This document shows positions 1-64,000 of a stretch of 64,000 bases of DNA, one piece after another. The notes beneath the pieces are model-generated. The model searched no databases. It was not told the DNA's origin and saw only the letters and a list, made by a program, of their open reading frames with translations. The position numbers were made by a program, and so were the translations under genes. Position 1 is the stretch's first letter; each line of letters opens with the position of its first letter. Where the stretch lies: contig OZ360223.1 in the NCBI GenBank assembly GCA_977017645.1, positions 209,436,001-209,500,000 of the forward strand. Direction: 5' to 3'. This DNA comes from Torpedo marmorata (lineage: Eukaryota).

Positions 1-2019
1 TTATTCTAGAAAAAAAGTTATTTTAGTTTCATAATCTACTTCAAAAATTAAATAGTAGAGATATATTTCTACCGAGGGCTCACCAATCCAGCTCTCCCAG
101 TGGTGTGTTGTATTTGAAGGAAGAACAGGACAGAGAGTTAATGTCGCCTTATCTCAACTGTTGACTCCCTTTGAGTATGTCTTCCCACACATATTGCAGA
201 ATCAGTGGATCTACATTTCTTTCCATTAATAGTGAATATGAAGAGACAACCTCCTTTATTATCAGATTTTAACTCAATCACTCAATAAGTCAGGAACTAA
301 TACCTCATCTCATTTTTGGTATTTGTGATACTGCCCAGGAGAGAATAAAACTATTATTTTATCATCTTTCCCTGTGCCTCACGGTGAAATGCTATGGCAG
401 CACCTCAATTTCAGGAGAATATTAATGAAATGAATGGGTGTATTTTACACTCATATCTTTTGCATACTCGCTGATGCTCTGTATTCTGCATTGGTCTGTC
501 AAAGCAACTCAAATGCTTATAACTTATGCATGGTAATTATACATTGTGATCTAAATTGATCCAATATTCTGTCACTGAACTAAAGACAGGGAAAAATAGC
601 TTTAAAACTTGGACAAGTAATGTCACATTGAGTGTTATTTTGAAAAGACCAGCTTGGTTCTGAAGCTGTGGCAAGAATCCAAGTGCTCCTTTGTAATTTC
701 CTCACAGGGGAGCCATTTGACTTCAGCCATTGATTTGTCTCCACCAAAGAGTCGGAGGGGGGGGTGGTGGGTGGTGGGAGGTGGGGGGGGGATTGGATGG
801 AGAGTCAGTCTCAAAGGTGAAAGTTGTGCAACTTTTAGTAGCCAGTTATACATCAACACTGGTCTGGGAGCAAGTCCACTTCGCCTTAAAGCTGAGTGGC
901 ACTGGAGGTAATGAAAAAATGTAGAATAAAATATCATTAAAATACTTGCTAAATATAACTTCAATTTTTTAGTTGAGACAGGAGTAAATGTCAGCCATAC
1001 CAAGCAGTCAGAACCCCAATGAAACTCATACTGTTTTACTGAAGCCTCTAGTGTGCCATTTTAAATGATCTGCATGTAAATAAAAGCCCAACTTAATTTT
1101 ATTTGAAGTGCCAAAAACAATTTATACACCGCGTTCATTGTTCTGACCAAAAATAGCAAACAACTGGAAATAGAAAAAGAGAGAAATCCTTCCAATTTAA
1201 AGTCAGCGATGCGATTTCAAGTGAAGCGCCTTTAAGCTTGTAAAAAAGTGTCTTCAAATTCCAAAATGTGATTAACCAGGCCAAACACAACAACGCTAGA
1301 TAAAAAAAAACATTTACATGAAAAGCTACATGTTAAAGGAGACAAAGTCTCGTTTGATGAGGCCCCATGGTAATTTCAAACTGTTGATCCCCTTTTAACA
1401 TGATGAAGCACAAAGTTTGTACTGCGTCATTTTTAAGTTAATATAAGCATCAACTGGCCATTGCGCTCTTGAAGAGGGACTGTTACTCTCTGACTCTTTA
1501 AAGATCCTTTCATCAGGGCACTTAATAAGGATGTTAGTTATAATTATAACCCTGCCTGCCTGGTAGAAATAAAAGAGGCAGATACGGGGTTTAAATGGAG
1601 TTTGGAGAGGACCCACTGAGGGTTCCTGACCTGTCTGCAGTTTTCACACCTCGATTTTCATAAAAGCAAGCATCTTCTTCTGACTCAGGATACATTGTTT
1701 TGCTTTACAGGTGATTAAAGGTAAATGCAAGTTGCGACTACAGTAAACTCTTGTTTATCCAGTATCCGGAATTGTACTACAACCAGCAAACATTTGTTTT
1801 TATGAAAATAAACTCAAACAGTGAATTTAATGTCATGTTTATCTAACATAAATGTGAAAAGACATTTATCTTATTAAAAATTTTTTATACAAGGCCTGTG
1901 CAGTTGTAGATTGATTAGTAGCAACATCCTCTTTGAAGAGCAAAAGAGACAGAACAGGCCCTTCATGTGATGATGAGTAGTCATTCATTTGATTTGTTTT
2001 TGCTATTTTAGCCACACGC

Positions 2020-2029
2020 ACATATACAT

Positions 2030-2078
<49 letters not shown>

Positions 2079-2120
2079 CATACATATACACATGTATGTA
2101 TGTATGTATCCACATACACA
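2020..2120. repeat. (TA)n/(CA)n microsatellite
   Basis: Direct reading. Confidence 0.9.
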
Positions 2121-2340
2121 CAGTAAAATCCCTGTCATCTGGAAGTAAAGCAACCGGAAACCTCATGCAACCGGCAAAAAATAATCGCGGAATATAAATG
2201 GGTAAAAAATACGTGTTTAAAATTTGGGCACCTCGCCGTTAGTTCTTCATTCACACAATATGCAGTCTCAAGCAACCGGAAAACTCGCTTCTCCGGCATC
2301 TACCAATTCTCATAGGTGCCGAATACCAGGGGTTTGACTG
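2121..2340. mobile_element. Tc1/mariner-pogo type MITE
   Basis: Imperfect TIRs cagtaaaatccctg / caggggtttgactg followed by TA; internal gcaaccgg repeats. Confidence 0.6.
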
Positions 2341-2720
2341 TATATATAACATTGTTATTTAAAAGGATAGGGAGATGGGAGATGACACAGTTCAGCAATT
2401 TACGGTATTTAATAGTTTTTGCATAGAATACTAGTGTATGATGTACTGTGATATTTTTTGAGCAATCAGCATATTCATGCAACCAACACCACCCATCTTC
2501 ATGGACACCAGATGACTGAGAGTATATTGTATTAATAAACCAGTACCTTGGCTTCAGTTTATGTTTTACAAAAGGAATTTCATTATCAATATCTTTATTT
2601 AACTTGGAAAGAGTGGCCACTATCAATATTTGGATATCACAAGTCATTGTTGGCAGGTTGCCAACTGTTGCATGACCTTCAATTGCTAGCATCACAGATC
2701 CCAGCACCACGTATAATGTA

Positions 2721-3459
2721 AAACATGAAAATCTGTGGACACCGTGGTTGAAGTAAAAAATACAAATGCTGGAGAAACTCAGCAGGTCAAACAGTGTCTT
2801 TTATGTAGCAAAGGTAGAAATACATAACCGACGTTTCGGGCTTGAGCCCTTCATCAAAGCATGAGAAAATGCCGGCAGGTGTCCAAACAAAGGAGTGAGG
2901 GGGGAAGGGGGGGGGGTGGCAAAGGCAGGAGATGATAGGTGGAGAAAGGAGGGAGGGGACGGCAGCAAAGAGGGGGAGAAGGGATGGCTGGGTGGGTGGA
3001 GAAAAACAGGAAGGTCAGGTGAGGGGGGAGGGGAAGGAAACGACAAGCAGGTTTGGTGGAAAGCAGAAAAGTCAATGTTAATGCCATCTGGCTGGAGAGT
3101 GCCCAGACGGAAAATGTCTGGGCACTCTCCAGCCAGATGGCATTAACATTGACTTTTCTGCTTTCCACTGAACCTGCTTGTCATTCCCTTCCCCTCCCCC
3201 CTCACCTGTCCTTCCTGTTTTTTTTCCACCCACCCAGCCATCCCTCCTCCCCCTCTTTGCTGCTGTCCCCTCCCTCCTTTCTCCACCTGTCATCTCCTGC
3301 CTTTGCCACCCCCCCTTACTCTTTTGTTCGGACGCCTGCCGGCATTTTCTCATGCTTTGATGAAGGGCTCAAGCCTGAAACGTCGGTTATGTATTTCTAC
3401 CTTTGCTACATAAAATACACTGTTTGACCTGCTGAGTTTCTCCAGCATTTGTGTTTTTT
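2721..3459. mobile_element. Fold-back (inverted) Penelope-like pLTR-derived non-autonomous element
   Basis: ~355-bp inverted arms (2754-3108 and 3116-3460) around a 7-nt loop. 15-bp direct repeat accacgtataatgta at 2706-2720 and 3460-3474. Each arm carries ttgatgaagggctcaagccYgaaacgtc and the gacctgctgagtttctccagcatt end motif. Confidence 0.8.
2823..2863 (-). ncRNA. Minimal hammerhead-ribozyme-like motif (second copy on + strand at 3351-3391)
   Basis: uUGAUGA-a-GGGC-ucaa-GCCC-GAAAC-GUC: both core boxes and a perfect stem II. C3 is replaced by U, and stem I is not convincingly seen. Confidence 0.5.
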
Positions 3460-3849
3460 ACCACGTATAATGTACCCCCTCACTCAAAGATTCTGTGGCC
3501 AAGACTGGGAAGTTTATGGCAGGAGCTCTGTGGCAACCCCACACATTCCTTGCAGTTTCTCAGTATCCTCTACTTAAAGAAATTACATGTGACTTTGCCA
3601 AAGTGGTACACTTTGCTTCTCTTTGTCTTTAGTTCTATATTTTTGTTTAAGTAAGTGGAAAGGACAGTTTGAACTGTGAACAAAACCTTGTTTCGAATGA
3701 CCTGCTGGCCAGGAAAGCCTTTTCAAATTGCATTCATTTGGTAACTTTGAAAACTGCGAACAAATAAAACGTGGACTGTCACTGTAATTATAGGATTGGT
3801 GAACTAAATTATAGTTACCGGTATTTGCTATCTCCTGTTCTTTCAGCTG

Positions 3850-3858
3850 GACCACCCA
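3850..3858 (+). promoter_or_regulatory. Consensus GLI-binding site in intron 2 (candidate enhancer)
   Basis: Perfect GACCACCCA in non-repetitive sequence; near-match TGGGTGGTG at 4175-4183. Confidence 0.5.
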
Positions 3859-4277
3859 CAAAATCCAAACATAAAACTTGGCTGACATCCCATCTTGTCA
3901 TACCCAAATGCCTAGGCAATATCCAGTTTAAAAACCAACGGAGAGACGAGAAGCTGTTTCTTTCTTATAGTAACTTTTGTTTTTGCAGCCACATGCTATT
4001 TTCTCAATTCTTACTTTATGATGCCATTAAGACTATCTGGGTTGCTCTCTTTGTCTCAGAGGCATTGTAACATAACAAAACAGAAGCCCTCCTGGCCTAC
4101 CACACTGTTTCATTGGATAAATTAACATGATGGTTAGCCTTGTTGCACAGTCAATGCTGTTCTCTTCCATCTGCTGGGTGGTGAACAAGTGTAATCTCAT
4201 AGATGAACATTATTTTCTTTCCTATGTGGTGGGTTGCACTCTGTACCATATGCCATTAAAATGAGAGTGATCAACAA

Positions 4278-4535
4278 GGTGGCATGGTTAGCATAGCAGT
4301 TAGTGTAATGCTTATTACAGCGCCAGTGACTGGGGTTTGAATCCGGCGCTGTCTGTGAGGAGTTTGTACGTTCTCCCTGTGTCTGTGTGAGTTTTCTTCA
4401 AGTGCTCTGGTTTCCTTCCACATTCCAAAGACGTACAGGGTTGGTAGATTAATTGGTCACATGGGTGTATTTGGGTGGCGTGGGCTCATGGGCTGGAAGG
4501 GCCTGTTACCGTGCTGTATCTTTAAATTAAAATTA
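4278..4535 (+). mobile_element. HE1-like V-SINE
   Basis: tRNA-like head (gtttgaatcc B box), V domain ggagtttgtacgttctccc, CR1-like tail gaagggcctgttaccgtgctgtat. Confidence 0.85.
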
Positions 4536-7500
4536 GAAATTTAATTCAATTAAGTGAGAATGATAACTGTGAATCTTTGCCAAGAGAGAAAGCTGCCAGT
4601 TCCACATGTTGTAACACCACAATATCCTTGATATACAAATTTCCTTCATCCCTTTAAATTCCCGACCATAACAACATTAACTCCTTGTCAGTGTACAATT
4701 GAAGAGCTCTGTCAATGTTATTTGATAATTTCATATTAACCATGAAGGATAAACTCTCTAGCTCCAAACTTTGCTTGAAAAATAACTGAGAATAAAGGCA
4801 AACATGAAAGAAAAACAGAAAAATGGATACAGCTATTAAACTGCACTCCATATACAAAATATAAGAAAATGGAATATCCATATTCATCAAAAAAGTCATA
4901 TTATTTTACTTTTAATATATTCTAGTGGATGAAAGGTACTAAATTCTGTAATGGGTGCCATAGCCTGTGTTGGGGATGAGGTAACTTGCATCAAGTAACA
5001 AAAATGACAGGTAATAGAGGAATATTTTGCTGTTTGAAGTTCATAATTGTAAATCATGCAGGAGATAATGGATGGTTGAAGATGATTGCAAGATCGTCTC
5101 AGAATGATTATACTGCTGTGATCCAGTTAAGGAAATCAGATGGTGTGTGCACAAAGTAATGGCTACCTGAGGATGTTTCAAAGCAGTAATGTAAATTGAG
5201 GGGTTGAAGCCCAAAGTATAGTCACGAAATTACTTTGGTGTTGTATGTAGGTGATCTCCATCCAGTGTGGGTCCTTTTCATTCATATTGACTCTCATTAT
5301 GGACAGCCTGCACAAAAGAGACCATTCTCAATGACTGTCTCAAAAGTGTGTTCCAGATCTTCCAATTCATCTTCTTTCTTGAACAATTACTGTAATTTAG
5401 TGGGTTTCTCCCATTCCTTTGCTAATTGAAATATTTTATATTCAACAGAATAAAGGGTTTTAGATCTAATCCTTCTCCACCTGCATCTCACATTTGGATG
5501 CATCAAACAATTAAGCTGCATCTAACATTTCTAAGACTTGGATACAAGCTCACTCTTACCTATGAATCTGAACATCAAATCATCATTCTTGCCTCTGTGA
5601 CACTAGAGAATTAATTAACTTCCCCAACCTCAGTTGCTCAGCATTGAATTCTCAATTGTCAGCAGTTAAATTGATTCCAGACTTCCTTCCAAAGGTCCCC
5701 TTCACCTCAACAAGTCTCTGAGTGTGACCATTATGTATATTACCTGTGATTCTGATCTTCCCTCCATTATCCCACCTCAGCCCCCATCCCTGGGAGATAT
5801 TGCAACATACATTGTGTCCTAATTTTGGGAGCCAATGGACAAAACGTGGAAAAGCAACAGCAAGTCCATACAAATCTCCATCACTGCAAAACAAACAGCA
5901 GCTGATTTTGCTAAGCAAACAAGCTTCAATAAAAACATTACTTTCACCTGTATGCAACAAAAAGAATAAAAATTGGCTTGAAGAGATGCAAGCCATGATT
6001 CAATCCATTAAATTGCTGGTATTGTTTAAAAAAAACTATGATTTTAGGTGATTTTAAAAAATGAAAAATGTTCCAACCTCACTTTCTGAGGGAAAATAAC
6101 AGTACCACCAACTGTGTCACAAGTGGCACCATTTTCATGCCCACAAGCCCCCGATTGTAATAACTGCATTGTATCCTTCTGACAGTATTTATAAGTTTTA
6201 CATTACTCGCCTCCTTGAAACATGGGAGAGAAAAAGTGGCTGCAGACAGCTCCTTTCCTTTTTCCCCTTTCAACACATTCAGTCATCAACTTTAACCAGG
6301 TTTGGACTTCTTGACTTGCAATTTCCATTCTGTATATTTGTAAGTCAATGGCATCAACGGTGGAAACACAGTGCCAAAATTCCTCATCGAGTGAGAGTCA
6401 TGAAAATTATTCCGCCCAACTTGTCCTTGCCAACCAAGCTAATTCCATTTGCTATATTCGGCCCTTACCCCCCTAAACCTTTTCTTTCCACGTACCTGTT
6501 TAATGTCTTTTGAATGTTACAATTGTCCCTGCTTCTGCACTTCCTCTGGTAGCTTGTTCTATATACCCACCACCCTTTGCGTGAAGAAAGTGCTCCTCAG
6601 GTCCCTTTTAAATCTTTCCCCTCTCACCTTGAATCTATCACTCCTATCCTGGGAAAAAGACTGTGGCTATTTACCTCATGATTTTCTGAACCTCTATGTC
6701 CCCCTTTAGCCTTCTATGCTCCAAGGAGTAAAGTCCCTGACTATCCAGTCTCTCTTTATAACTCAAGTCTACCAGACCCAGTAACATTCTCATGAAGCTT
6801 TTCTGCACCCTTTCGAGCTTTATGATATCTTTCCAATACGAGGTGAACAAAACTGCCCATGAAGTGTCAATTCATGAATGTATAGTAGTTGTAATGTGAT
6901 GTCCCCGTTCCTCTACTCAATGCCCTGACCAATGAAGACAAGTGTGCAAACATCTTCACCATCCTCTTTCCAAAGTCACCACTTCCATGGAACTATGCAC
7001 TTGGAACCCAAAGTCTCTTTGTTCTACAACACTCCCCAGGGCCCTACCATTCATTTTGTATGTCCTGCCCTATTTAACCTACCAGAATGCAACACCTCAC
7101 ACTTGAATGAATTAAATTTCAACTACCATTCTTTGGCCCACTTTCCCAGTTCATCTAGTTCCTGATGTAATCTCAAATAACCTTCTTCACTGTCGACTTT
7201 ACCACTAATTTTGGTGTCATCTGTACACTTACTAACGATGCAAATTACATTGTCATCCAAGTCATTAATATAGATGACAAACAACAGTGGAACCAGCACC
7301 TATCAGTGTAACACACCACTGGTTACAGGCCTTTAATCTGAGTAAGAACCTTCCACTAACACCTCATCAAGCTAATTCTGCATCTAACTGACCAGATCAC
7401 CCTGGATCCCATGCAATCCGACCTTCCAGACCAGTCTATCATGTGGGACCAATACATGTAGACAATATCTACTTTCTTGCCCTCAATCTTCTTGGTCACC

Positions 7501-7958
7501 TCTTGAAAAAACTCAATTAAATTCATAAGGCATGAATTTCCACACACAGAGTCATGCTGACTATCCCTAATCAGTTTTTGCCTTTCCAAATGCAAGTAGA
7601 TACTGTCTCTCACAATCCCCTCCAGTAACATACCCATCACTAATGGTAAGCTCACTATCATGTAGTTCCCTGCCTTATCCTTGTAGCCTTTTTTAAAATA
7701 AAGGCATAGCATGAACCGCCCTCTAGTCTTCCAGAACCTCACCTATATTAAATGATAATGCAAAATCTCTGCCAGGGCTCCTGCAATTTCTTCACTAGCT
7801 TCCCATAATGTCCCAGGATCAGGCACCAGGGATTTAGTACATTTCAGACCTCCAGCATCTCCTCTTCTGTAACATGCACGCTCTTCAAGATCACTATTTA
7901 CTTCTCCTAGCGTCCATATCTTTCTCCATGGCAAATACAGATGAAAAATGCTATTAAG

Positions 7959-8850
7959 ACCATAAGACATGAGCAGAAATAGCCTATTCAGCCCATCGTG
8001 TCTGCCCCACCATTTAATCATGAACTGATCCATTTTCCCGCTCAGCTCCACTGCCTGACTTTCTCCCCATAACCTTTGATGCCCTGGCTAATCAAGAACC
8101 TATCAATCTCTGCCTTAAATACACTAATGACCTGGAGTTACAACCCTCTGGCTGAAGGAATTCCTATGCATTTCTATTCTAAGCGGACGCCCTTTAATCC
8201 TGAAGTTATGCCCTCTTGTTCGAGACTCACCCATGATGGGAAACAACCTTTCTACATCTACTCTGTCCATGCCTTTCAACGTTCAAAATGTTTCAATGCG
8301 ACCCCCCTCATTCTCATAAATTCCAATGAGTACAGGCCAAGAGCTGTCAAACGCTCCTCATGTGATAACCCTTTCATTCCTGGAATCATCCTTGTGAACC
8401 TCCTCTGAACCCTCTCCAATGTTAGCACATCGTTTCTTAAATGAGGAGCCCAAAACTGCTCACAATTCTCCAAGTGAGTTCTCACCAGTGCCTTTTAAAG
8501 GCTTAACATCACAACCCTGAGCTTTTATTCTATTTCTCTTTAAATAAATGCCAGCATTGCATTTGCCTTCTTCACCACCAACTCAACATGCAAGTTTACC
8601 TTCAGGCTGTCCTGCACGAAGACTCCCACGTCCCTTTGCATCTGGGTATTCTCAAATTTCTCCCCATTTAAAAAATAGTCTGCCATTTATTCTTTTCTAC
8701 CAAAGTGCATGACCGTACACTTTCTGACATTATATTTAGTTTGCCACTTCTCTGCCCTTTTTCCTAATCTGTCGAAGTCCTTCTGCAGCCTCTGTGTTTC
8801 CTCAACACTACCTGCTGCTCTACCTATCTTTGTATCATTTAAGAATCTCA
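7959..8850 (-). mobile_element. CR1 LINE 3' fragment of a second subfamily nested in the older CR1
   Basis: RTHLENCEQFWAPHLRNDVLTLERVQRRFTRMIPGMKGL; 3' end ...ctgctcatgtcttatg. Confidence 0.8.
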
Positions 8851-9554
8851 CCTGGCTCCACACATAGACAACCTTTTTGATCTTCAAGGGACCTTAAAGA
8901 CTCTTTTGTCTTTAATATACTTGTAGAATCTCTTGGAATTTTCTTAAACATTACCTGCCAGAGCCATATAATACCCCCTCCTTGCCTGCCTTATTTCCTA
9001 ATGAGGTGAATTCTTACATCTTTTATACTGTTCAAATGACTCACTTGATTTCAACAGTCTATAACTGACATATGAATCCTTTTTATTGACCAGATCCTCA
9101 ATATCTCTGGTTATCTAAGGCTCCCTACTCTTGCCACCCTTCCTTTTACTCTAACAGGAGCATGCTTTCCCTATTTCTCTTTTAAAATGCCCCCACTTGC
9201 CTGATGCCCCTTTATCCGCAAACAGCGTCTCCCAATCAAACCTTGCAAGTTCTTGTCTGATGCATAAAAATTTGCTTGGACTCAATTACGGACTTTAACT
9301 TGTGGACCAGCCCATGGCTATTTTAAAACTATTGGAGTTATGGTCACTGGTCCCATAGTGCTCTTGCACTGACACCTCAGTCACTTGCCCAACCATATTT
9401 CCCAAGAGGAGGTCTAGCGTTGCTCCCTCTCTAGTTGGGCCATCCATATATTCGTTGAGAAAATACTTCTGGGCGCATTTAATAAACTCTGCTCATTCAA
9501 GGTCTGTGAGAATCCCAATCAATATGAGGGAAGTTGAAATCATCTACTATTTAA

Positions 9555-9817
9555 ATTTTAATTTTTAAAATTTAGACATATAGCACGGTAACAAGCCATT
9601 TCGGCCCACGAGCCCGTGCCGCCAAATTTACACCCAATTAACCTACACCCCCGGTATGTTTTGAAGGGTTGGAGGAAACCGGAGCCCCCGGGGAAAACCT
9701 ACGCAGACACGGAGAGAGCGTACAAACTCCTTACAGACAGCGCGGGATTCGAACCCCTGTCCCGATCACTGGCGCTGTAAAGGCGTTGCCCTAACTACTA
9801 CGCCAACCGTGCCTCCC
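9555..9817 (-). mobile_element. HE1-like V-SINE (young, CpG-rich)
   Basis: Head with ggttcgaatcc B box, V domain, CR1-like tail and (aaattt)n end. Confidence 0.9.
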
Positions 9818-12800
9818 AATTATGGCTCTGTAATTCCCAGAATTGTGGATGATCTCCCTTCACGTTTGCTCCTCTATTTCTCACTGACTATTGGGAGTGG
9901 GGCCTATAATACTGCCCAATGAAAATAATTATCCCCTTCTTATTTCCACGTTACACCCATATAGCCTCACTGGATGATCCTCGAAGAATATCCACACTCA
10001 GAACATCTGTAACATTCTCCCATTAAAAATGCAACACCCCCATTTCTGTTACCTCCACCTCTATCTCACCTGAAGCATCTGTACCTTGGAACTTTGAGCT
10101 GCTTTTTTTCCCCTGTCTCAGCCATGTCTCTGTTATGGCTATAATATCCCAGTCTTAGCAAAGCTACCACTCTAACCACAGCTGTGCTAGAGCTTTGGTG
10201 GCAGTAAGCCAAGACAAATAAACAGGGTAGCATCTTCACTTTATCTACAGACAAATGAGCTACAAAAAATGTTTTGTACTGGGAAAATCAAAAGTGAATT
10301 AATAGATTTTTAATAAGCACTTTATCCAGCTAGTTACAACTTTGCAATTGCTCTCTATTCAGTACTTTCAGTCTGTTACTTTTTGCATTGGAATTCTGAT
10401 CTACCCCCATCCCCCCTCATTACAGAGAATAATTTTGTCATGATTTTTTTGAAACCTGAATTTTAATAATTTCTTCACTGACTTTTCTTTTTATTTTTTA
10501 TTGCACATATAAATGTAGATTACACGGACAAGCTTCATTACCCTTTAAGTTCGTTGAACAGCTGTCTCACTGTGCACAGCGGAAGATCTGGGAGGCTAGT
10601 TCTGCCAATATTTCCATTCCTTCCTGCAGATCAGCACTTAGCCTCTGCTCTGCACCTTCTCCACAGCCATAAGGTTGACAAATGTTACTTGGAACCCTAT
10701 CAATCAATACACAGGACGGCAGTGCAGCAAACCTGCTGAGCCATTGGATGGCAGGTCATTTTACTACTAGCCTGCCTCATTTTCTATAGATTTGTAGTTT
10801 GCTTGTTTATATACAATAAGACGCTTAAACTCAAAAACCAGCTATTTACAGACAAACAATAGCATAGGATGTCAAGATCAATAATATTTTCATAGGAACA
10901 GTAAGAGGGTCAAGAACAGTAACAGAATCGATGTGGAGATTAGCCATAACCAATTCAATGTCAGAATGAGTTCAGGGCCATCCTCCTATTCCTTCATCAA
11001 GATAGAATCTTTTTTCAATACCCTAATGGTCAAAAAGCGTTCACACTTGTCAGTCTACTCATGGATTGGTCATCCACAATAGTCTCCCATATTAAATTAA
11101 TCTATTTCTCAGTTGATCTCATGTCATTAGAGATGTTTTAGGTTCTTTAAAAAATGTTTTTGGTCCATCTCTCTTGCCTCTCCAGTGGTCACTTCCTTTT
11201 ACACTTAGTATGAGCTACAGTATGTGAAGAGAACGGAGCTACATTTAAAATACATCAATAAATATGCAACAATTTTCAATGTCTTTTTATATAGCTAAAC
11301 TGTTCTGCATTTTAGTTTGTGCAATTATTTTACAAGACTCCTTAGTTTTGAAATATGATGGGCTAATGTGCACATGGTTCCTTACAGTAGGTTACTAATT
11401 GACTCCAACTGCAGACTGGCACCAACATCCACAATGGAATCACACATTAGATTCCACCTCATATTATTCCTCTCCATACTACCAGAGGCCTTAGCAGTAT
11501 CATCATGTGGTGCAGTTTATTTCAGTGCCATGCAGTTGGAAATGTTTGAAGTCAAATGTAATTATGAATATTGTCTAGTCCCTTAATGTCATTCCAGAAA
11601 TGTGACCAGGCAAAACTGGTTCCCATAACTACTATCCATGCTACATGCCCCACCATCTGAGCGCTTAAAGCACCGATAGACACAGGCTCTGACAACGTGA
11701 GCTTTGCATTTCCAAATCACTTCACCCAACCATTTCTTTCCTGAGCAACTACCTGGCTGATCCAACATCTGGTCCTGTCCCATCCTGGTTCAGATCATCA
11801 ACCAAAGCTCAAAAACGTCTCCAACCACTGGACATCTCCCCCCCCAACCCCTACCAACCCTGGCCCAGTCCTGACTGATACAAAAGAGATTCTGAAATCT
11901 GGCCTATGACCAAAATGGTTGTTGTGGAGCCAAGCAATGACCAGATAGTCACCTGTAATCGATGCACTACTATCTTAGCTGAAGCCTTTTGTAAGGCAAT
12001 TTGGAGCACACAGAAATTTGATTGATGAAGTATTAATCTTCAGGTGTGAAATTATAACACATATATAGGCAGTTTGGTCCAAAACTTGGGTTCGCTTGAC
12101 CAGTAGTCGTAATCTAACTAGCCTACTCTATTTATTGTAATGCTTTGCGTCCATACTGTTAACCTTTTCTGTGATGTTGGCACAGTCTCTGCTCAATTGT
12201 GAGCTCTGATGGCTTATTCCAGGGTATCACAACCCTCTATCTAATAAATGTTTTCTTCCAGCTGCTTGTTCTCAATCTCTTGCACTTCATCATACATTGA
12301 TGTACATTTCATTGTAAAGTTCTCAATCACTGAAGAAAGGTTCCTAAAAAAAAATCACGTTGGCTGGTAGCACCAGTCACACAACATACAGTAGTTCTGC
12401 ATGCACGTTGCATTGAAATTCAAGTCAATGGAACTGAATGAAGATATAACAAGCAGCTGCTGGTATACGTTTAGCTTGGCAACTGGAGCAATTATCTCTA
12501 GTGACCAAGGACAAATTTCTTCCATTGCCTATTTTTATTAATGCTGCTCTATTCTTTTATAATTTAAAAAATCTCTAATGAGGCATAATCTCATCTGTTT
12601 TAATGTAAACAGCAGTGATGTTTAAACATTTCTTCATGCTTGCATTTCTTCATACCATGTAGTGATTCCATGCTATACTGCCAGAAATGACTTCAAACGA
12701 TAAAAGAGACTCTTGGATTAAAGAATTAGCAGCAATTTTTAAATATTACTAAGGAAATTCACACTGAAGATATTGTAGGTTGTACAATACAGGCCTGGTG

Positions 12801-15799
12801 CCCTGTAGGAGTTTTCATAGAGAACTATTCTACAAACTGGATCTCCTTGAAGAAGCCCCTGACACAGCCCCTTAAAAGCTTACCTGAACTGGTCAATGTA
12901 AAACCTCAATAATCATCGACTGTCTGTGTGTAGCTGAAGGAAGAGTAAGTGCCATGTACTGCTTAAGAAAATTACGAATCGGTACTCATTTTATTGAAAT
13001 TAAACTTTCACAAACTATATATAATTTATGCACACATTTTTATTGTACAGGTTAGCAGAATCTATAATCCCAGTCTTGTATGACAATGTAATCACAAATT
13101 CTCAGAAAAAAACATTGCAATTAAGAGGTTTGGGACCATTTATATGGTCATGAGATGTACAAGCATCAGCCCAGATCTTCTGATGAAGTATACCGAGCAG
13201 AAGCAGTACTCAACCAATGATATAATTTCAAATTGCAGAGTGAAGTGTTTGTGCTTGTGAAGTGCACTGAGTACATGTAAAATTGAAGCTAAAATAAGGT
13301 CACCCATGATCTTCTTGAATAGTGATAAAGGGTTTTAGGGTTAAATGGCCTTCATCTGATTTTGTTTCTCATTCATTTATGTTCACACATAATGATTGTA
13401 ACGGTGTAATCCCACTATGTGAGATGAAACATTCATATGAACACCCAACACCTGTGGAGCAAGGAGATGATGCAACAAATGATAATCCACTCTCTCCCAT
13501 AAGCAACCTAAAATTTATCTCTGAAACCGGTCATTCTGCAGTGGTGACTTTTCTAACCATGAAAATTCAGATGTTTTTTTTTTTTAAAGAGTCTAGCTCA
13601 TTTTCTCTTTTCCTTCCATTCACAGTGAACAGAGAGAAAAAAAAACGACACCTGCTGAATGCTAATATTCATGTTGCCAAGAAATGTTGTGGTTGAGTCA
13701 GGAATTCTATAAACGCTAGGTTAAAATAGCCAACTGGCAGATCTTTGTATCTTAGGAGAAGCGTTCATTCAGCAATTCAATTTAAATAATAGCAACAGAA
13801 AACATTTAACAAAAGTGTTACTTTATACAACACTGATTAGACTTCTAATATGTTGTTGTGACGAAGTCGAGATGTGGGGAAACTGCACGGTGCAGATAAT
13901 TACAATTTTAATGATTTGTAGCAGGATTTTATATATTGAAGGAAATGTTAATTCTGCACTTACCACAGGAGTAAATAGCTTGTATTTCGAGATTTCTAAA
14001 TCTGGACGTGGCAATGATTTACTTTAAGTTAATCTCCCTTGTACTGCAACAATCTGATCCTGCCTTCACAAATGCAGGGTAAAATACCTTGAACCTTTGG
14101 GGGATTCTTTCACTCGTCAGTACAATAGTAAACCACATGTTCCAAGGGAAATGCACCTGTAAATCCTTCTGAAGTGAACAATATTAATATCAAAGCACCA
14201 ATTCTGGAGAATCAATCTTTTTGTACATTTAACACATATGATGATGGTTACCTAAAATGTATACCATTCTTTTCAGAAAACAAATCATTCCTGTCAATAA
14301 CTTTATTGCAGCAGAAAGCTGCCAATGTAAGTGAACAAGGATCAAGAAAAATCAAATAACTGTTTAAGCATATTACCACGAGTCTGTTACATGTATGAAG
14401 GGTTATATGAAAAAGTACACAGCAGAATTTTATCACACACATTAAGGTGAAACACTAGAAAGATCACTCTCACCCCTTCATTGGGGTTCTCAGCTCCTCT
14501 CTACAAGTTCCTCACACACAAAATGCGGAAAACAGCTTGTTTCCAGGAATTTTGGAATGCTGAATTGTTTGGCTGGGCTTGAAGAGAGAAGAGCAGCTTT
14601 CCTTTAGGGAGGTATTAAACTGTCTGCTTTCCTTCTTTTCCCTGGTGCAGCCTGATTGAGAGAAAGATAATCAGGAATTTAAGCAAGGGTGGAATTGTCG
14701 ACATGAATTTTTATCCCAATGCGCTGATGGAAAGCATAATGGTTCATGAGAAGCGACAGTGCTGCCATGTTATTCCAGATCAAACACGAGTAACTCCAAC
14801 CAATTCTAATCCAAACATAATGCTGTAATATTCCAAACTGTACCCCCTCAAATTTGTTTATCACACCGCACTCCAAACACGAGCGTTTGGTAGAAATTTT
14901 AGATCCTAGTCCACTAACCATACTCCAATTACTTCTGTTTATTGTTCATCCTGCTGACCACTGTTAGGGTAGTACACTGATTATCATTTCCTCAATATAA
15001 TTTAATAAATCCTCTACATTTAACACTTTGAAGTTGGCTTCCAAGTTGTGAAGAGTCCAGATAGCAACATCAAGCTATTTTGCAGTATTTCTGACTCACT
15101 GCTGGGGAGTTAGTGAAGACAAATTCATAGGGAGTAGGTCAAAGAGAGCTGGATAAAGTATCTAAAAGGAAAGCAACTTGTAGGGTTATGAAGGAAGAGC
15201 AGAGGAATGGGGCTAACTCGGTTATTCAAACTGGCACAGACCCAAGAAGACAATTTTTGGAAAGTTGAATGAAACAGTAATCAGAAGAGATGTTTAATGG
15301 TTGGCATTTTTGTTATAAATCATTTTACATAATCATCCAAAGTCACCTTACTTTGTGTATTATCAAAGCATAAGGCCATTCATGCTCTGTGATGATAACA
15401 ATACTCTCTGTGATGACAAAAATGTGTGAGGGGAATGACCAAAGAATGCCAATCAACAACAGCCTTGGTGACATCATTAACCTGAAATAGGCATATTTCC
15501 ACATTACAAGTTCCAGGTAAGTTGGTTAACACCCTGTTTTCATAGATTGGTTCCAGCATGGCCATCAAATTCTATGTCAGAGCAAATCGGCTCATTCATG
15601 CCCACGCCCTCTCGCCAAAACCATGCAAATTTGTTCCTTTCAGATCCCCGATGAACAACATTGAATCTGCTTCCACTATTATCCTGTGTATTCCAGACAC
15701 TAACTGCATGTGAGTTTTCATTCTTTTGCCAATTGTTTTTCTGCAGAGAGTTGTAAATACAAACCAGGCCATCGTGCAAGCCAACCTCTCTTTCATGAA

Positions 15800-16010
15800 C
15801 TCCATCTATACTCCTGCTGTCTCAGTAAAGCTGCCAATAGATTAAATGACTCATCCCACCTCAGCCAGACTCTTTTCTACCTCCTTCCATCAGGTAAAAG
15901 ATACATGTGCATGGAGATATAAACCATCAGATTCAAGGACAGTTTCTGCTGTTGCCTGCTGTTATCAGACTCTTGAATGGATCTCTCTGGCAAAATATGA
16001 TGCCCGTGCA
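15800..16010 (+). mobile_element. Decayed Rex1/Babar LINE 3' fragment
   Basis: Similar to 16880-17040 (ctccttccatcaggtaaaagatac...cagattcaaggacagttt). Confidence 0.55.
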
Positions 16011-16683
16011 CAGTTTTTTTATAACAAAACTTTTCTCTATACCCTGCACTATGTGTCTTATTGTAATACTATTCCCTACACCAGCCATTCTCAACCTTGT
16101 TTTTGGCTATGGCCCCTTCGGACTCTGTTCAAAGTTTATGGGCCCCTTTCCCTGTGAAGCAGTCAAGTTTAGTTGGTTTCTTCCGTACTTCTCTCCTACC
16201 GACTACATAAAAAATATTTTATAATTTCAGTCCGTGGCCTTCCCTTATATGTGCTGTGCCCCCCCCCCAGGGGGGCCATACAGCTCCACTGAGAATGGCT
16301 GCCCTACACTGTTGCCTTAACTATCTATTTATTTGTTATTAATGCTCTACCTGCTTTTTGTCTGGATAGCATGTCAAACAAAGCTTTTGACTGCATCTTG
16401 ATACCTGTGACAGTGAAGCAATTCAATTACCCTAGTTCTTGACCTCCTCCACCACCTCCATCTACATTGTCTACACACCATGGCCACGGTGCTGATTTTA
16501 GCAGTGCCCACCCAATGAGAACATTCTGATGATGGCTGGTGTTTAATTGTTCCACACCAGACCTGGCAGTCCCTCCTTTTCTCCCTCTTGTAAAATGTAA
16601 TTGGTCCTTCAGCCAGAAGTTCTAGCAAAATATTGTTTTACTCCATGTGAACAATTCCCAAATATAATACTCATTTGCTGAGT

Positions 16684-17306
16684 GCCTCTACTTCCTCAGG
16701 AGTTTGTGGAGGTTTGGTATGACCTCAGAAACCCTGGCAAATTTCTACAGAGGTGTGGTGGAAAGTGTGCTGACCGGCTGCATCACGGTCTGGTATGGGA
16801 ACACCAATACCCCTGAGCGTAAAGCCCTCCAAAAGGTAGTGGACACAGTCCAGGACATTACAGGCAAAACATATACAGGGAACGCTGCCATCGGAGGGCT
16901 GCAGCAATCATCAAAGACCCACACCACCCAGCACACGCTCTGTTCTCGCTGCTGCCATCAGGAAAGAGGTATAGGTGCCACAAGACTCGCACCACCAGGT
17001 TCAGGAACAGCTGCTACCCTTCTACCATCAGAATCCTCAACGACAAAGTCAATCAGAGACTCATTTAAGGACTCTTACTTGTGCACTTTATTGATTTTCT
17101 TTGCTCTCCCTGTATTGCACAGTCAGTTTGTTTACATTCATTATCTGTTTACAGTTCTTTTGATTGTTTACATGTTTACGCTGTTTACAGTTTTGTTTTT
17201 TTTGCACTACCAATTAGTGGTAATTCTGCCGCGCCCGCAGGAAAAAAGGAATCTCAGGGTTGTATGGATGTCATGTATGTACTCTGACAATAAATCTGAA
17301 ATCTGA
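16684..17306 (+). mobile_element. Rex1/Babar LINE 3' end (5'-truncated)
   Basis: LYFLRSLWRFGMTSETLANFYRGVVESVLTGCITVWYGN (Rex1 C-terminal region), then frameshifted; ends caataaa-tctgaaa-tctga. Confidence 0.85.
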
Positions 17307-17424
17307 GAGCAATCATGAGGCAGTGATTCGATCAATAAATTCGGATGAGTGCGTAAACCAAATGGGTGAAGCTCCAACAGCTTCTAACCACAGATATGTG
17401 AATATCAAATCCATGCTGTGTTCT

Positions 17425-17709
17425 TTAAATGTTTAAATTTTAAATTCAATTTAAAATTTTAGACATACAGCACGGTAACAGGCCCTTTTGGCCCATGAGC
17501 CTGGGCCGCCCAATTACATCCAATTGACCTACAGCCCCGGTACATTTTTTTTTGAACAGTGGGAGGAAACCTGAGCCCCCGGAGGAAAGCCACCCAGACA
17601 TGGGGAGAACGTACAAACTCCTTACAGACAGCGCCGGATTTGAACCCCGGTCCCGGTCGCTGGCGCTGTAACAGCGTTGCGCTAACAGCTATGCTAACCA
17701 TGCCGCCCC
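17425..17709 (-). mobile_element. HE1-like V-SINE
   Basis: Same head, V-domain and tail structure as the other copies. Confidence 0.9.
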
Positions 17710-17819
17710 TATTACATTCTATTACATATGTGAATATCAAATCCATGCTGTGTTCTATTACATATGTGAATATCAAATCCATGCTGTGTTCTAAGTACAT
17801 AAGTGAAATTGGTATCTCT

Positions 17820-18187
17820 AGCCCCATTCACACTGGCACTTTATCACAGTAATTAACTGCCAATCTACCGGTTAACGTGTCAGTGTGAACGCTCGCGAAT
17901 CGGCACGCAGGCGTCAGATCACCCCGGGGATGGACCGCCTAGGTAGGGTGTATCATCCCCGGGGCGATCTGACGCCTGCGTGCCGGTTAGCCCAGTGTGA
18001 AAGGGACAGGGGGTACCATGGGACCAATTAGTGAGTATAGACGCCCCTCTTCCCTGGGATGCCTGGTGGTGAGTGTGAAAGGACGCAGAGAACCGGTTAA
18101 CAGTGGTGCAGTGTGAACGGCAAAAACGGCTTCTTTAACCGGTTCGTTGAACAGCCAATTTACTGGTTAGCCAGTGTGAAAAGGGCT
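17820..18187. mobile_element. PIF/Harbinger-type MITE
   Basis: TIRs agccccattcacactggc / gccagtgtgaaaagggct. 3-bp TSD TCT at 17817-17819 and 18188-18190. Internal hairpin at 17901-17985 and repeated agtgtgaa motifs. Confidence 0.8.
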
Positions 18188-18442
18188 TCTGTCTTCATTG
18201 CAATTTGCCATTGTATCATCTGCTATGCAACTGATAAGAAATAATTGGCAGGAAGTTCATTCCTCCTCTGTGGTGCTAAACATGGTGACATCACGACATT
18301 GTACTCTGCACTGAAGTTTGTTCCATTGAGTTTACTGACCAAGAATGAATTTGTGGGGCACTGAGGTTTTCCTCTGTGGTATATTTAGTACCAGATGTGT
18401 CAGTCAGTGAAATCCCTTTCAGAATCAGTCCAAAAAAAAATA

Positions 18443-18755
18443 AAGCAGCCTCTATCCTCAAAGACCCCCACCACCCAGGCCATGCCCTCTTCACTCTGCT
18501 ACAATCGGGAAAAAGGTACAGGAGCCTAAAGTCGAGCACTCAACGGCACAAGGACAGCTTCTTCCCCGCTGCCATCAGATTCATAAATAATCAATGAACC
18601 AAAGACACTGCCTTACTTTTTGTGCACTATTATTTATATATATTTTTTATATAATGTCGTAAGATGGTTATAATATGAATGTTTGCACTATGATGCTGCC
18701 GCAAAACACAGAATTACATGACTTGTTCATGACAATACATTCTGATTCTGATTCA
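18443..18755 (+). mobile_element. Rex1/Babar LINE 3' fragment
   Basis: KAASILKDPHHPGHALFTLLQSGKRYRSLKSSTQRHKDSFFPAAIRFIN; tail (ttctga)n. Confidence 0.85.
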
Positions 18756-20179
18756 ATTCATCATCTTCAATTCATATTTAGTGGGGGTTTCTAATAAAAT
18801 GGCACTCTCTCTCTAGCCAGTGAGGAAACCTGATAGGGGTTTGATGAAATAAGGTGAAAAACAATGGGGTGCAGAACATAATCCTCTGTACAGTCAGGAA
18901 GGGCCAAATGGCCTATTTCTGCGCTGCACATTCTACATAAATCAACGGTCATTGGACTTTGTGTCAAAAACTAGCAAACACATAAACTCATGTGGAGCGC
19001 AAACACTGATTTGAACCTCTTGGGGTAAAATGCTGTAAATACTCTGCAAGGGGCTGTGGTGACCTGATATGCAGCAACTAACAGGATACACTTTATGCCT
19101 CAGTTATATTCTCAGCTCTTTCTCTAATTTCACCACAAAGGGGAAACAGTTCAAAGAGCTACCACCTTAAACACCAGGTTGGGGGCTGGGGTGAGTTGGA
19201 AGTGAAAAAGGAGGGAATTGGGGTAACAAATGAAAAGCTACTAAAGCTCTTTCCTGCAGTAGGAACCTCCACAGCATTTTCTCTTTCTGCTTAACTACAG
19301 TGGACATCCCAAAAATGAACAGACTCCCTGAGGAACATCCAGACCAATGACCTTTCCTGAAGGATTAATTATCATAAACACTGCAAATTTGTTGAGCACT
19401 AATCTGGAGCTAATTACCATTAAAGTTATCAGTGGGTAATAATGTTCATTTGCTACATTATACCAGAGTCCTGCATTTAGTAATAGCACTCTCCTTTTGC
19501 ATTTATAACTTGGAGTATGTTATATACACCTCTCTTTTCCTAGGGCACAGACAAACTGAATTTGTTACAGAAACCGATGCCATAGTGCTCAGGCAATGTC
19601 AATTAATAGAAGAGTTCTTATTTTAAAACTACACTTCTATTTCAAATGGTGATTAAAAACAAGTGTGTGTCTTCATGCAGCCCCATCCTGAAAAAGAGAA
19701 AAAAAATGACATGCCTGTACTCAGGCTTTTCTTCCAATCATATGGCGTACGTGGCTCAGGCCACCTTCAAAGTGTTGTGGGTAGGATTAGCTGGATTAGG
19801 GTTCCACTGAAAAGACCCATGCTGCTTTGGAGGAAGTCTCACTGTGAACGAGTTGAAAGAGACTTTTTTTTATACCTGTCCAAGCTACTCCTGCCTTCTA
19901 TTATGAGGAAGGGGGAGGGGAGAGGGAGACACAAACCCCAGAGGCTCATAAGTGCTCTCCAGCCAAATGCTGTCACAACATGCATTGGTCAGATTGTTTT
20001 CTTTGTTTTATACATCGTTCAGTCAGGAACTTTCCCAGAGTCACCTATTATATTTTTAATATTGTGATGGTGGTGGGAATTAGGGGTGGTGGGGGAATGA
20101 AAGGAGGGTGAGAATAACACTGGTAGAAGGACTGAGAGAGAGATAGAGAGAAAGAGTGTATGTGTGTTTGTGTGTGGGG

Positions 20180-20283
20180 GAGAGAGGGAGAATGTTTGTT
20201 GGTGTATGTGCGTGTGGGGGGGGGAAGAGAGAGAGAGAGGGAGAGAGAGAGAATGTTTGTTGGTGTATGTGCGTGTGTGGGGG

Positions 20284-20323
<40 letters not shown>
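20180..20323. repeat. (GA)n microsatellite within a ~60-bp tandem duplication
   Basis: gagaatgtttgttggtgtatgtgcgtgt(g)n occurs twice, followed by (ga)n. Confidence 0.85.
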
Positions 20324-20325
<2 letters not shown>

Positions 20326-22254
20326 CCTGCAGGAGAAGCTTTGTTGAAAATAAATCTTTCCATTGCCTGAATCAAGTAGCAGATGTGTGCTCCACCCCAG
20401 GCCCAAAAGGCTTGGCTCATCAAGCCTCCACTGAATGAATGCAAGGCTTTGTCACCACTATGAATGTCCATCAGAGATGTTCTGTAACAAACAGGGGGAG
20501 AAAAAGAATTTTCTACAACAAAAGCAGGAGACCAAAGCCCCACATAAAAAAAAATAAACCAAGGAAAGTGGGTGGAGAAGAGGTCGGGGCTGGGGAAGAT
20601 GGTGAGGGGGAGGGTAGGAGGTATTGATCATATAGAAAATAATTAAAATTAGGAGAAGGAAAGGAGGAAGTTGAGTGATTAAGGGTGCAGGGAAGTGCTG
20701 CCATCCAGTCTGTTTTATAAGCCCAAGCACTGATTGCAATCTGGCTTTAGCCGGTTCACACTTAGATTCAAAAACCAAAGACCCTAGCTGGGTTGGGGAC
20801 AGTGTGACCCAAAGAGGTACAGCTGGGAACTATTGAGCCCTGAGATTCCTGTCAGCCTTGACATAAATTTCCACTGGTGCTGGCATTTACACAGTTGGCA
20901 TTTCCATATGTATAGGCTTGCCTGTACTAATTATGCTAATCATCTCCTCTGTTGGCTCCTGTGAAAAATGGCCACATTAAGCACTCCACTGCCTGTTAAT
21001 GCGGCTTAATGTGTGGCTGAGATATACATTCATCCGGCTCTGAAAAGCAAAATTTTTCCACATTGCTGACTTCATTCTTGGAAAAAAATGAATTTGTTGA
21101 ACTCAGTTCAGTCCTCTGTACCAAGGCAAGTGAAATGTTGCCTAAAATAAAATGTTACTGTTGTTTTTTTTCTCTCTCCCATTATCTTTTTTAGAACCTA
21201 CTCCAATAACTAAAGAAAAGCAATCCATCTTAAAAATAATAATTTCATGCCACATACTCTTGCAGATCTCAGAAAGCCAAATCTGTGCATAAGGAAAGAA
21301 AACACCTCCAATTTGCTCCCCCCCCCCCACCCCACCACACACACCCTATCACCTCACCCCGCAAGCCCCTACCCACCCATCACTGTTTCAAGTAAATTCA
21401 CGCATTCCCACAGTCAGGCTAAGCCTTGTTTGAAGTGTGTCCTTTTTAAACTTTCCCCCATCAGGTAAGATTGTCAAGATTCAGTGTTAGAAAAGGATGC
21501 AGTCCTTATTCATAATGTTTACTATACTGGGGTGTAGAATTCTTTTGGAAGCACGCATGTTAAAAAAAATGTTAAAAAATTAAAAATAAGCAACCTTCAG
21601 GGCACTCTGATGGATGCAACAGGTATCAATCAGCAGCTTGTAAATCTCTCTCTCTGAAAAAATCCAGGACAGATGTGGGAAGCGATCACCCTGCTTCTGG
21701 ATGGACAAGGTCGATGCTGCTAAGTATGGGAGGCGGGGGGTGTGAAGAGAAAGATATGTCAAACAATCCAAGCAATAACAGAGTTGTCGTCCCACCCACG
21801 CACACACAGGCAGACAACAGTCTCAGTTAGAAGGCAACAGCTGACCTCTGGCAGACCAGCATGCAGTATCTTCCCAACTAATACAGTTATATCCAGATAT
21901 CATTAGTGAACAGGAATCCTCCTATACGTGCAAGCAGTCACAAATACTGACACCATCTCATGTACTGGGTCATGGCAACCCAATCATTTCAGAACACTCT
22001 GCCCTTCAGTCTTGAAATTAATTCACCCATGATCTCTTATTCAACTCACACACATGCAATCATATCTTTTACCCGATCAATCTAGTTCTCACAAGTCTAA
22101 TTGGTCCAGCTTATGTTACGAACTTGGACTTTCAATCCATTGACACAATACTGATAACCTAAACCTCCATGCCTTTTATGATCCAGTGTGAGATCCCAAG
22201 CCTGAAAGCTGTACTCAGGTGTTCTTTACTTATATTCAGAGAATAACCAAAAAA

Positions 22255-22583
22255 TGGTAATGGGTTAGCGTAGTGCAGGGTTTCCCAAACTTTTTCTTTC
22301 CACTAACATACCACCTTAAGTAATTCCTATGCCATAGGTGCTCTGTAATTAGTAAGGGATTACTTAAGGTGGTTAGCATAATGCTGTTACAGCGCCAGCG
22401 ACTCGGGTTCCAATCTGGCGCTGTCTGTAAGGAATTTGCATGTTCTCCCCTTGTCTAAGTGGGTTTCCTCCGGGAGCTCCAGTTTCCTCCCACCCTTCAA
22501 AACATATGGAGGTTGTAAGTCAATTGGGTGCAATTGGGCGGCATGGGCTCGTGGGCCGGAAGGGCGGGTTACCGTGCTGTATG
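22255..22583 (+). mobile_element. HE1-like V-SINE with a truncated hAT MITE (22276-22373) in its head
   Basis: SINE head gttagcgtagtg|...|gttagcataatgc is split by cagggtttcccaaac...ttaaggtggt. Confidence 0.75.
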
Positions 22584-22629
22584 AATACCCAAGTAAGTAG
22601 CACAAAGTATTCCATATTTCTTATGGCAT

Positions 22630-22965
22630 AGAAAGAGGCCATTCAGCCCATCAAATTCATGCTGGCTCACAGAGGCAATCCGATCCCCCACTAATTTCCC
22701 CTGTTACCTATTCTCCCACATTCGCATCGGCTCCTCCAGGATTCTACCACTCACTCACCTTCACACAAGGGGCAATTTACAGTGGCCTTTAACCTATTAG
22801 CCTCCGGGTCTTTGGGATATCAGAGGAAAGCACAGCACCGGTGACAAGCACACACTGTCACAGGGAGAGCGTGCAAACTCCACACAGACAGCACCGGAAG
22901 TCAGGATTGAACTCAGGTCACTGGAGCGGTGAGGCAGCAGCTCTATAAGCACTGCCACTGTGCTC
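22630..22965 (-). mobile_element. Older V-SINE subfamily copy
   Basis: Reverse strand reads gagttcaatcctgacttccggtgctgtctgtgtggagtttgcacgctctccc plus a CR1-like tail. Confidence 0.75.
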
Positions 22966-25900
22966 ACTCTATTGACCTTAACAGCTGGAAAATATCTCTT
23001 ACTCCTTAAACAAATAACACACTCCACCAATGAATGCAATTAAACTAGCAAAGAAAAATCTAAATTATACATATATAATCTGTCTGAACTTCCTCCCTGA
23101 TTACTAATGGCATTCCTTTTTAAGAATGAGCAAATGCACATAACAATCCTGATAAAGATGTCAAAATGTATTAAAATTTAATTTTGCAACTTGATTGCCA
23201 AATTGATACTTACTATTGCTCAGATGACAAAAGGGTCTAAGTTTCAGTTAATCAGCAGGACTACATCAATTAGAGGTATACTTTTACTTTACTGCCTTCC
23301 AACCAGAATTTCTAGGTGCTCTCTTCTGAGCAGAAATGACCCATGTCATCACTGGCACCAATCACTTTCTGAGCACACAAAGGAATCACTCCCTTGAAAT
23401 CCCTCACTGCACCTCTATCTGGAGCCTCAAGGCTGTTGCTTCTTTTGTTTATACTTACTGCTACAAAGGTATGCAATTCTACAGCAACGGTTTATTTGTG
23501 TAGCTGGTGCCCCACAGTTCATGGGCCATGGCTGCAGCCTGTGTTAATAATACCAGCATGAATTACACTTCCTGGTTGAGTTGTTAGGGACCCATGTCTT
23601 TCCATGCCTTTACCTCAATTTGAAAATTAGAATAAACTGTACTATGATGGCACAATGCAGTGTTACTGCAACTCACAATGGCTGAGGTGTTTTATAGAGA
23701 CTCAGTCCACAACATAACCTTCCGTCCTTCACCCCAACTTGTGGAGTAAACTAGCAAAGCCCCAAAGGAAATCAATAAGAACCAGTTTCATCATATCTTC
23801 ATGAGACTTTGGGTTGCTTTGTAAGACACGGAACTTCTGTGAACCCCTGAACAAGAAACAGGCGGAGACGAGGTCAGAGATAGGGTCCTCCTGCCCCACC
23901 CCAACTCTCCCTTGAAACCAATAATTTGTCATTCTAGTTCTGGATTTGGAACTGAGCATACTGGTGTGCCATCGATAAAATGGCATGACCCAACTTTACC
24001 ATGGAGTTCCTGCAGATGTGGTCCACAGAGTTGACAGGCACCCTTGAACTCAATAAACAAAAATGATTGTTCAAAATTTCCTGACTGGCCATCTTATTGA
24101 AGGTCAATGGGGGTTGTATTATAATTGGAATGGGAGCGAGTTGCTGGAGGGGTGCGTGATGATAGCAGTTTGCAAGAATATGGACAAACTATATATCTAC
24201 TTCCAACTTCCAGGCAAAGGGCAACAAAGCCTCTGTTTGAATGAGTGAGCAGAAACCAAACAGGTACATGAATGCCTCTCCATCTCCCAGTACCTCTCAG
24301 TCCACTGAAATGATGCACTCTCCTATTGATCCTGGTGACTCCAGTGGAATTCAATATTGGGGAGCCATAGGCCTGCAGTGGTTGGATACAAATATTCAGC
24401 CTGATTTTTCTCTACCCTGCACCTTGTCTTTGTAACACCACACCCTGCACTCTTTGACTTAGTGTATCACCACACCCTGCACTTTTGTTTTATTATTACA
24501 CAATCTGCTGTATTTAACTTTGGGTTCACCTGCCTGGATAGCACCAAAACCAAGTTTTTCACTTTATCTTGGTAGACATGACAATTCAGTAAGCAATTCA
24601 ATTCAACTTGATTATGCATCCTGGGGCAGACCCACAAAGTACTGAAGTATCATGTAAAATGAGGAATATGTTGCTGTCATACACTTCCTTCCTCGGGTCA
24701 GCTTGCTTCCATTAGAAATGGACTGCTGGGGTTAAATTCTAATGGATGTGAATAATCTATGTTGACAATTTAGTGTGGGGCCAAGGAAATATAATCTTAT
24801 TTATAAGGTGCTCAGTCACAGAGTATCCATGTCAAGGTGAAGATAAAAGACTCTTTACCAGGGAGGTATTTTCTTTGTGGCCTGATCAGCATTCATTCCT
24901 CAACCCAAACAAATTAACCAACCATACCCTTATTAATATTTTGTGGGATCATGCTGTGCAAGGATTAGCTGCCACAACTAACTAACAACTGGCAACACTT
25001 GACTTGAACTGTTTAGTTACTTCCTGATGGAGAATGGAGCTAGATTGGAGCATGATTTCTCTTTTGCTCAGTCCCTCAGCCTCTACTTTCACCATACTTG
25101 AAATATGATCTAAATCCAGTGTGTAGAATAGGTCTTCTGAAACGTGAGGTGTGCAAAACGCAGACATTTAGCCAAAAGAGTGTGCGCAGTGTGGACAATG
25201 TCCTTGATCATTCGTGCTCAACCAACAACATCTGTGCAATGTACTCGAGTTCCAAAATTTAGTTCCAGTGAAGTCAATGGATCAGAATTTCAGAAACAAA
25301 GCACAACTCAGGGCTGCTGTTAAATTGTGGTTTTAGCACTACTGTGGAGGATGATTTTCTCTATGAGCCCATGGGGATGCACCAGTTAAAATTCTCTGTT
25401 ATGTTTCTGATTTGTGGAGCTGTTGTAAATAAAGTCTTCTGCCACTGCTACTTCCCTTTCACTCCTACTTTAAACGGAGCAGGGATCAAAAATAAACAGA
25501 ACGTGTCCCTGTCACCTGCAATATATCATGTGATTTGTGGCCATCACTAATGTGCTTGTTGGGTACAAATTTAAATTCACTTACTGCTTAGAAATTTTTA
25601 TAAAGCTGTGATTTGGATTTGGTTGTTGACTACCTGGAGAGTTATTTACCATATTTCCACCATAGTTAAACTACAAGGAGTACCTTGCATCTTGAAGTGG
25701 GTTTTCATACTGTTAAAAACAATTAAGTAACATTATATCCAGCCACCTAAGCTTCATAAAACATTATTTTCAATTTTATATCAAGGACAAACTCTCGAGG
25801 AAACAGGAAAATTCAGCCACCTATCTATCATAGATCGACCTTGCATAGATCTTTTGATCTCAGATTTGGAAACAGCATATTTTTGTCACAGAATAGTACT

Positions 25901-26039
25901 TTCCAATTTTGTATGAAAAAGTGCTCCCCATGTTTCTACTAAATCTTCCAACTGTCATTTTAAATTTAAATCAGTTCTGCAATCTCTCACGAGATGAAAT
26001 AGTTACAGAAGGAGGGTGGTGATTGAAAATGTAATCTTT

Positions 26040-26280
26040 CAGGTGAGATGTTCCCCATTTGATTCCACAAAAAAAGATCTCATGGCACTATTTTGAAGAA
26101 AATGATGTAACCCCAGAATTCTGACCAATATTTATCATTGAACACACACACCTAAAACACATTAAACGGTCATTATCTCAATTCTATATGTAGGGGGTTA
26201 ATGAATATAAGTTAACTGTTGCATTTCTTATATTACAACAGTGACCCGAATTGAAATTTTACTTTAGATAGTGAAAGATG
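26040..26280 (+). mobile_element. DeuSINE (SacSINE1/AmnSINE-like) Deu-domain remnant
   Basis: aaagatctcatggcactattttgaagaa...accaatatttatc...ggtcattatc...attacaacagtgac. Confidence 0.6.
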
Positions 26281-26504
26281 CAAGTCTTCATTCTTGACAA
26301 ATTCTGTTAAAATTTGAAACACCTCAAGCAGATCACTCTTCATATTAAAGTAAGTCTGGAAAGGTAATTTGCATAAGAAAGAAACATTCCCATTAAGTAT
26401 ACTATAAATGATATAAAAATGATAACTACTTCAAGGGTAATTGAGACAAACAAGTCTATGGTCTAGAAAGTCAAGTTCAGCAAATGGGTGCACAAGATAG
26501 CCAG

Positions 26505-27540
26505 AGCAGAATCACAGAAAGGTTATGTTTGGCCCTTCAAGTCCATTCCAAATCTACGCAAGAGCAACCAAGCTGCTTCTATGGCACTGCCCACTTCCCA
26601 TTGTCTCGTAATTGCTTTTCTTTCAAGTGCTTATCTATTTCACTGTTGAATGCCATAATTGATTCTGGTCCTTATCAGCCACCTAAAGCTTCTGGCAGTG
26701 CACTCCTGATCCTACTCATTTGATGTATTAGAAATTTATTTTCATGCTACATTTGTTTTTTTTTTACAAATTTCCTTAGATCTATGGCTCTTGACCTTTC
26801 AGCCAATGAGAACAGCCTCTCTCTATCTCATCTGTCTGGACCTTCAATTATTTTAAATAATTTGTCTCAGCCCACTTGATTCCAAGGAGAACCATCTCAA
26901 CTTCTCCTATCTATGCATGTGACTGAAAACATTTATCCTTGGAATCATTCCAGTAAACCCCCACAGTTGCCTCTCAATGCCCTTCACATATTTCCTAAAG
27001 TGTGATGCCCAGAACTGGACAGAATACTGCAGGTGTGGCTTCATCATGAATTCCTTGTTTTTTTAATAATCTCTGCTTCTATTTATAAAGTCCAGAATCC
27101 CATAGACTTTTTAATGGCTTTCTCAACCTGCCTTACCACTTCCAATAACTTTACAACATTTATCTCAACACCTGTCTGTTCTTGCATGTCTGTTAGAATC
27201 ACTGTCTCAATTTATACTTCCTTCTATCAAAATACAACACTTTATTTTTTTCTATATTTCATCAACTGACCATTCTATCAGGTTGTCATTCTCTTGAAGA
27301 CCGTTAGAAATCCTTCTTGCAGTTCACTATGTTTCCAAGATTTGTGTCACTTGTAGATTTGATAATTACACTCTGCACATTCAAATCCAAGTCATTAGTC
27401 AAAATTGAGAAGAATACAAGCTCTTGGGAATATCACCGTGCATTTCCCTCCAGTCTGAGAAAGACTAACTCTGTTTCCTGTCACTTGGCCAAATTTCTGG
27501 CCCATACTACTACAGCACCACCTATTTCATCGACTTAGGT
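26505..27540 (-). mobile_element. Highly decayed CR1 LINE 3' portion
   Basis: cccagaactggacagaatactgcag, ccttggaatcattccagtaaac and other HER1-like remnants. Confidence 0.6.
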
Positions 27541-28567
27541 CTGCTGTCAGCCACTGTTTAATTGAGGCTATGACACTACAGATTTCAATATCAAAACGTG
27601 CCTTATTGGACCAAGGCTGGGTCCTGGTTAAAGGCAATGCAGAGAGAATCAGGGACTGGAGTTGGGTTTGCAAGAAAAAACATAACTGAGGAGGGAGAAG
27701 AGTTCAATAATAAAAGGGCCTGTCAGAAAGACTGGAACAAGTTGGGGTGGCCATTGGTTGGTGTTGGAACAGACAAATGGATGGGAGGGGAATGAAAACC
27801 AGGAGTTCCAGATAGGGTATAACTCAGGTTAAGTGTCAGGTGAGAGGGGGGAGGTTGAGAGGACTGAGTGGTGAAAGGGGGGGAGGGAGGGTAAAGTTCT
27901 GGACTGTCACAGTTTGGGAGGGCGGGGGGTGGTTTGGGGGTAGAGGAGAATCCCAACCATGGCAATGTGAGAATGATGTTACAAGTGTTGCAATCCACCA
28001 CTGTGTTACTATTTCCAGTTATCCCAGGATCTCCCAGTGACAGGATGTGCTCCCAGGACAAGTTAGATTAATTTCCCCAAAAATCTTTCACAAAGAATAT
28101 TTCCTGAGGAATTTGTTGAGCGTACAAGGTAAATCACTCAAGAAGGTGCCAGGTCAAGTTTTTGGACCAACTCAAAATGATCTAAATGATTGTAAGAAAA
28201 ATAGAGGGTTATGGGTATAAGGTAGGGAAGGATTCCATTGTTGTAGCGTGTTTTTATATGGGTAGGCACAACATCCTGGGCCAAAGGGCCGATACTTTGC
28301 TGTAATATTCTATGTTCTTTCTGAAAGTGTTTGTTTCTTGGGCATCACTGTAGGAAAATTTGATTTTCAATTATGTAACGCCAAAATAATGCAGCACAAT
28401 TCGATCAGATTGCTAGATTCTTAACTGTTCTCCAATCTGTATTAAATTATATTATAAAAAGCAGACACTAAATTACCTTATTAATTGTAAATCATTTCTA
28501 TATAATGCTGATTTTAAGTTGTCTAAAATTAATGCAGCATTTTGTTCATCCACTATGCTTATTTAGA

Positions 28568-28830
28568 ACGGAGACGAGGAGGAACTGCTTTTCCCAGAGG
28601 TGGTGTATCTATGTTATTCACTGCCCATTGAAGCAGTGGAGGCTACCTCAGTAAATATATTTAAGACAAGTTTGGATAGATTTTTACACAGTAGGGGAAT
28701 TAAGAGATATGGGGAAAAGGCAGATAGGTGAAGATGAGCCTATCATCAGATCAGTCATGATCTCATTGAATGGCGGAGCAGGCTCGATGAGCCGGATGGC
28801 CAACTCCTGCTCCTATGTCTTATGTTCTTA
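28568..28830 (+). mobile_element. CR1 LINE 3' end
   Basis: atgatctcattgaatggcggagcaggctcgatgagccggatggccaactcctgctcctatgtcttatg. Confidence 0.85.
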
Positions 28831-29334
28831 AATAGCACTTGGTTTGTTGCATTATTTAGTGTAATATTTAGTTTACTATGTCTTGACGTCATGATCTGAA
28901 GCTAAATTGCGATCTTTCCACTAACAATTTAATTCATGATAAAATTCAGAGCAGTAGTTTCAGGCAACAATATCTCAATTGATTTATTTTACAAAAGTAT
29001 TATAAAGGATATTTTTTAAAACAAGTGCATAATTTGTATTTTAGATTATTATTAATTATGCTCATTAATACCATATAAAATCAATACAGTTAATGCAATG
29101 CTGCTATGTCTGTTTTCTTAATATGGTTATACAACTGCTACATTACATCATCATAGTTTTTTTCAGTGAAGTTGACAGGAAGCTAATGTATTCATTTAGG
29201 TTCCATAAAATAGTCTTTACTGATGCTAATATGACCAGGTATATACTGCTATATTTTCCACATATGTTTTGTTTGTTTATAGTCAAATCCAACAACAAAA
29301 AAAGAAAACTTAGATTGAGATGACAATGTTGGCA

Positions 29335-29399
29335 AAGTTTATATCATCCTACATCCCCCTCAGTATATAAGTTTATATCATCCTACACCCCCCTCAGTA
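29335..29399. repeat. Short tandem duplication (~34 bp x2)
   Basis: aagtttatatcatcctaca(t)ccccctcagta twice. Confidence 0.8.
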
Positions 29400-31137
29400 G
29401 AGCACAGAACTTTTTGATATAAAATTTCTCAATGAATAGATAATTCTGACCGCTAATCAGCTTTCTGTTGCACCAGAAACTCCTACTTTTTAAAGCTTCT
29501 TTAAGTTGCAAATCTAATACTAAACATGTACCCCTCGAACTGGGCTTCAGTGCAGCCAGCTCCTCTTCCAGCCTTCTCTTTTCTTCTCCCTAACAATGGT
29601 CCCTTGGCTCTATTATTCCCTCCATCCAAACCTTTCAATGCTTGAGCTCAGATAGCCTGCAATTTTTTTCCCAGTCAATGGTTTTTCCAATAAGTAATTT
29701 ACATATTCCTTTTTTTTGCCAAACAGCCACATATTGAAACTAATGTTTGTTTTCCCTCTCTTTCCTGTACGTTTACTGAAACAAATGGTGTCAGTTCTTC
29801 ATCACCTGCATAACGGTCTTTATTTCTCATTTGTGTGATTGTTATGGTTCAATGTCTCCCTGCTAATTTGTAAATTATCCTGAACAAAGTGAAACCATGT
29901 AACAATTACTCTATGTGTGATTTTATAAGCACACAAGTAGAATTAAAGCAGAAAGCTGACAACATTAGTAGTTGCAGCTGAATCAAAGTTGACCTAATGT
30001 GGAATAGCATCACTTAGAAGGACTGCAGCTGTATATTTTGTGAGAAAGTGACAGAAGCATAACTGGGACACTGAGAGGTGATGTAATTACTGCTTCAAGG
30101 ACATTTTAAAATAATTGACCAACCAGTCGTCTGAGCATTGCATTCCTGGTTCCTTTGCTATGGATCAGATGCAAAGTGATGTTTGCTACAACTAGCCCAC
30201 GCATGGCCTGGACAATGGGAGATAGGCTAAAACGCTTACTCCTAGCTATACATTTCTCATCTAGTAAAATTCTCAATCCTGACCTGAAAATTATCTTTTT
30301 TTTTCCCCAGATAAGATTATCTGCCTTCCTTTTCCCTGCTTCCTTTGCAATGCACTTCATCTTATTTAAAAACTACAGCTAAAATGAGTATTGGCCAAGA
30401 TTAAGTTGATAGCAGACTTTCCACTCGTAAGTAGACATCACAGTTTGAATTCTAGAGGAATATCCAATAGCATGAGCATGAAGGACAAAGCTAGAATGAG
30501 CTAGCTCCCTCTAAAGGTGTTTCCCAATCCACACCACCATCAGGCTCCCTCAAAGGGCAGAACAAGAGATTGAGAGATTAGTCAACTGGTTGCAGAAAGG
30601 GGTAGTGAACACTCTGGCAGAAGGAGGAGGAAGCTGAATGACCCGCACAGCACCAGAATCTGATGAGGAGATCCCAGTGAGAAGTAGTGAAATGTCCCCA
30701 CGTACTTACCTAGTCAATTGCAAATAGAATCTCACGTGCAATTCCTATTACAAACAAATGCATCATAATTACCGGTATATGAGAAAAACAGCTAAACATA
30801 ATTCGGAACTATTTGTTACGTGCTTAACTTCAAATTCCCAGAAAACAGAGCAGAAATTCCAACAACTAATTTATAATGCTGAGCAGAGTAAACAGATGAA
30901 AGTTTGCTGATATTTGCATTGGACTAGTTTACAGAGGTTTGCCTAAAATCAATGGGTTAATGAGACATTCAAATATTAGCATATAAAATTATAATCAGGA
31001 GTAGCCCACAGTCAAATTCAATGTTGGAAATGTGCTAAATTTGCAGTTGTCTGACTTCTATGCTTCATGAATATGGCATTTGGTCCTATCTACATGATAT
31101 CACAGTACTGTAATGCAAGACCACCATTGCTGAATTA

Positions 31138-31962
31138 CCGTATTTGACGGCATATAAGACCCCCCTTTTTTTCCAAAAAAAATCGCCTCAAAAACCACCT
31201 CGGGTCTTATACACGAAGGTGACATTTTGGTGCCGCCATTTTGGGCACCGAGTGGAGTCCAGGAAGCGGGCTCGCAGCTTCGCGGGCCACCTTCCCTTGG
31301 GTGGCCCGTGCTTTCCGGAGTCGCCGCCGTCGCTGCTCACTCTCTCCCTCCTCCCCGCTCACTCGCCCGCTCTCTCCCTCCCGTTCGCTCTCCCCGCCTG
31401 CCCGATCGCTCTCCCCGCCCGCTCGCTCTCCCCGCCCGCTCGCTCTCACCAACAGTGCTATGGGGGGAGCGCTGGGCCTCGATGATCAGCCTTTATTCGA
31501 TGAGCACGGACCCTCGAGCAAATTGAATGAGGCGCAGGGGCGGGTGGCAGTGAGCGAGCGGCCTGTCAAGCTCAGCTCAACAGGCTGCCCGCTCGCTCAC
31601 TGCCACCCGCCCCTCATTCAATCTGTTCGGGGGGCCGTGCGCGTCGAACAAAGGCTCAGCGTGGAGCCTGATCACCGAGGCCCAGCGCTCCCCTCAAAGC
31701 AAGCGATCAATTGTCTGCTCCCCGCGACAGTGGGCCTGGGCCCTGCCTGTTGTCCTGGCTTCTCTCCCTCCCACGCCCACAGGTCCCGGCACACCTGTCA
31801 ATCAATTAGCGTTTGGACGGTGGGGGGGAAGCAGCCTGAGCCTCGGCGTGTGGCGGGCAGGAGGACGTGTTGCTGCTGTGAAGGTAAATACACTAAAACA
31901 AATTTTTCCTGAAATCTCATGCTAAAAATTGAGGGGGGGGTTCTATATGCCGTCAAATATGG
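31138..31962. mobile_element. Non-autonomous pogo/Passer-related element, 825 bp, GC-rich
   Basis: TIRs ccgtatttgacggcatata / tatatgccgtcaaatatgg (1 mismatch). TA at 31136-31137 and 31963-31964. Internal inverted repeat ~31461-31693. Confidence 0.85.
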
Positions 31963-32299
31963 TATTCTAAGTATTGTTTCACTTCAGAAGAATGTGCATG
32001 ACAGGAAAGTGTATTTATGCCAAACTCAGCAGTAATCAACACTAAATATCACTAACAGGTCACATGGGTGGCAATTTTTGCGTATGAGAAATGAACTGCC
32101 ACTCAAAGCCTCTTCTGAGATTGGGAGTACGGTAGTTGTGCCAAGTACCTTTTCTCTCCTGTTAATGCATTTTACACCTACTCTATAAATGCTGCTAACT
32201 ATATTCAGCTTCTCAAGATTGACATTGTACATCATGATAAGCAAGCACTAAGTTCACAAAGATGATTTTAAAAGCTTAATTGGGTCTGAGCATTCCTGT

Positions 32300-32415
32300 T
32301 CTTTGCTTATTCCTTGAAGAAGGGCTCAGGCCCAAAATGTCAGCAATATACCTTTATCTCCTATGGACGCTGCAAGACCGGCTGAGTTTCTCCAGCATTT
32401 CTGTGTGTTTTTATT
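32300..32415 (+). mobile_element. Penelope-like pLTR remnant with decayed hammerhead-like motif
   Basis: ttgaagaagggctcaggcccaaaatgtc...gaccggctgagtttctccagcatt. Confidence 0.6.
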
Positions 32416-32925
32416 AAAAGCTTAATCATCTGGTTAGAAGTTGAGCAATTCTGCGATCGTTGTCATAAATACAAGGTGGAAATACAGGTGAAGCTGGAAA
32501 TTAGAAATGAAAGCAGAAGATGCAGGACATACTCAACAGGTCGGGTGGCACCTGTGAAGAGAGAAACAACGCATGGTTCAAATTGGTGACCTTTGGTTCT
32601 AGTGAAAAATCACTGATCTGAAGCAATTACTTTGTCTCTCTTTCCACAGATACTGTTTGACCTGCTAAGTACTCCTAGTATTTATAGCTCCTTTAGCACT
32701 TAACCTGTAAAGAGGTCTTATCTTAAATTCTTACATTTGATTTTATAATCTAGAACTAGGTCTCCACGAGTGCCTTTTCTGGCACTCTTAGTTGGTACCC
32801 ACATTCAATTAACATGAAACCCAATTTGATGTTTCAATTATTTGAAGGAATTTTGACATTGATGCCAATTGGAAAGTTAAGGTAACTCACCAAGGGCGGC
32901 GCTTGAGGGCTAAATGGTTAACATA

Positions 32926-33170
32926 GGGTGGCACAGTTAGTGTAGCAGTTAGTCAAAGCTACTACAGCGCCAGTGACCTGGGTTCGAATCCGGCGCTGTC
33001 TGTAAGGAGTTTGTACGTTCTCCCCATTCTCTGCGTGGGTTTCCTCGAGGTGCTCCGATTTCCTCCCACCGTTCAAAACACACAGGGATTGGAGGTTAAT
33101 TGGTACATTTGGGGGGCACGGGCTCGTGGGCCGGAAGGGCCTGCTACCGTGGTGTATGTCTAAATTTAAG
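32926..33170 (+). mobile_element. HE1-like V-SINE
   Basis: ggttcgaatcc B box, V domain, CR1-like tail. Confidence 0.9.
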
Positions 33171-34221
33171 TTTACCACTATGTTAGAATCATTCCTCAAT
33201 CCAAACTGCTACCCTAAACCTTACTGACTGCTTTGTGGTTTCCCAACACTGTCACGTTGGACTGCTGGTTCTCTCTTGACCATTCTGATCCTCTGGGCAT
33301 TGAAAAGAAAGAATGAGCAGTAGAAGAGAAGGCACAGAAAGGAAAGGGAAAAAAAAAAGACAGGGGAAAAATAGAATTAAAGATAAATAATGAGAAAAAT
33401 ATCAAAGAATACAGCATAGCAAATCAAATGGGACATGCGAGAGGTGCTGCCCAGGGAGAAATTTGGATGATGAACGTTTTCACATGAAAAGAGGCATTAT
33501 GGCCTGAAATGTACAAAATATTACTGTGCTAAGGTGGCGGAGTGTCTCCATGAGACCAGAAAGTTTAATTCTTAGACTAACAAGGGCTGAGGTCACTCAG
33601 CGTATAATTGTTTGGTTAAGGAATGTTGAAGCTTGGCATGTGGTTGTCATTTTGATGCTGTATTTCAGAAGTATGTCAGAATAAAAGGGAGTGACAGGTG
33701 GAGTATGGCATGTGTACACTGGCTGTATAATTTGCATTTCATGAAGTTAAACGCAGGTACAGATATATGCAAGTAATGCACATTTAGCTTAGAGTTTAGA
33801 ATTTGGCAGGTCCTAACGACATCACACTACATTAAAAATCTTCAGGCCTAATGGAGTAAAGTCCCTTTTGACAAATGGAACATTTTGTTATTTTTTAAAA
33901 TTCCTGTGGCACAGAAGACTAAGGACCAGGTGCCGGTAAATTAAAGTAGCGTAGATAGGTATTTGATCATTGGCATGGATGGTGTGAGCCAAAGGATCGG
34001 TTTCTTGCTGTATGACTCTGTCCCCTTTTCAACCATTTGCACTTCCAGATCATGTTCATCTAGTACTCAATACAAAGTCTGAAAAGTCATGACAGGAGAG
34101 AATTATATTCTTTGTGTTTTGGCTCTCCATTTTTCAGGAATAAAACCTCTAAAACAGACAGATGTCCTGATAAGATGGATGGATTGCCATGGCGTTTGAT
34201 GTCAACACAACTGACTAATCT

Positions 34222-35188
34222 AAGAACATAGAACATTATAGCACAGTACAGGGCCTTTGGCACTCGATGTTGTGCTGACCTATATATTCCTACCAAAAAA
34301 AAAAAACCCTGCCTAGCTCATACCCCTGATGTCTCCCCTAAACTTTCCTCCTTCACTTTGTAGAGATGTCCCATGGTGTTTACTATTCTTGCCATGGGTA
34401 AAAGCCGCTGGCTGTCCACCTTATCCATGCCTCTCAGAATCTTGTAGACCTCTATTAAGTCTCCTCTCATCCTTCTTCTCTCCAAACAGAAAGGTCCCAG
34501 CTCTGTTAACCTTGCCTCACAAAACTTATTTTCCAATCCAGGCAACATCCTGGTAAATCTCCTCTGAACCCTCTCCATAATTTCCATATCCTTCCTGTAA
34601 TGAGGTGACCAGAATTGAACACAATACTCTAAGTGTGGTCTCATCAGAGATTTGTAGATTTGCAACATGACCTCTCCACTCTTGAACCTAACCCCCCTAC
34701 TAATTAAGCCCAGCATCCCATTGGCTTTCTTAACTATCCTATCAACCTGCACGGCAACCTTGAGATATGTATGGATTTGGACTCCAAGGTCCCTCTGTTC
34801 CTCCACACTGTTAAGTAACCGACCATTAACCCTGTACTCAGCCTTCTGGTTTGTCCTTCCAAAATGCATCACCTCACACTTATCCGGATTGAACTTCACC
34901 TGCCACTTTTCCGCCCAACTCAGCATCCTGTCTATATCCTCTGGCAACTTATGCAACCTTCAGCACTATCCACAATTCCTCTAACCTTCGTATCATTCAC
35001 AAACTTACTGTCCCATCCTTCCGCTTCTTCATCTAGGTCATTTATAAAAATTACAAAGAGCAGGGGTCCCAGAACAGATCCCTGCAGAACTCCACTAGTC
35101 ACTGATCTTCAGGAAGAATACTTTCCTTCCACTACTACTCTCCGCTTTCTACATGCAAGCCAATTTTTAATCCACACAGCCAAGGTTC
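34222..35188 (-). mobile_element. Young CR1 (HER1-like) LINE 3' fragment
   Basis: 212-aa RT C-terminal ORF (WAEKWQVKFNPDKCEVMHFGR...RPHLEYCVQFWSPHYRKD), very similar to 59200-60270; (tgttcta)n tail. Confidence 0.92.
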
Positions 35189-38100
35189 TATTTAATGCAC
35201 CAAGTAATGGAAACAAGGACTACATCTTTTGTTTCTGTCTATTGTTATTGCATAGTCTCAACAACAAAAGCTTATTAGGCAGAAAAAAATGGCCAACTCT
35301 CTCTTAATTGGATATGTCCCCTCATTCTCATCTTCACCACCCCATAGGAGATGCTATTCAAGAACCTTTGTCAAAAATTCATCTCTGCCTGCCAAAGGAA
35401 ATTAGGCAAACTTCTCCAAGTGGTCTCAATAATGAGATGAAATGAATGAAAGCCCTTATTCATAAAATTGACTGCAAAATTATCAGGAATCCAATCAGAT
35501 TGTAATCAGGTGCTCTTGGCTTAGCTTACTCTACTAAGAAACAATTTTGATGTGAAAACTATTTGCTGTTTTCTTCATTCATGGAAATAGCTTTCAATAA
35601 AATTGAATAAATGCACAGACCCATTGACAGGACTATTATTGGCGAACTGGAGAAGTTTATAGAACATGTTGGCCACCTGAATACTTTGAAAATATTTTAT
35701 TCGGATTAGAATCACAAAAGATGGCTATTCTAGAACCAAGGGAAAGAACCAAAGGGTTAGTTGACCAATTAAGAGACTGAACTATTGAGCTTTCATTTCA
35801 CAAAGTCTCATGCGCTTGTGTGTGAACTTTTAGTTGAAACCAATTAGGAAGAACCTGTCAAAAGGCATTAAGAATGTCTCTAAAAGGTTGATGCTGAATT
35901 GTGACATGTAACTCATCCAAATTTACAGCGCATCTTAGATCTGTTGGGCAGCCACATTTCTTGTGTTGTGTACAGGATAGGTAGGACCTTTACCAAGTAT
36001 AGCTTATCATCATAGCTTATCTATTCATCAAAAGTGTAAGAAAGGATAAAATGAAAAGGGACAAGCCTGAAAGTAACAAGAAAGCACCGTTTGGCAATGG
36101 ACCAATTAACAAATACATTCCAAAGAAGAATATAGCTTCTGAAAACATAATCTGTCTTTTCTTTTTGATTTATGCTGCTATTATTTTACTCTTAGTACAG
36201 TATCCCAACATTGTTGTTAGGTTAATCGTGTTTTGAAACAGCACACCCTTTCAAATGATGTACTGTGGTTAAAAATACTTATTGTCTACCATGGCACAGT
36301 CTTTACCAAATCAGTAGTGCCACCAAAGATGTAAGGAAACTGCTTCTGCAAATTCCACATCACTAGATTGCAAAGAATCACATTGTGAATCAAATACACG
36401 GTCAAACAATTCATTGCTCAGGTAACTCATTCATTACAGATTTCTGCTTGCAGTTAACTTTATTTCATTGAATGTCATTTTATAGGTCTAACAACACCAG
36501 AATGATTAAGTAGTATCTGTGCTAGACTCATTCCCTAATGTTTTATCTCAATGTTTTGTCCTCCATTCAACGTTGGATCATTCATCAGAGCATCAAACAA
36601 TCAGGCTAAAGTCAAATTTAAATAGGATTTAGTCTTTCTAAAAAAACTGTTGCCACATATATTTTAAAAATATTTAACAAACTTGAAAACTAAAATCCAT
36701 AGAATCCAAAGTGACAGGAGATTTCCTTAACATTCTCTTAATATGTTTGCCCTCAATAAAAAAAATCTTACATTGTGCAGCAGTGTGAATGCTGCAAGAG
36801 AATACACAATACACCGAGGTCTCCTGGGCACGTATTCAACAAAAACTACGGGTTACTTTCCAGACAGATTGTAATCAACTCAAAGATTTGCTCAGAGTCC
36901 TTTCAACACTGCTTAACAGAAAAGTGCAGTATTTGTGAGAAACTGGCTGGTGAACCACTTAAACACGATTCAGATAGGAACCTTTGAACAAATCATGGAG
37001 GGTAGCTGAGGCACCAGCCCAACCAACACAAGCCTCTATTTCTTCAATGCAAAATATCTTGTACTTGTGTTCCTCCAGAGCAAAAATTCAAATACTTACG
37101 GTACATGGATAAGGTGGGTATGAGAGAAAAAAAGTTCCTAGATTACTGAAATGTAGGAGTTATTCTAATTTATTTCACTCTTTGTCATTTTGTGTTGGCT
37201 CAAAACTTGGTGTCATCCTTTACTTTTCCATGTCTTTCACATAAACGGACTACGTATATAGTGAGACACGCAAAGACAATCAGAATGTTAGCAAGATAGA
37301 AACTGTGACAAGTCTCAAGACAAGAACAAAAGTATAAATGAGGCAAGACCACTATTTCAATATAAAGCACATCATGTAATATGCTGATCAAATCAAATCA
37401 TGATGTATGACATGATCAATTTATTTATTCTCTTTCATCAATATTATGGGTAAGGAAATAGGTTATATGGTAAATGAATTATTCTCCTTGTTTATGTCAC
37501 TGTAATCACAATTCCTTTTTTCTATATACATCATTATCCCTTCAACAAAAATGCTCCTTTATAACTCATTTCCTAGTTTCAAGATGACATTGCCCAGATT
37601 ACAGTACTTCTCTTCCCAAAGTATTTTGTTTCCGAATGTATATCTGCAGTAACTCTGCAAAGTGTACATAGCACTGGAATGCCATTTATATTTTCCAGAG
37701 AAGTTTGAGAAAATTGAACAATTACATGAAACATAAAATGAACAAGCCATCATTAATCAACCTTTCTTTTTACTATGCTTAGTTAAAAAAAACTTACCGG
37801 TAAACACTTTTCCAGGTCTGACCAAGAATGGTAGAATATGGGTTAAACCTCCAGGGAGATTTGTATCAGCTGCTCACAGGGGGAGACACTGACAATGAAA
37901 GACACTAAGAACTTACTCTGAGCAAAGGGGAAACTGCAAGTTGGTGACTTGCTGGAGAATTCAAGTGCCTGTTCCAGCAGTAAACACATAAATCTCAATT
38001 GAAAGAGATTTAGAACTTTATCAAGCAACTTCCTGATGAATAGTTCAGGAGCAGCCTGGTACTTTTAAAATTCCAACGCAATCGTGGGAAGGAAATAAAA

Positions 38101-38590
38101 ACAAACTGTTAATTTGTTACAGGAAGCTCATAGGCAAGTTGTCTAATGAAGTTTTATGTGCACAACATTCTAATTAAGTGAGGGAAAAGATTGTTTAAAA
38201 ATAGGTAAGACAAGCTCTAACATGGCATTTTAAAAAAGAATGAAAATTGTAATGTTAATTTTGAAAAATTCTACCAGTGATCCTCAAAGGGTTAATTTAT
38301 AGTTACTGAAGTTGTGCAGTCTTGCAAATGCCACTTATTAAACAAAAAGATGCAGTGCTTCAAACATAAAAGCAAGAACAGCTGCTCTTCCCCATGGTGT
38401 TGTTTCTAGAGAGAAAAAAAACGTTTAAAAAGTAAGATGAAAGAATTAGGAGAGGCATCAGACTTCTTTTTTTCTTTTTCCAACTGCTGTGGAAATCTAA
38501 TGTGCAAACAGGTGGGTAAACTTTAATGGCATTGAAGTTTAGTAAGAGAGCTTCCCTTATTGTTGAATGGGGTGCAGGAATAGTTTGGGA

Positions 38591-38591
<1 letters not shown>

Positions 38592-38670
<79 letters not shown>
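38592..38670. repeat. (CA)n microsatellite, ~39 units
   Basis: Direct reading. Confidence 0.97.
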
Positions 38671-38672
<2 letters not shown>

Positions 38673-39419
38673 AAAATGGCGATAATTTCACACACTACAT
38701 CTGCTCCCCGGAGCAAAAGTGCAAAATCTTTTTTGGGGGGATGGTGGGAAGTTTACAGCAGGTTTACAAAGGGTCGGAGTGTGAAAACTGAAATGAACAC
38801 ATGGCCCTTAACTGCCTGAATAGGAGAGGGAGGTGGGGGAGTATTAGAAAGCCCAGCACACAGGAGGAGAAGGGAGCAAGTCATGGAGAGAGAAAAAATA
38901 CTCACTCAAAGGTAGCAATTAGTATGCAACTGTTAAAATAAAAACAGCAGTGTGGGAGAGACCGGAAACATAGAAATTAGAAACTCAGTTGAGGGACAGA
39001 AGAAGGACACACAAGTAGGTTCACAGTTAAAAGTAGACAAATTATGTAATAGCAACTTGAAACGGCTGCAAGTCTGCAATCGACCGCTCACCACTGCTGT
39101 CTAAAGCTATGCTACATTTCTGCCAGTAGATGACTATGTTCTTGCAAATTAAATTTGGAAACATAAGAAAATGAACATGGCTGCTTCAAAGCTGACTTAA
39201 CCCTTTGAGGTCAACAACTGAATTTCTGTTATCAAATGCACTTTTTCTCCAACTTATTGAAAATTACATTTCCTTTTCCATTTTAAGAATGTAAATAATT
39301 CACATATGTTTGTTAATTTTCACAGAGCTAAAATGCTTTTACAGGAAAAAAAACATTTAAGTTTTAGAAACACGTCTTTTACGGGTTACTCCAGAGAAAC
39401 TTACTTACCAGTTGCAAAG

Positions 39420-39790
39420 CAGAAGGAGGCGACTCAGCCGATCGTCCCCATGCTTGTCACTGGCTGAGCAATCCCATCAGCCCCACTCCCCCTCTTCATT
39501 TCTTTATGGCCCTGCAACTTACTTTTACACATCCATCAATGCCCCTTCATTCTCCCAGACCAATCCCAGAAATCTCATCTCCCATGTACCCCTCCACAAC
39601 TATACTTTCTCAAATGCCTATCAATTCCAAACCCACCTAACCCTAGGGGTAATTTGCAAATGATCCTACCAACCAGACTATGTTTGGGATGTGGGACGAA
39701 CTGGAGCACCTGTGGTCACAGGGAGAACGTGAAGACCCCACACAGGCAGCACCCAGAATCAGGATCAAACCTGGAGAAGCTGCAATAATG
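39420..39790 (-). mobile_element. Decayed old V-SINE (another at ~40100-40300)
   Basis: ggagcacc...tcacagggagaacgtg...cacacaggcagcacc...aggatcaaacctgg. Confidence 0.6.
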
Positions 39791-40334
39791 GATGCCGAGG
39801 GTGCCACCTAAAGTTCATTAACTATTACTAATTTAATTAGTGCAAAAAGCAAAGCATCTGACTGTTGATGCTCCAAAGAAAACGAATAACTTAAAAAACT
39901 ATAAATTTGTAACAGAGCCAACGTAAAATACATTATCATTGTGACTGCATCGTTATCACTAATTTGCCTCACAATGTACAAAATGAGATAAAATACCAAT
40001 TAAAAGCATTGCAGTAATAATAATTTTGACATTCCGAATTAGTTATCTATTGATTCAATCAAGCTCCCGCTTTTAAACCAATCACATTTTCTTCTGCCCA
40101 TATTGCCACCAAATGCTGTCTAGATTCTACCACACACCTGCTCACTTGGAGCAATTTACAGTGGCCAATTAATCTGCACATTTTTGGGAAGTGGGAGGAA
40201 ATGGGAGCACCTGGGGAAACTCACAACATCACAGAGAGAATATATAAATTCCACATAGACTGCATCAGAGATCAGGATTGAAAATGGATCACTGCAACTA
40301 TGAGAGTGTGAGGATAAATTCAGTAACTTCAGAC

Positions 40335-42325
40335 CTGTGGGTTTAACTTCAGTGGTGGAGAAGTTCCAGAAATGATAATCAGTAACAGAATTAGCCGTCA
40401 TTTGGACAGGTGTGGATTGATCAGAGAAAGTCAACGTAAGTTTGTTTAAGACAAATGACATCTAACTAATGTGGTAGAGGTTTTAATGGAGTCACAAAGG
40501 GGGTTAATGCAGGAAATGTAGTTCATGTGGCATATATGGACTTCCAAAAGGCATCAGATATTGTGCCATATAATAGGTTTGTCATCAAAATTAGTCATGG
40601 AATAAGTTGGATGGAAATTTAGCTAAATAACAGGAAACAGAGTAGTTGTGAAGATTATCTTTTGGATTGATGGAAAGTGTACAGTAAAATTCACCAAGAC
40701 CACTACCTTCCTTTATAAATATTAATGATTTGGACAGGGCAGAATTTCTAAGTTTGCTCGTGACATAAAAGTTGGCGCGGAGTGAACAGTGAGAAGGAGA
40801 GGAATAGACCTCAGAGAGAAACAGACAGGCTGGTAGAATGGATGGGAAGAAGGCATATGAAATTTAATACCGAAATACCTTTTGGAAGGAAGAATTAGTT
40901 AAGGCAACATAAATTGGAAGGGTTACAGGAGCAGAGATATCTGAGAATATATGTGTGCAGTTCATTAAAAGTGGAGCATTGAGAAAGTGGTTTAAAAGTC
41001 ATACGGGATCTGAATTATATAAATACAGTCAGAATAAAGGAGTAAGGTGTAAGAATAATGATAAAAAATTAATTAACTCAACAAAAATGCAATAAAATCC
41101 CACACTTTATAGGACCCCCATCACCCTGGTCACAACCTCTTCTCACTGCTACCTTTGGGCAGAAGGTACAGAAGCCTGAGGACCAGCACCTCTCGGTTCA
41201 AGAACAGTTTCTTTTCAACAAGCTGACAGGTTCTTGAACCTCCCCTTGGTACATGAATTAGGGTCTGCTCCGTCACCACAAAAGGACTGTCTGCGATATT
41301 GCTGTCACTTTTTTTGCACTAGGATAACTGTGAATATTTATTTTGTTTGTATAATTTGTCTCTTTTTAATTCAATTAAGTATATTATTGCAGGATTTTTA
41401 AGTTGTTTGTGTTGTATTTTATTACAAAGTACCATCCAGCTGCAGTGTAAGAATTTCATATGCACATTGTACAATGTATATGACAATAAACTCATTATCA
41501 TTATCAGAAGGGATTTACTAAGGTAATTTCAGGAAGTAAAGGCCGTTGCTGTTTTTATAGAAAATTGGCTGAGTAATAGGAGGTAGGCAAGTTTACCTAA
41601 ACAGCATCACCCATATCTACAATTCTACCATCAAAAATGACACAAGCAACAAGCCTTGAAGAGAACGTCATCAACTGTAGGTTTCCCTCCAAGTCAAACA
41701 CCATCCTGACTTGGCATCCTTTATCGTCACTGTGCTTAAATGCTGGAATTCCCTACCCAATGGCACTTTGGAAGTACCTTCACCAAAGGAATGCAGTGGT
41801 TCGAAAAGGCCGCTCACCACTATTTCTCAAGGACAATTAGGGATGGACTATAAATGCTGACCTTTGCCAGAGCCATCCAGATCCTGAAAATGAATTTTAA
41901 AAAGCGGGGCTCTTTGTACAGAGTAGAGAAACTGGGATTGCTCTCCTTGGAACAGAGGATGTTGCAAGGAGATCTGACAGAGGTATTTAAAATTACAGAA
42001 GGTGCAGACAAAGTAGACAGGAAGAAGCTGTTCCCATTGATGGAGGGGGTCAAGGTCCAGGGGTGTGGAACAAAAGTGTTTGGCAAGAAAACCAAAGGTG
42101 ATCTGAGTTTTTTCTAAACAAGCGGTCAAGATTTGGGGTGCATTACCAGGGGTGCTGGTTGAGGAAGATTCAACTGTAGTGTTCAAAAGGGAACAGGATA
42201 AGTATCTGAAGGAATGCTAGAGGGGGAGGGTAGAGAAGTGGGAATAAATGGATTGTTCTTATAGAGAGCCAGTATGTTCTCAATGGACTGAAAGGCTCCC
42301 TCTCTGCTGGGCCTATTCTGTGATA
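40335..42325 (+). mobile_element. Old CR1 fragments interrupted by a Rex1 fragment (~41115-41485) and another LINE 3' end (~41670-41895)
   Basis: atatatggacttccaaaaggc (YMDFQKA); VEKLGLLSLEQRMLQGDLTEVFKI; Rex1-like ggaccccc-atcaccctggtcac...atgacaataaa. Confidence 0.65.
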
Positions 42326-43134
42326 TTCTCACTGAGCCCTGCCAATTTACTACCACTTGTTGCTCCTTGACTTCAGAGTTGCAGTAAGGACACCATCTGG
42401 TGTACTCCCACAACCTGGAATAACAGTGGAAATGACAACAGATGGAATCTTTAGCAGGAAACCAGTTAAAAGCTTTTAATGGGGCTTGAAAATTTTAATT
42501 TTCAGATTTTTTTAGATAACCTATAAGTTCCTCTCTGTCACCCTATGTACTTGGAGCCAGGGAAATCTTGGAGAACTGTGCACTTCATCAGTTTTAACCA
42601 GTGTTGTGTAAAAACAAGAAGTAAATGGAACCACTAGAGCAATAATTCACCACGGAATACATTGATATCAAGGATTATCTGCTTCCCTGTCCAAAATAAT
42701 AGAATCAGTCAACTCACAAATATAAATTTTGGAGGAAACATTACTTTGCAACTCATCTCTGTTTCAAACCCAAGTAACATACATAAGACTTTGTATTAAT
42801 TCAACTAGCACAATACAAAAACCTGAAATTCTTTTGCGCTCTGATAAACAATCAGGAAAATATATCTGCAAATAAAAATTACTGCTGATTTCCATGGCAA
42901 TATCTGCAGTACAATGAAGAAGCAGATTGGAGACATAAGAGAATGCAGATGCAGGAATCTGGAGCAAAAAAAGCAGATGGAATGTGTACTGGTGATGTAG
43001 GTAGTTTTGCACACGCAACATATGTGCATTTGAAAACTGGCACCAGGTTAGGAATGAGACTGGAACAGATGAAGTATCAGAAAGTGGACAAAACATTTTC
43101 AGGAATTGTGAAACTTTCACAGAGTTAGGTTGAT

Positions 43135-43362
43135 CTAAAATGTTTTACAGCCAATGAAGTACAAGTGGAGTGGAGCCACTGACTTCATGGAGACAGCATG
43201 GACACTAATTTGTGCACAGCAAGGTGCCACACACAATATTATAATGGTCAGATAATCTGTTTCTCTGATGGTAACTGACATACAAGTATTGACCAGGACA
43301 CAATGAAGGATCTCTTGCATGTTCTCAGATGGTGCCGTGGGATCCTTCCTATCCACCTGAGA
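43135..43362 (-). mobile_element. DeuSINE (SacSINE1/AmnSINE-like) remnant
   Basis: Reverse strand reads ctcaggtggataggaaggatcccacggcaccat...tcctggtcaatact...cagattatctgaccatt...cttgctgtgcacaaatt...gtacttcattggctgtaaa. Confidence 0.7.
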
Positions 43363-43562
43363 CGGATTAAAATTGTTTGGAACAAACTACCAATGTATTA
43401 ATACATTTTGGATAAGTAAATAGAATTTAACTTGTAAACAGTTATTTTAATATCTCTGTAAAGGACAGTATGATTCCTGGAGGCAATAATAATGTGGGAA
43501 CCTGCAAGGGAAATGAAAAAATACAATGAAACCTGTGCACTTATACTTAGGTATGGTCTGAT

Positions 43563-43709
43563 CAATGGTTCTCAACCTTTTCTTTCCACTCACATACCAC
43601 CTTACTAACCACACAGCACTTATGGCATAGGATGCATAGGTGCTCTGTGGTTAGTAAGGGATTACCTAAGGTGGTATTTGAGTGGGAAAAAAAGGGTTGA
43701 GAACCACTG
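43563..43709. mobile_element. hAT (Charlie-like) MITE
   Basis: TIRs caatggttctcaacc / ggttgagaaccactg; palindromic body; degenerate TSD gtctgat/gtctaaat. Confidence 0.85.
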
Positions 43710-43914
43710 GTCTAAATACTGTGAAACATAGCAGCAAAGAGTTTGGATCTAAAAGAGAAATTATGTTCTAGATAAAATGAACAGAAAAGGTCACTGAAAA
43801 TCAGGATTGAGCGGAGTCAAGAATCTCATTGTCAAGAGCTGAACTGTTGTAATCATATCTCCATCAACCTTTGTTTTTTTTTTGGTTTTTGTGTTCTTCA
43901 TTTCAAACTCTTAC

Positions 43915-44107
43915 CTTCCACCCAAAGCTGCTCGATGTCAGTCTCAATGCTTGCAACTCTGAGGCCAACAGCAAAAGCTCCAAAGACCAAGAGACCAATG
44001 AAGAGGAACTTGCCACAGTGCCGCTGGATGCTGCAGCCCAGCCTGAAGAGCAGGGCCTGGAAATGGGCTCTCAGCCACAGTGGAGCCCTGCGCCCTTCTG
44101 CCTTACC
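43915..44107 (-). CDS. PTCH2: Patched homolog 2, coding exon 2 (193 nt, includes TM1)
   Basis: Acceptor ctctttttaccctag|GGT and donor GAA G|gtaaga. Translates [64 protein letters not shown], in frame with exon 1. The 193-nt length equals the conserved Patched exon 2. Confidence 0.95.
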
Positions 44108-45871
44108 CTAGGGTAAAAAGAGAAGAGCATTAGACCAGGTAGCTACTGAAAGAGAAATGCTGGAACAAGCAAATGGGAAGACTGGCTGGTAAGAGCAAGT
44201 GCAGGGCAATTGACAGGAAGTAAGGGACAATGAGGTTGCTGAAATGGATGAAATGATAGAAGTAAGGAAAGGATGACAAGAGAAGGAGATAGTGAGAAAG
44301 GAGTAGTGTGGAGCAGGAAAATTATATTGAGGTGGGATAGAAAATGCTATGGCAAACTTTGCATATGCAAAGATGAAAGCAAGGAAAGAGTGATAATGGA
44401 GGTAGAGAAAATGATAGAAACAAAGAGGATATATGCATCTTGCTGCAGATAAAAATAGAAAGTGCAAAGGACAGGAGATGGGGTAATGAAAAATGGTGAA
44501 GGATAAAGGGGGATAAAAGAACAGGCAAAGAGCAAGGAAAGAAGACTTCAAAATGGATAGCTGATATGAAATATGGGAACAAGAAAAAAAAAAGAAAATT
44601 AGAATGAAATAGTTCCTGTTACCAAAAACGATCTGGCTTGTAAATAATGAGAGAAAATTTTATGAGGAAGTTGAAAATTGTTGGTGGTACTTTATGAAAG
44701 ATGCTGAGAAAATCTAAAATGCTTCAATAGATTATCTCTTTATGCCGCGCACATTTCCCCTTTTTATTTCTTCCTTTCATAATCTCATTCTGCTTTTCTT
44801 TTCCTTGTCTTTTTCTCCTTCAGTATTTCCCACACGCTAATTTCCTTCCTGTTTTTAAATCCATTTCTTCTCATTCCAATATTCTTCTGCATTCTCTCTT
44901 TCCCATCTATTTCCTTATTTTGCTCCTGTACTGAGCAGTTTGAGTCAGGTGTCATTTTTTCCCCCCAGTTTTCTTTCTTTCCTGCACCCTTTGCCACTCA
45001 TTAGCCTCCTTCTGTTTGACCTTACCCCCCACCTCCACACACCTCCCTCCCGATCAGCCCCATTGCGCATGGCTTCCATTGCTTTTGAGCATTTTTCTCA
45101 CCTTCGCCTTTGCTTCTCCCCTTGTCAAATGCTCTTCGGCGGCACTCGAGGATCGTCAGACCTCTCTCTGCATCGACTCTGCAGACCGATCTCCCTCCCA
45201 ATTCGCCTCTCCCTCCTTCTCACCTCCCCTTTCCCAATCAGAAATTCAACACAGACCGTCATATATTTCTGCGAGTAGCTGCCTCTATTTAGTTCAATTA
45301 AAGATCCCGGCACTCTTTCATGGTTTCCTCAAGTACAGATTTATTTGTTTTAAAGCCTACAACATCCAGGTCAGTCGCGTACACAGGATAACGGCGCGCT
45401 GAGGGTGCACGGAGGCTCCGCACACACACCTGTGTACATTTCCTCACTCGCACACCGCGTCCACACACATACCACAGAGGTGAGCGCTGACATTAAATCC
45501 AGCCCAACTCATCAACCTCAGGCTGGATCCTACACTGACTGTTATTCGGAGGCATTGCCTTATCAATAAACCCATCCCCACCAGCTCTGAAAGGGAAGCA
45601 GTTTCTGAAAATGTTGACACCTTTTGATATAGTTACTTTCAAAATATTCAACCACACTTCCCTTGACTAGGAGGCGTGCAGTTTCTAAACAAGAGAAAAC
45701 AATCTTGCATGAAACACGCGTCTAACTCAGAAAACTCTCCCAGCTCGGAATATAAGGCAGTTTCAAAAACAACTTCCAGGAGTCCTGCCGACTTCCTGGT
45801 GGTATCAGCGTCTCGCATTGCACGGGGGACAGAGTTAGCAAGTACAATATTCTTTTTTTTTTCTTTTGCAC
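44108..45871 (-). other. PTCH2: PTCH2 intron 1 (1764 bp)
   Basis: GT..AG boundaries between the two identified exons. Confidence 0.88.
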
Positions 45872-46012
45872 CTTGGAGATCTGTTTCAATGCGAAAGCAG
45901 CGTGGCAGTAACTGGGTCTCCGCAGCAGATCCGAGCAAGCGGCCGGGCTTCGATGACTGTACCTCGGGGGCAGAGCTCCATCGATCCGGGCAAGGTTAGA
46001 AACCGAAGCCAT
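45872..46012 (-). CDS. PTCH2: Patched homolog 2, coding exon 1 (47 codons)
   Basis: ATG at 46012 gives MASVSNLARIDGALPPRYSHRSPAACSDLLRRPSYCHAAFALKQISK. SDLLRRPSYCHAAFALKQISK matches fish/amphibian Patched2 (PTCH1 has [20 protein letters not shown]). Phase-0 donor AAG|GT at 45871, the same ISK|GK junction as vertebrate Patched genes. Confidence 0.93.
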
Positions 46013-46452
46013 GTCGCTGGAAACCAGTCGCGGATCGTTTGGTTCAACAACAACAGTAATAATTCCCCAAAAGTGACCAGAAAAACAGCTGGAGAGTCTC
46101 TAGTCTCTTCCTGAGCGAAAGCCTGATATTTCCATCCCAACATTTCGCGCAGAAATCCTTGAGGATCTTGACTCTACATCCACGTGTAGTTTTCTCTCTC
46201 GCGCTCGCTCCTTTTTACTCGTCCTTCTAACATCACAATTTTTTTTTTTTTAAAACTCGTCCAGCTCAATCTTTACTTCTGTCCCCGATCTCAGACATCC
46301 AACATTTGGAGAGAAAAACCCGCCTCCAGCCCATCAAAAAGAGTTGATGGAAAGTCCTCTCGACCGGATTCCCATTGGCTAAGGAAGAAGCAAATTACTT
46401 AGCAAACATCTACTATTATTAGCTGCTAAGCAACAGCTCACCAAAGTGGACG

Positions 46453-46461
46453 GACCACCCA
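46453..46461 (+). promoter_or_regulatory. Consensus GLI-binding site in the PTCH2 promoter
   Basis: Perfect GACCACCCA ~440 bp upstream of the ATG. Patched genes are direct Hedgehog/GLI feedback targets. Confidence 0.85.
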
Positions 46462-48629
46462 GGCTGCAGAAGCATCAATGGGAGGTAGCGAGAACTCCTG
46501 CGCACAAGATCTCTGCGGATCTTTCCAAACCCTTGAATATTTTTTGTTTAAAAAAAACAAGTTTCCCAACTAATACATGAAACTGACAGCTAAATAGTTT
46601 CGTGTATAGTTTAGCTACATGTATACATAAAGTTCTTTGTCCTGGCAAATAAAGTTTGTAAATGAGTTTTTGTAACTTAAAAAAATGAAAGTAGTGGGAA
46701 CAGCAGTTCTCGCTCTCTCTCACGCGCAAGCACACACACACACAGACTCACACATAAGTCTGTGTATGTGTATTTATATTAGGTATGTATGCATGTGTGT
46801 ATAAAACGTCGTGAATTGCTGAGGTACCCGGGCCCCTTTAACCCAACAAACGCAGGGGAGGTCCCAGATGAATTCTGGAGACCGCATAAATAAACCAAGG
46901 GCAACTAGATCTGAATAAATGTTCTCCAGAAATCTGGCATTGCAAATGCTGTTCATAAAGTCAAGCGAAAATGAATGAAGAAATGTGTAGTGAAACAAGG
47001 CTGGGGAGCTGAATATTTTATAGCCTGATGATAAAGTCGAGAAAAAAAAGCAGGCAAGGCTTTGGGGTGGGGGCGATCTTGTGCATTGCAACAATGTAAC
47101 TAATACAATTAAAATATATTTAATTTCTTTTTAAGATGATGTTATAAAGTAAAAATATCAGTCCCCAATTTTATCGCTTTCCGATTATGGAAGGGGAGTT
47201 CAAATAAAAAAAAACAGCGTTAAAGTTCCCCCAAATCAGGCGTGCAAGCAGTTGGAATTTTTGACTCTGGGCTTTATAATTAGACTTACACGAGTGAGCG
47301 CTAATACAGTTTTACATAAATGTGCGCGTTGTGTTTGACTTCAGAAAATGTTGTTTTCGTTACAGCCAGCAGCTGCAGCATGTTTTTCCTTCCCTGAAGG
47401 TTGTTTACCAAGCGGCTAAAATCCTGTAGAAACCCTGACTGCCTCCTTCCACAAAAGTATGCGTATATGTTAACATTACCAGTGTCCAACATTACCTTAA
47501 AGGACACACAACATGCCACCCACCAGCACTGATAGGATTAATTATGATAATTTATTTCTTTTTCCTTTTGTCGACCTAATGAATGGTCTTCTTTAAGATT
47601 TTTAACGTCTTTTGTTTGTCTTTTAAGGATGTATTGTAGGATTGCAGATAGCAGGTGGTTATTCCAAACCCGCCTTTGTCTCCATTGGGGGCTTGACGGA
47701 GCTTCGGCCGGACGTGGCTTCACTCCCAACTTGGTTCAGCACAATCCACGGTCGTGTTGAAATGCAGCCACAGAAGCAATAGTATTGTAAAAACTCCTCT
47801 TCCACGGGTCTGTTTCACACACCCTGTTAAATTGTGTTCTCCAACCTCTATCACCATTCAGTGAAGTCTTTCGCAATGTGTAACAATCTTGTCAATATTC
47901 GTAGACATTTCACCCCGATGTTAGCAGCCTTCTTAAAAAGCGCTGCTTTAAATAGCGTATGATATTGTTGTTTGTATTATTCCAATAAAAACCGAAATAC
48001 AAGCAACCGGCCTTTTTTTTCTTATTTTTTTAACACGCTGCATTATATTAAAGAAAGCTGTAGGTAGCTGCAAGTTTAACAGAGACATATAAACTGCACG
48101 CGTTGCCCCGCTCTGAATGGTGTCCAATTAACCTTTATAATAAATGTGAGACCCGGACCGAGTTCAACCGCACAGTCGCGCGTTTGTGTGGCTGACGGGC
48201 CCCTGTATCGGCTACACTGCGCCCTCTGCGGGACGGTGGGAGAGACAAGGGACGCAGCCGATGCATGGGCCGGAGATGGTCCCGGCGGAGCGGCTGCAGC
48301 TCCAGCTCCGACTGAGGCCAATTGTGGCAGCGAGCGAGCGAGCAGATGTTACATGATAATTTGCAGACTTTAAGCTGCTCGTGGAATTCAGATTGAATTG
48401 GCGCGAAGTGATTAGAAAAGTTTTGTTTCTTGTTGGAACCACATTGGAAATCCCATTGCAAGAAGAAGGTCGAGTCTGGTGGGGAGACGCGTTAGGGGAA
48501 TTTGTTGGGGGTAAAATGGTAGGTCGGCAAAGGAGGCAAACCACAGAAGGGAGCAGGTTTATGCGTATTGTCCCGACACAGAAGTTCGGTTGGTGCATTC
48601 ATGGGAAGCTTAAACAAGTATAACAGAGA

Positions 48630-48912
48630 CATTTCGATGTCTCATCAAGAGGTTCTTGATTAGCCAGGGCATCAAAGGTTATGGGGAGAAGGCCGGGCAG
48701 TGGGGCTGACTGGGAGAATGGATCAGCTCATGAATGAATGGCGGGGCAGACTCGAATGGCTGCATAGCGTATTTCTGCTCCTATGTCAGTGGTTCTCAAC
48801 CTTTTTTTTCTACTCACATACCACCTTAAGTAATCCCTTACTAACCACAGAGCATCTATGGCGTAGGATATGAGTAGAAAAAAAAGGTTGAGAACTACTG
48901 TCCTATGTCTTT
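48630..48912 (+). mobile_element. CR1 3' end interrupted by a hAT MITE
   Basis: caaaggttatggggagaaggc...tttctgctcctatgt|MITE|tcctatgtct. Confidence 0.8.
48787..48900. mobile_element. hAT (Charlie-like) MITE with perfect 8-bp TSD
   Basis: TIRs cagtggttctcaacctttttttt / aaaaaaaaggttgagaactactg; TSD TCCTATGT at 48779-48786 and 48901-48908. Confidence 0.92.
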
Positions 48913-49327
48913 TTTACACAGCTGCTGCGTTCCAGGAAATTATTCCCATTTTCCGGAATGCCTGCTGTGTAAAAAGCTTGCAATGGGAATGATGATGCCA
49001 TTCCAGTTCTGACTTTTTACCTCCTGGACCCCTAGTCATTTTCCCGGAACGCCTGCAGTCTAACCTGAACTGCAGGCATTCCGTGACCAAGGGGCAAATG
49101 AATACGACATAGCGATGACGCGCTGCTGGTATGCTATCTAAACTCGCGGATGGAAACTGAGATTTGACGTTTTGGTCGTTCTTTTGTGTGAACGGCCACT
49201 GCCAGGATGTCGGGAGACTCTTCACAACGGTAAAATCCCGCGAAGTCTATGTAAAAAAAAAAAAAACACACTATGGTCTTATATAAACTATACAAGATTG
49301 ACAAAGTTAATAGAGGAATTAGAGACA

Positions 49328-50030
49328 GACAAGAGACTGCAGATGCTGGAATCTGGAGCAACACACAATCTGCTGGAGGAACTCAATGGGTCAGGCAGCA
49401 TCAGTGGGAGAAAAAAAGATTTGTCAAGGAAGGTTGCAGACAATTTCATCAGGACTGAAGTGGAGGGGAGCCCACCTTTTACGACTCATCTTCCTCTGCC
49501 TAACCTCTTTGCTTCTTTTGCTTCTCTCTCCTTCCTGGCATCTGCCAGTGAACTGCCTCTATCCTGCATCCTTCACGTCTCCCTGGTTCACCAATCTTCC
49601 ACTGAGTAGCAAACACCAGAGGACATCTGTACAAGGTGAGGGGAGAAAAGTTTAAGGGAGACGTCAGGGGTAAATTTTTTACACAGAGAATGTATCGCCA
49701 GGGGTGGTGGTGGAGGCTGGTACAATAGGGACGTTTAAAAGACTCTTGGACAGGCATATGGATACAAGAAAAATAAAGGGTTATGGGTCTGAGGTAGGGA
49801 AAGTTTAGTTTGTTGTGTAGGTTTATATAGGTTGGCACAAAATTGTGGGCCGAAGGGCCTATACTGTGCAGTAATGTTCGATGACCCCAGTTCTACCCCT
49901 TCCATCCTGTCCTCAATATTCTAGCTCCCACTCTCTCAGTCCCGATGAAGGGTTCTGGCACACAACATTGACAGTTCTTTCTTCCACTGAAACTGCTCGA
50001 CCTGCCGAGTTCCTCCAGCAGATTGTGCAC
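49328..50030. mobile_element. Decayed inverted Penelope-like pLTR pair with a CR1 3' fragment (~49610-49880) inside
   Basis: cacaatctgctggaggaactc (~49365) is inverted relative to gagttcctccagcagattgtg (~50010); degenerate ccgatgaagggttctggcac motif at 49941. Confidence 0.65.
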
Positions 50031-50829
50031 TGATAAAGGAGTTACCAGGATAGGGCATATGCCGCCACTGGGTCGAAATCTTGGATCTCCCCTCGTGCTC
50101 CTTCACCAAAGGGACTGTGGCAGCTCACTACCACCTTCTCAAGGGAAATTGTGGGTCAGCAATATATGCTGAGCTTGTCAGCGAGGCCCACAACACCCCC
50201 CCCCCAAAAAAAAATGAATGTAAGAAATTATTGTTAGGGCACAGGTGATAGGCATTGTCAATCAAGTCACAATTTGAAAGGTTTAGGAGAGCAATCGGGT
50301 CCAGAAAGGATCTGAAAGTGGCAAGGCAGAATGGTTGACTGAATCTTTAAAGCGATGGTGCCCCACATTCTTCAGAAGGGATACAGATATCGCATGCTTC
50401 TGCTTCAGTACAAGTTCTGGAGACTTGTCAAGCCTCATTTATTACAATTAACAATCACTAAAATTGTTTAAAATCTAATCTATTTTGAATTATGCCTTTC
50501 TAACAAATAAACAGTTCCTTATGTTATATGTTTGCATCTGTTCATTCTTACCAATCAAACCCTGTTCCTTCCTAACACTTCAAGCTAAAACATGGTGTGA
50601 AATGACTGTAAACAGCAAAATGAGGGAACTAAAAAACAATAAGCGATCACATTCATAAAAACAACCAGGAGGTCACATAAAACCAGGTGTAAAATAACTT
50701 ACATAACATACTTATAATTATGCATTTAATATTTTGTTTTGAAATAGTTACTTCTGCAATTACTTTTGATTAAACAGGCAGAATTACCTCATATATATTC
50801 TAAATTCTAAAATCCAGGTTAAAGGTAGG

Positions 50830-51525
50830 CTGCCTCAGCAACAGGCCTGTCCACGGTCGACGACTGGTGACCAGCGTGTAATAAATGCCTGGAGAATTTC
50901 TTGGGCCCGACCGCGGGGAAGTGGAGGACTGGAGCAGGGCACCAGAGGACGGGAAGATCACCCCCCCCCCCGTCTGAGAAGGAGAAGCGGAGGAGACGAC
51001 CCACGGGACGGTGACCACGGCGGCGGACCAGTGAGGGACTCTGAGGCTGAAGGACCAGTGCATGCGGCGGGCTGCTGGCGACTTGAGGCAAGGTACCTGC
51101 GGAGGCTGTGGACTGCTGGAGACTGCTGTCGGGGGACTCGCTGCGCTGCGGACTGCTGGAGGCTGGCTCGATCTGGCTGGAGGAGTACCAGGTATCGGAA
51201 CCGGGATGCGAGGGGGTGCCGAGGGCGACCTGACCGTGTTGGAGGTTCAGATCTGGAGCTCGGGTTGCCATGGTTTGGACTGGACTCTGTGTGGCTGCGG
51301 AGGCTGCAGAAGCGCTGGAGGCGAATCTACGGACGCTCGGTGATTCTGGGGGGATTCTCTTTTGCTTCTCTTTCTCTGACTGTAAGGAATGTTAGAGGCG
51401 CTTAGGCAATTTCTGCTGGTGGTGAATCTGTCTGCCTTGCAGCAGGCAAAAAGAAATTTCATGGAATATGACACTGTCTTATTACTATGACAATAAATTG
51501 AATCTTAAATTGAATCTTGATCTTA
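50830..51525 (+). mobile_element. CpG-rich non-coding retroelement with a Rex1-like 3' tail
   Basis: Ends ctgccttgcagcaggcaaaaagaaatttc...tatgacaataaa(ttgaatct)n, resembling the Rex1 end at 17227-17306; no recognisable ORF. Confidence 0.55.
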
Positions 51526-51989
51526 ATAGTGTGTAGGCTTGACTGAGTTTACCTCACAGGTTCAAACTGGAAAGAGTCAAGGCTAGTAGATCTACTACCC
51601 CTGAACTAGGTTGTTATTAACCAACCCACAAGAATTTATCTGGCCTTGATCTCTCATGACACGGATGGATGCTCTTAAACCACTTCCAGACATGCATCGG
51701 CCAGAGTTCAACCCACAAGTCTGGATGGGGATATTATAATAATGGGATGGTTCAGACATTGCTGCTTATCATCATACTGGCCTACCATTTGCATTTGGTG
51801 CATGATGACAGCACTAAACACTGTGCTTCATCAGCATGGCTGGGTCGAGCAAAATGCTTAAAAAATACCGATTGTGTGGTTTGGATTGAGCACACTTGGA
51901 GATGAAGTTCAGAACCAGTGAGGGCACTTGTGTGGCTATAAAACCTTTTTAATTGGAGACTTGATTTTCTTCTTCTCCTTTGCTTTGCA

Positions 51990-52960
51990 ATATTTATAAG
52001 AATTTCAAGACAAAGTGAACTGGAATTATGAGTTACTAATGGAGGTGTAAACAAATTTATTTCTCAAATGTATAGATTATTACAGAGAAAAATGCCTAAA
52101 GTAGGAATTTACAAATCAAGATTAAAATGGGAATCAGATTTGAATGTAACAATAGATGAAAAACATTGGAAAGAATTATGTAAATTAAGTATGACTAAAA
52201 TTATTAATGTCAGATATAGATTAGTGCAATATAATTTTTTCCATCAATTATATTTAACACCTAAAAAATTAAAGAAATTTAATCTGACACTATCAGGTTT
52301 ATGTTTTAGATGTAATAGAGAAGAAGGTTCTTTGTACATTCTACATGGCTTTGTCCAAAGATATATGATTTTTGGTTGAAAGTTAAAAAGTTTTTAGACA
52401 AAGTATTAAGAATTACACTCCCAATGGATCCTATGATATTTTTATTTGGAGATATTAAAAGAATTAGTACCAAGATGAAATTAAATATGTATCAAATAGA
52501 ATTTTTGCGAATTGCTTTAGCTGTTTCTAAGAAATGTATTGCTATTACTTGGAAATCTGATGTAGACTTAGGGTTAGAAAGGTGGCATGCAGAGCTTCGT
52601 TCATGTATACCACTTGAAAAAATTACTTACAATTTACGTAATAAATATCATTTCTTTTTGAAAACATGGAGCCCATATATAAAAACGGTTGGTTTAAGGA
52701 TTTGAAGATCTCTGGATATCAGATCTGACTGGTGACCCTATTTTCCACAATAAAATTAGTTTATAGTTGTTCTATTTTTTAGATTGACATTCTCCTTATA
52801 TCTTTTTCTTTTCTATTTTATAGATTAGTAGGGGTGGGAGGGTTAGGGTGGGGAGGGGGGCTGGGGGGGAGAAAATATATCACATGTATTTTGATAATTT
52901 TGCATTTTATACAGTGTATTGTGTGATTTAAAATTTTAAATAAAATATTTTTTTTAAAAA
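51990..52960 (+). mobile_element. L1-clade LINE 3' end (frameshifted)
   Basis: KWESDL...YRLVQYNFFHQLYLTP...CFRC...H..W.CP zinc knuckle, KKCIAITWK; G-rich 3' UTR and AATAAA. Confidence 0.85.
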
Positions 52961-53489
52961 AGAATTTCATTCTTTTACACAGTTCCCAATTATTAGTCTT
53001 CCCTTTCTCTGTGTGAATACTCTTGAAAGTCTGTGCATCACACACAACATTGTAACATTGCTTGCAATTAGGCCCATATTCCATTACTCCTTTCTATGAG
53101 TGCTACTTTTTTCAAGGAGGCTTTTGGTAAAATCCTTGACCCCTGTTCTCCTTTTGCTATGAAGGTATAATCTCTTTAGACCTCATCTCTGCGGTGTTCA
53201 AAATCGTACCTTAAAGTTGGTTACAAATTCACATTTGTACCTCTTATTTTTCACTTGTTTTCCTCTTGGATTGTATGCTGTGGCCCAGGCATGGTCGCAT
53301 TAGGTGAAACATAACCTTTGAAAGACAAAGGCATCCAATCTTAAGGCAAACTTAGCTTTAAACAAACAGCATTTATCCATCACTGAGAATGCCTGTTTTC
53401 ATTAATCACACAATATAATGTTTATGTGCCCCTTTTAGAAACAATTGTCTAGTCAGAAATGTAATACTTTAAAATCTGCCATGCAAGGT

Positions 53490-54200
53490 CTTTGACAAGG
53501 TCTTGCGTGGCAGGTTGGTCTGAAAGGTTAGATCACATGGGATCCAAGGGGAGCTGGCCAATTGGAATCAAAATCGGCTTGGAGGAAGGAATCAGAGGGT
53601 AGTAGTGGAGGGATGTTTTTCTGATTGGAGGCCTGTGACCAGTGGTGTGCTGCAGCAGTCAGTGCTGGGTTCACTTTTGTTTATTATCTATATTTAAAAT
53701 TTGGATGGCAATGTAGATAACGTGATTAGTAAATTTGTGGATGACATCAATATTGGTGGCGTAGCAGACAGTGAGGATGGATATCTAAGTTTAGAACAGG
53801 ATCTAGATCAGTTGGGAAGTTGGGCCAAGGAGTGGCAAATGGAATTTAACTCTGACAACTGTGAGGTGTTGCACTTTAGCAAGTAAAAAAAAAAGGTGAC
53901 TGATAGGGCCCTGAAGAGTATTGTGGAACAGAGACTGAGGGCAACAGGTGCGCAGTTCCCTGAAAATGGAAACCCAGCTGCACAAGATGGTGAAGAAGGT
54001 GTTTGGCACACTTGCTTTCATTGGGTGGGGTATTGAATGCAAACGTTGGTGGAATTTTGATATTTAAAAGATATTTGGACATATATATGGATAGCAAGGG
54101 TTTAGAAGGATATGGACCAAATGCAGGCAAATGTGATGAGCCCAGAATGATGAGTTGGGCTAAAGGGCCTAATCTGTGCTGTATCACTCTATGATTCTAT
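53490..54200 (+). mobile_element. Decayed CR1 fragment
   Basis: ISKFVDDINIGG...WAKEWQMEFNSDNCEVLHF; tail actctatgattctatg. Confidence 0.85.
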
Positions 54201-54332
54201 GTATACCAATGACAGAATTTGCAGTATTAATTAAAAGGTGTTTTAATTCCCACTCAACAAATTTAAAAGAGGGCAGTAATACCTGTTAGGTATTTTGGCA
54301 CAGCAATGTTTGCTGTGTATACCTGTATACCG

Positions 54333-54870
54333 TATAGAATCACACAGTGCAGAAACAGGTGCCTTCAGCCCAATTTGGCTATGCCAACTTTGTGGTCCTC
54401 TTATTTGCCTGCATAAGGCCCCTATTCCTCTATTCCTATCTGAGTACCTACCCAAACACTTTTTCAGCATGTAATAGTACCTGCCTCCACCTCCTACTCT
54501 GGCAGCTCATTCCAGATATTCACCATTCTGTGTGGTAAAACAACCTTCAGGTCTCCTTTAAATTATTTCCTTCTCACCTTCAACGTGTGTCTTCTATTTC
54601 TAGACTCCTCTGCCCTGGCAAAATGATTCTTACTATATACCCTATCCATGCCCTCATAATCTTATAAATCTGTATAAAGTCATCTTCCAGCCTCCCATGT
54701 TCCAGTAATGATAAACCAAGCCTATTCGATCTCTTCATATTACTACAGCCATCCATACCTGGCAACATCCTGATAAATCTCTATTGATATAACATCCTTC
54801 CTCTGGTGTGGTGCCCAGAACTATACACAATATTTGAAGTGCAGTCAAACCAATGTTTTGTACAGCTGAA
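54333..54870 (-). mobile_element. Decayed CR1 3' fragment
   Basis: MLPGMDGCS..RSNRLGLSLLEHGRLEDDFIQIYKIMR. Confidence 0.8.
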
Positions 54871-57026
54871 ACTCGAGTGAACGTAGCTCCAAAGAAATGG
54901 CAAGTTGTGATTAAATATTGATCGTTACTGCATTTTTTTTGTGAATCCAATGCACTTTTATGAATCCAAAGGTTCCTCCTGTTTGTTGTCAATTCTGGGT
55001 GCAACGGAAGTCCCTTGGCTGCCCATGGTTTGTATGGCAAGATTTTCAACTCAGTCGGCTTCTGTCAAGAATAACACTGAACATGAGCAGAGATATAAAA
55101 GAGTTTGATAAGTACAGAATAATGCATATGTAGGAGTGATTACAAGGTCGAAAGCTTAAGGAAACAGAATCAGCAAATGTTTGTGTTCTTTAAGATGAAG
55201 GAGTTTCATGCTGGGTGGAAGGGATCAATTCCCTTAATAATTTTCAACCAAAGCCTCAAAGGAATATCCCCTGCAGTGCCAGTGCAATAGTTCTATTTCC
55301 CACATCTATCATTCTTGTGGCTTCATCGAGTAACACTGGTAATTGATGCCAAATAGAGCTTAACTATGGGCACTTAGACCTATGGACCTGTGCCCACTTG
55401 GAATGAAATTGCCACATACTCATGGAGCTAACAATCACTTACAGGCCACAGAGATTATCATCCGTCAGTCTGGGGTCGATTAAAACCCAAACCCTGGAGA
55501 TGAAAGAACAATTAAATTAACTTTTTTTAAAACACACCGAATAGTGAATTAATAACAACTCCTGCAAAGTGAAACATGACTTTTCATAGATAGAGGCATG
55601 AAACCCTTATGGTAAAATAAGTTTTGAACAAACATTATCAATCCAACACTGACAAATGTTCCCCTAAGATCCCATTTTCAGTAATTACATAAATAATACA
55701 GGGTGCTTTGTTACATGAGAAAAGAATAATGAAGTATAATACTTTTTAAAAGTTATAATTCCCGCATGTTAAATTTGTTTTCCTCTCTTTAGGTACTCTC
55801 CCATTATCACAGCCAAATGAAAAGGTTTTTGGTGCTGCTGCTGAGTTAATATTGGCCTGGTGTTGCATCGTAATCAGTTCATTCTCTACTCTTGCCTCTG
55901 AGGAAATGATATTTTACTCTCTGTTCCTTTCTGACAATTAAGATCAGGGAAATGATAAATATAAATCAGTACGTTATCACCATCCTAAAGAAATTTATGG
56001 GATCTAGTGTGGCATCACCAGCCTTGCATTGAAATATTTCAGAGATCAGCCAGAACTATTTATTCTCATAATCTGAAGATGACTCACTCTTAATTGTGAA
56101 AGGCTAATTAACATCAGAACACGACTCAATCTTGATGGTATCATTGTTACAAATGATAAAGCCAGAAATTTTGTAACAAAACATGCCTAAAAACTATAAT
56201 ACTGCAAAATTAAGATTTACAGTACAGTAACACAAGAATAGAAATAAACTATTTGACTCCTTGAGCCAGTTCCATCATTCAATTCATGACCTAACTCCCT
56301 TTTCCCCATGTTCCTTAATATATTTGATTAACAATAATCTATCAATCTCAGATTTAAGATAAACTATTGACCTCACATCAACTGCAAAAGCAAGTTCCAA
56401 ACTTCTACAAAACCATATGCGTTGAAGAGTTTTGTGGCTTTGTTCTTGAAAGGACTGAATCATAGAACACTCCAGCACAAAAACAGGCCCTTTGGCCCTT
56501 CTAGTCTGTGCTGAACTATTTTTCTGCCTCGTCCCACTGACCTGCACCTGGACCATGTCCCTCCATACCCCTCCCATCCATATACCCATCCAAATTCTTC
56601 TTAAATGTCAAAATTGAGCCTGCATTTACCAATTCAACCGGCAGCGCGTTCCACACTCCCACCACTCTCTGCATGAAGAAGTTCCCCCTAATAGTCATCT
56701 CGGGCCCGTTGCTGGAAGAGGAGAAGCGAGGGACTCGGGAGAGGTGTGAGTGTCGGGAACCAGCTTGAGGTGAGTGCATTTAAAAAGGGAGCGGGGGGCA
56801 AGTTAAGGGTTAAACAGAACGGTGATTGGTGGGAGGAGTAATAAAGATAAGGGGCAGTGACAAATAAAAAGAGGGGTAGCTCAAGAGGAGCGGCCAGTGT
56901 GTGAGTGGCTCAGGGTAGGAGTGGGACTTTGGCTCACGAGGCTTCGGCGAGAAGAGGCTGAGGACGAGCTTGTTTCCAGCAAGGTAAGGCCAGGTAGGAT
57001 CTTTGTATTTAAATTATGAAGAGTCA

Positions 57027-57957
57027 ATGGAGACAGCAGCCAGGGCAGTGGAATGCTCCGAGTGCAACATGTCGGAAATCTGGGACAGTACAATTGTCCC
57101 TGAAGACTACACCTGCAAGAGGTGCATCCAGCTGCAGCTCCTGGGAGACCGAGTTAGGGAACTGCAGCTGGAGCTAGATGAACTCCAGATCATTCGGGAG
57201 GCAGAGATAGTGATAGAGAGGAGCTTCAGGGAGACAGTCACCCCCAAAAGTCAGGAGGCAGGTAGCTGGGTGACTGTTAGGAGAGGGAAGGGGAATAGGC
57301 AGACAGTGCAGAGCACCACTGTGGCCGTTCCCCTCAATAATAAGTATACTGTTTTGGATACTGTTGGGGGGAACGATCTACCAGGGACAAGTCATGGTGG
57401 TCACGTCTCTAGCGCAGAGGCTGGCCCCTCGGCTCAGAAGGGAAGGGGAAAAAAGAGGAGAGCTTTGGTGATTGGGGATTAGTTGGTTGGGAGAGCAGAT
57501 AGGAGGTTCTGTGAATGAGATCGAGGCTCCCGAATGGTATGTTGCCTCCCATGTGCCAGGGTCAGGGATGTCTCTGATCGAGTTCACAGCATTCTGGAGG
57601 GGGAGGGTGAGCAGCCAGATGTCGTGGTCCACGTGGGGACCAAAGACATAGATAGGAGTAGCGATGAGGGAATATAGGGAGTTAGGAAGGAAGTTAAAAA
57701 GCAGGACCTCAGGGGTGGTAATATCAGGTTTGCTGCCTGTGCCACGCACCAGAGAGGGTAGGAATAGGAAGTTGTGGCAGATGAATGCGTGGCTGAAGAG
57801 TTGATGCAGGGGGCAGGGGTTCAGATTTGTGGATCATTGGGATCTCTTCTGGGGAAGGTCTGACCTTTACAAAAAGGACGGGCTGCACCTGAACTGAAAA
57901 GGGACCAATATCCTGGTGGGCAGGTTTGCTAGAGCTGTTGGGGAGGTTTTAAACTAG
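57027..57957 (+). pseudogene. CR1 ORF1 (zinc finger/coiled coil + SGNH esterase), disrupted
   Basis: CSECNM..CKRC, RVRELQLELDELQ, ALVIGD*, VVVHVGT, DGLHLN; several in-frame stops. Confidence 0.85.
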
Positions 57958-57983
57958 TTTGTCATGGGGGTGGGAACCAGAAT

Positions 57984-60180
57984 GTGAGTGCAGAAAATAG
58001 GGTAGAAGGTCAAAAGCATGATGCTATGTGTTCTGAGTCTGTGAGGAAGGACAGGCAGGGGACAAAACATAAATATAGCCAATTAGAGGGTTTTAAATGT
58101 GTCTATTTCAACGCTAGGAGTATTAGGAATAAAGGGGATGAACTTAGAACATGGATCAGTACGTGGAACTATGATGTTGTGGCCGTTACAGAGACTTGGC
58201 TGGAGGAAGGGCAGGATTGGCTGATGCAGGTACTGGGATTTAGGTGTTTTAAAAGGAATAGGATGGGAGGTATGAGAGGGGGGAGAGTAGCATTACTGGT
58301 CAGGGATAGTATCACGGCTATAGAAAGGGAGGACGCTGCAGAGGGAGTGTTTACTGAGATGGTGTGGGTGGAAGTCATAAATAGGAAGGGAGCAATCACT
58401 GTACTAGGAATAGTCTATAGGCCCCCAAATAGCCCTCGGGACACTGAGGATCATATAAGCAGGCAGATTTTGGAATGGTGCGGGAAATACAGGGTTGTAG
58501 TTATGGGTGATTTCAACTTCCCTAATATTGACTGGCACTTCCTCACTGCAAGAGGTATAGATGGGGCTGAATTTGTCAGGAGTGTTCAAGAAGGATTCCT
58601 GACACAGAGAAAAGGACCTTGATCAGGGTGAGGTCAAAATAGAACAGGCGTGTGTGCTGGACAATGTGGAGATTAAGGAAGAGGAGGTGTTGGATCTTCT
58701 TAAAAACATCAAGATTGATAAGTCCCCGGGGCTGGACCCGATATACCCCAGGTTGCTGTGGGAAGTGAGGGAAGAGATAGCTGGAGCAGCAGCTATGATC
58801 TTTGAGTCCTCTTTAGCCACAGGGGTGGTGCCAGAGGATTGTAGAATGGCAAATGTAGTCCCCTTGTTTTGAAAAGGTAATAGGGAGAATCCTGGGAATT
58901 ATAGACCGGTGAGTCTTACGTCAGTGGTGTGCAAACTATTGGAGAGGATTCTTAAGGATAGGATCTATGAGCATTTGGAGAAGTACAGTCTACTCAAGGA
59001 TAGTCAGCATGGCTTTGTGAAGGGAAGGTCGTGCCTCACGAGCCTAATTGAATTTTTTGAGGAGGTAACAAAATAAATTTATGAGGGTAGGGCGGTAGAT
59101 GTCTATATGGATTTTAGTAAGGCATTTGACAAGGTCCCTGCATGAGAGACTCGTTCAGAAAGTCATGAGGCATGGGATCCATGGAACATTGGCTGTGTGG
59201 ATAAAAAATTGGCTTGCAGGTAGAAAGCAGAGAGTTGTAGTGGAAGGAAAGTATTCTGCCTGGAGGTTGGTGACTAGTAGGGTACCGTAAGGATCTGTTC
59301 TGGGACCCCTGCTCTTTGTGATTTTTATAAATAACCTGGATGAAGAGGCGGAATGATGGGTCAGTAAGTTAGCGGATGATACAAAGTTTGGAGGAGTTGT
59401 GGATGGAGCTGAAGGTTGTCGAAGGTTACAAGAGGATATAGACAGGATGCAGAGTTTGGCGGAGAAATGGCAGATGGAGTTCAATCTGGATAAGTGTGAG
59501 GTGATGCATTTTGGAAGGACAAACCAGAAGGCTGAGTACAGGGTTAATGGTCGGTTACTTAAGAGTGTGGATGAACAGAGGGACCTTGTGGTCCAAATCC
59601 ATACGTCCCTCAAGGTCGCCGCACAGGTTGATAGGATAGTTAAGAAGGCCTATGGGATGCTGGATTTCGTTAATAGGGGGATTAAGTTCAAGAGTAGAGA
59701 GGTTATATTGCAACTCTACAAATCTCTGGTGAGACCACACTTAGAGTATTGTGTTCAGTTCTGGTCACCTCATTATAGGAAGGATATGGAAGCTATGGAG
59801 AGGGTGCAGAGGAGATTTACCAGGATGTTACTTGGAGTGGAAAATAAGTCTTATGAGGCAAGGTTAGCAGAGCTGGGACTTTTCTCTTTGAAGCATAGAA
59901 GGATGAGAGGAGATTTAATAGAGGTCTACAAGATTATGAGAGGCATAGATAAGGTGGACAGCCAGCGTCTGTTTCCCAGGGCAGGAATAGCAAGCCAGAG
60001 GACATTTGTACAAAGGGAAGTTTAGGGGAGACATCAGGGGTGTTTTTAATGCAGAGAGTTGTGGGTGCCTGGAATGCCTTGCCAGGGATGGTGGTGGAGG
60101 CTGAAACATTAGGGGCATTTAAGAGACTCTTAGACAGGCACATGGATGGAATAAAAATAGAGGGTTATGGGGTAGGGAGG
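57984..60180 (+). pseudogene. CR1 ORF2 (APE endonuclease + reverse transcriptase), disrupted, with an internal deletion near 58605
   Basis: YFNARSIRNK, AVTETWL, YRPPN, MGDFNFPNIDW; KSPGLDPIYPRLL; NYRPVSLTS; ADDTK; stops and frameshifts. Confidence 0.9.
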
Positions 60181-60820
60181 GTTTAGTACTTTTTTTTTAA
60201 GGAATATATGGGTCGTCACAACATCGAGGGCCGAAGGGCCTGTACTGTACTGTAGTGTTCTATGTTCTATGTTCCCTTTAAACTTTTCCCCTTTCACCCT
60301 TAACCCATGCCTGCTTGTTTTTATCTCATCTAACCTCAGTGGAAAAAAGCCCGCTTGCATTTACTCTATCTATACCCATCATAATTTTGTATACCTCTAT
60401 CAAATCTCCCATCATTTTCTTTGCTCCAGGGAATAATGTACTAACCTGTTTAGCCTGTTTAACCCTGTAACTCAGTTCTGTAATTTTCAGATAAGTCCCC
60501 CGAGCCTAAACATTCCAAATAGTGTAAATATATTTTTCTCCATCCAGCGACCCGGGTTCGAATCTGGTACTGTCTGTGACGGGTTTGTACGTTCTCCCCA
60601 TGTCCGTGTGGGTTTTCTCTGGGTGCTCAGTTTTCCTTCCACATTTCAAAGACATAAAAGGTTAGAAGGTTAATTGGTCACATGGGTATACCGTATATTT
60701 CGGCGTATAAGTCGACCCTTGAAACCCTCAAAAATGTCTCAAAAAACGGGGGTCGACTTATACGCCGGATATACTTTTGAGACCTTAAAATCAGCTCAAA
60801 ATCGAGTTCACGGCGATCCG

Positions 60821-60967
60821 GCGTATAAGTCGACCCCTGAAAACACGGTTCCGCGTATAAGTCGACCCCTGAAAACACGGTTCCGCGTATAAGTCGACCC
60901 CTGAAAACACGATTCCGCGTATAAGTCGACCCCTGAAAACACGATTCGGCGTATAAGTCGACCCCTG
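60821..60967. repeat. 32-bp tandem repeat (~4.6 copies) of the TIR core inside the transposon
   Basis: Unit gcgtataagtcgacccctgaaaacacggttcc starts at 60821, 60853, 60885, 60917 and 60949. Confidence 0.9.
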
Positions 60968-61034
60968 CAAAACCAAAAAAAAACCCGACTGCAACAAATT
61001 TTCATTGACATTTTAATTGAAAACAACAAGACAT

Positions 61035-62372
61035 TTAGAACCCTTCAAAATCACTTTCGCTATCATCGTCTGAGGCAAAGATCTCGGCAAGCACATCCGG
61101 GGTCTCACTGTTTAAACAGTCATCGTACGGGTCCCAGTCTGTATCTGATGAGGCGTCTTCAGCTTCGTCGTCAGTGTCCCACAATAAATCATCTTCCGTA
61201 CCATCAATTGCACAAGAGATACCGCACTTTTTAAACGATTTTATTATAGTCTCTACTTTCACTTTGTCCCATGCCTTGAGCACGAAGTCACACAGCACAT
61301 CAAGCGATGCAGCACGCATTGCCCCGCCTTTTGTAAATGATTTTTCTGCACTCGACATCCATGTATTCCACTCTTCACGCACGTGGTCTTTGAATGGCTT
61401 GTTCAAGCAGACATCGAGAGGTTGCAATATAGACGTCAAACCACCCGGGATAACCGCCATGTGAGTATTATGTTGTGCTAATGTACTTTTAGTCTTCTCA
61501 GTTAAGTGGCTACGAAACATATCCCAGACCAGCAAACTCCGTTCCTTGCGTAAACCGCCTGGCCGCCTGTTCCACACATTGTCTATCCATAGTTTTACAC
61601 CATTTTCATCCATCCATCCTTTTTCATGAAAATGTACAAAAATACCTGCAGGGAATTTTATTTTAGGTTTAAATTTGCGTTTGAAGATTACCATGGGTCT
61701 TAACTTTGTCCCGTCGGCCATGCACGATAACACCACGGTAAACCTGGTCCTTTCATGTCCTGTACTCCTCATTTGCACAGTTTTCACACCTTTCCATTCC
61801 ACTGTTCTATTGCCTATCATGTCAAAATTCATGGGGGTTTCGTCCATGTTTCCAATATTTGCCAATGCAAACTTGTGTTTCTTCCGGTTACGTAAAATAA
61901 ACTGGTGAAAACTTACAACTTTATGATCAAGATCTTTTGGTAGTTTCTGAGCAATTTTAGTTTTTTGTCGTAATACCAGATTTTTCCTGTTCATAAAACG
62001 GTTGCACCAGCCTACTGAAGCTTCAAAATCATTACTGAGTTCTGGGTGCGACTTTGCCCAGTTCAGTGCAAATGTCCTTATTTTATTTCGGGTGACTATG
62101 TAGCAATCTTGCCTCTGTTCACGTACCCATGCTGCTACATGATTTTCCAACTCTGGCCAACGAGTGATTCCTCTTCTCATGGAACATTGCCTTTTTGGTA
62201 TTTTTCTTAAAGTCTCTTCTTTCTTCCTCCAATCTCTTACCAACTTCTCATATATACCAAATTTTCTTGCAGCAGCACAGTTGTTGGTTTTCTTTGCCAT
62301 TTCTACTACTTTCAATTTAAAACTCGCCTCATACTTTCGTCGTTTCAATTGAGCCTTCAATGGAGCCTCCAT
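61035..62372 (-). CDS. pogo/Passer transposase, 445 aa from the first ATG (Brinker-type HTH + CENP-B HTH + DDE_1)
   Basis: KRRKYEASFKLKVV..NNCAAARKFGI..KLVRDWRK (BrkDBD-like); WPELENHVAAWV..FEASVGWCNRFMNR (CENP-B HTH); catalytic NMDETP, LVWDMFRSH, QPLDVCLNKPFK with 35 residues between D2 and D3; acidic tail; no stops; ATTAAA just downstream of the stop codon. Confidence 0.93.
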   Translation of the reverse strand: MEAPLKAQLKRRKYEASFKLKVVEMAKKTNNCAAARKFGIYEKLVRDWRKKEETLRKIPKRQCSMRRGITRWPELENHVAAWVREQRQDCYIVTRNKIRTFALNWAKSHPELSNDFEASVGWCNRFMNRKNLVLRQKTKIAQKLPKDLDHKVVSFHQFILRNRKKHKFALANIGNMDETPMNFDMIGNRTVEWKGVKTVQMRSTGHERTRFTVVLSCMADGTKLRPMVIFKRKFKPKIKFPAGIFVHFHEKGWMDENGVKLWIDNVWNRRPGGLRKERSLLVWDMFRSHLTEKTKSTLAQHNTHMAVIPGGLTSILQPLDVCLNKPFKDHVREEWNTWMSSAEKSFTKGGAMRAASLDVLCDFVLKAWDKVKVETIIKSFKKCGISCAIDGTEDDLLWDTDDEAEDASSDTDWDPYDDCLNSETPDVLAEIFASDDDSESDFEGF

Positions 62373-62394
62373 GATAACAATCACCTCCAGCCAA

Positions 62395-62501
62395 CGCCCA
62401 GCAGCTCAATGATCGCGATCGTTATGGGTCGACCTATACGCCGGTCACCGCCCAGCAGCTCAATGATCGCGATCGTTATGGGTCGACCTATACGCCGGTC
62501 A
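62395..62501. repeat. 54-bp tandem duplication upstream of the transposase ORF, each unit with a TIR-core motif
   Basis: cgcccagcagctcaatgatcgcgatcgttatgggtcgacctatacgccggtca at 62395 and 62449. Confidence 0.9.
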
Positions 62502-63628
62502 ATGCGCAACATCTCAGGCATCGAGATTTTTGGGGTCGACTTATACGCCGGATATACCATAAAACCATTAAAATGAGGCTGAAAAAGGGGGGTCGACTTA
62601 TCCGCCGGTCGACTTATACGCCGAAATATACGGTAATTGCGGGCTCGTTTACTGGTAGGACCTGTAACCACACAGTATTTCTAAATTTAAAAATTAAATA
62701 CTGTAACCATTTCCTTAATATCTTGAATAATGAGTTGTTGTCACCCAAACTCAGATCTTTACAGCATGGAATTTGTCACATCCAGTCTGGTTGAGTTGCA
62801 CGCCCTCTATCAATGCACTGATAATGTCACAATCAGCACAAGACTTTGTCTTCAATTCCACGAATAGCCATCACTCGAATTTTTTCTGCATGAAGAATAA
62901 AAGATTATCACCGAGTAATGGTTCTGCCTATGACCATCCAGACAGACAATTAAGAGAGTCCCAGGATAAAAAAGCAACACAAGAGACTGCAGGTGCTGTA
63001 ATCTGGCACAAAAATTCAATTATTCAATTTCCATTCTTCTCCCTGTTAATGTGACTTCAGACCTGTTGTCATTGATTGTTTACTAAACTACCAATAATTA
63101 CATGTGAAGAATGGACACTTGAGTAATTCTTAGTTTCAGGAAACTACCAGTTCTCATGAAGTATTACCCCAAGGGATATAGTAGGTGAGTGGTAATATCC
63201 ACAAATAATTTGATCTGACAAAAATTTTGATGAGTTTCAAAAACAACAAGTACAAATGTACATACTGGTAAATACAACACGACACTTCAAAGCATTGTAA
63301 ACTTCTGATCTTAGTTGCAATGAAAACTAATCCTGGAACACAATTTTACTCCTAGTTCTCCTAGTGCAGTTAGTACGATACAGTTTGAAGATACCATTTT
63401 GTAGATCAATAATGATGGCTTACATTAACAGAGCTAGCAGCAGTAGAAAGTCAGCAAACCAAGCAGTGGCCCATGATACCCAAGTGCTTGCCACCGGCTG
63501 ATACCAGAATACCATGATGTTAGAAAAATAAATCGTTCAGCAGGGGACACATGAAAGACTGCAGATGCTCGAATCTGTAGCTTGCTGGAGGAACTCAGCA
63601 AGTCGACCAGCATCAGTGGGAGAAAGTG

Positions 63629-63843
63629 GGCGGCACGGTTAGCGTAACAGTTAGCGCAACACTATTACAGCACCAGCAACCGGGGTTCGAATCCGGCGCT
63701 GTCTGTAAGGAGTTAGTACGTTCTCCCTGTGTCTGCGTGTGTTTCTTTCGGTGCTCTGGTTTCCTCCCACCCTCCAAAATGTACCGGGATTTTAGGTCAA
63801 TTGGGTGTAATTGGGTGGCACGGGCTCTTGGGCTGAAAGGCCA
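63629..63843 (+). mobile_element. HE1-like V-SINE (3'-truncated)
   Basis: Full head and V domain; stops at gaaaggcc. Confidence 0.9.
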
Positions 63844-63844
63844 G

Positions 63845-64000
63845 CACCTCAACGAGTTCCGCGCACGCCGCGATGCCGAACTCTTCTTCCGTCGCCTCTG
63901 CCTCCGTGCTCACTTCCATGACCGTGACTCTCCACCCCACATCCAAGACCCTTTCTCCCGCTTCAAGCCTTCTTCCCCTTCCTGGACACATCGTCCTGGC
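63845..64000 (+). mobile_element. Penelope-like element ORF, N-terminal region (runs off the window)
   Basis: Open frame HLNEFRARRDAELFFRRLCLRAHFHDRDSPPHIQDPFSRFKPSSPSWTHRPG (FxRRLxLRxxF...SxWxP-like PLE motif); inverted pLTR-like end at ~63555-63625. Confidence 0.6.

What the first reader, a model, noticed from the sequence alone, without database searches (positions are those of the whole stretch)
2706..3474. Fold-back element with two opposed hammerhead-like motifs and a 15-bp TSD inside the PTCH2 intron
Seen: ~355-bp highly similar inverted arms around a 7-nt loop, bounded by a perfect 15-bp direct repeat. Each arm carries uUGAUGA-aGGGC-ucaa-GCCY-GAAAC-GUC, and there is no real ORF. Known: Penelope-like elements form inverted pLTR structures and carry minimal hammerhead ribozymes thought to act as dimers. 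Inference: a small non-autonomous, retrozyme-like unit that inserted in one event as a hairpin. Either strand's transcript contains one ribozyme motif plus its antisense. The left copy is in the PTCH2 sense orientation, so the pre-mRNA would carry a long dsRNA (ADAR/Dicer substrate) that sequesters the ribozyme.
Basis: partly seen in the sequence, partly recalled or inferred. Interest (0 to 1): 0.7.

Follow-up and report, generated by a model that had tools for sequence, protein, structure and literature searches.

The report
Head-to-head Penelope insertion in PTCH2 intron
This hairpin is real but ordinary: two cut-short ends of an abundant Penelope-type jumping gene sit back to back in a PTCH2 intron, and the one-long-end, one-short-end pattern in all 21 such insertions scored suggests that both cut DNA strands likely start copying the same RNA.

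Summary
Confirmed: inverted arms 330/345 identical, a 7-nt loop, a perfect 15-bp TSD, one minimal-hammerhead motif per arm, inside PTCH2 intron 2 with the left arm in sense. It is not a retrozyme. Each arm is the truncated 3' end of a Neptune-type Penelope-like element (PLE) with thousands of copies: the last endonuclease codons plus pLTR. The unexplained 32 bp beside the left TSD is the PLE 'tail'. The junction was found at no other locus. This layout is published (PMC3846280, PMC8557442), and this scan found it before on other DNA, in this genome too, with the same twin-priming idea. Tests here: 21 of 113 related loci carry an adjacent inverted piece. All 21 scorable units have one tailed and one tailless end, and 20 of 21 have a TSD (solo copies 10 of 64). 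Paired arms share subfamily alleles (6 of 47 discordant, 15.2 expected). Likely mechanism: both nicked strands prime reverse transcription at the two known start sites of one RNA. The hammerhead has U3 in place of C3 family-wide, has no Rfam hit and is predicted to be buried in the duplex. Expression and editing were not testable.

The parts
2706..2720 (.). left copy of the 15-bp target-site duplication; its last 3 nt also match the end of the element's tail
2721..2752 (-). PLE 3' 'tail' (stretch between the two RT start sites); on this arm only
   Evidence: its reverse complement follows the arm directly in many family copies
2753..3116 (-). left arm: 5'-truncated 3' end of a Neptune-type PLE (ORF end + pLTR), sense to PTCH2; family coordinates -8 to +387 with the tail
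2823..2863 (-). minimal type I hammerhead motif (core 2857-2830, predicted cut after 2830; U3 instead of C3; no helix III)
3109..3116 (.). head-to-head junction: 7-nt loop made of the left arm's extra family sequence, with 1 nt (3116) shared by both arms
3116..3461 (+). right arm: 5'-truncated, tailless 3' end of the same PLE family (0 to about +351/353); ORF stop at 3169-3171
3351..3391 (+). minimal type I hammerhead motif (core 3357-3384); one G-C to G-U change in helix II
3460..3474 (.). right copy of the TSD; its first 2 nt also match the element end
43910..44086 (-). host PTCH2 exon 2 (context only; the element lies in the following intron of about 51 kb, about 10 kb before exon 3)

Best explanation
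It is one insertion of a high-copy Neptune-type Penelope-like retroelement: two 5'-truncated copies of its 3' end joined head to head inside one 15-bp duplication, likely made when the two nicked target strands each primed reverse transcription of the same RNA. Shown: family identity, truncation, a tail on one arm only, the TSD, and the same one-tailed/one-tailless pattern in all 21 scorable units. Inferred: the element's GIY-YIG nuclease nicks both strands about 15 nt apart; one nick primes at the end of the tail (+387), the other at the internal start site (about +351); both cDNAs run toward the RNA's 5' end, stop 8 nt apart, and are joined through 1 nt of microhomology and filled in by host repair. 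The hammerheads are passengers of the pLTR. A transcript of either strand carries one motif, preceded by its own antisense, so the motif is predicted to be locked in duplex and unable to pair with a same-strand partner. The copy is dead and probably neutral.
For: Family: at least 2456 and 3742 first-look candidates. [quoted passage not shown] End rule: 15 of 15 units with both ends in view have one tailed and one tailless end. Five more whose ends I then fetched, and one extra unit found on the way, all fit. Independent choice of ends gives at most 0.5 per unit, about 1e-6 for 20 units without this locus; non-inverted copies are 45 tailed, 29 tailless, 1 between. TSD >=10 nt: 14 of 15 inverted units against 10 of 64 solos, mismatched-flank control 1 of 400, then 6 of 6. 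Tail-only inversions (L002, L008) stop at +361 and +354, next to the second start site. Paired arms agree at subfamily markers: 6 of 47 discordant against 15.2 for random partners; 2 of 30 against 7.9, P=0.002, at sites outside the queries. In vitro, an anole PLE protein cuts and extends both strands, starts at two sites that bound the tail and is predicted to be a dimer (PMC11167929).
Against: At this locus the arms disagree at 2 of 5 markers, though they share an allele seen in 1 of 51 unbiased copies. L055 (2 of 8) and L146 (2 of 4) also disagree, so some units may use two templates. Sequence cannot tell one RNA molecule from two RNAs of one source locus. For this locus a cDNA snap-back fits geometrically (tailed arm 8 nt longer, 1-nt microhomology). 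PMC11167929 saw no difference in start site between strands, does not discuss inverted products, and used a Poseidon-clade protein. L071 fits the rule only at its outer ends: its tailless end is a short restarted piece behind an internal tail. Loci were top hits to this locus's arms, not a random sample, and I chose the markers after seeing their frequencies. No empty allele was seen.
Confidence: 0.6

Rival explanations
1. Both strands prime, but on two separate RNA molecules (one per protein subunit), often from the same source locus; an asymmetric complex fixes one start site per side.
For: Explains the TSDs, the overlapping arms without strand displacement, and the discordant markers in L001, L055 and L146.
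Against: Needs an added asymmetry to give 21 of 21 mixed ends. Four units with 5-8 markers each show no discordance, one of them (L140) sharing six minor alleles. Tail-only arms stopping next to the second start site fit one RNA better.
Confidence: 0.2
2. Self-priming: a cDNA or an antisense RNA folds back and copies itself into a hairpin, which is then trimmed and integrated (the reading in PMC3846280; tail from endonuclease resolution in PMC8557442).
For: Predicts same-template arms. Fits this locus, L105 (-16/-16) and the other near-symmetric junctions.
Against: A copy cannot run beyond its template. In 12 of 21 units the tailless arm reaches further 5' while only the other arm has the tail (8 the reverse, 1 equal; my tally). 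In L002 and L008 the arms do not overlap at all. Rescue needs precise removal of one tail from either arm.
Confidence: 0.12
3. A non-autonomous retrozyme-like hairpin that transposes as a unit with the help of its ribozymes.
For: Two hammerhead motifs, no intact ORF, one TSD.
Against: The junction matched in full only here. The arms start inside the endonuclease ORF. Retrozymes are defined as same-strand tandem repeats (bioRxiv 10.64898/2026.07.22.740005). Ribozyme-dead mutants still insert in vitro (PMC11167929).
Confidence: 0.03
4. Two independent insertions at one site, a later local inversion, or an assembly artefact.
For: The arms differ at 15 sites and two indel tracts.
Against: One TSD bounds both 3' ends, and the layout recurs with TSDs in 20 of 21 units. 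An artefactual palindrome would have identical arms. Contigs of an independent run show element sequence beside both TSD copies, 21 and 26 nt, below the tool's 31-nt bridging rule, so a hint only.
Confidence: 0.05

Closest known systems
Inverted-pLTR insertions of endonuclease-positive PLEs (Adineta Pen2a_Av, PMC3846280; general scheme in Fig. 2 legend of PMC8557442)
   Same: Head-to-head 5'-truncated inverted copy, 30-40 bp tail on one end, whole unit inside one TSD.
   Different: Both arms here are short and nearly equal, with no intact ORF; TSDs are 10-16 bp in this family against 8-10 bp in the Adineta cases; those papers read the layout as self-priming or endonuclease resolution.
Opposite-strand dual minimal hammerheads 100-700 bp apart, attributed to truncated PLEs (PMC4209133)
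   Same: Minimal type I motif with an unpaired base before helix II and a palindromic 15.2-16.2 segment; two motifs about 500 bp apart on opposite strands.
   Different: U3 with G8 here, fixed in 121 of 122 aligned arms; that paper describes C3-G8 and a U3-A8 variant.
Anolis Poseidon (PAc) in vitro mechanism (PMC11167929)
   Same: Two 3' end points that bound a tail; both strands cut and extended.
   Different: Different PLE clade; inverted products and pairing of the two start sites within one event were not reported.
LINE-1 twin priming (recalled, from no call)
   Same: Both nicks prime on one RNA and give a 5' inversion with a TSD; L002 and L008 have this geometry.
   Different: In L1 the second primer anneals at variable internal sites and the arms do not overlap; here both start sites are fixed and the arms usually overlap.
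Animal non-LTR retrozymes (bioRxiv 10.64898/2026.07.22.740005)
   Same: PLE-derived, non-coding, type I hammerhead.
   Different: Retrozymes are same-strand tandem repeats; this is inverted and single.

Membership tests
EN+ Penelope-like element | RT followed by a C-terminal GIY-YIG endonuclease with two cysteines inside the core | tested here: met
   Family copy L010: YIDD, LIY-CxxC-YIG. Pfam RVT_1 E=7.8e-5 and GIY-YIG E=0.022, both under the curated cut-offs. Only the last 18 codons are at this locus.
EN+ Penelope-like element | 5' truncation, optional 30-40 bp tail, adjacent inverted copy, TSD | tested here: met
EN+ Penelope-like element | Full-length copy with direct pLTRs on both sides of the ORF | not tested
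Neptune clade | CX2-5CxxC linker before the endonuclease (absent in Penelope/Poseidon; shared with Nematis) | tested here: met
   CX4CxxC at residues 385-393 of the L010 frame; criterion from PMC8557442.
Neptune clade | RT phylogeny grouping with Neptune | not tested
Minimal type I hammerhead | Core boxes, helix II, helix I, palindromic 15.2-16.2 segment | tested here: met
   4-bp helix II and 6-bp helix I with one bulge can be drawn; the monomer prefers another fold by about 4 kcal/mol.
Minimal type I hammerhead | Canonical C3-G8 pair | tested here: not met
   U3 in both arms and in 121 of 122 aligned arms.
Minimal type I hammerhead | Rfam hammerhead model match | tested here: not met
   No hammerhead family at E<=10; the motif lacks helix III, so a miss is weak evidence.
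Minimal type I hammerhead | Self-cleavage as dimer or with PLE protein | not testable with these tools
   Bench assay needed.
Non-LTR retrozyme | Two or more same-strand tandem units, each with a hammerhead | tested here: not met
   One motif per strand; definition.
Non-LTR retrozyme | The unit recurs as such at other loci | tested here: not met
   Junction matched in full only here; 40 of 198 candidates scored.

The most novel reading that the evidence does not exclude
PLE inverted repeats and one-sided tails are the fossil of an obligate twin-priming step: one RNA is engaged at two fixed start sites 36 nt apart by the two target nicks, and, with the RNA left intact, both polymerases can copy the same stretch. 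That single step would explain head-to-head arms, the one-sided tail, tail-only inversions, near-equal truncation points, and why inverted units keep clean TSDs while most solo copies do not.
Probability: 0.5. Interest if true: 0.55.

Novelty: new member of a known kind. Interest (0 to 1): 0.3.

Why it matters
The locus itself is an ordinary dead insertion. Its value is as one data point in a natural series: how PLEs make their inverted ends is called undefined in PMC8557442, and the strict end pairing plus same-source arms give a prediction that the existing in vitro system can test directly. If about a fifth of this family's copies are fold-backs (21 of 113 in a biased sample), intronic ones would be a large source of long dsRNA in this genome, but nothing singles out the PTCH2 copy.

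Tried and rejected
Two different templates at this locus: seemed to show arms differing at family polymorphisms, but most of those alleles were inflated by using the arms as queries (0 to 1 of about 50 in unbiased copies), and the short C-run also differs between arms that agree at every marker (L103). I dropped that reading. Poseidon clade: my first label, dropped after the linker check. Truncation hot spot at -8: three other copies end there, but the junction query selected them, so not counted. Rfam miRNA/snoRNA hits are all below gathering score and reflect the hairpin. A 71-nt query from the common 3' end returned nothing because common words are skipped. No second copy of the left flank, hence no empty allele, in this assembly. 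Sequencing runs: no RNA holder listed, so expression, editing and small RNAs are open. The descriptor had a bug that missed the motif; fixed. L038 was left out of the end count because its right arm breaks at +117; one search fetched the wrong side of L150, repeated. A search for data on U3-G8 hammerheads found no paper.

Full report
Observation. The direct repeat 2706-2720 / 3460-3474 is exact. The arms align with 330 identities in 345 columns, 15 mismatches and 12 gap columns, around a 7-nt loop at 3109-3115. The minus-strand RNA folds into one long duplex (-683 kcal/mol, z -51). Hammerhead-like cores lie at 3357-3384 (+) and 2857-2830 (-). The window is G000:C22:209436001-209500000 of a 6.2-Gb assembly. 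Earlier scan notes call it a shark or ray; I did not test that. Patched exons lie on the minus strand at about 45910 and at 43910-44086 and about 7.7 kb left of the window. The genome's second paralog is closer to PTCH1, so the host gene is inferred to be PTCH2, the element is in intron 2, and the left arm is sense.

What it is. Each arm belongs to a very abundant repeat (2456 and 3742 first-look candidates, lower bounds). Other copies run further 5' by variable lengths into an ORF with RT and GIY-YIG motifs. The CX4CxxC linker places it with Neptune/Nematis by the criterion in PMC8557442; I ran no tree. The arms begin in the last 18 codons of that ORF. The 32 bp at 2721-2752 are the family's 3' tail. 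So both ends of the insertion are element 3' ends: tailed on the left (+387), tailless on the right (about +351). The junction matched in full only at this locus, 40 of 198 candidates being scored. It is therefore not a hairpin that moves as a unit.

The series. Five searches gave 145 loci, 113 after collapsing 32 that share flanks. They are best hits to parts of this locus, not a random sample. 21 of 113 have an adjacent head-to-head piece. Of these, 15 had both 3' ends in view, and all 15 had one tailed and one tailless end. I then fetched the missing ends. Five more units fit, one of them (L071) only at its outer ends; one (L038) is broken and unscorable; one extra small unit turned up and fits. 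That makes 21 of 21 scorable units, against at most 0.5 per unit for independent ends. TSDs of 10 nt or more bound 14 of the first 15 and 6 of the next 6, against 10 of 64 solo copies and 1 of 400 mismatched flank pairs. Junctions range from 1-3 nt overlaps to fillers of up to 53 nt. By my tally the tailless arm reaches further 5' in 12 units, the tailed arm in 8, and one is equal.

One template or two. My first reading, two templates, came from query bias. At ten markers chosen afterwards from allele frequency and linkage, paired arms disagree at 6 of 47 site comparisons in 8 units, against 15.2 for random partners; at sites outside the queries, 2 of 30 in 5 units against 7.9 (P=0.002; partner pools of 13-46). 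The arms still differ at 1.3-6.9% of positions, so later homogenisation is not an obvious cause. This locus alone is inconclusive: 2 of 5 markers disagree, one rare allele is shared.

Mechanism. PMC11167929 shows for a Poseidon-clade protein that both strands are cut and extended and that two RT start sites bound the tail. Joining that to the series gives twin priming on one RNA: staggered nicks, one primer at each start site, cDNAs joined at their ends, TSD on fill-in. The nicking, the use of one RNA and the joining are inferred. Two RNAs from one source (0.2) and self-priming with trimming (0.12) remain open; self-priming fits this locus but not the 12 units in which the tailless arm is the longer.

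Ribozyme and host. The motif has the layout of the PLE minimal hammerhead (PMC4209133) but U3 family-wide (121 of 122), no helix III, no Rfam hit, and a monomer fold that prefers a non-hammerhead form. In a head-to-head unit the antisense arm is transcribed before the motif on either strand, so burial is predicted. PLE minimal hammerheads cleave poorly and only as dimers (PMC4209133) or with protein (PMC11167929). A 350-bp intronic duplex is a plausible ADAR substrate from general knowledge; no RNA data were available to test it.

Comparison and novelty. The layout is in print: inverted pLTR, tail on one end and TSD (PMC3846280, PMC8557442), and opposite-strand hammerhead pairs (PMC4209133). 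I found no paper stating twin priming for PLEs in the searches; one search listed two papers holding the terms, seen as listings only, and subscription papers are not searched. This scan has reported the same layout and the same idea on other DNA, including this genome; these notes are not independent support, and two of them prompted my clade check. Papers seen: PMC11167929 parts 1-2 of 4 plus passages; PMC4209133 parts 1-2 of 4; PMC3846280 passages and Discussion; PMC8557442 passages; the bioRxiv retrozyme paper part 1 of 5 plus passages. No supplements or figures were read; Figs S1-S2 of PMC11167929 may bear on start-site pairing. L1 twin priming is recalled.

Verdict. A real but ordinary member of a known insertion type. 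The retrozyme reading is not supported. Modest interest comes from the family-wide end rule and the same-source arms, which make the PLE integration model testable.

Noticed in passing
L105 (G000:C45, about 89.489 Mb) and L146: Other near-symmetric fold-backs: both arms stop at -16 with a 14-nt filler (L105); +43/+6 (L146); L060 stops at -1186/-1236. Suggests both cDNAs sometimes stop at the same barrier.
   Followed up: partly
64 solo copies among L004-L155: Only 10 of 64 have a TSD of 10 nt or more, against 20 of 21 inverted units; solo 5' ends may be finished by resection and host repair.
   Followed up: partly
L020 846-907 and L102 555-614 (oriented coordinates): Short tandem re-copies of internal element sequence at the 5' junction (about five 30-35 bp units in L020, two in L102), like RT stuttering.
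   Followed up: no
L164:2817-3962 (L071): Complex unit: internal deletion in one arm, and a restarted 295-351 piece after the tail of the other, inside a 14-bp TSD; a second small inverted unit lies about 100 bp away.
   Followed up: partly
L040-L048 (C75); L070, L073-L079, L089-L092 (small contigs); L017-L019: Copies sharing the same flanks: the element was amplified inside larger segmental or tandem repeats.
   Followed up: no
window 3305-3320, family position about +195: An 8-11 nt deletion in the C-run recurs and separates arms that agree at all other markers, so it is a slippage hot spot, not a subfamily marker.
   Followed up: partly
L161:4591-5448: An insertion of about 860 bp splits the tailless arm of unit L143.
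   Followed up: no
window 61038-62405 (-): 456-aa open frame resembling a pogo/Tigger-type transposase (likeness recalled).
   Followed up: no
window 34322-35191 / 59181-60041; 31456-31701; 17895-17991; 43560-43712: An inverted pair of LINE-like fragments (87%) and three decayed palindromes, two of them also in PTCH2 intron 2: further possible dsRNA sources.
   Followed up: no
window 32376-32411 and 32652-32670: Short, older remnants of a related PLE 3' end.
   Followed up: no

Follow-up and report, generated by a model that had tools for sequence, protein, structure and literature searches.

A complete PasserC-like pogo transposon lies within an older SINE upstream of a patched gene in the ray Torpedo marmorata

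Passer is a known and well-sampled family of DNA transposons within the pogo superfamily, and a survey of 404 elements from 391 species recorded intact elements in more than 200 species (PMC9976928). An intact Passer as described there is 1.6-4.0 kb long and combines one open reading frame (ORF) of 400-500 amino acids with terminal inverted repeats (TIRs) of less than 30 bp, usually beginning with CCGTA, a TA target-site duplication (TSD), two DNA-binding motifs and a DD35D catalytic triad. The pairing of the DNA-binding motifs BrkDBD and HTH_Tnp_Tc5 occurs in Passer only among the pogo families (PMC7386202). Two fish elements, that of Gasterosteus aculeatus and that of Danio rerio (PS/JL; PMC9976928, PMC11840574), have proven activity as clones, and the argument for active Passer elements in these species draws on more than five intact copies, transposase identity above 96% and Kimura divergence below 2%; the two species have 16 and 7 intact copies, respectively, at more than 97% identity. 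Intact appearance and mobility do not always coincide: three of five cloned intact Passer ORFs were inactive in cells, all three of them from Maylandia zebra (PMC9976928). Donor vectors for the stickleback Passer were made from annealed TIR oligonucleotides, so that the TIRs alone are enough for that element (PMC9976928). Two domesticated derivatives of Passer, POGK and POGZ, have KRAB or zinc-finger fusions and do not transpose; POGK carries DN35D in place of the usual triad.

Table S1 of the survey has six chondrichthyan rows (Leucoraja, two Chiloscyllium, Hydrolagus, Amblyraja and Pristis), and none of the six joins two TIRs, a TA/TA flank and an ORF of 400-500 amino acids (PMC9976928). The window analysed here, a 64-kb stretch of the Torpedo marmorata assembly (contig OZ360223.1), contains at 60691-62633 an element of 1943 bp that joins all of these features. 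Relative to Table S1 it would be the first complete Passer for cartilaginous fishes, filling a small gap, and repeat databases may already list it.

The TIRs of the ray element, at 60691..60717 (plus strand, gene 3' end) and 62607..62633 (minus strand, gene 5' end), begin with CCGTA and are complementary at 27 of 27 bases, or at all 29 when the flanking TA is counted, and TA dinucleotides stand on either side at 60689..60690 and 62634..62635. Between them the minus strand carries, in a single exon from 62372 to 61035, a transposase ORF of 445 amino acids with no internal stop and with an acidic, disordered C-terminal tail; an ATTAAA that may serve as poly(A) signal lies 18 nt past the stop codon (61012..61017, minus strand). 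The original prediction had described perfect 27-bp TIRs, a TA duplication, a 445-residue open frame and a D-D35-D triad, and all of these proved exact on recheck; with TIRs, TSD and a single complete ORF in place, its description of an autonomous-type structure stands as well. No second copy of the transposon was found in the window by BLASTN, TBLASTN or motif scan.

Both junctions fall within one older short interspersed element (SINE), as had been proposed. Its left part, lacking the head, occupies 60544..60690 (plus strand) and resembles seven further partial copies elsewhere in the window (72-82% identity), and its right part (62634..62700, plus strand) is in register with the left as judged from those copies. 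When the element and one TA are removed, the flanks align across the junction to three of these other copies (at 4323, 32970 and 9756), and this empty-site alignment restores a SINE with a single TA, identifying the TA as a true target duplication. The host repeat is a putative V-SINE, a class with a conserved central V domain; Rfam gave no match within the window. No consensus is given in the passages on V-SINEs consulted in PMC5499810 and PMC6887750. An upstream LINE-like element with an endonuclease domain is indeed broken, being split across three frames with no piece longer than 229 amino acids.

The domain content of the transposase is that of a Passer. Pfam matches, all above the curated cut-offs and all on the minus strand, comprise a Brinker-type DNA-binding motif (BrkDBD, residues 11-56, 62205..62342, E 1e-15), a CENP-B-type helix-turn-helix (HTH_Tnp_Tc5, residues 72-135, 61968..62159, E 6e-12) and DDE_1 (residues 209-380, 61233..61748, E 7e-30). 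The DNA-binding pair is not CENP-B_N, HTH_psq or HTH_ABP1_N, and it separates the element from the DD35D Fot group. The catalytic residues were read from an alignment of the query with 36 relatives, drawn from 120 matches listed (13 named, and 23 unnamed at 55% identity or more). They are D177, encoded upstream of the DDE_1 match at 61842-61844, D284 (61521-61523) and D320 (61413-61415), with 35 residues separating the last two. An AlphaFold model (mean pLDDT 77, pTM 0.55) resembles Mos1 transpososomes best in a fold search (E 1e-8), followed by the catalytic domains of SETMAR and Sleeping Beauty, and its helix-turn-helix part is predicted to resemble CENP-B; the structural relatives came from this fold search only, as the sequence search of the PDB with the transposase gave no match at E 0.01.

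The element lies outside the sub-lineage of the two active fish transposons, with which it shares the single ORF encoding Brinker, helix-turn-helix and DD35D parts, the short CCGTA-type TIR and the TA target, but from which it differs in TIR core and protein. The PasserC elements of Latimeria chalumnae, Pelodiscus sinensis and Crotalus horridus are closer in form: like the ray element they are about 2 kb long, with CCGTA TIRs of 27-28 bp, a TA TSD, an ORF of 425-450 amino acids and, some 30 bp inward of the TIR, an inverted end-motif copy (PMC9976928). Compared by eye with Table S1, the ray TIR matches that of Latimeria at 25 of 27 bases and that of Pelodiscus at 23 of 27, while the TIR pairs of the PasserC rows are 96% identical against 100% in the ray. 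A protein search returned 1284 matches, the best of them 75% identical and unnamed, and the exact 445-residue protein was absent from the collection searched; the closest named proteins among the matches listed come from Latimeria (67%), Pleurodeles (65%) and Pelodiscus (64%), and fragments from Crotalus adamanteus are 59-62% identical. In a tree confined to 36 close matches, the ray protein groups with two unnamed sequences (support 100/99), and this group adjoins one of newt, turtle and snake proteins (support 90/96). Within that set of close matches the ray protein thus sits with proteins of genera that have PasserC rows, the database proteins being linked to the rows of the table by genus only, and with no relative above 75% it forms a separate lineage. 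In domain pair, triad, TIR, TSD and length, every sequence-level feature compared fits the original assignment to Passer (pogo, DD35D), and the element is best classed as a PasserC-like Passer. It is a new member of a known family and not a new kind of system.

The ends of the element are built from repeats of a 17-bp motif: with up to three mismatches allowed, all 12 copies found in the window lie within the element. Each TIR contains one copy. A further, inverted copy lies about 33 bp inside the left TIR (60751..60767, minus strand), five copies are distributed one to a unit in a tandem array of 32-bp repeats (60814..60973, plus strand, 95% matches), three likewise in a set of 54-bp repeats in the 5' region (62392..62551, minus strand, 85% matches), and one adjoins the right TIR with a 16-bp period (62591..62607, minus strand). 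The combination of TIR and inner inverted copy can be seen by eye in many PasserC rows of Table S1, including those of Latimeria, Pelodiscus, Crotalus, Anemonia, Gadus, Blattella and Bemisia (PMC9976928), which makes it a trait of the family; the word "subterminal" occurs in the survey in one reference title only. A comparable design is found in Arabidopsis, where the pogo-like Lemi1 transposase binds the TIRs and subterminal repeats cooperatively, and where in Lemi1/Emigrant, as in the ray element, the TIR motif is repeated subterminally (PMC1636448). Lemi1 belongs to another pogo family and a plant host. The 17-bp motif of the ray, including the inner inverted copy, is a putative transposase-binding site.

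Taken together, these observations are probably best explained by a selfish, autonomous-type PasserC-like DNA transposon that entered the TA of an old SINE upstream of patched by cut-and-paste and has decayed little since. The exact TIRs, the TSD and the empty site, the Passer domain set with DD35D, the nearest named proteins from Latimeria, Pleurodeles and Pelodiscus, the TIR matches, the Mos1-like fold and the evidence of youth given below all argue for it. Mechanistically, the Brinker and CENP-B-type motifs would bind the 17-bp motif in both TIRs and in the ten subterminal copies, and the transposon ends would then be paired, by analogy with the Gasterosteus Passer and Mos1. From what is known of the family and from the fold match, the RNase H-like core with D177, D284 and D320 would excise the ends and join them to a new TA, the repair of which would give the target duplication seen at this locus. 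None of this changes the accepted picture of how pogo elements function.

The element is much younger than the SINE that surrounds it. All 24 CpGs in the motif copies are intact, as against four of nine in the host SINE (Fisher p 0.0005, the motif copies being non-independent), and in the SINE itself 35 of 181 sites depart from the majority among four further copies. In a neutral-decay simulation run under our own rate assumptions (CpG factor of 1, 5 or 10; 0 or 0.08 indels per substitution), a copy kept its open ORF, its triad and identical TIRs together with a probability of 0.54-0.81 at 0.2% divergence, 0.045-0.32 at 1% and 0.003-0.082 at 2%, falling to 0.003 or less at 5%. The copy has thus probably diverged by less than about 2% per site since insertion, on this model and for a copy that was chosen for its intactness, a choice that biases it towards a young look. 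The youth relative to the SINE that had been claimed for it is borne out by both lines of evidence. The ratio of observed to expected CpG is 1.14 for the element, 1.86 and 1.50 for its ends and 0.80 for its ORF, compared with 0.36 for the window, and the CpG-rich ends had been read as a further sign of youth; their undecayed CpGs do support this, but the richness itself belongs to the repeated end motif. A "very recent" insertion can likewise be upheld in terms of substitutions but not necessarily of years. In the epaulette shark the mutation rate is 7e-10 per base per generation (PMC10587355), at which 0.2% divergence corresponds to about 3 million generations, so that little decay in a slowly mutating lineage may still mean millions of generations. 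Absolute dating by this pedigree rate was considered and set aside, as the host SINE would come out implausibly old, and the rate is used here as a qualitative caveat only.

Slow mutation also feeds the most serious alternative, which we hold to be tenable but the less probable reading: that this is an intact-looking yet inactive copy, its open ORF carrying disabling missense changes and its family long immobile, with the pristine look owed to low elasmobranch mutation. The inactive M. zebra clones are a precedent for such a copy, and the ray transposase has four private residues (Q62, F234, A342 and C387) that are absent from all 36 aligned relatives. Position 234 is T in 33 of the 36 and, by eye in the supplement of PMC9976928, in both active fish transposases, where it lies within KRKT. 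Two relatives have L at position 234, and the active G. aculeatus transposase (GaacPS), which keeps the T, also lacks the N at position 387 as read by eye. The codons of F234 (TTT) and C387 (TGT) each lie two base changes from those for T and N, which is improbable for post-insertion decay of less than 2% and suggests that the two residues more probably date from a time when selection still acted on the lineage. Over the alignment as a whole the ray protein matches 149 of 157 highly conserved columns, and its eight departures compare with a median of 10.5 (range 0-28) in the other 36 rows, while its two nearest relatives depart at only three and four. The implausible age that the pedigree rate would give to the host SINE also weakens the argument from slow mutation.

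For the transposon itself two questions can be separated. That the ray protein, or its family consensus, would still be mobile in a cell assay we judge slightly likelier than the reverse; that it is moving within the fish today seems improbable. The single copy in the 64-kb window, the private residues and the inactive M. zebra ORFs were all counted against activity. The suggestion that the element offers a candidate transposase tool was reasonable but describes an ordinary candidate, given intact elements in over 200 species and the failure of three in five cloned ORFs (PMC9976928).

A second proposal, compatible with the preferred reading of an autonomous-type transposon, is that the element recently entered by horizontal transfer from some other animal lineage; we regard this as possible but unlikely. 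The young insertion would suit such an origin, and in the adjoining group the newt, turtle and rattlesnake proteins share 82-88% identity among themselves, which suggests a group prone to transfer. The CpG ratio of the ORF (0.80) also stands well above the 0.18-0.28 of three host LINE fragments. CpG richness is, however, a weak marker of foreign origin, since SINE copies in the same window reach 0.55-0.92 and since in the stickleback Passer one CpG of the TIR appears critical for recognition. Moreover, the codon junctions of the ORF hold 17 CpGs where 25.1 +/- 3.4 are expected from 2000 synonymous shuffles, and 51 TpGs where 38.5 +/- 3.7 are expected, and this loss with its matching excess points to some past in a methylating genome. 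No donor is in sight among the 1284 matches, none of which exceeds 75%, and the comparison with coelacanth, in which the transposase is 67% identical and the second exon of the host patched gene 86%, also tells against transfer. Finally, an older Passer-type element in the same window, described below, and the six chondrichthyan rows of Table S1 (PMC9976928) suggest that the family has long been resident. Horizontal acquisition, like present mobility and tool value, is best treated as a hypothesis.

It is very improbable that the locus is a domesticated host gene of the POGK or POGZ kind, or an insertion that selection has favoured for a regulatory effect on patched. The open ORF with its POGK-like domain pair and the position of the element, which shares its strand with patched and lies upstream of the start codon of that gene, would agree with either; yet the ray protein has neither KRAB nor zinc-finger fusion by Pfam and retains the full DD35D, the perfect TIRs, TSD and subterminal arrays have all been kept, the whole lies within a lineage-level SINE, and no near-identical protein from an annotated shark or ray is among the matches listed. 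An assembly artefact or contaminant DNA, which might be suspected from a composition unlike the host background, is scarcely credible when both junctions lie in register in one host SINE, with the TA duplicated and no N in the window.

The fullest joint reading, of a mobile autonomous element that is, relative to the survey, the first complete Passer of a cartilaginous fish, has no named relative above 67%, is possibly a recent horizontal invader and uses its 12 end motifs as cooperative binding sites, is unlikely to be right in all its parts. Among the literature searched, no title or opening of an abstract mentioned an active pogo element of elasmobranchs, and we found no paper on Passer transposases in sharks or rays from 2023 onwards, in a search that most subscription journals lay outside. 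Should its family turn out to be active or polymorphic, a vertebrate lineage that evolves slowly would harbour a DNA transposon that is still live, population markers could be drawn from it, and there would be a further transposase to screen, its ends unlike those of the stickleback Passer. An inexpensive way of looking for better Passer vectors is offered by the subterminal motif arrays: if the element is mobile and its sites cooperative, it would provide an orthogonal Passer tool, and native subterminal sites could boost Passer vectors generally.

The patched gene (ptch2-like) is present in the window with exon 1 (46012-45872) and exon 2 (44107-43916) on the minus strand, and the transposon lies upstream of its start codon at a distance of 14,679 bp. 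For exon 2 the identity reaches 100% with a Stegostoma protein, against 95% for Callorhinchus, 94% for Hemitrygon and no more than 88% for the bony vertebrates among the matches listed. Exon 1 agrees with Hemitrygon at 44 of 47 residues and with Stegostoma at fewer. These comparisons identify the host as a cartilaginous fish, probably a batoid, in agreement with the original prediction. The stickleback Passer favours the 5' regions of genes in human cells (PMC9976928); one site 14.7 kb from a patched gene says little about insertion preference. The second Passer-type element, at 31138-31962, is non-autonomous, has TA flanks and ends matching at 24 of 27 bases, and differs from the 60691-62633 element in its TIR core while sharing no internal similarity with it. 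It thus shows that the host has had another Passer family, either earlier or in parallel. Related sequences also turned up in a bacterial and archaeal genome collection, where 79 candidate stretches yielded four loci, 32-51% identical, whose ends are too distant to compare, although one (L001) has a CCGTA-type end; these loci are probably eukaryotic DNA in metagenome bins.

The left end of the intact Passer-type (pogo, DD35D) transposon, at window 60691-60767, carries both the TIR core and an inverted inner copy of it. The same arrangement, with an inverted second copy of the TIR core approximately 30 bp inside the element end, can be read by eye in many PasserC rows of Table S1 of the Passer survey (PMC9976928), in hosts from cnidarians to turtles. 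The inner inverted copy of PasserC elements is not described in the portions of the survey text examined, and the donor vectors lacked it (PMC9976928).

The inner inverted motif of the intact transposon is also present in a non-autonomous Passer-type element of 825 bp, located at 31138-31962 and flanked by TA on both sides. Its ends begin CCGTA and CCATA and match each other at 24 of 27 bases; its TIR core differs from that of the intact transposon. The interior is GC-rich and contains an internal inverted repeat, with no coding similarity found within the element.

Full-length pogo-like transposases, 32-34% identical to that of the intact transposon, were identified at L003:2501-3784 and L004:2501-3731, two loci from a search of bacterial and archaeal genomes. 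The contigs that carry them are megabases long and bear the label of bacterial metagenome-assembled genomes; they are probably misbinned eukaryotic DNA.

Relative to other SINE copies, the SINE split by the intact transposon lacks approximately 7 bp just to the right of the target-site duplication (62636-62640). Another SINE copy, starting near 63630, is truncated by another GC-rich, open-frame sequence (63823-64000), which has no match in Pfam and continues past the window end.

The window also contains exons 1 (46012-45872) and 2 (44107-43916) of a patched (ptch2-like) gene on the minus strand, surrounded by a CpG-rich region (~45000-48500). No further patched exons were found within the 64-kb window, so intron 2 would be longer than 43 kb.

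A near-perfect palindromic element of ~690 bp occupies 2762-3452, its inverted arms sharing stretches of 53, 41, 39, and 36 identical bases. Two related short elements with inverted ends lie at ~43563-43709 and ~48787-48901, the latter bordered on either side by an 8-bp direct repeat, read by eye, a feature also of hAT-type MITEs.
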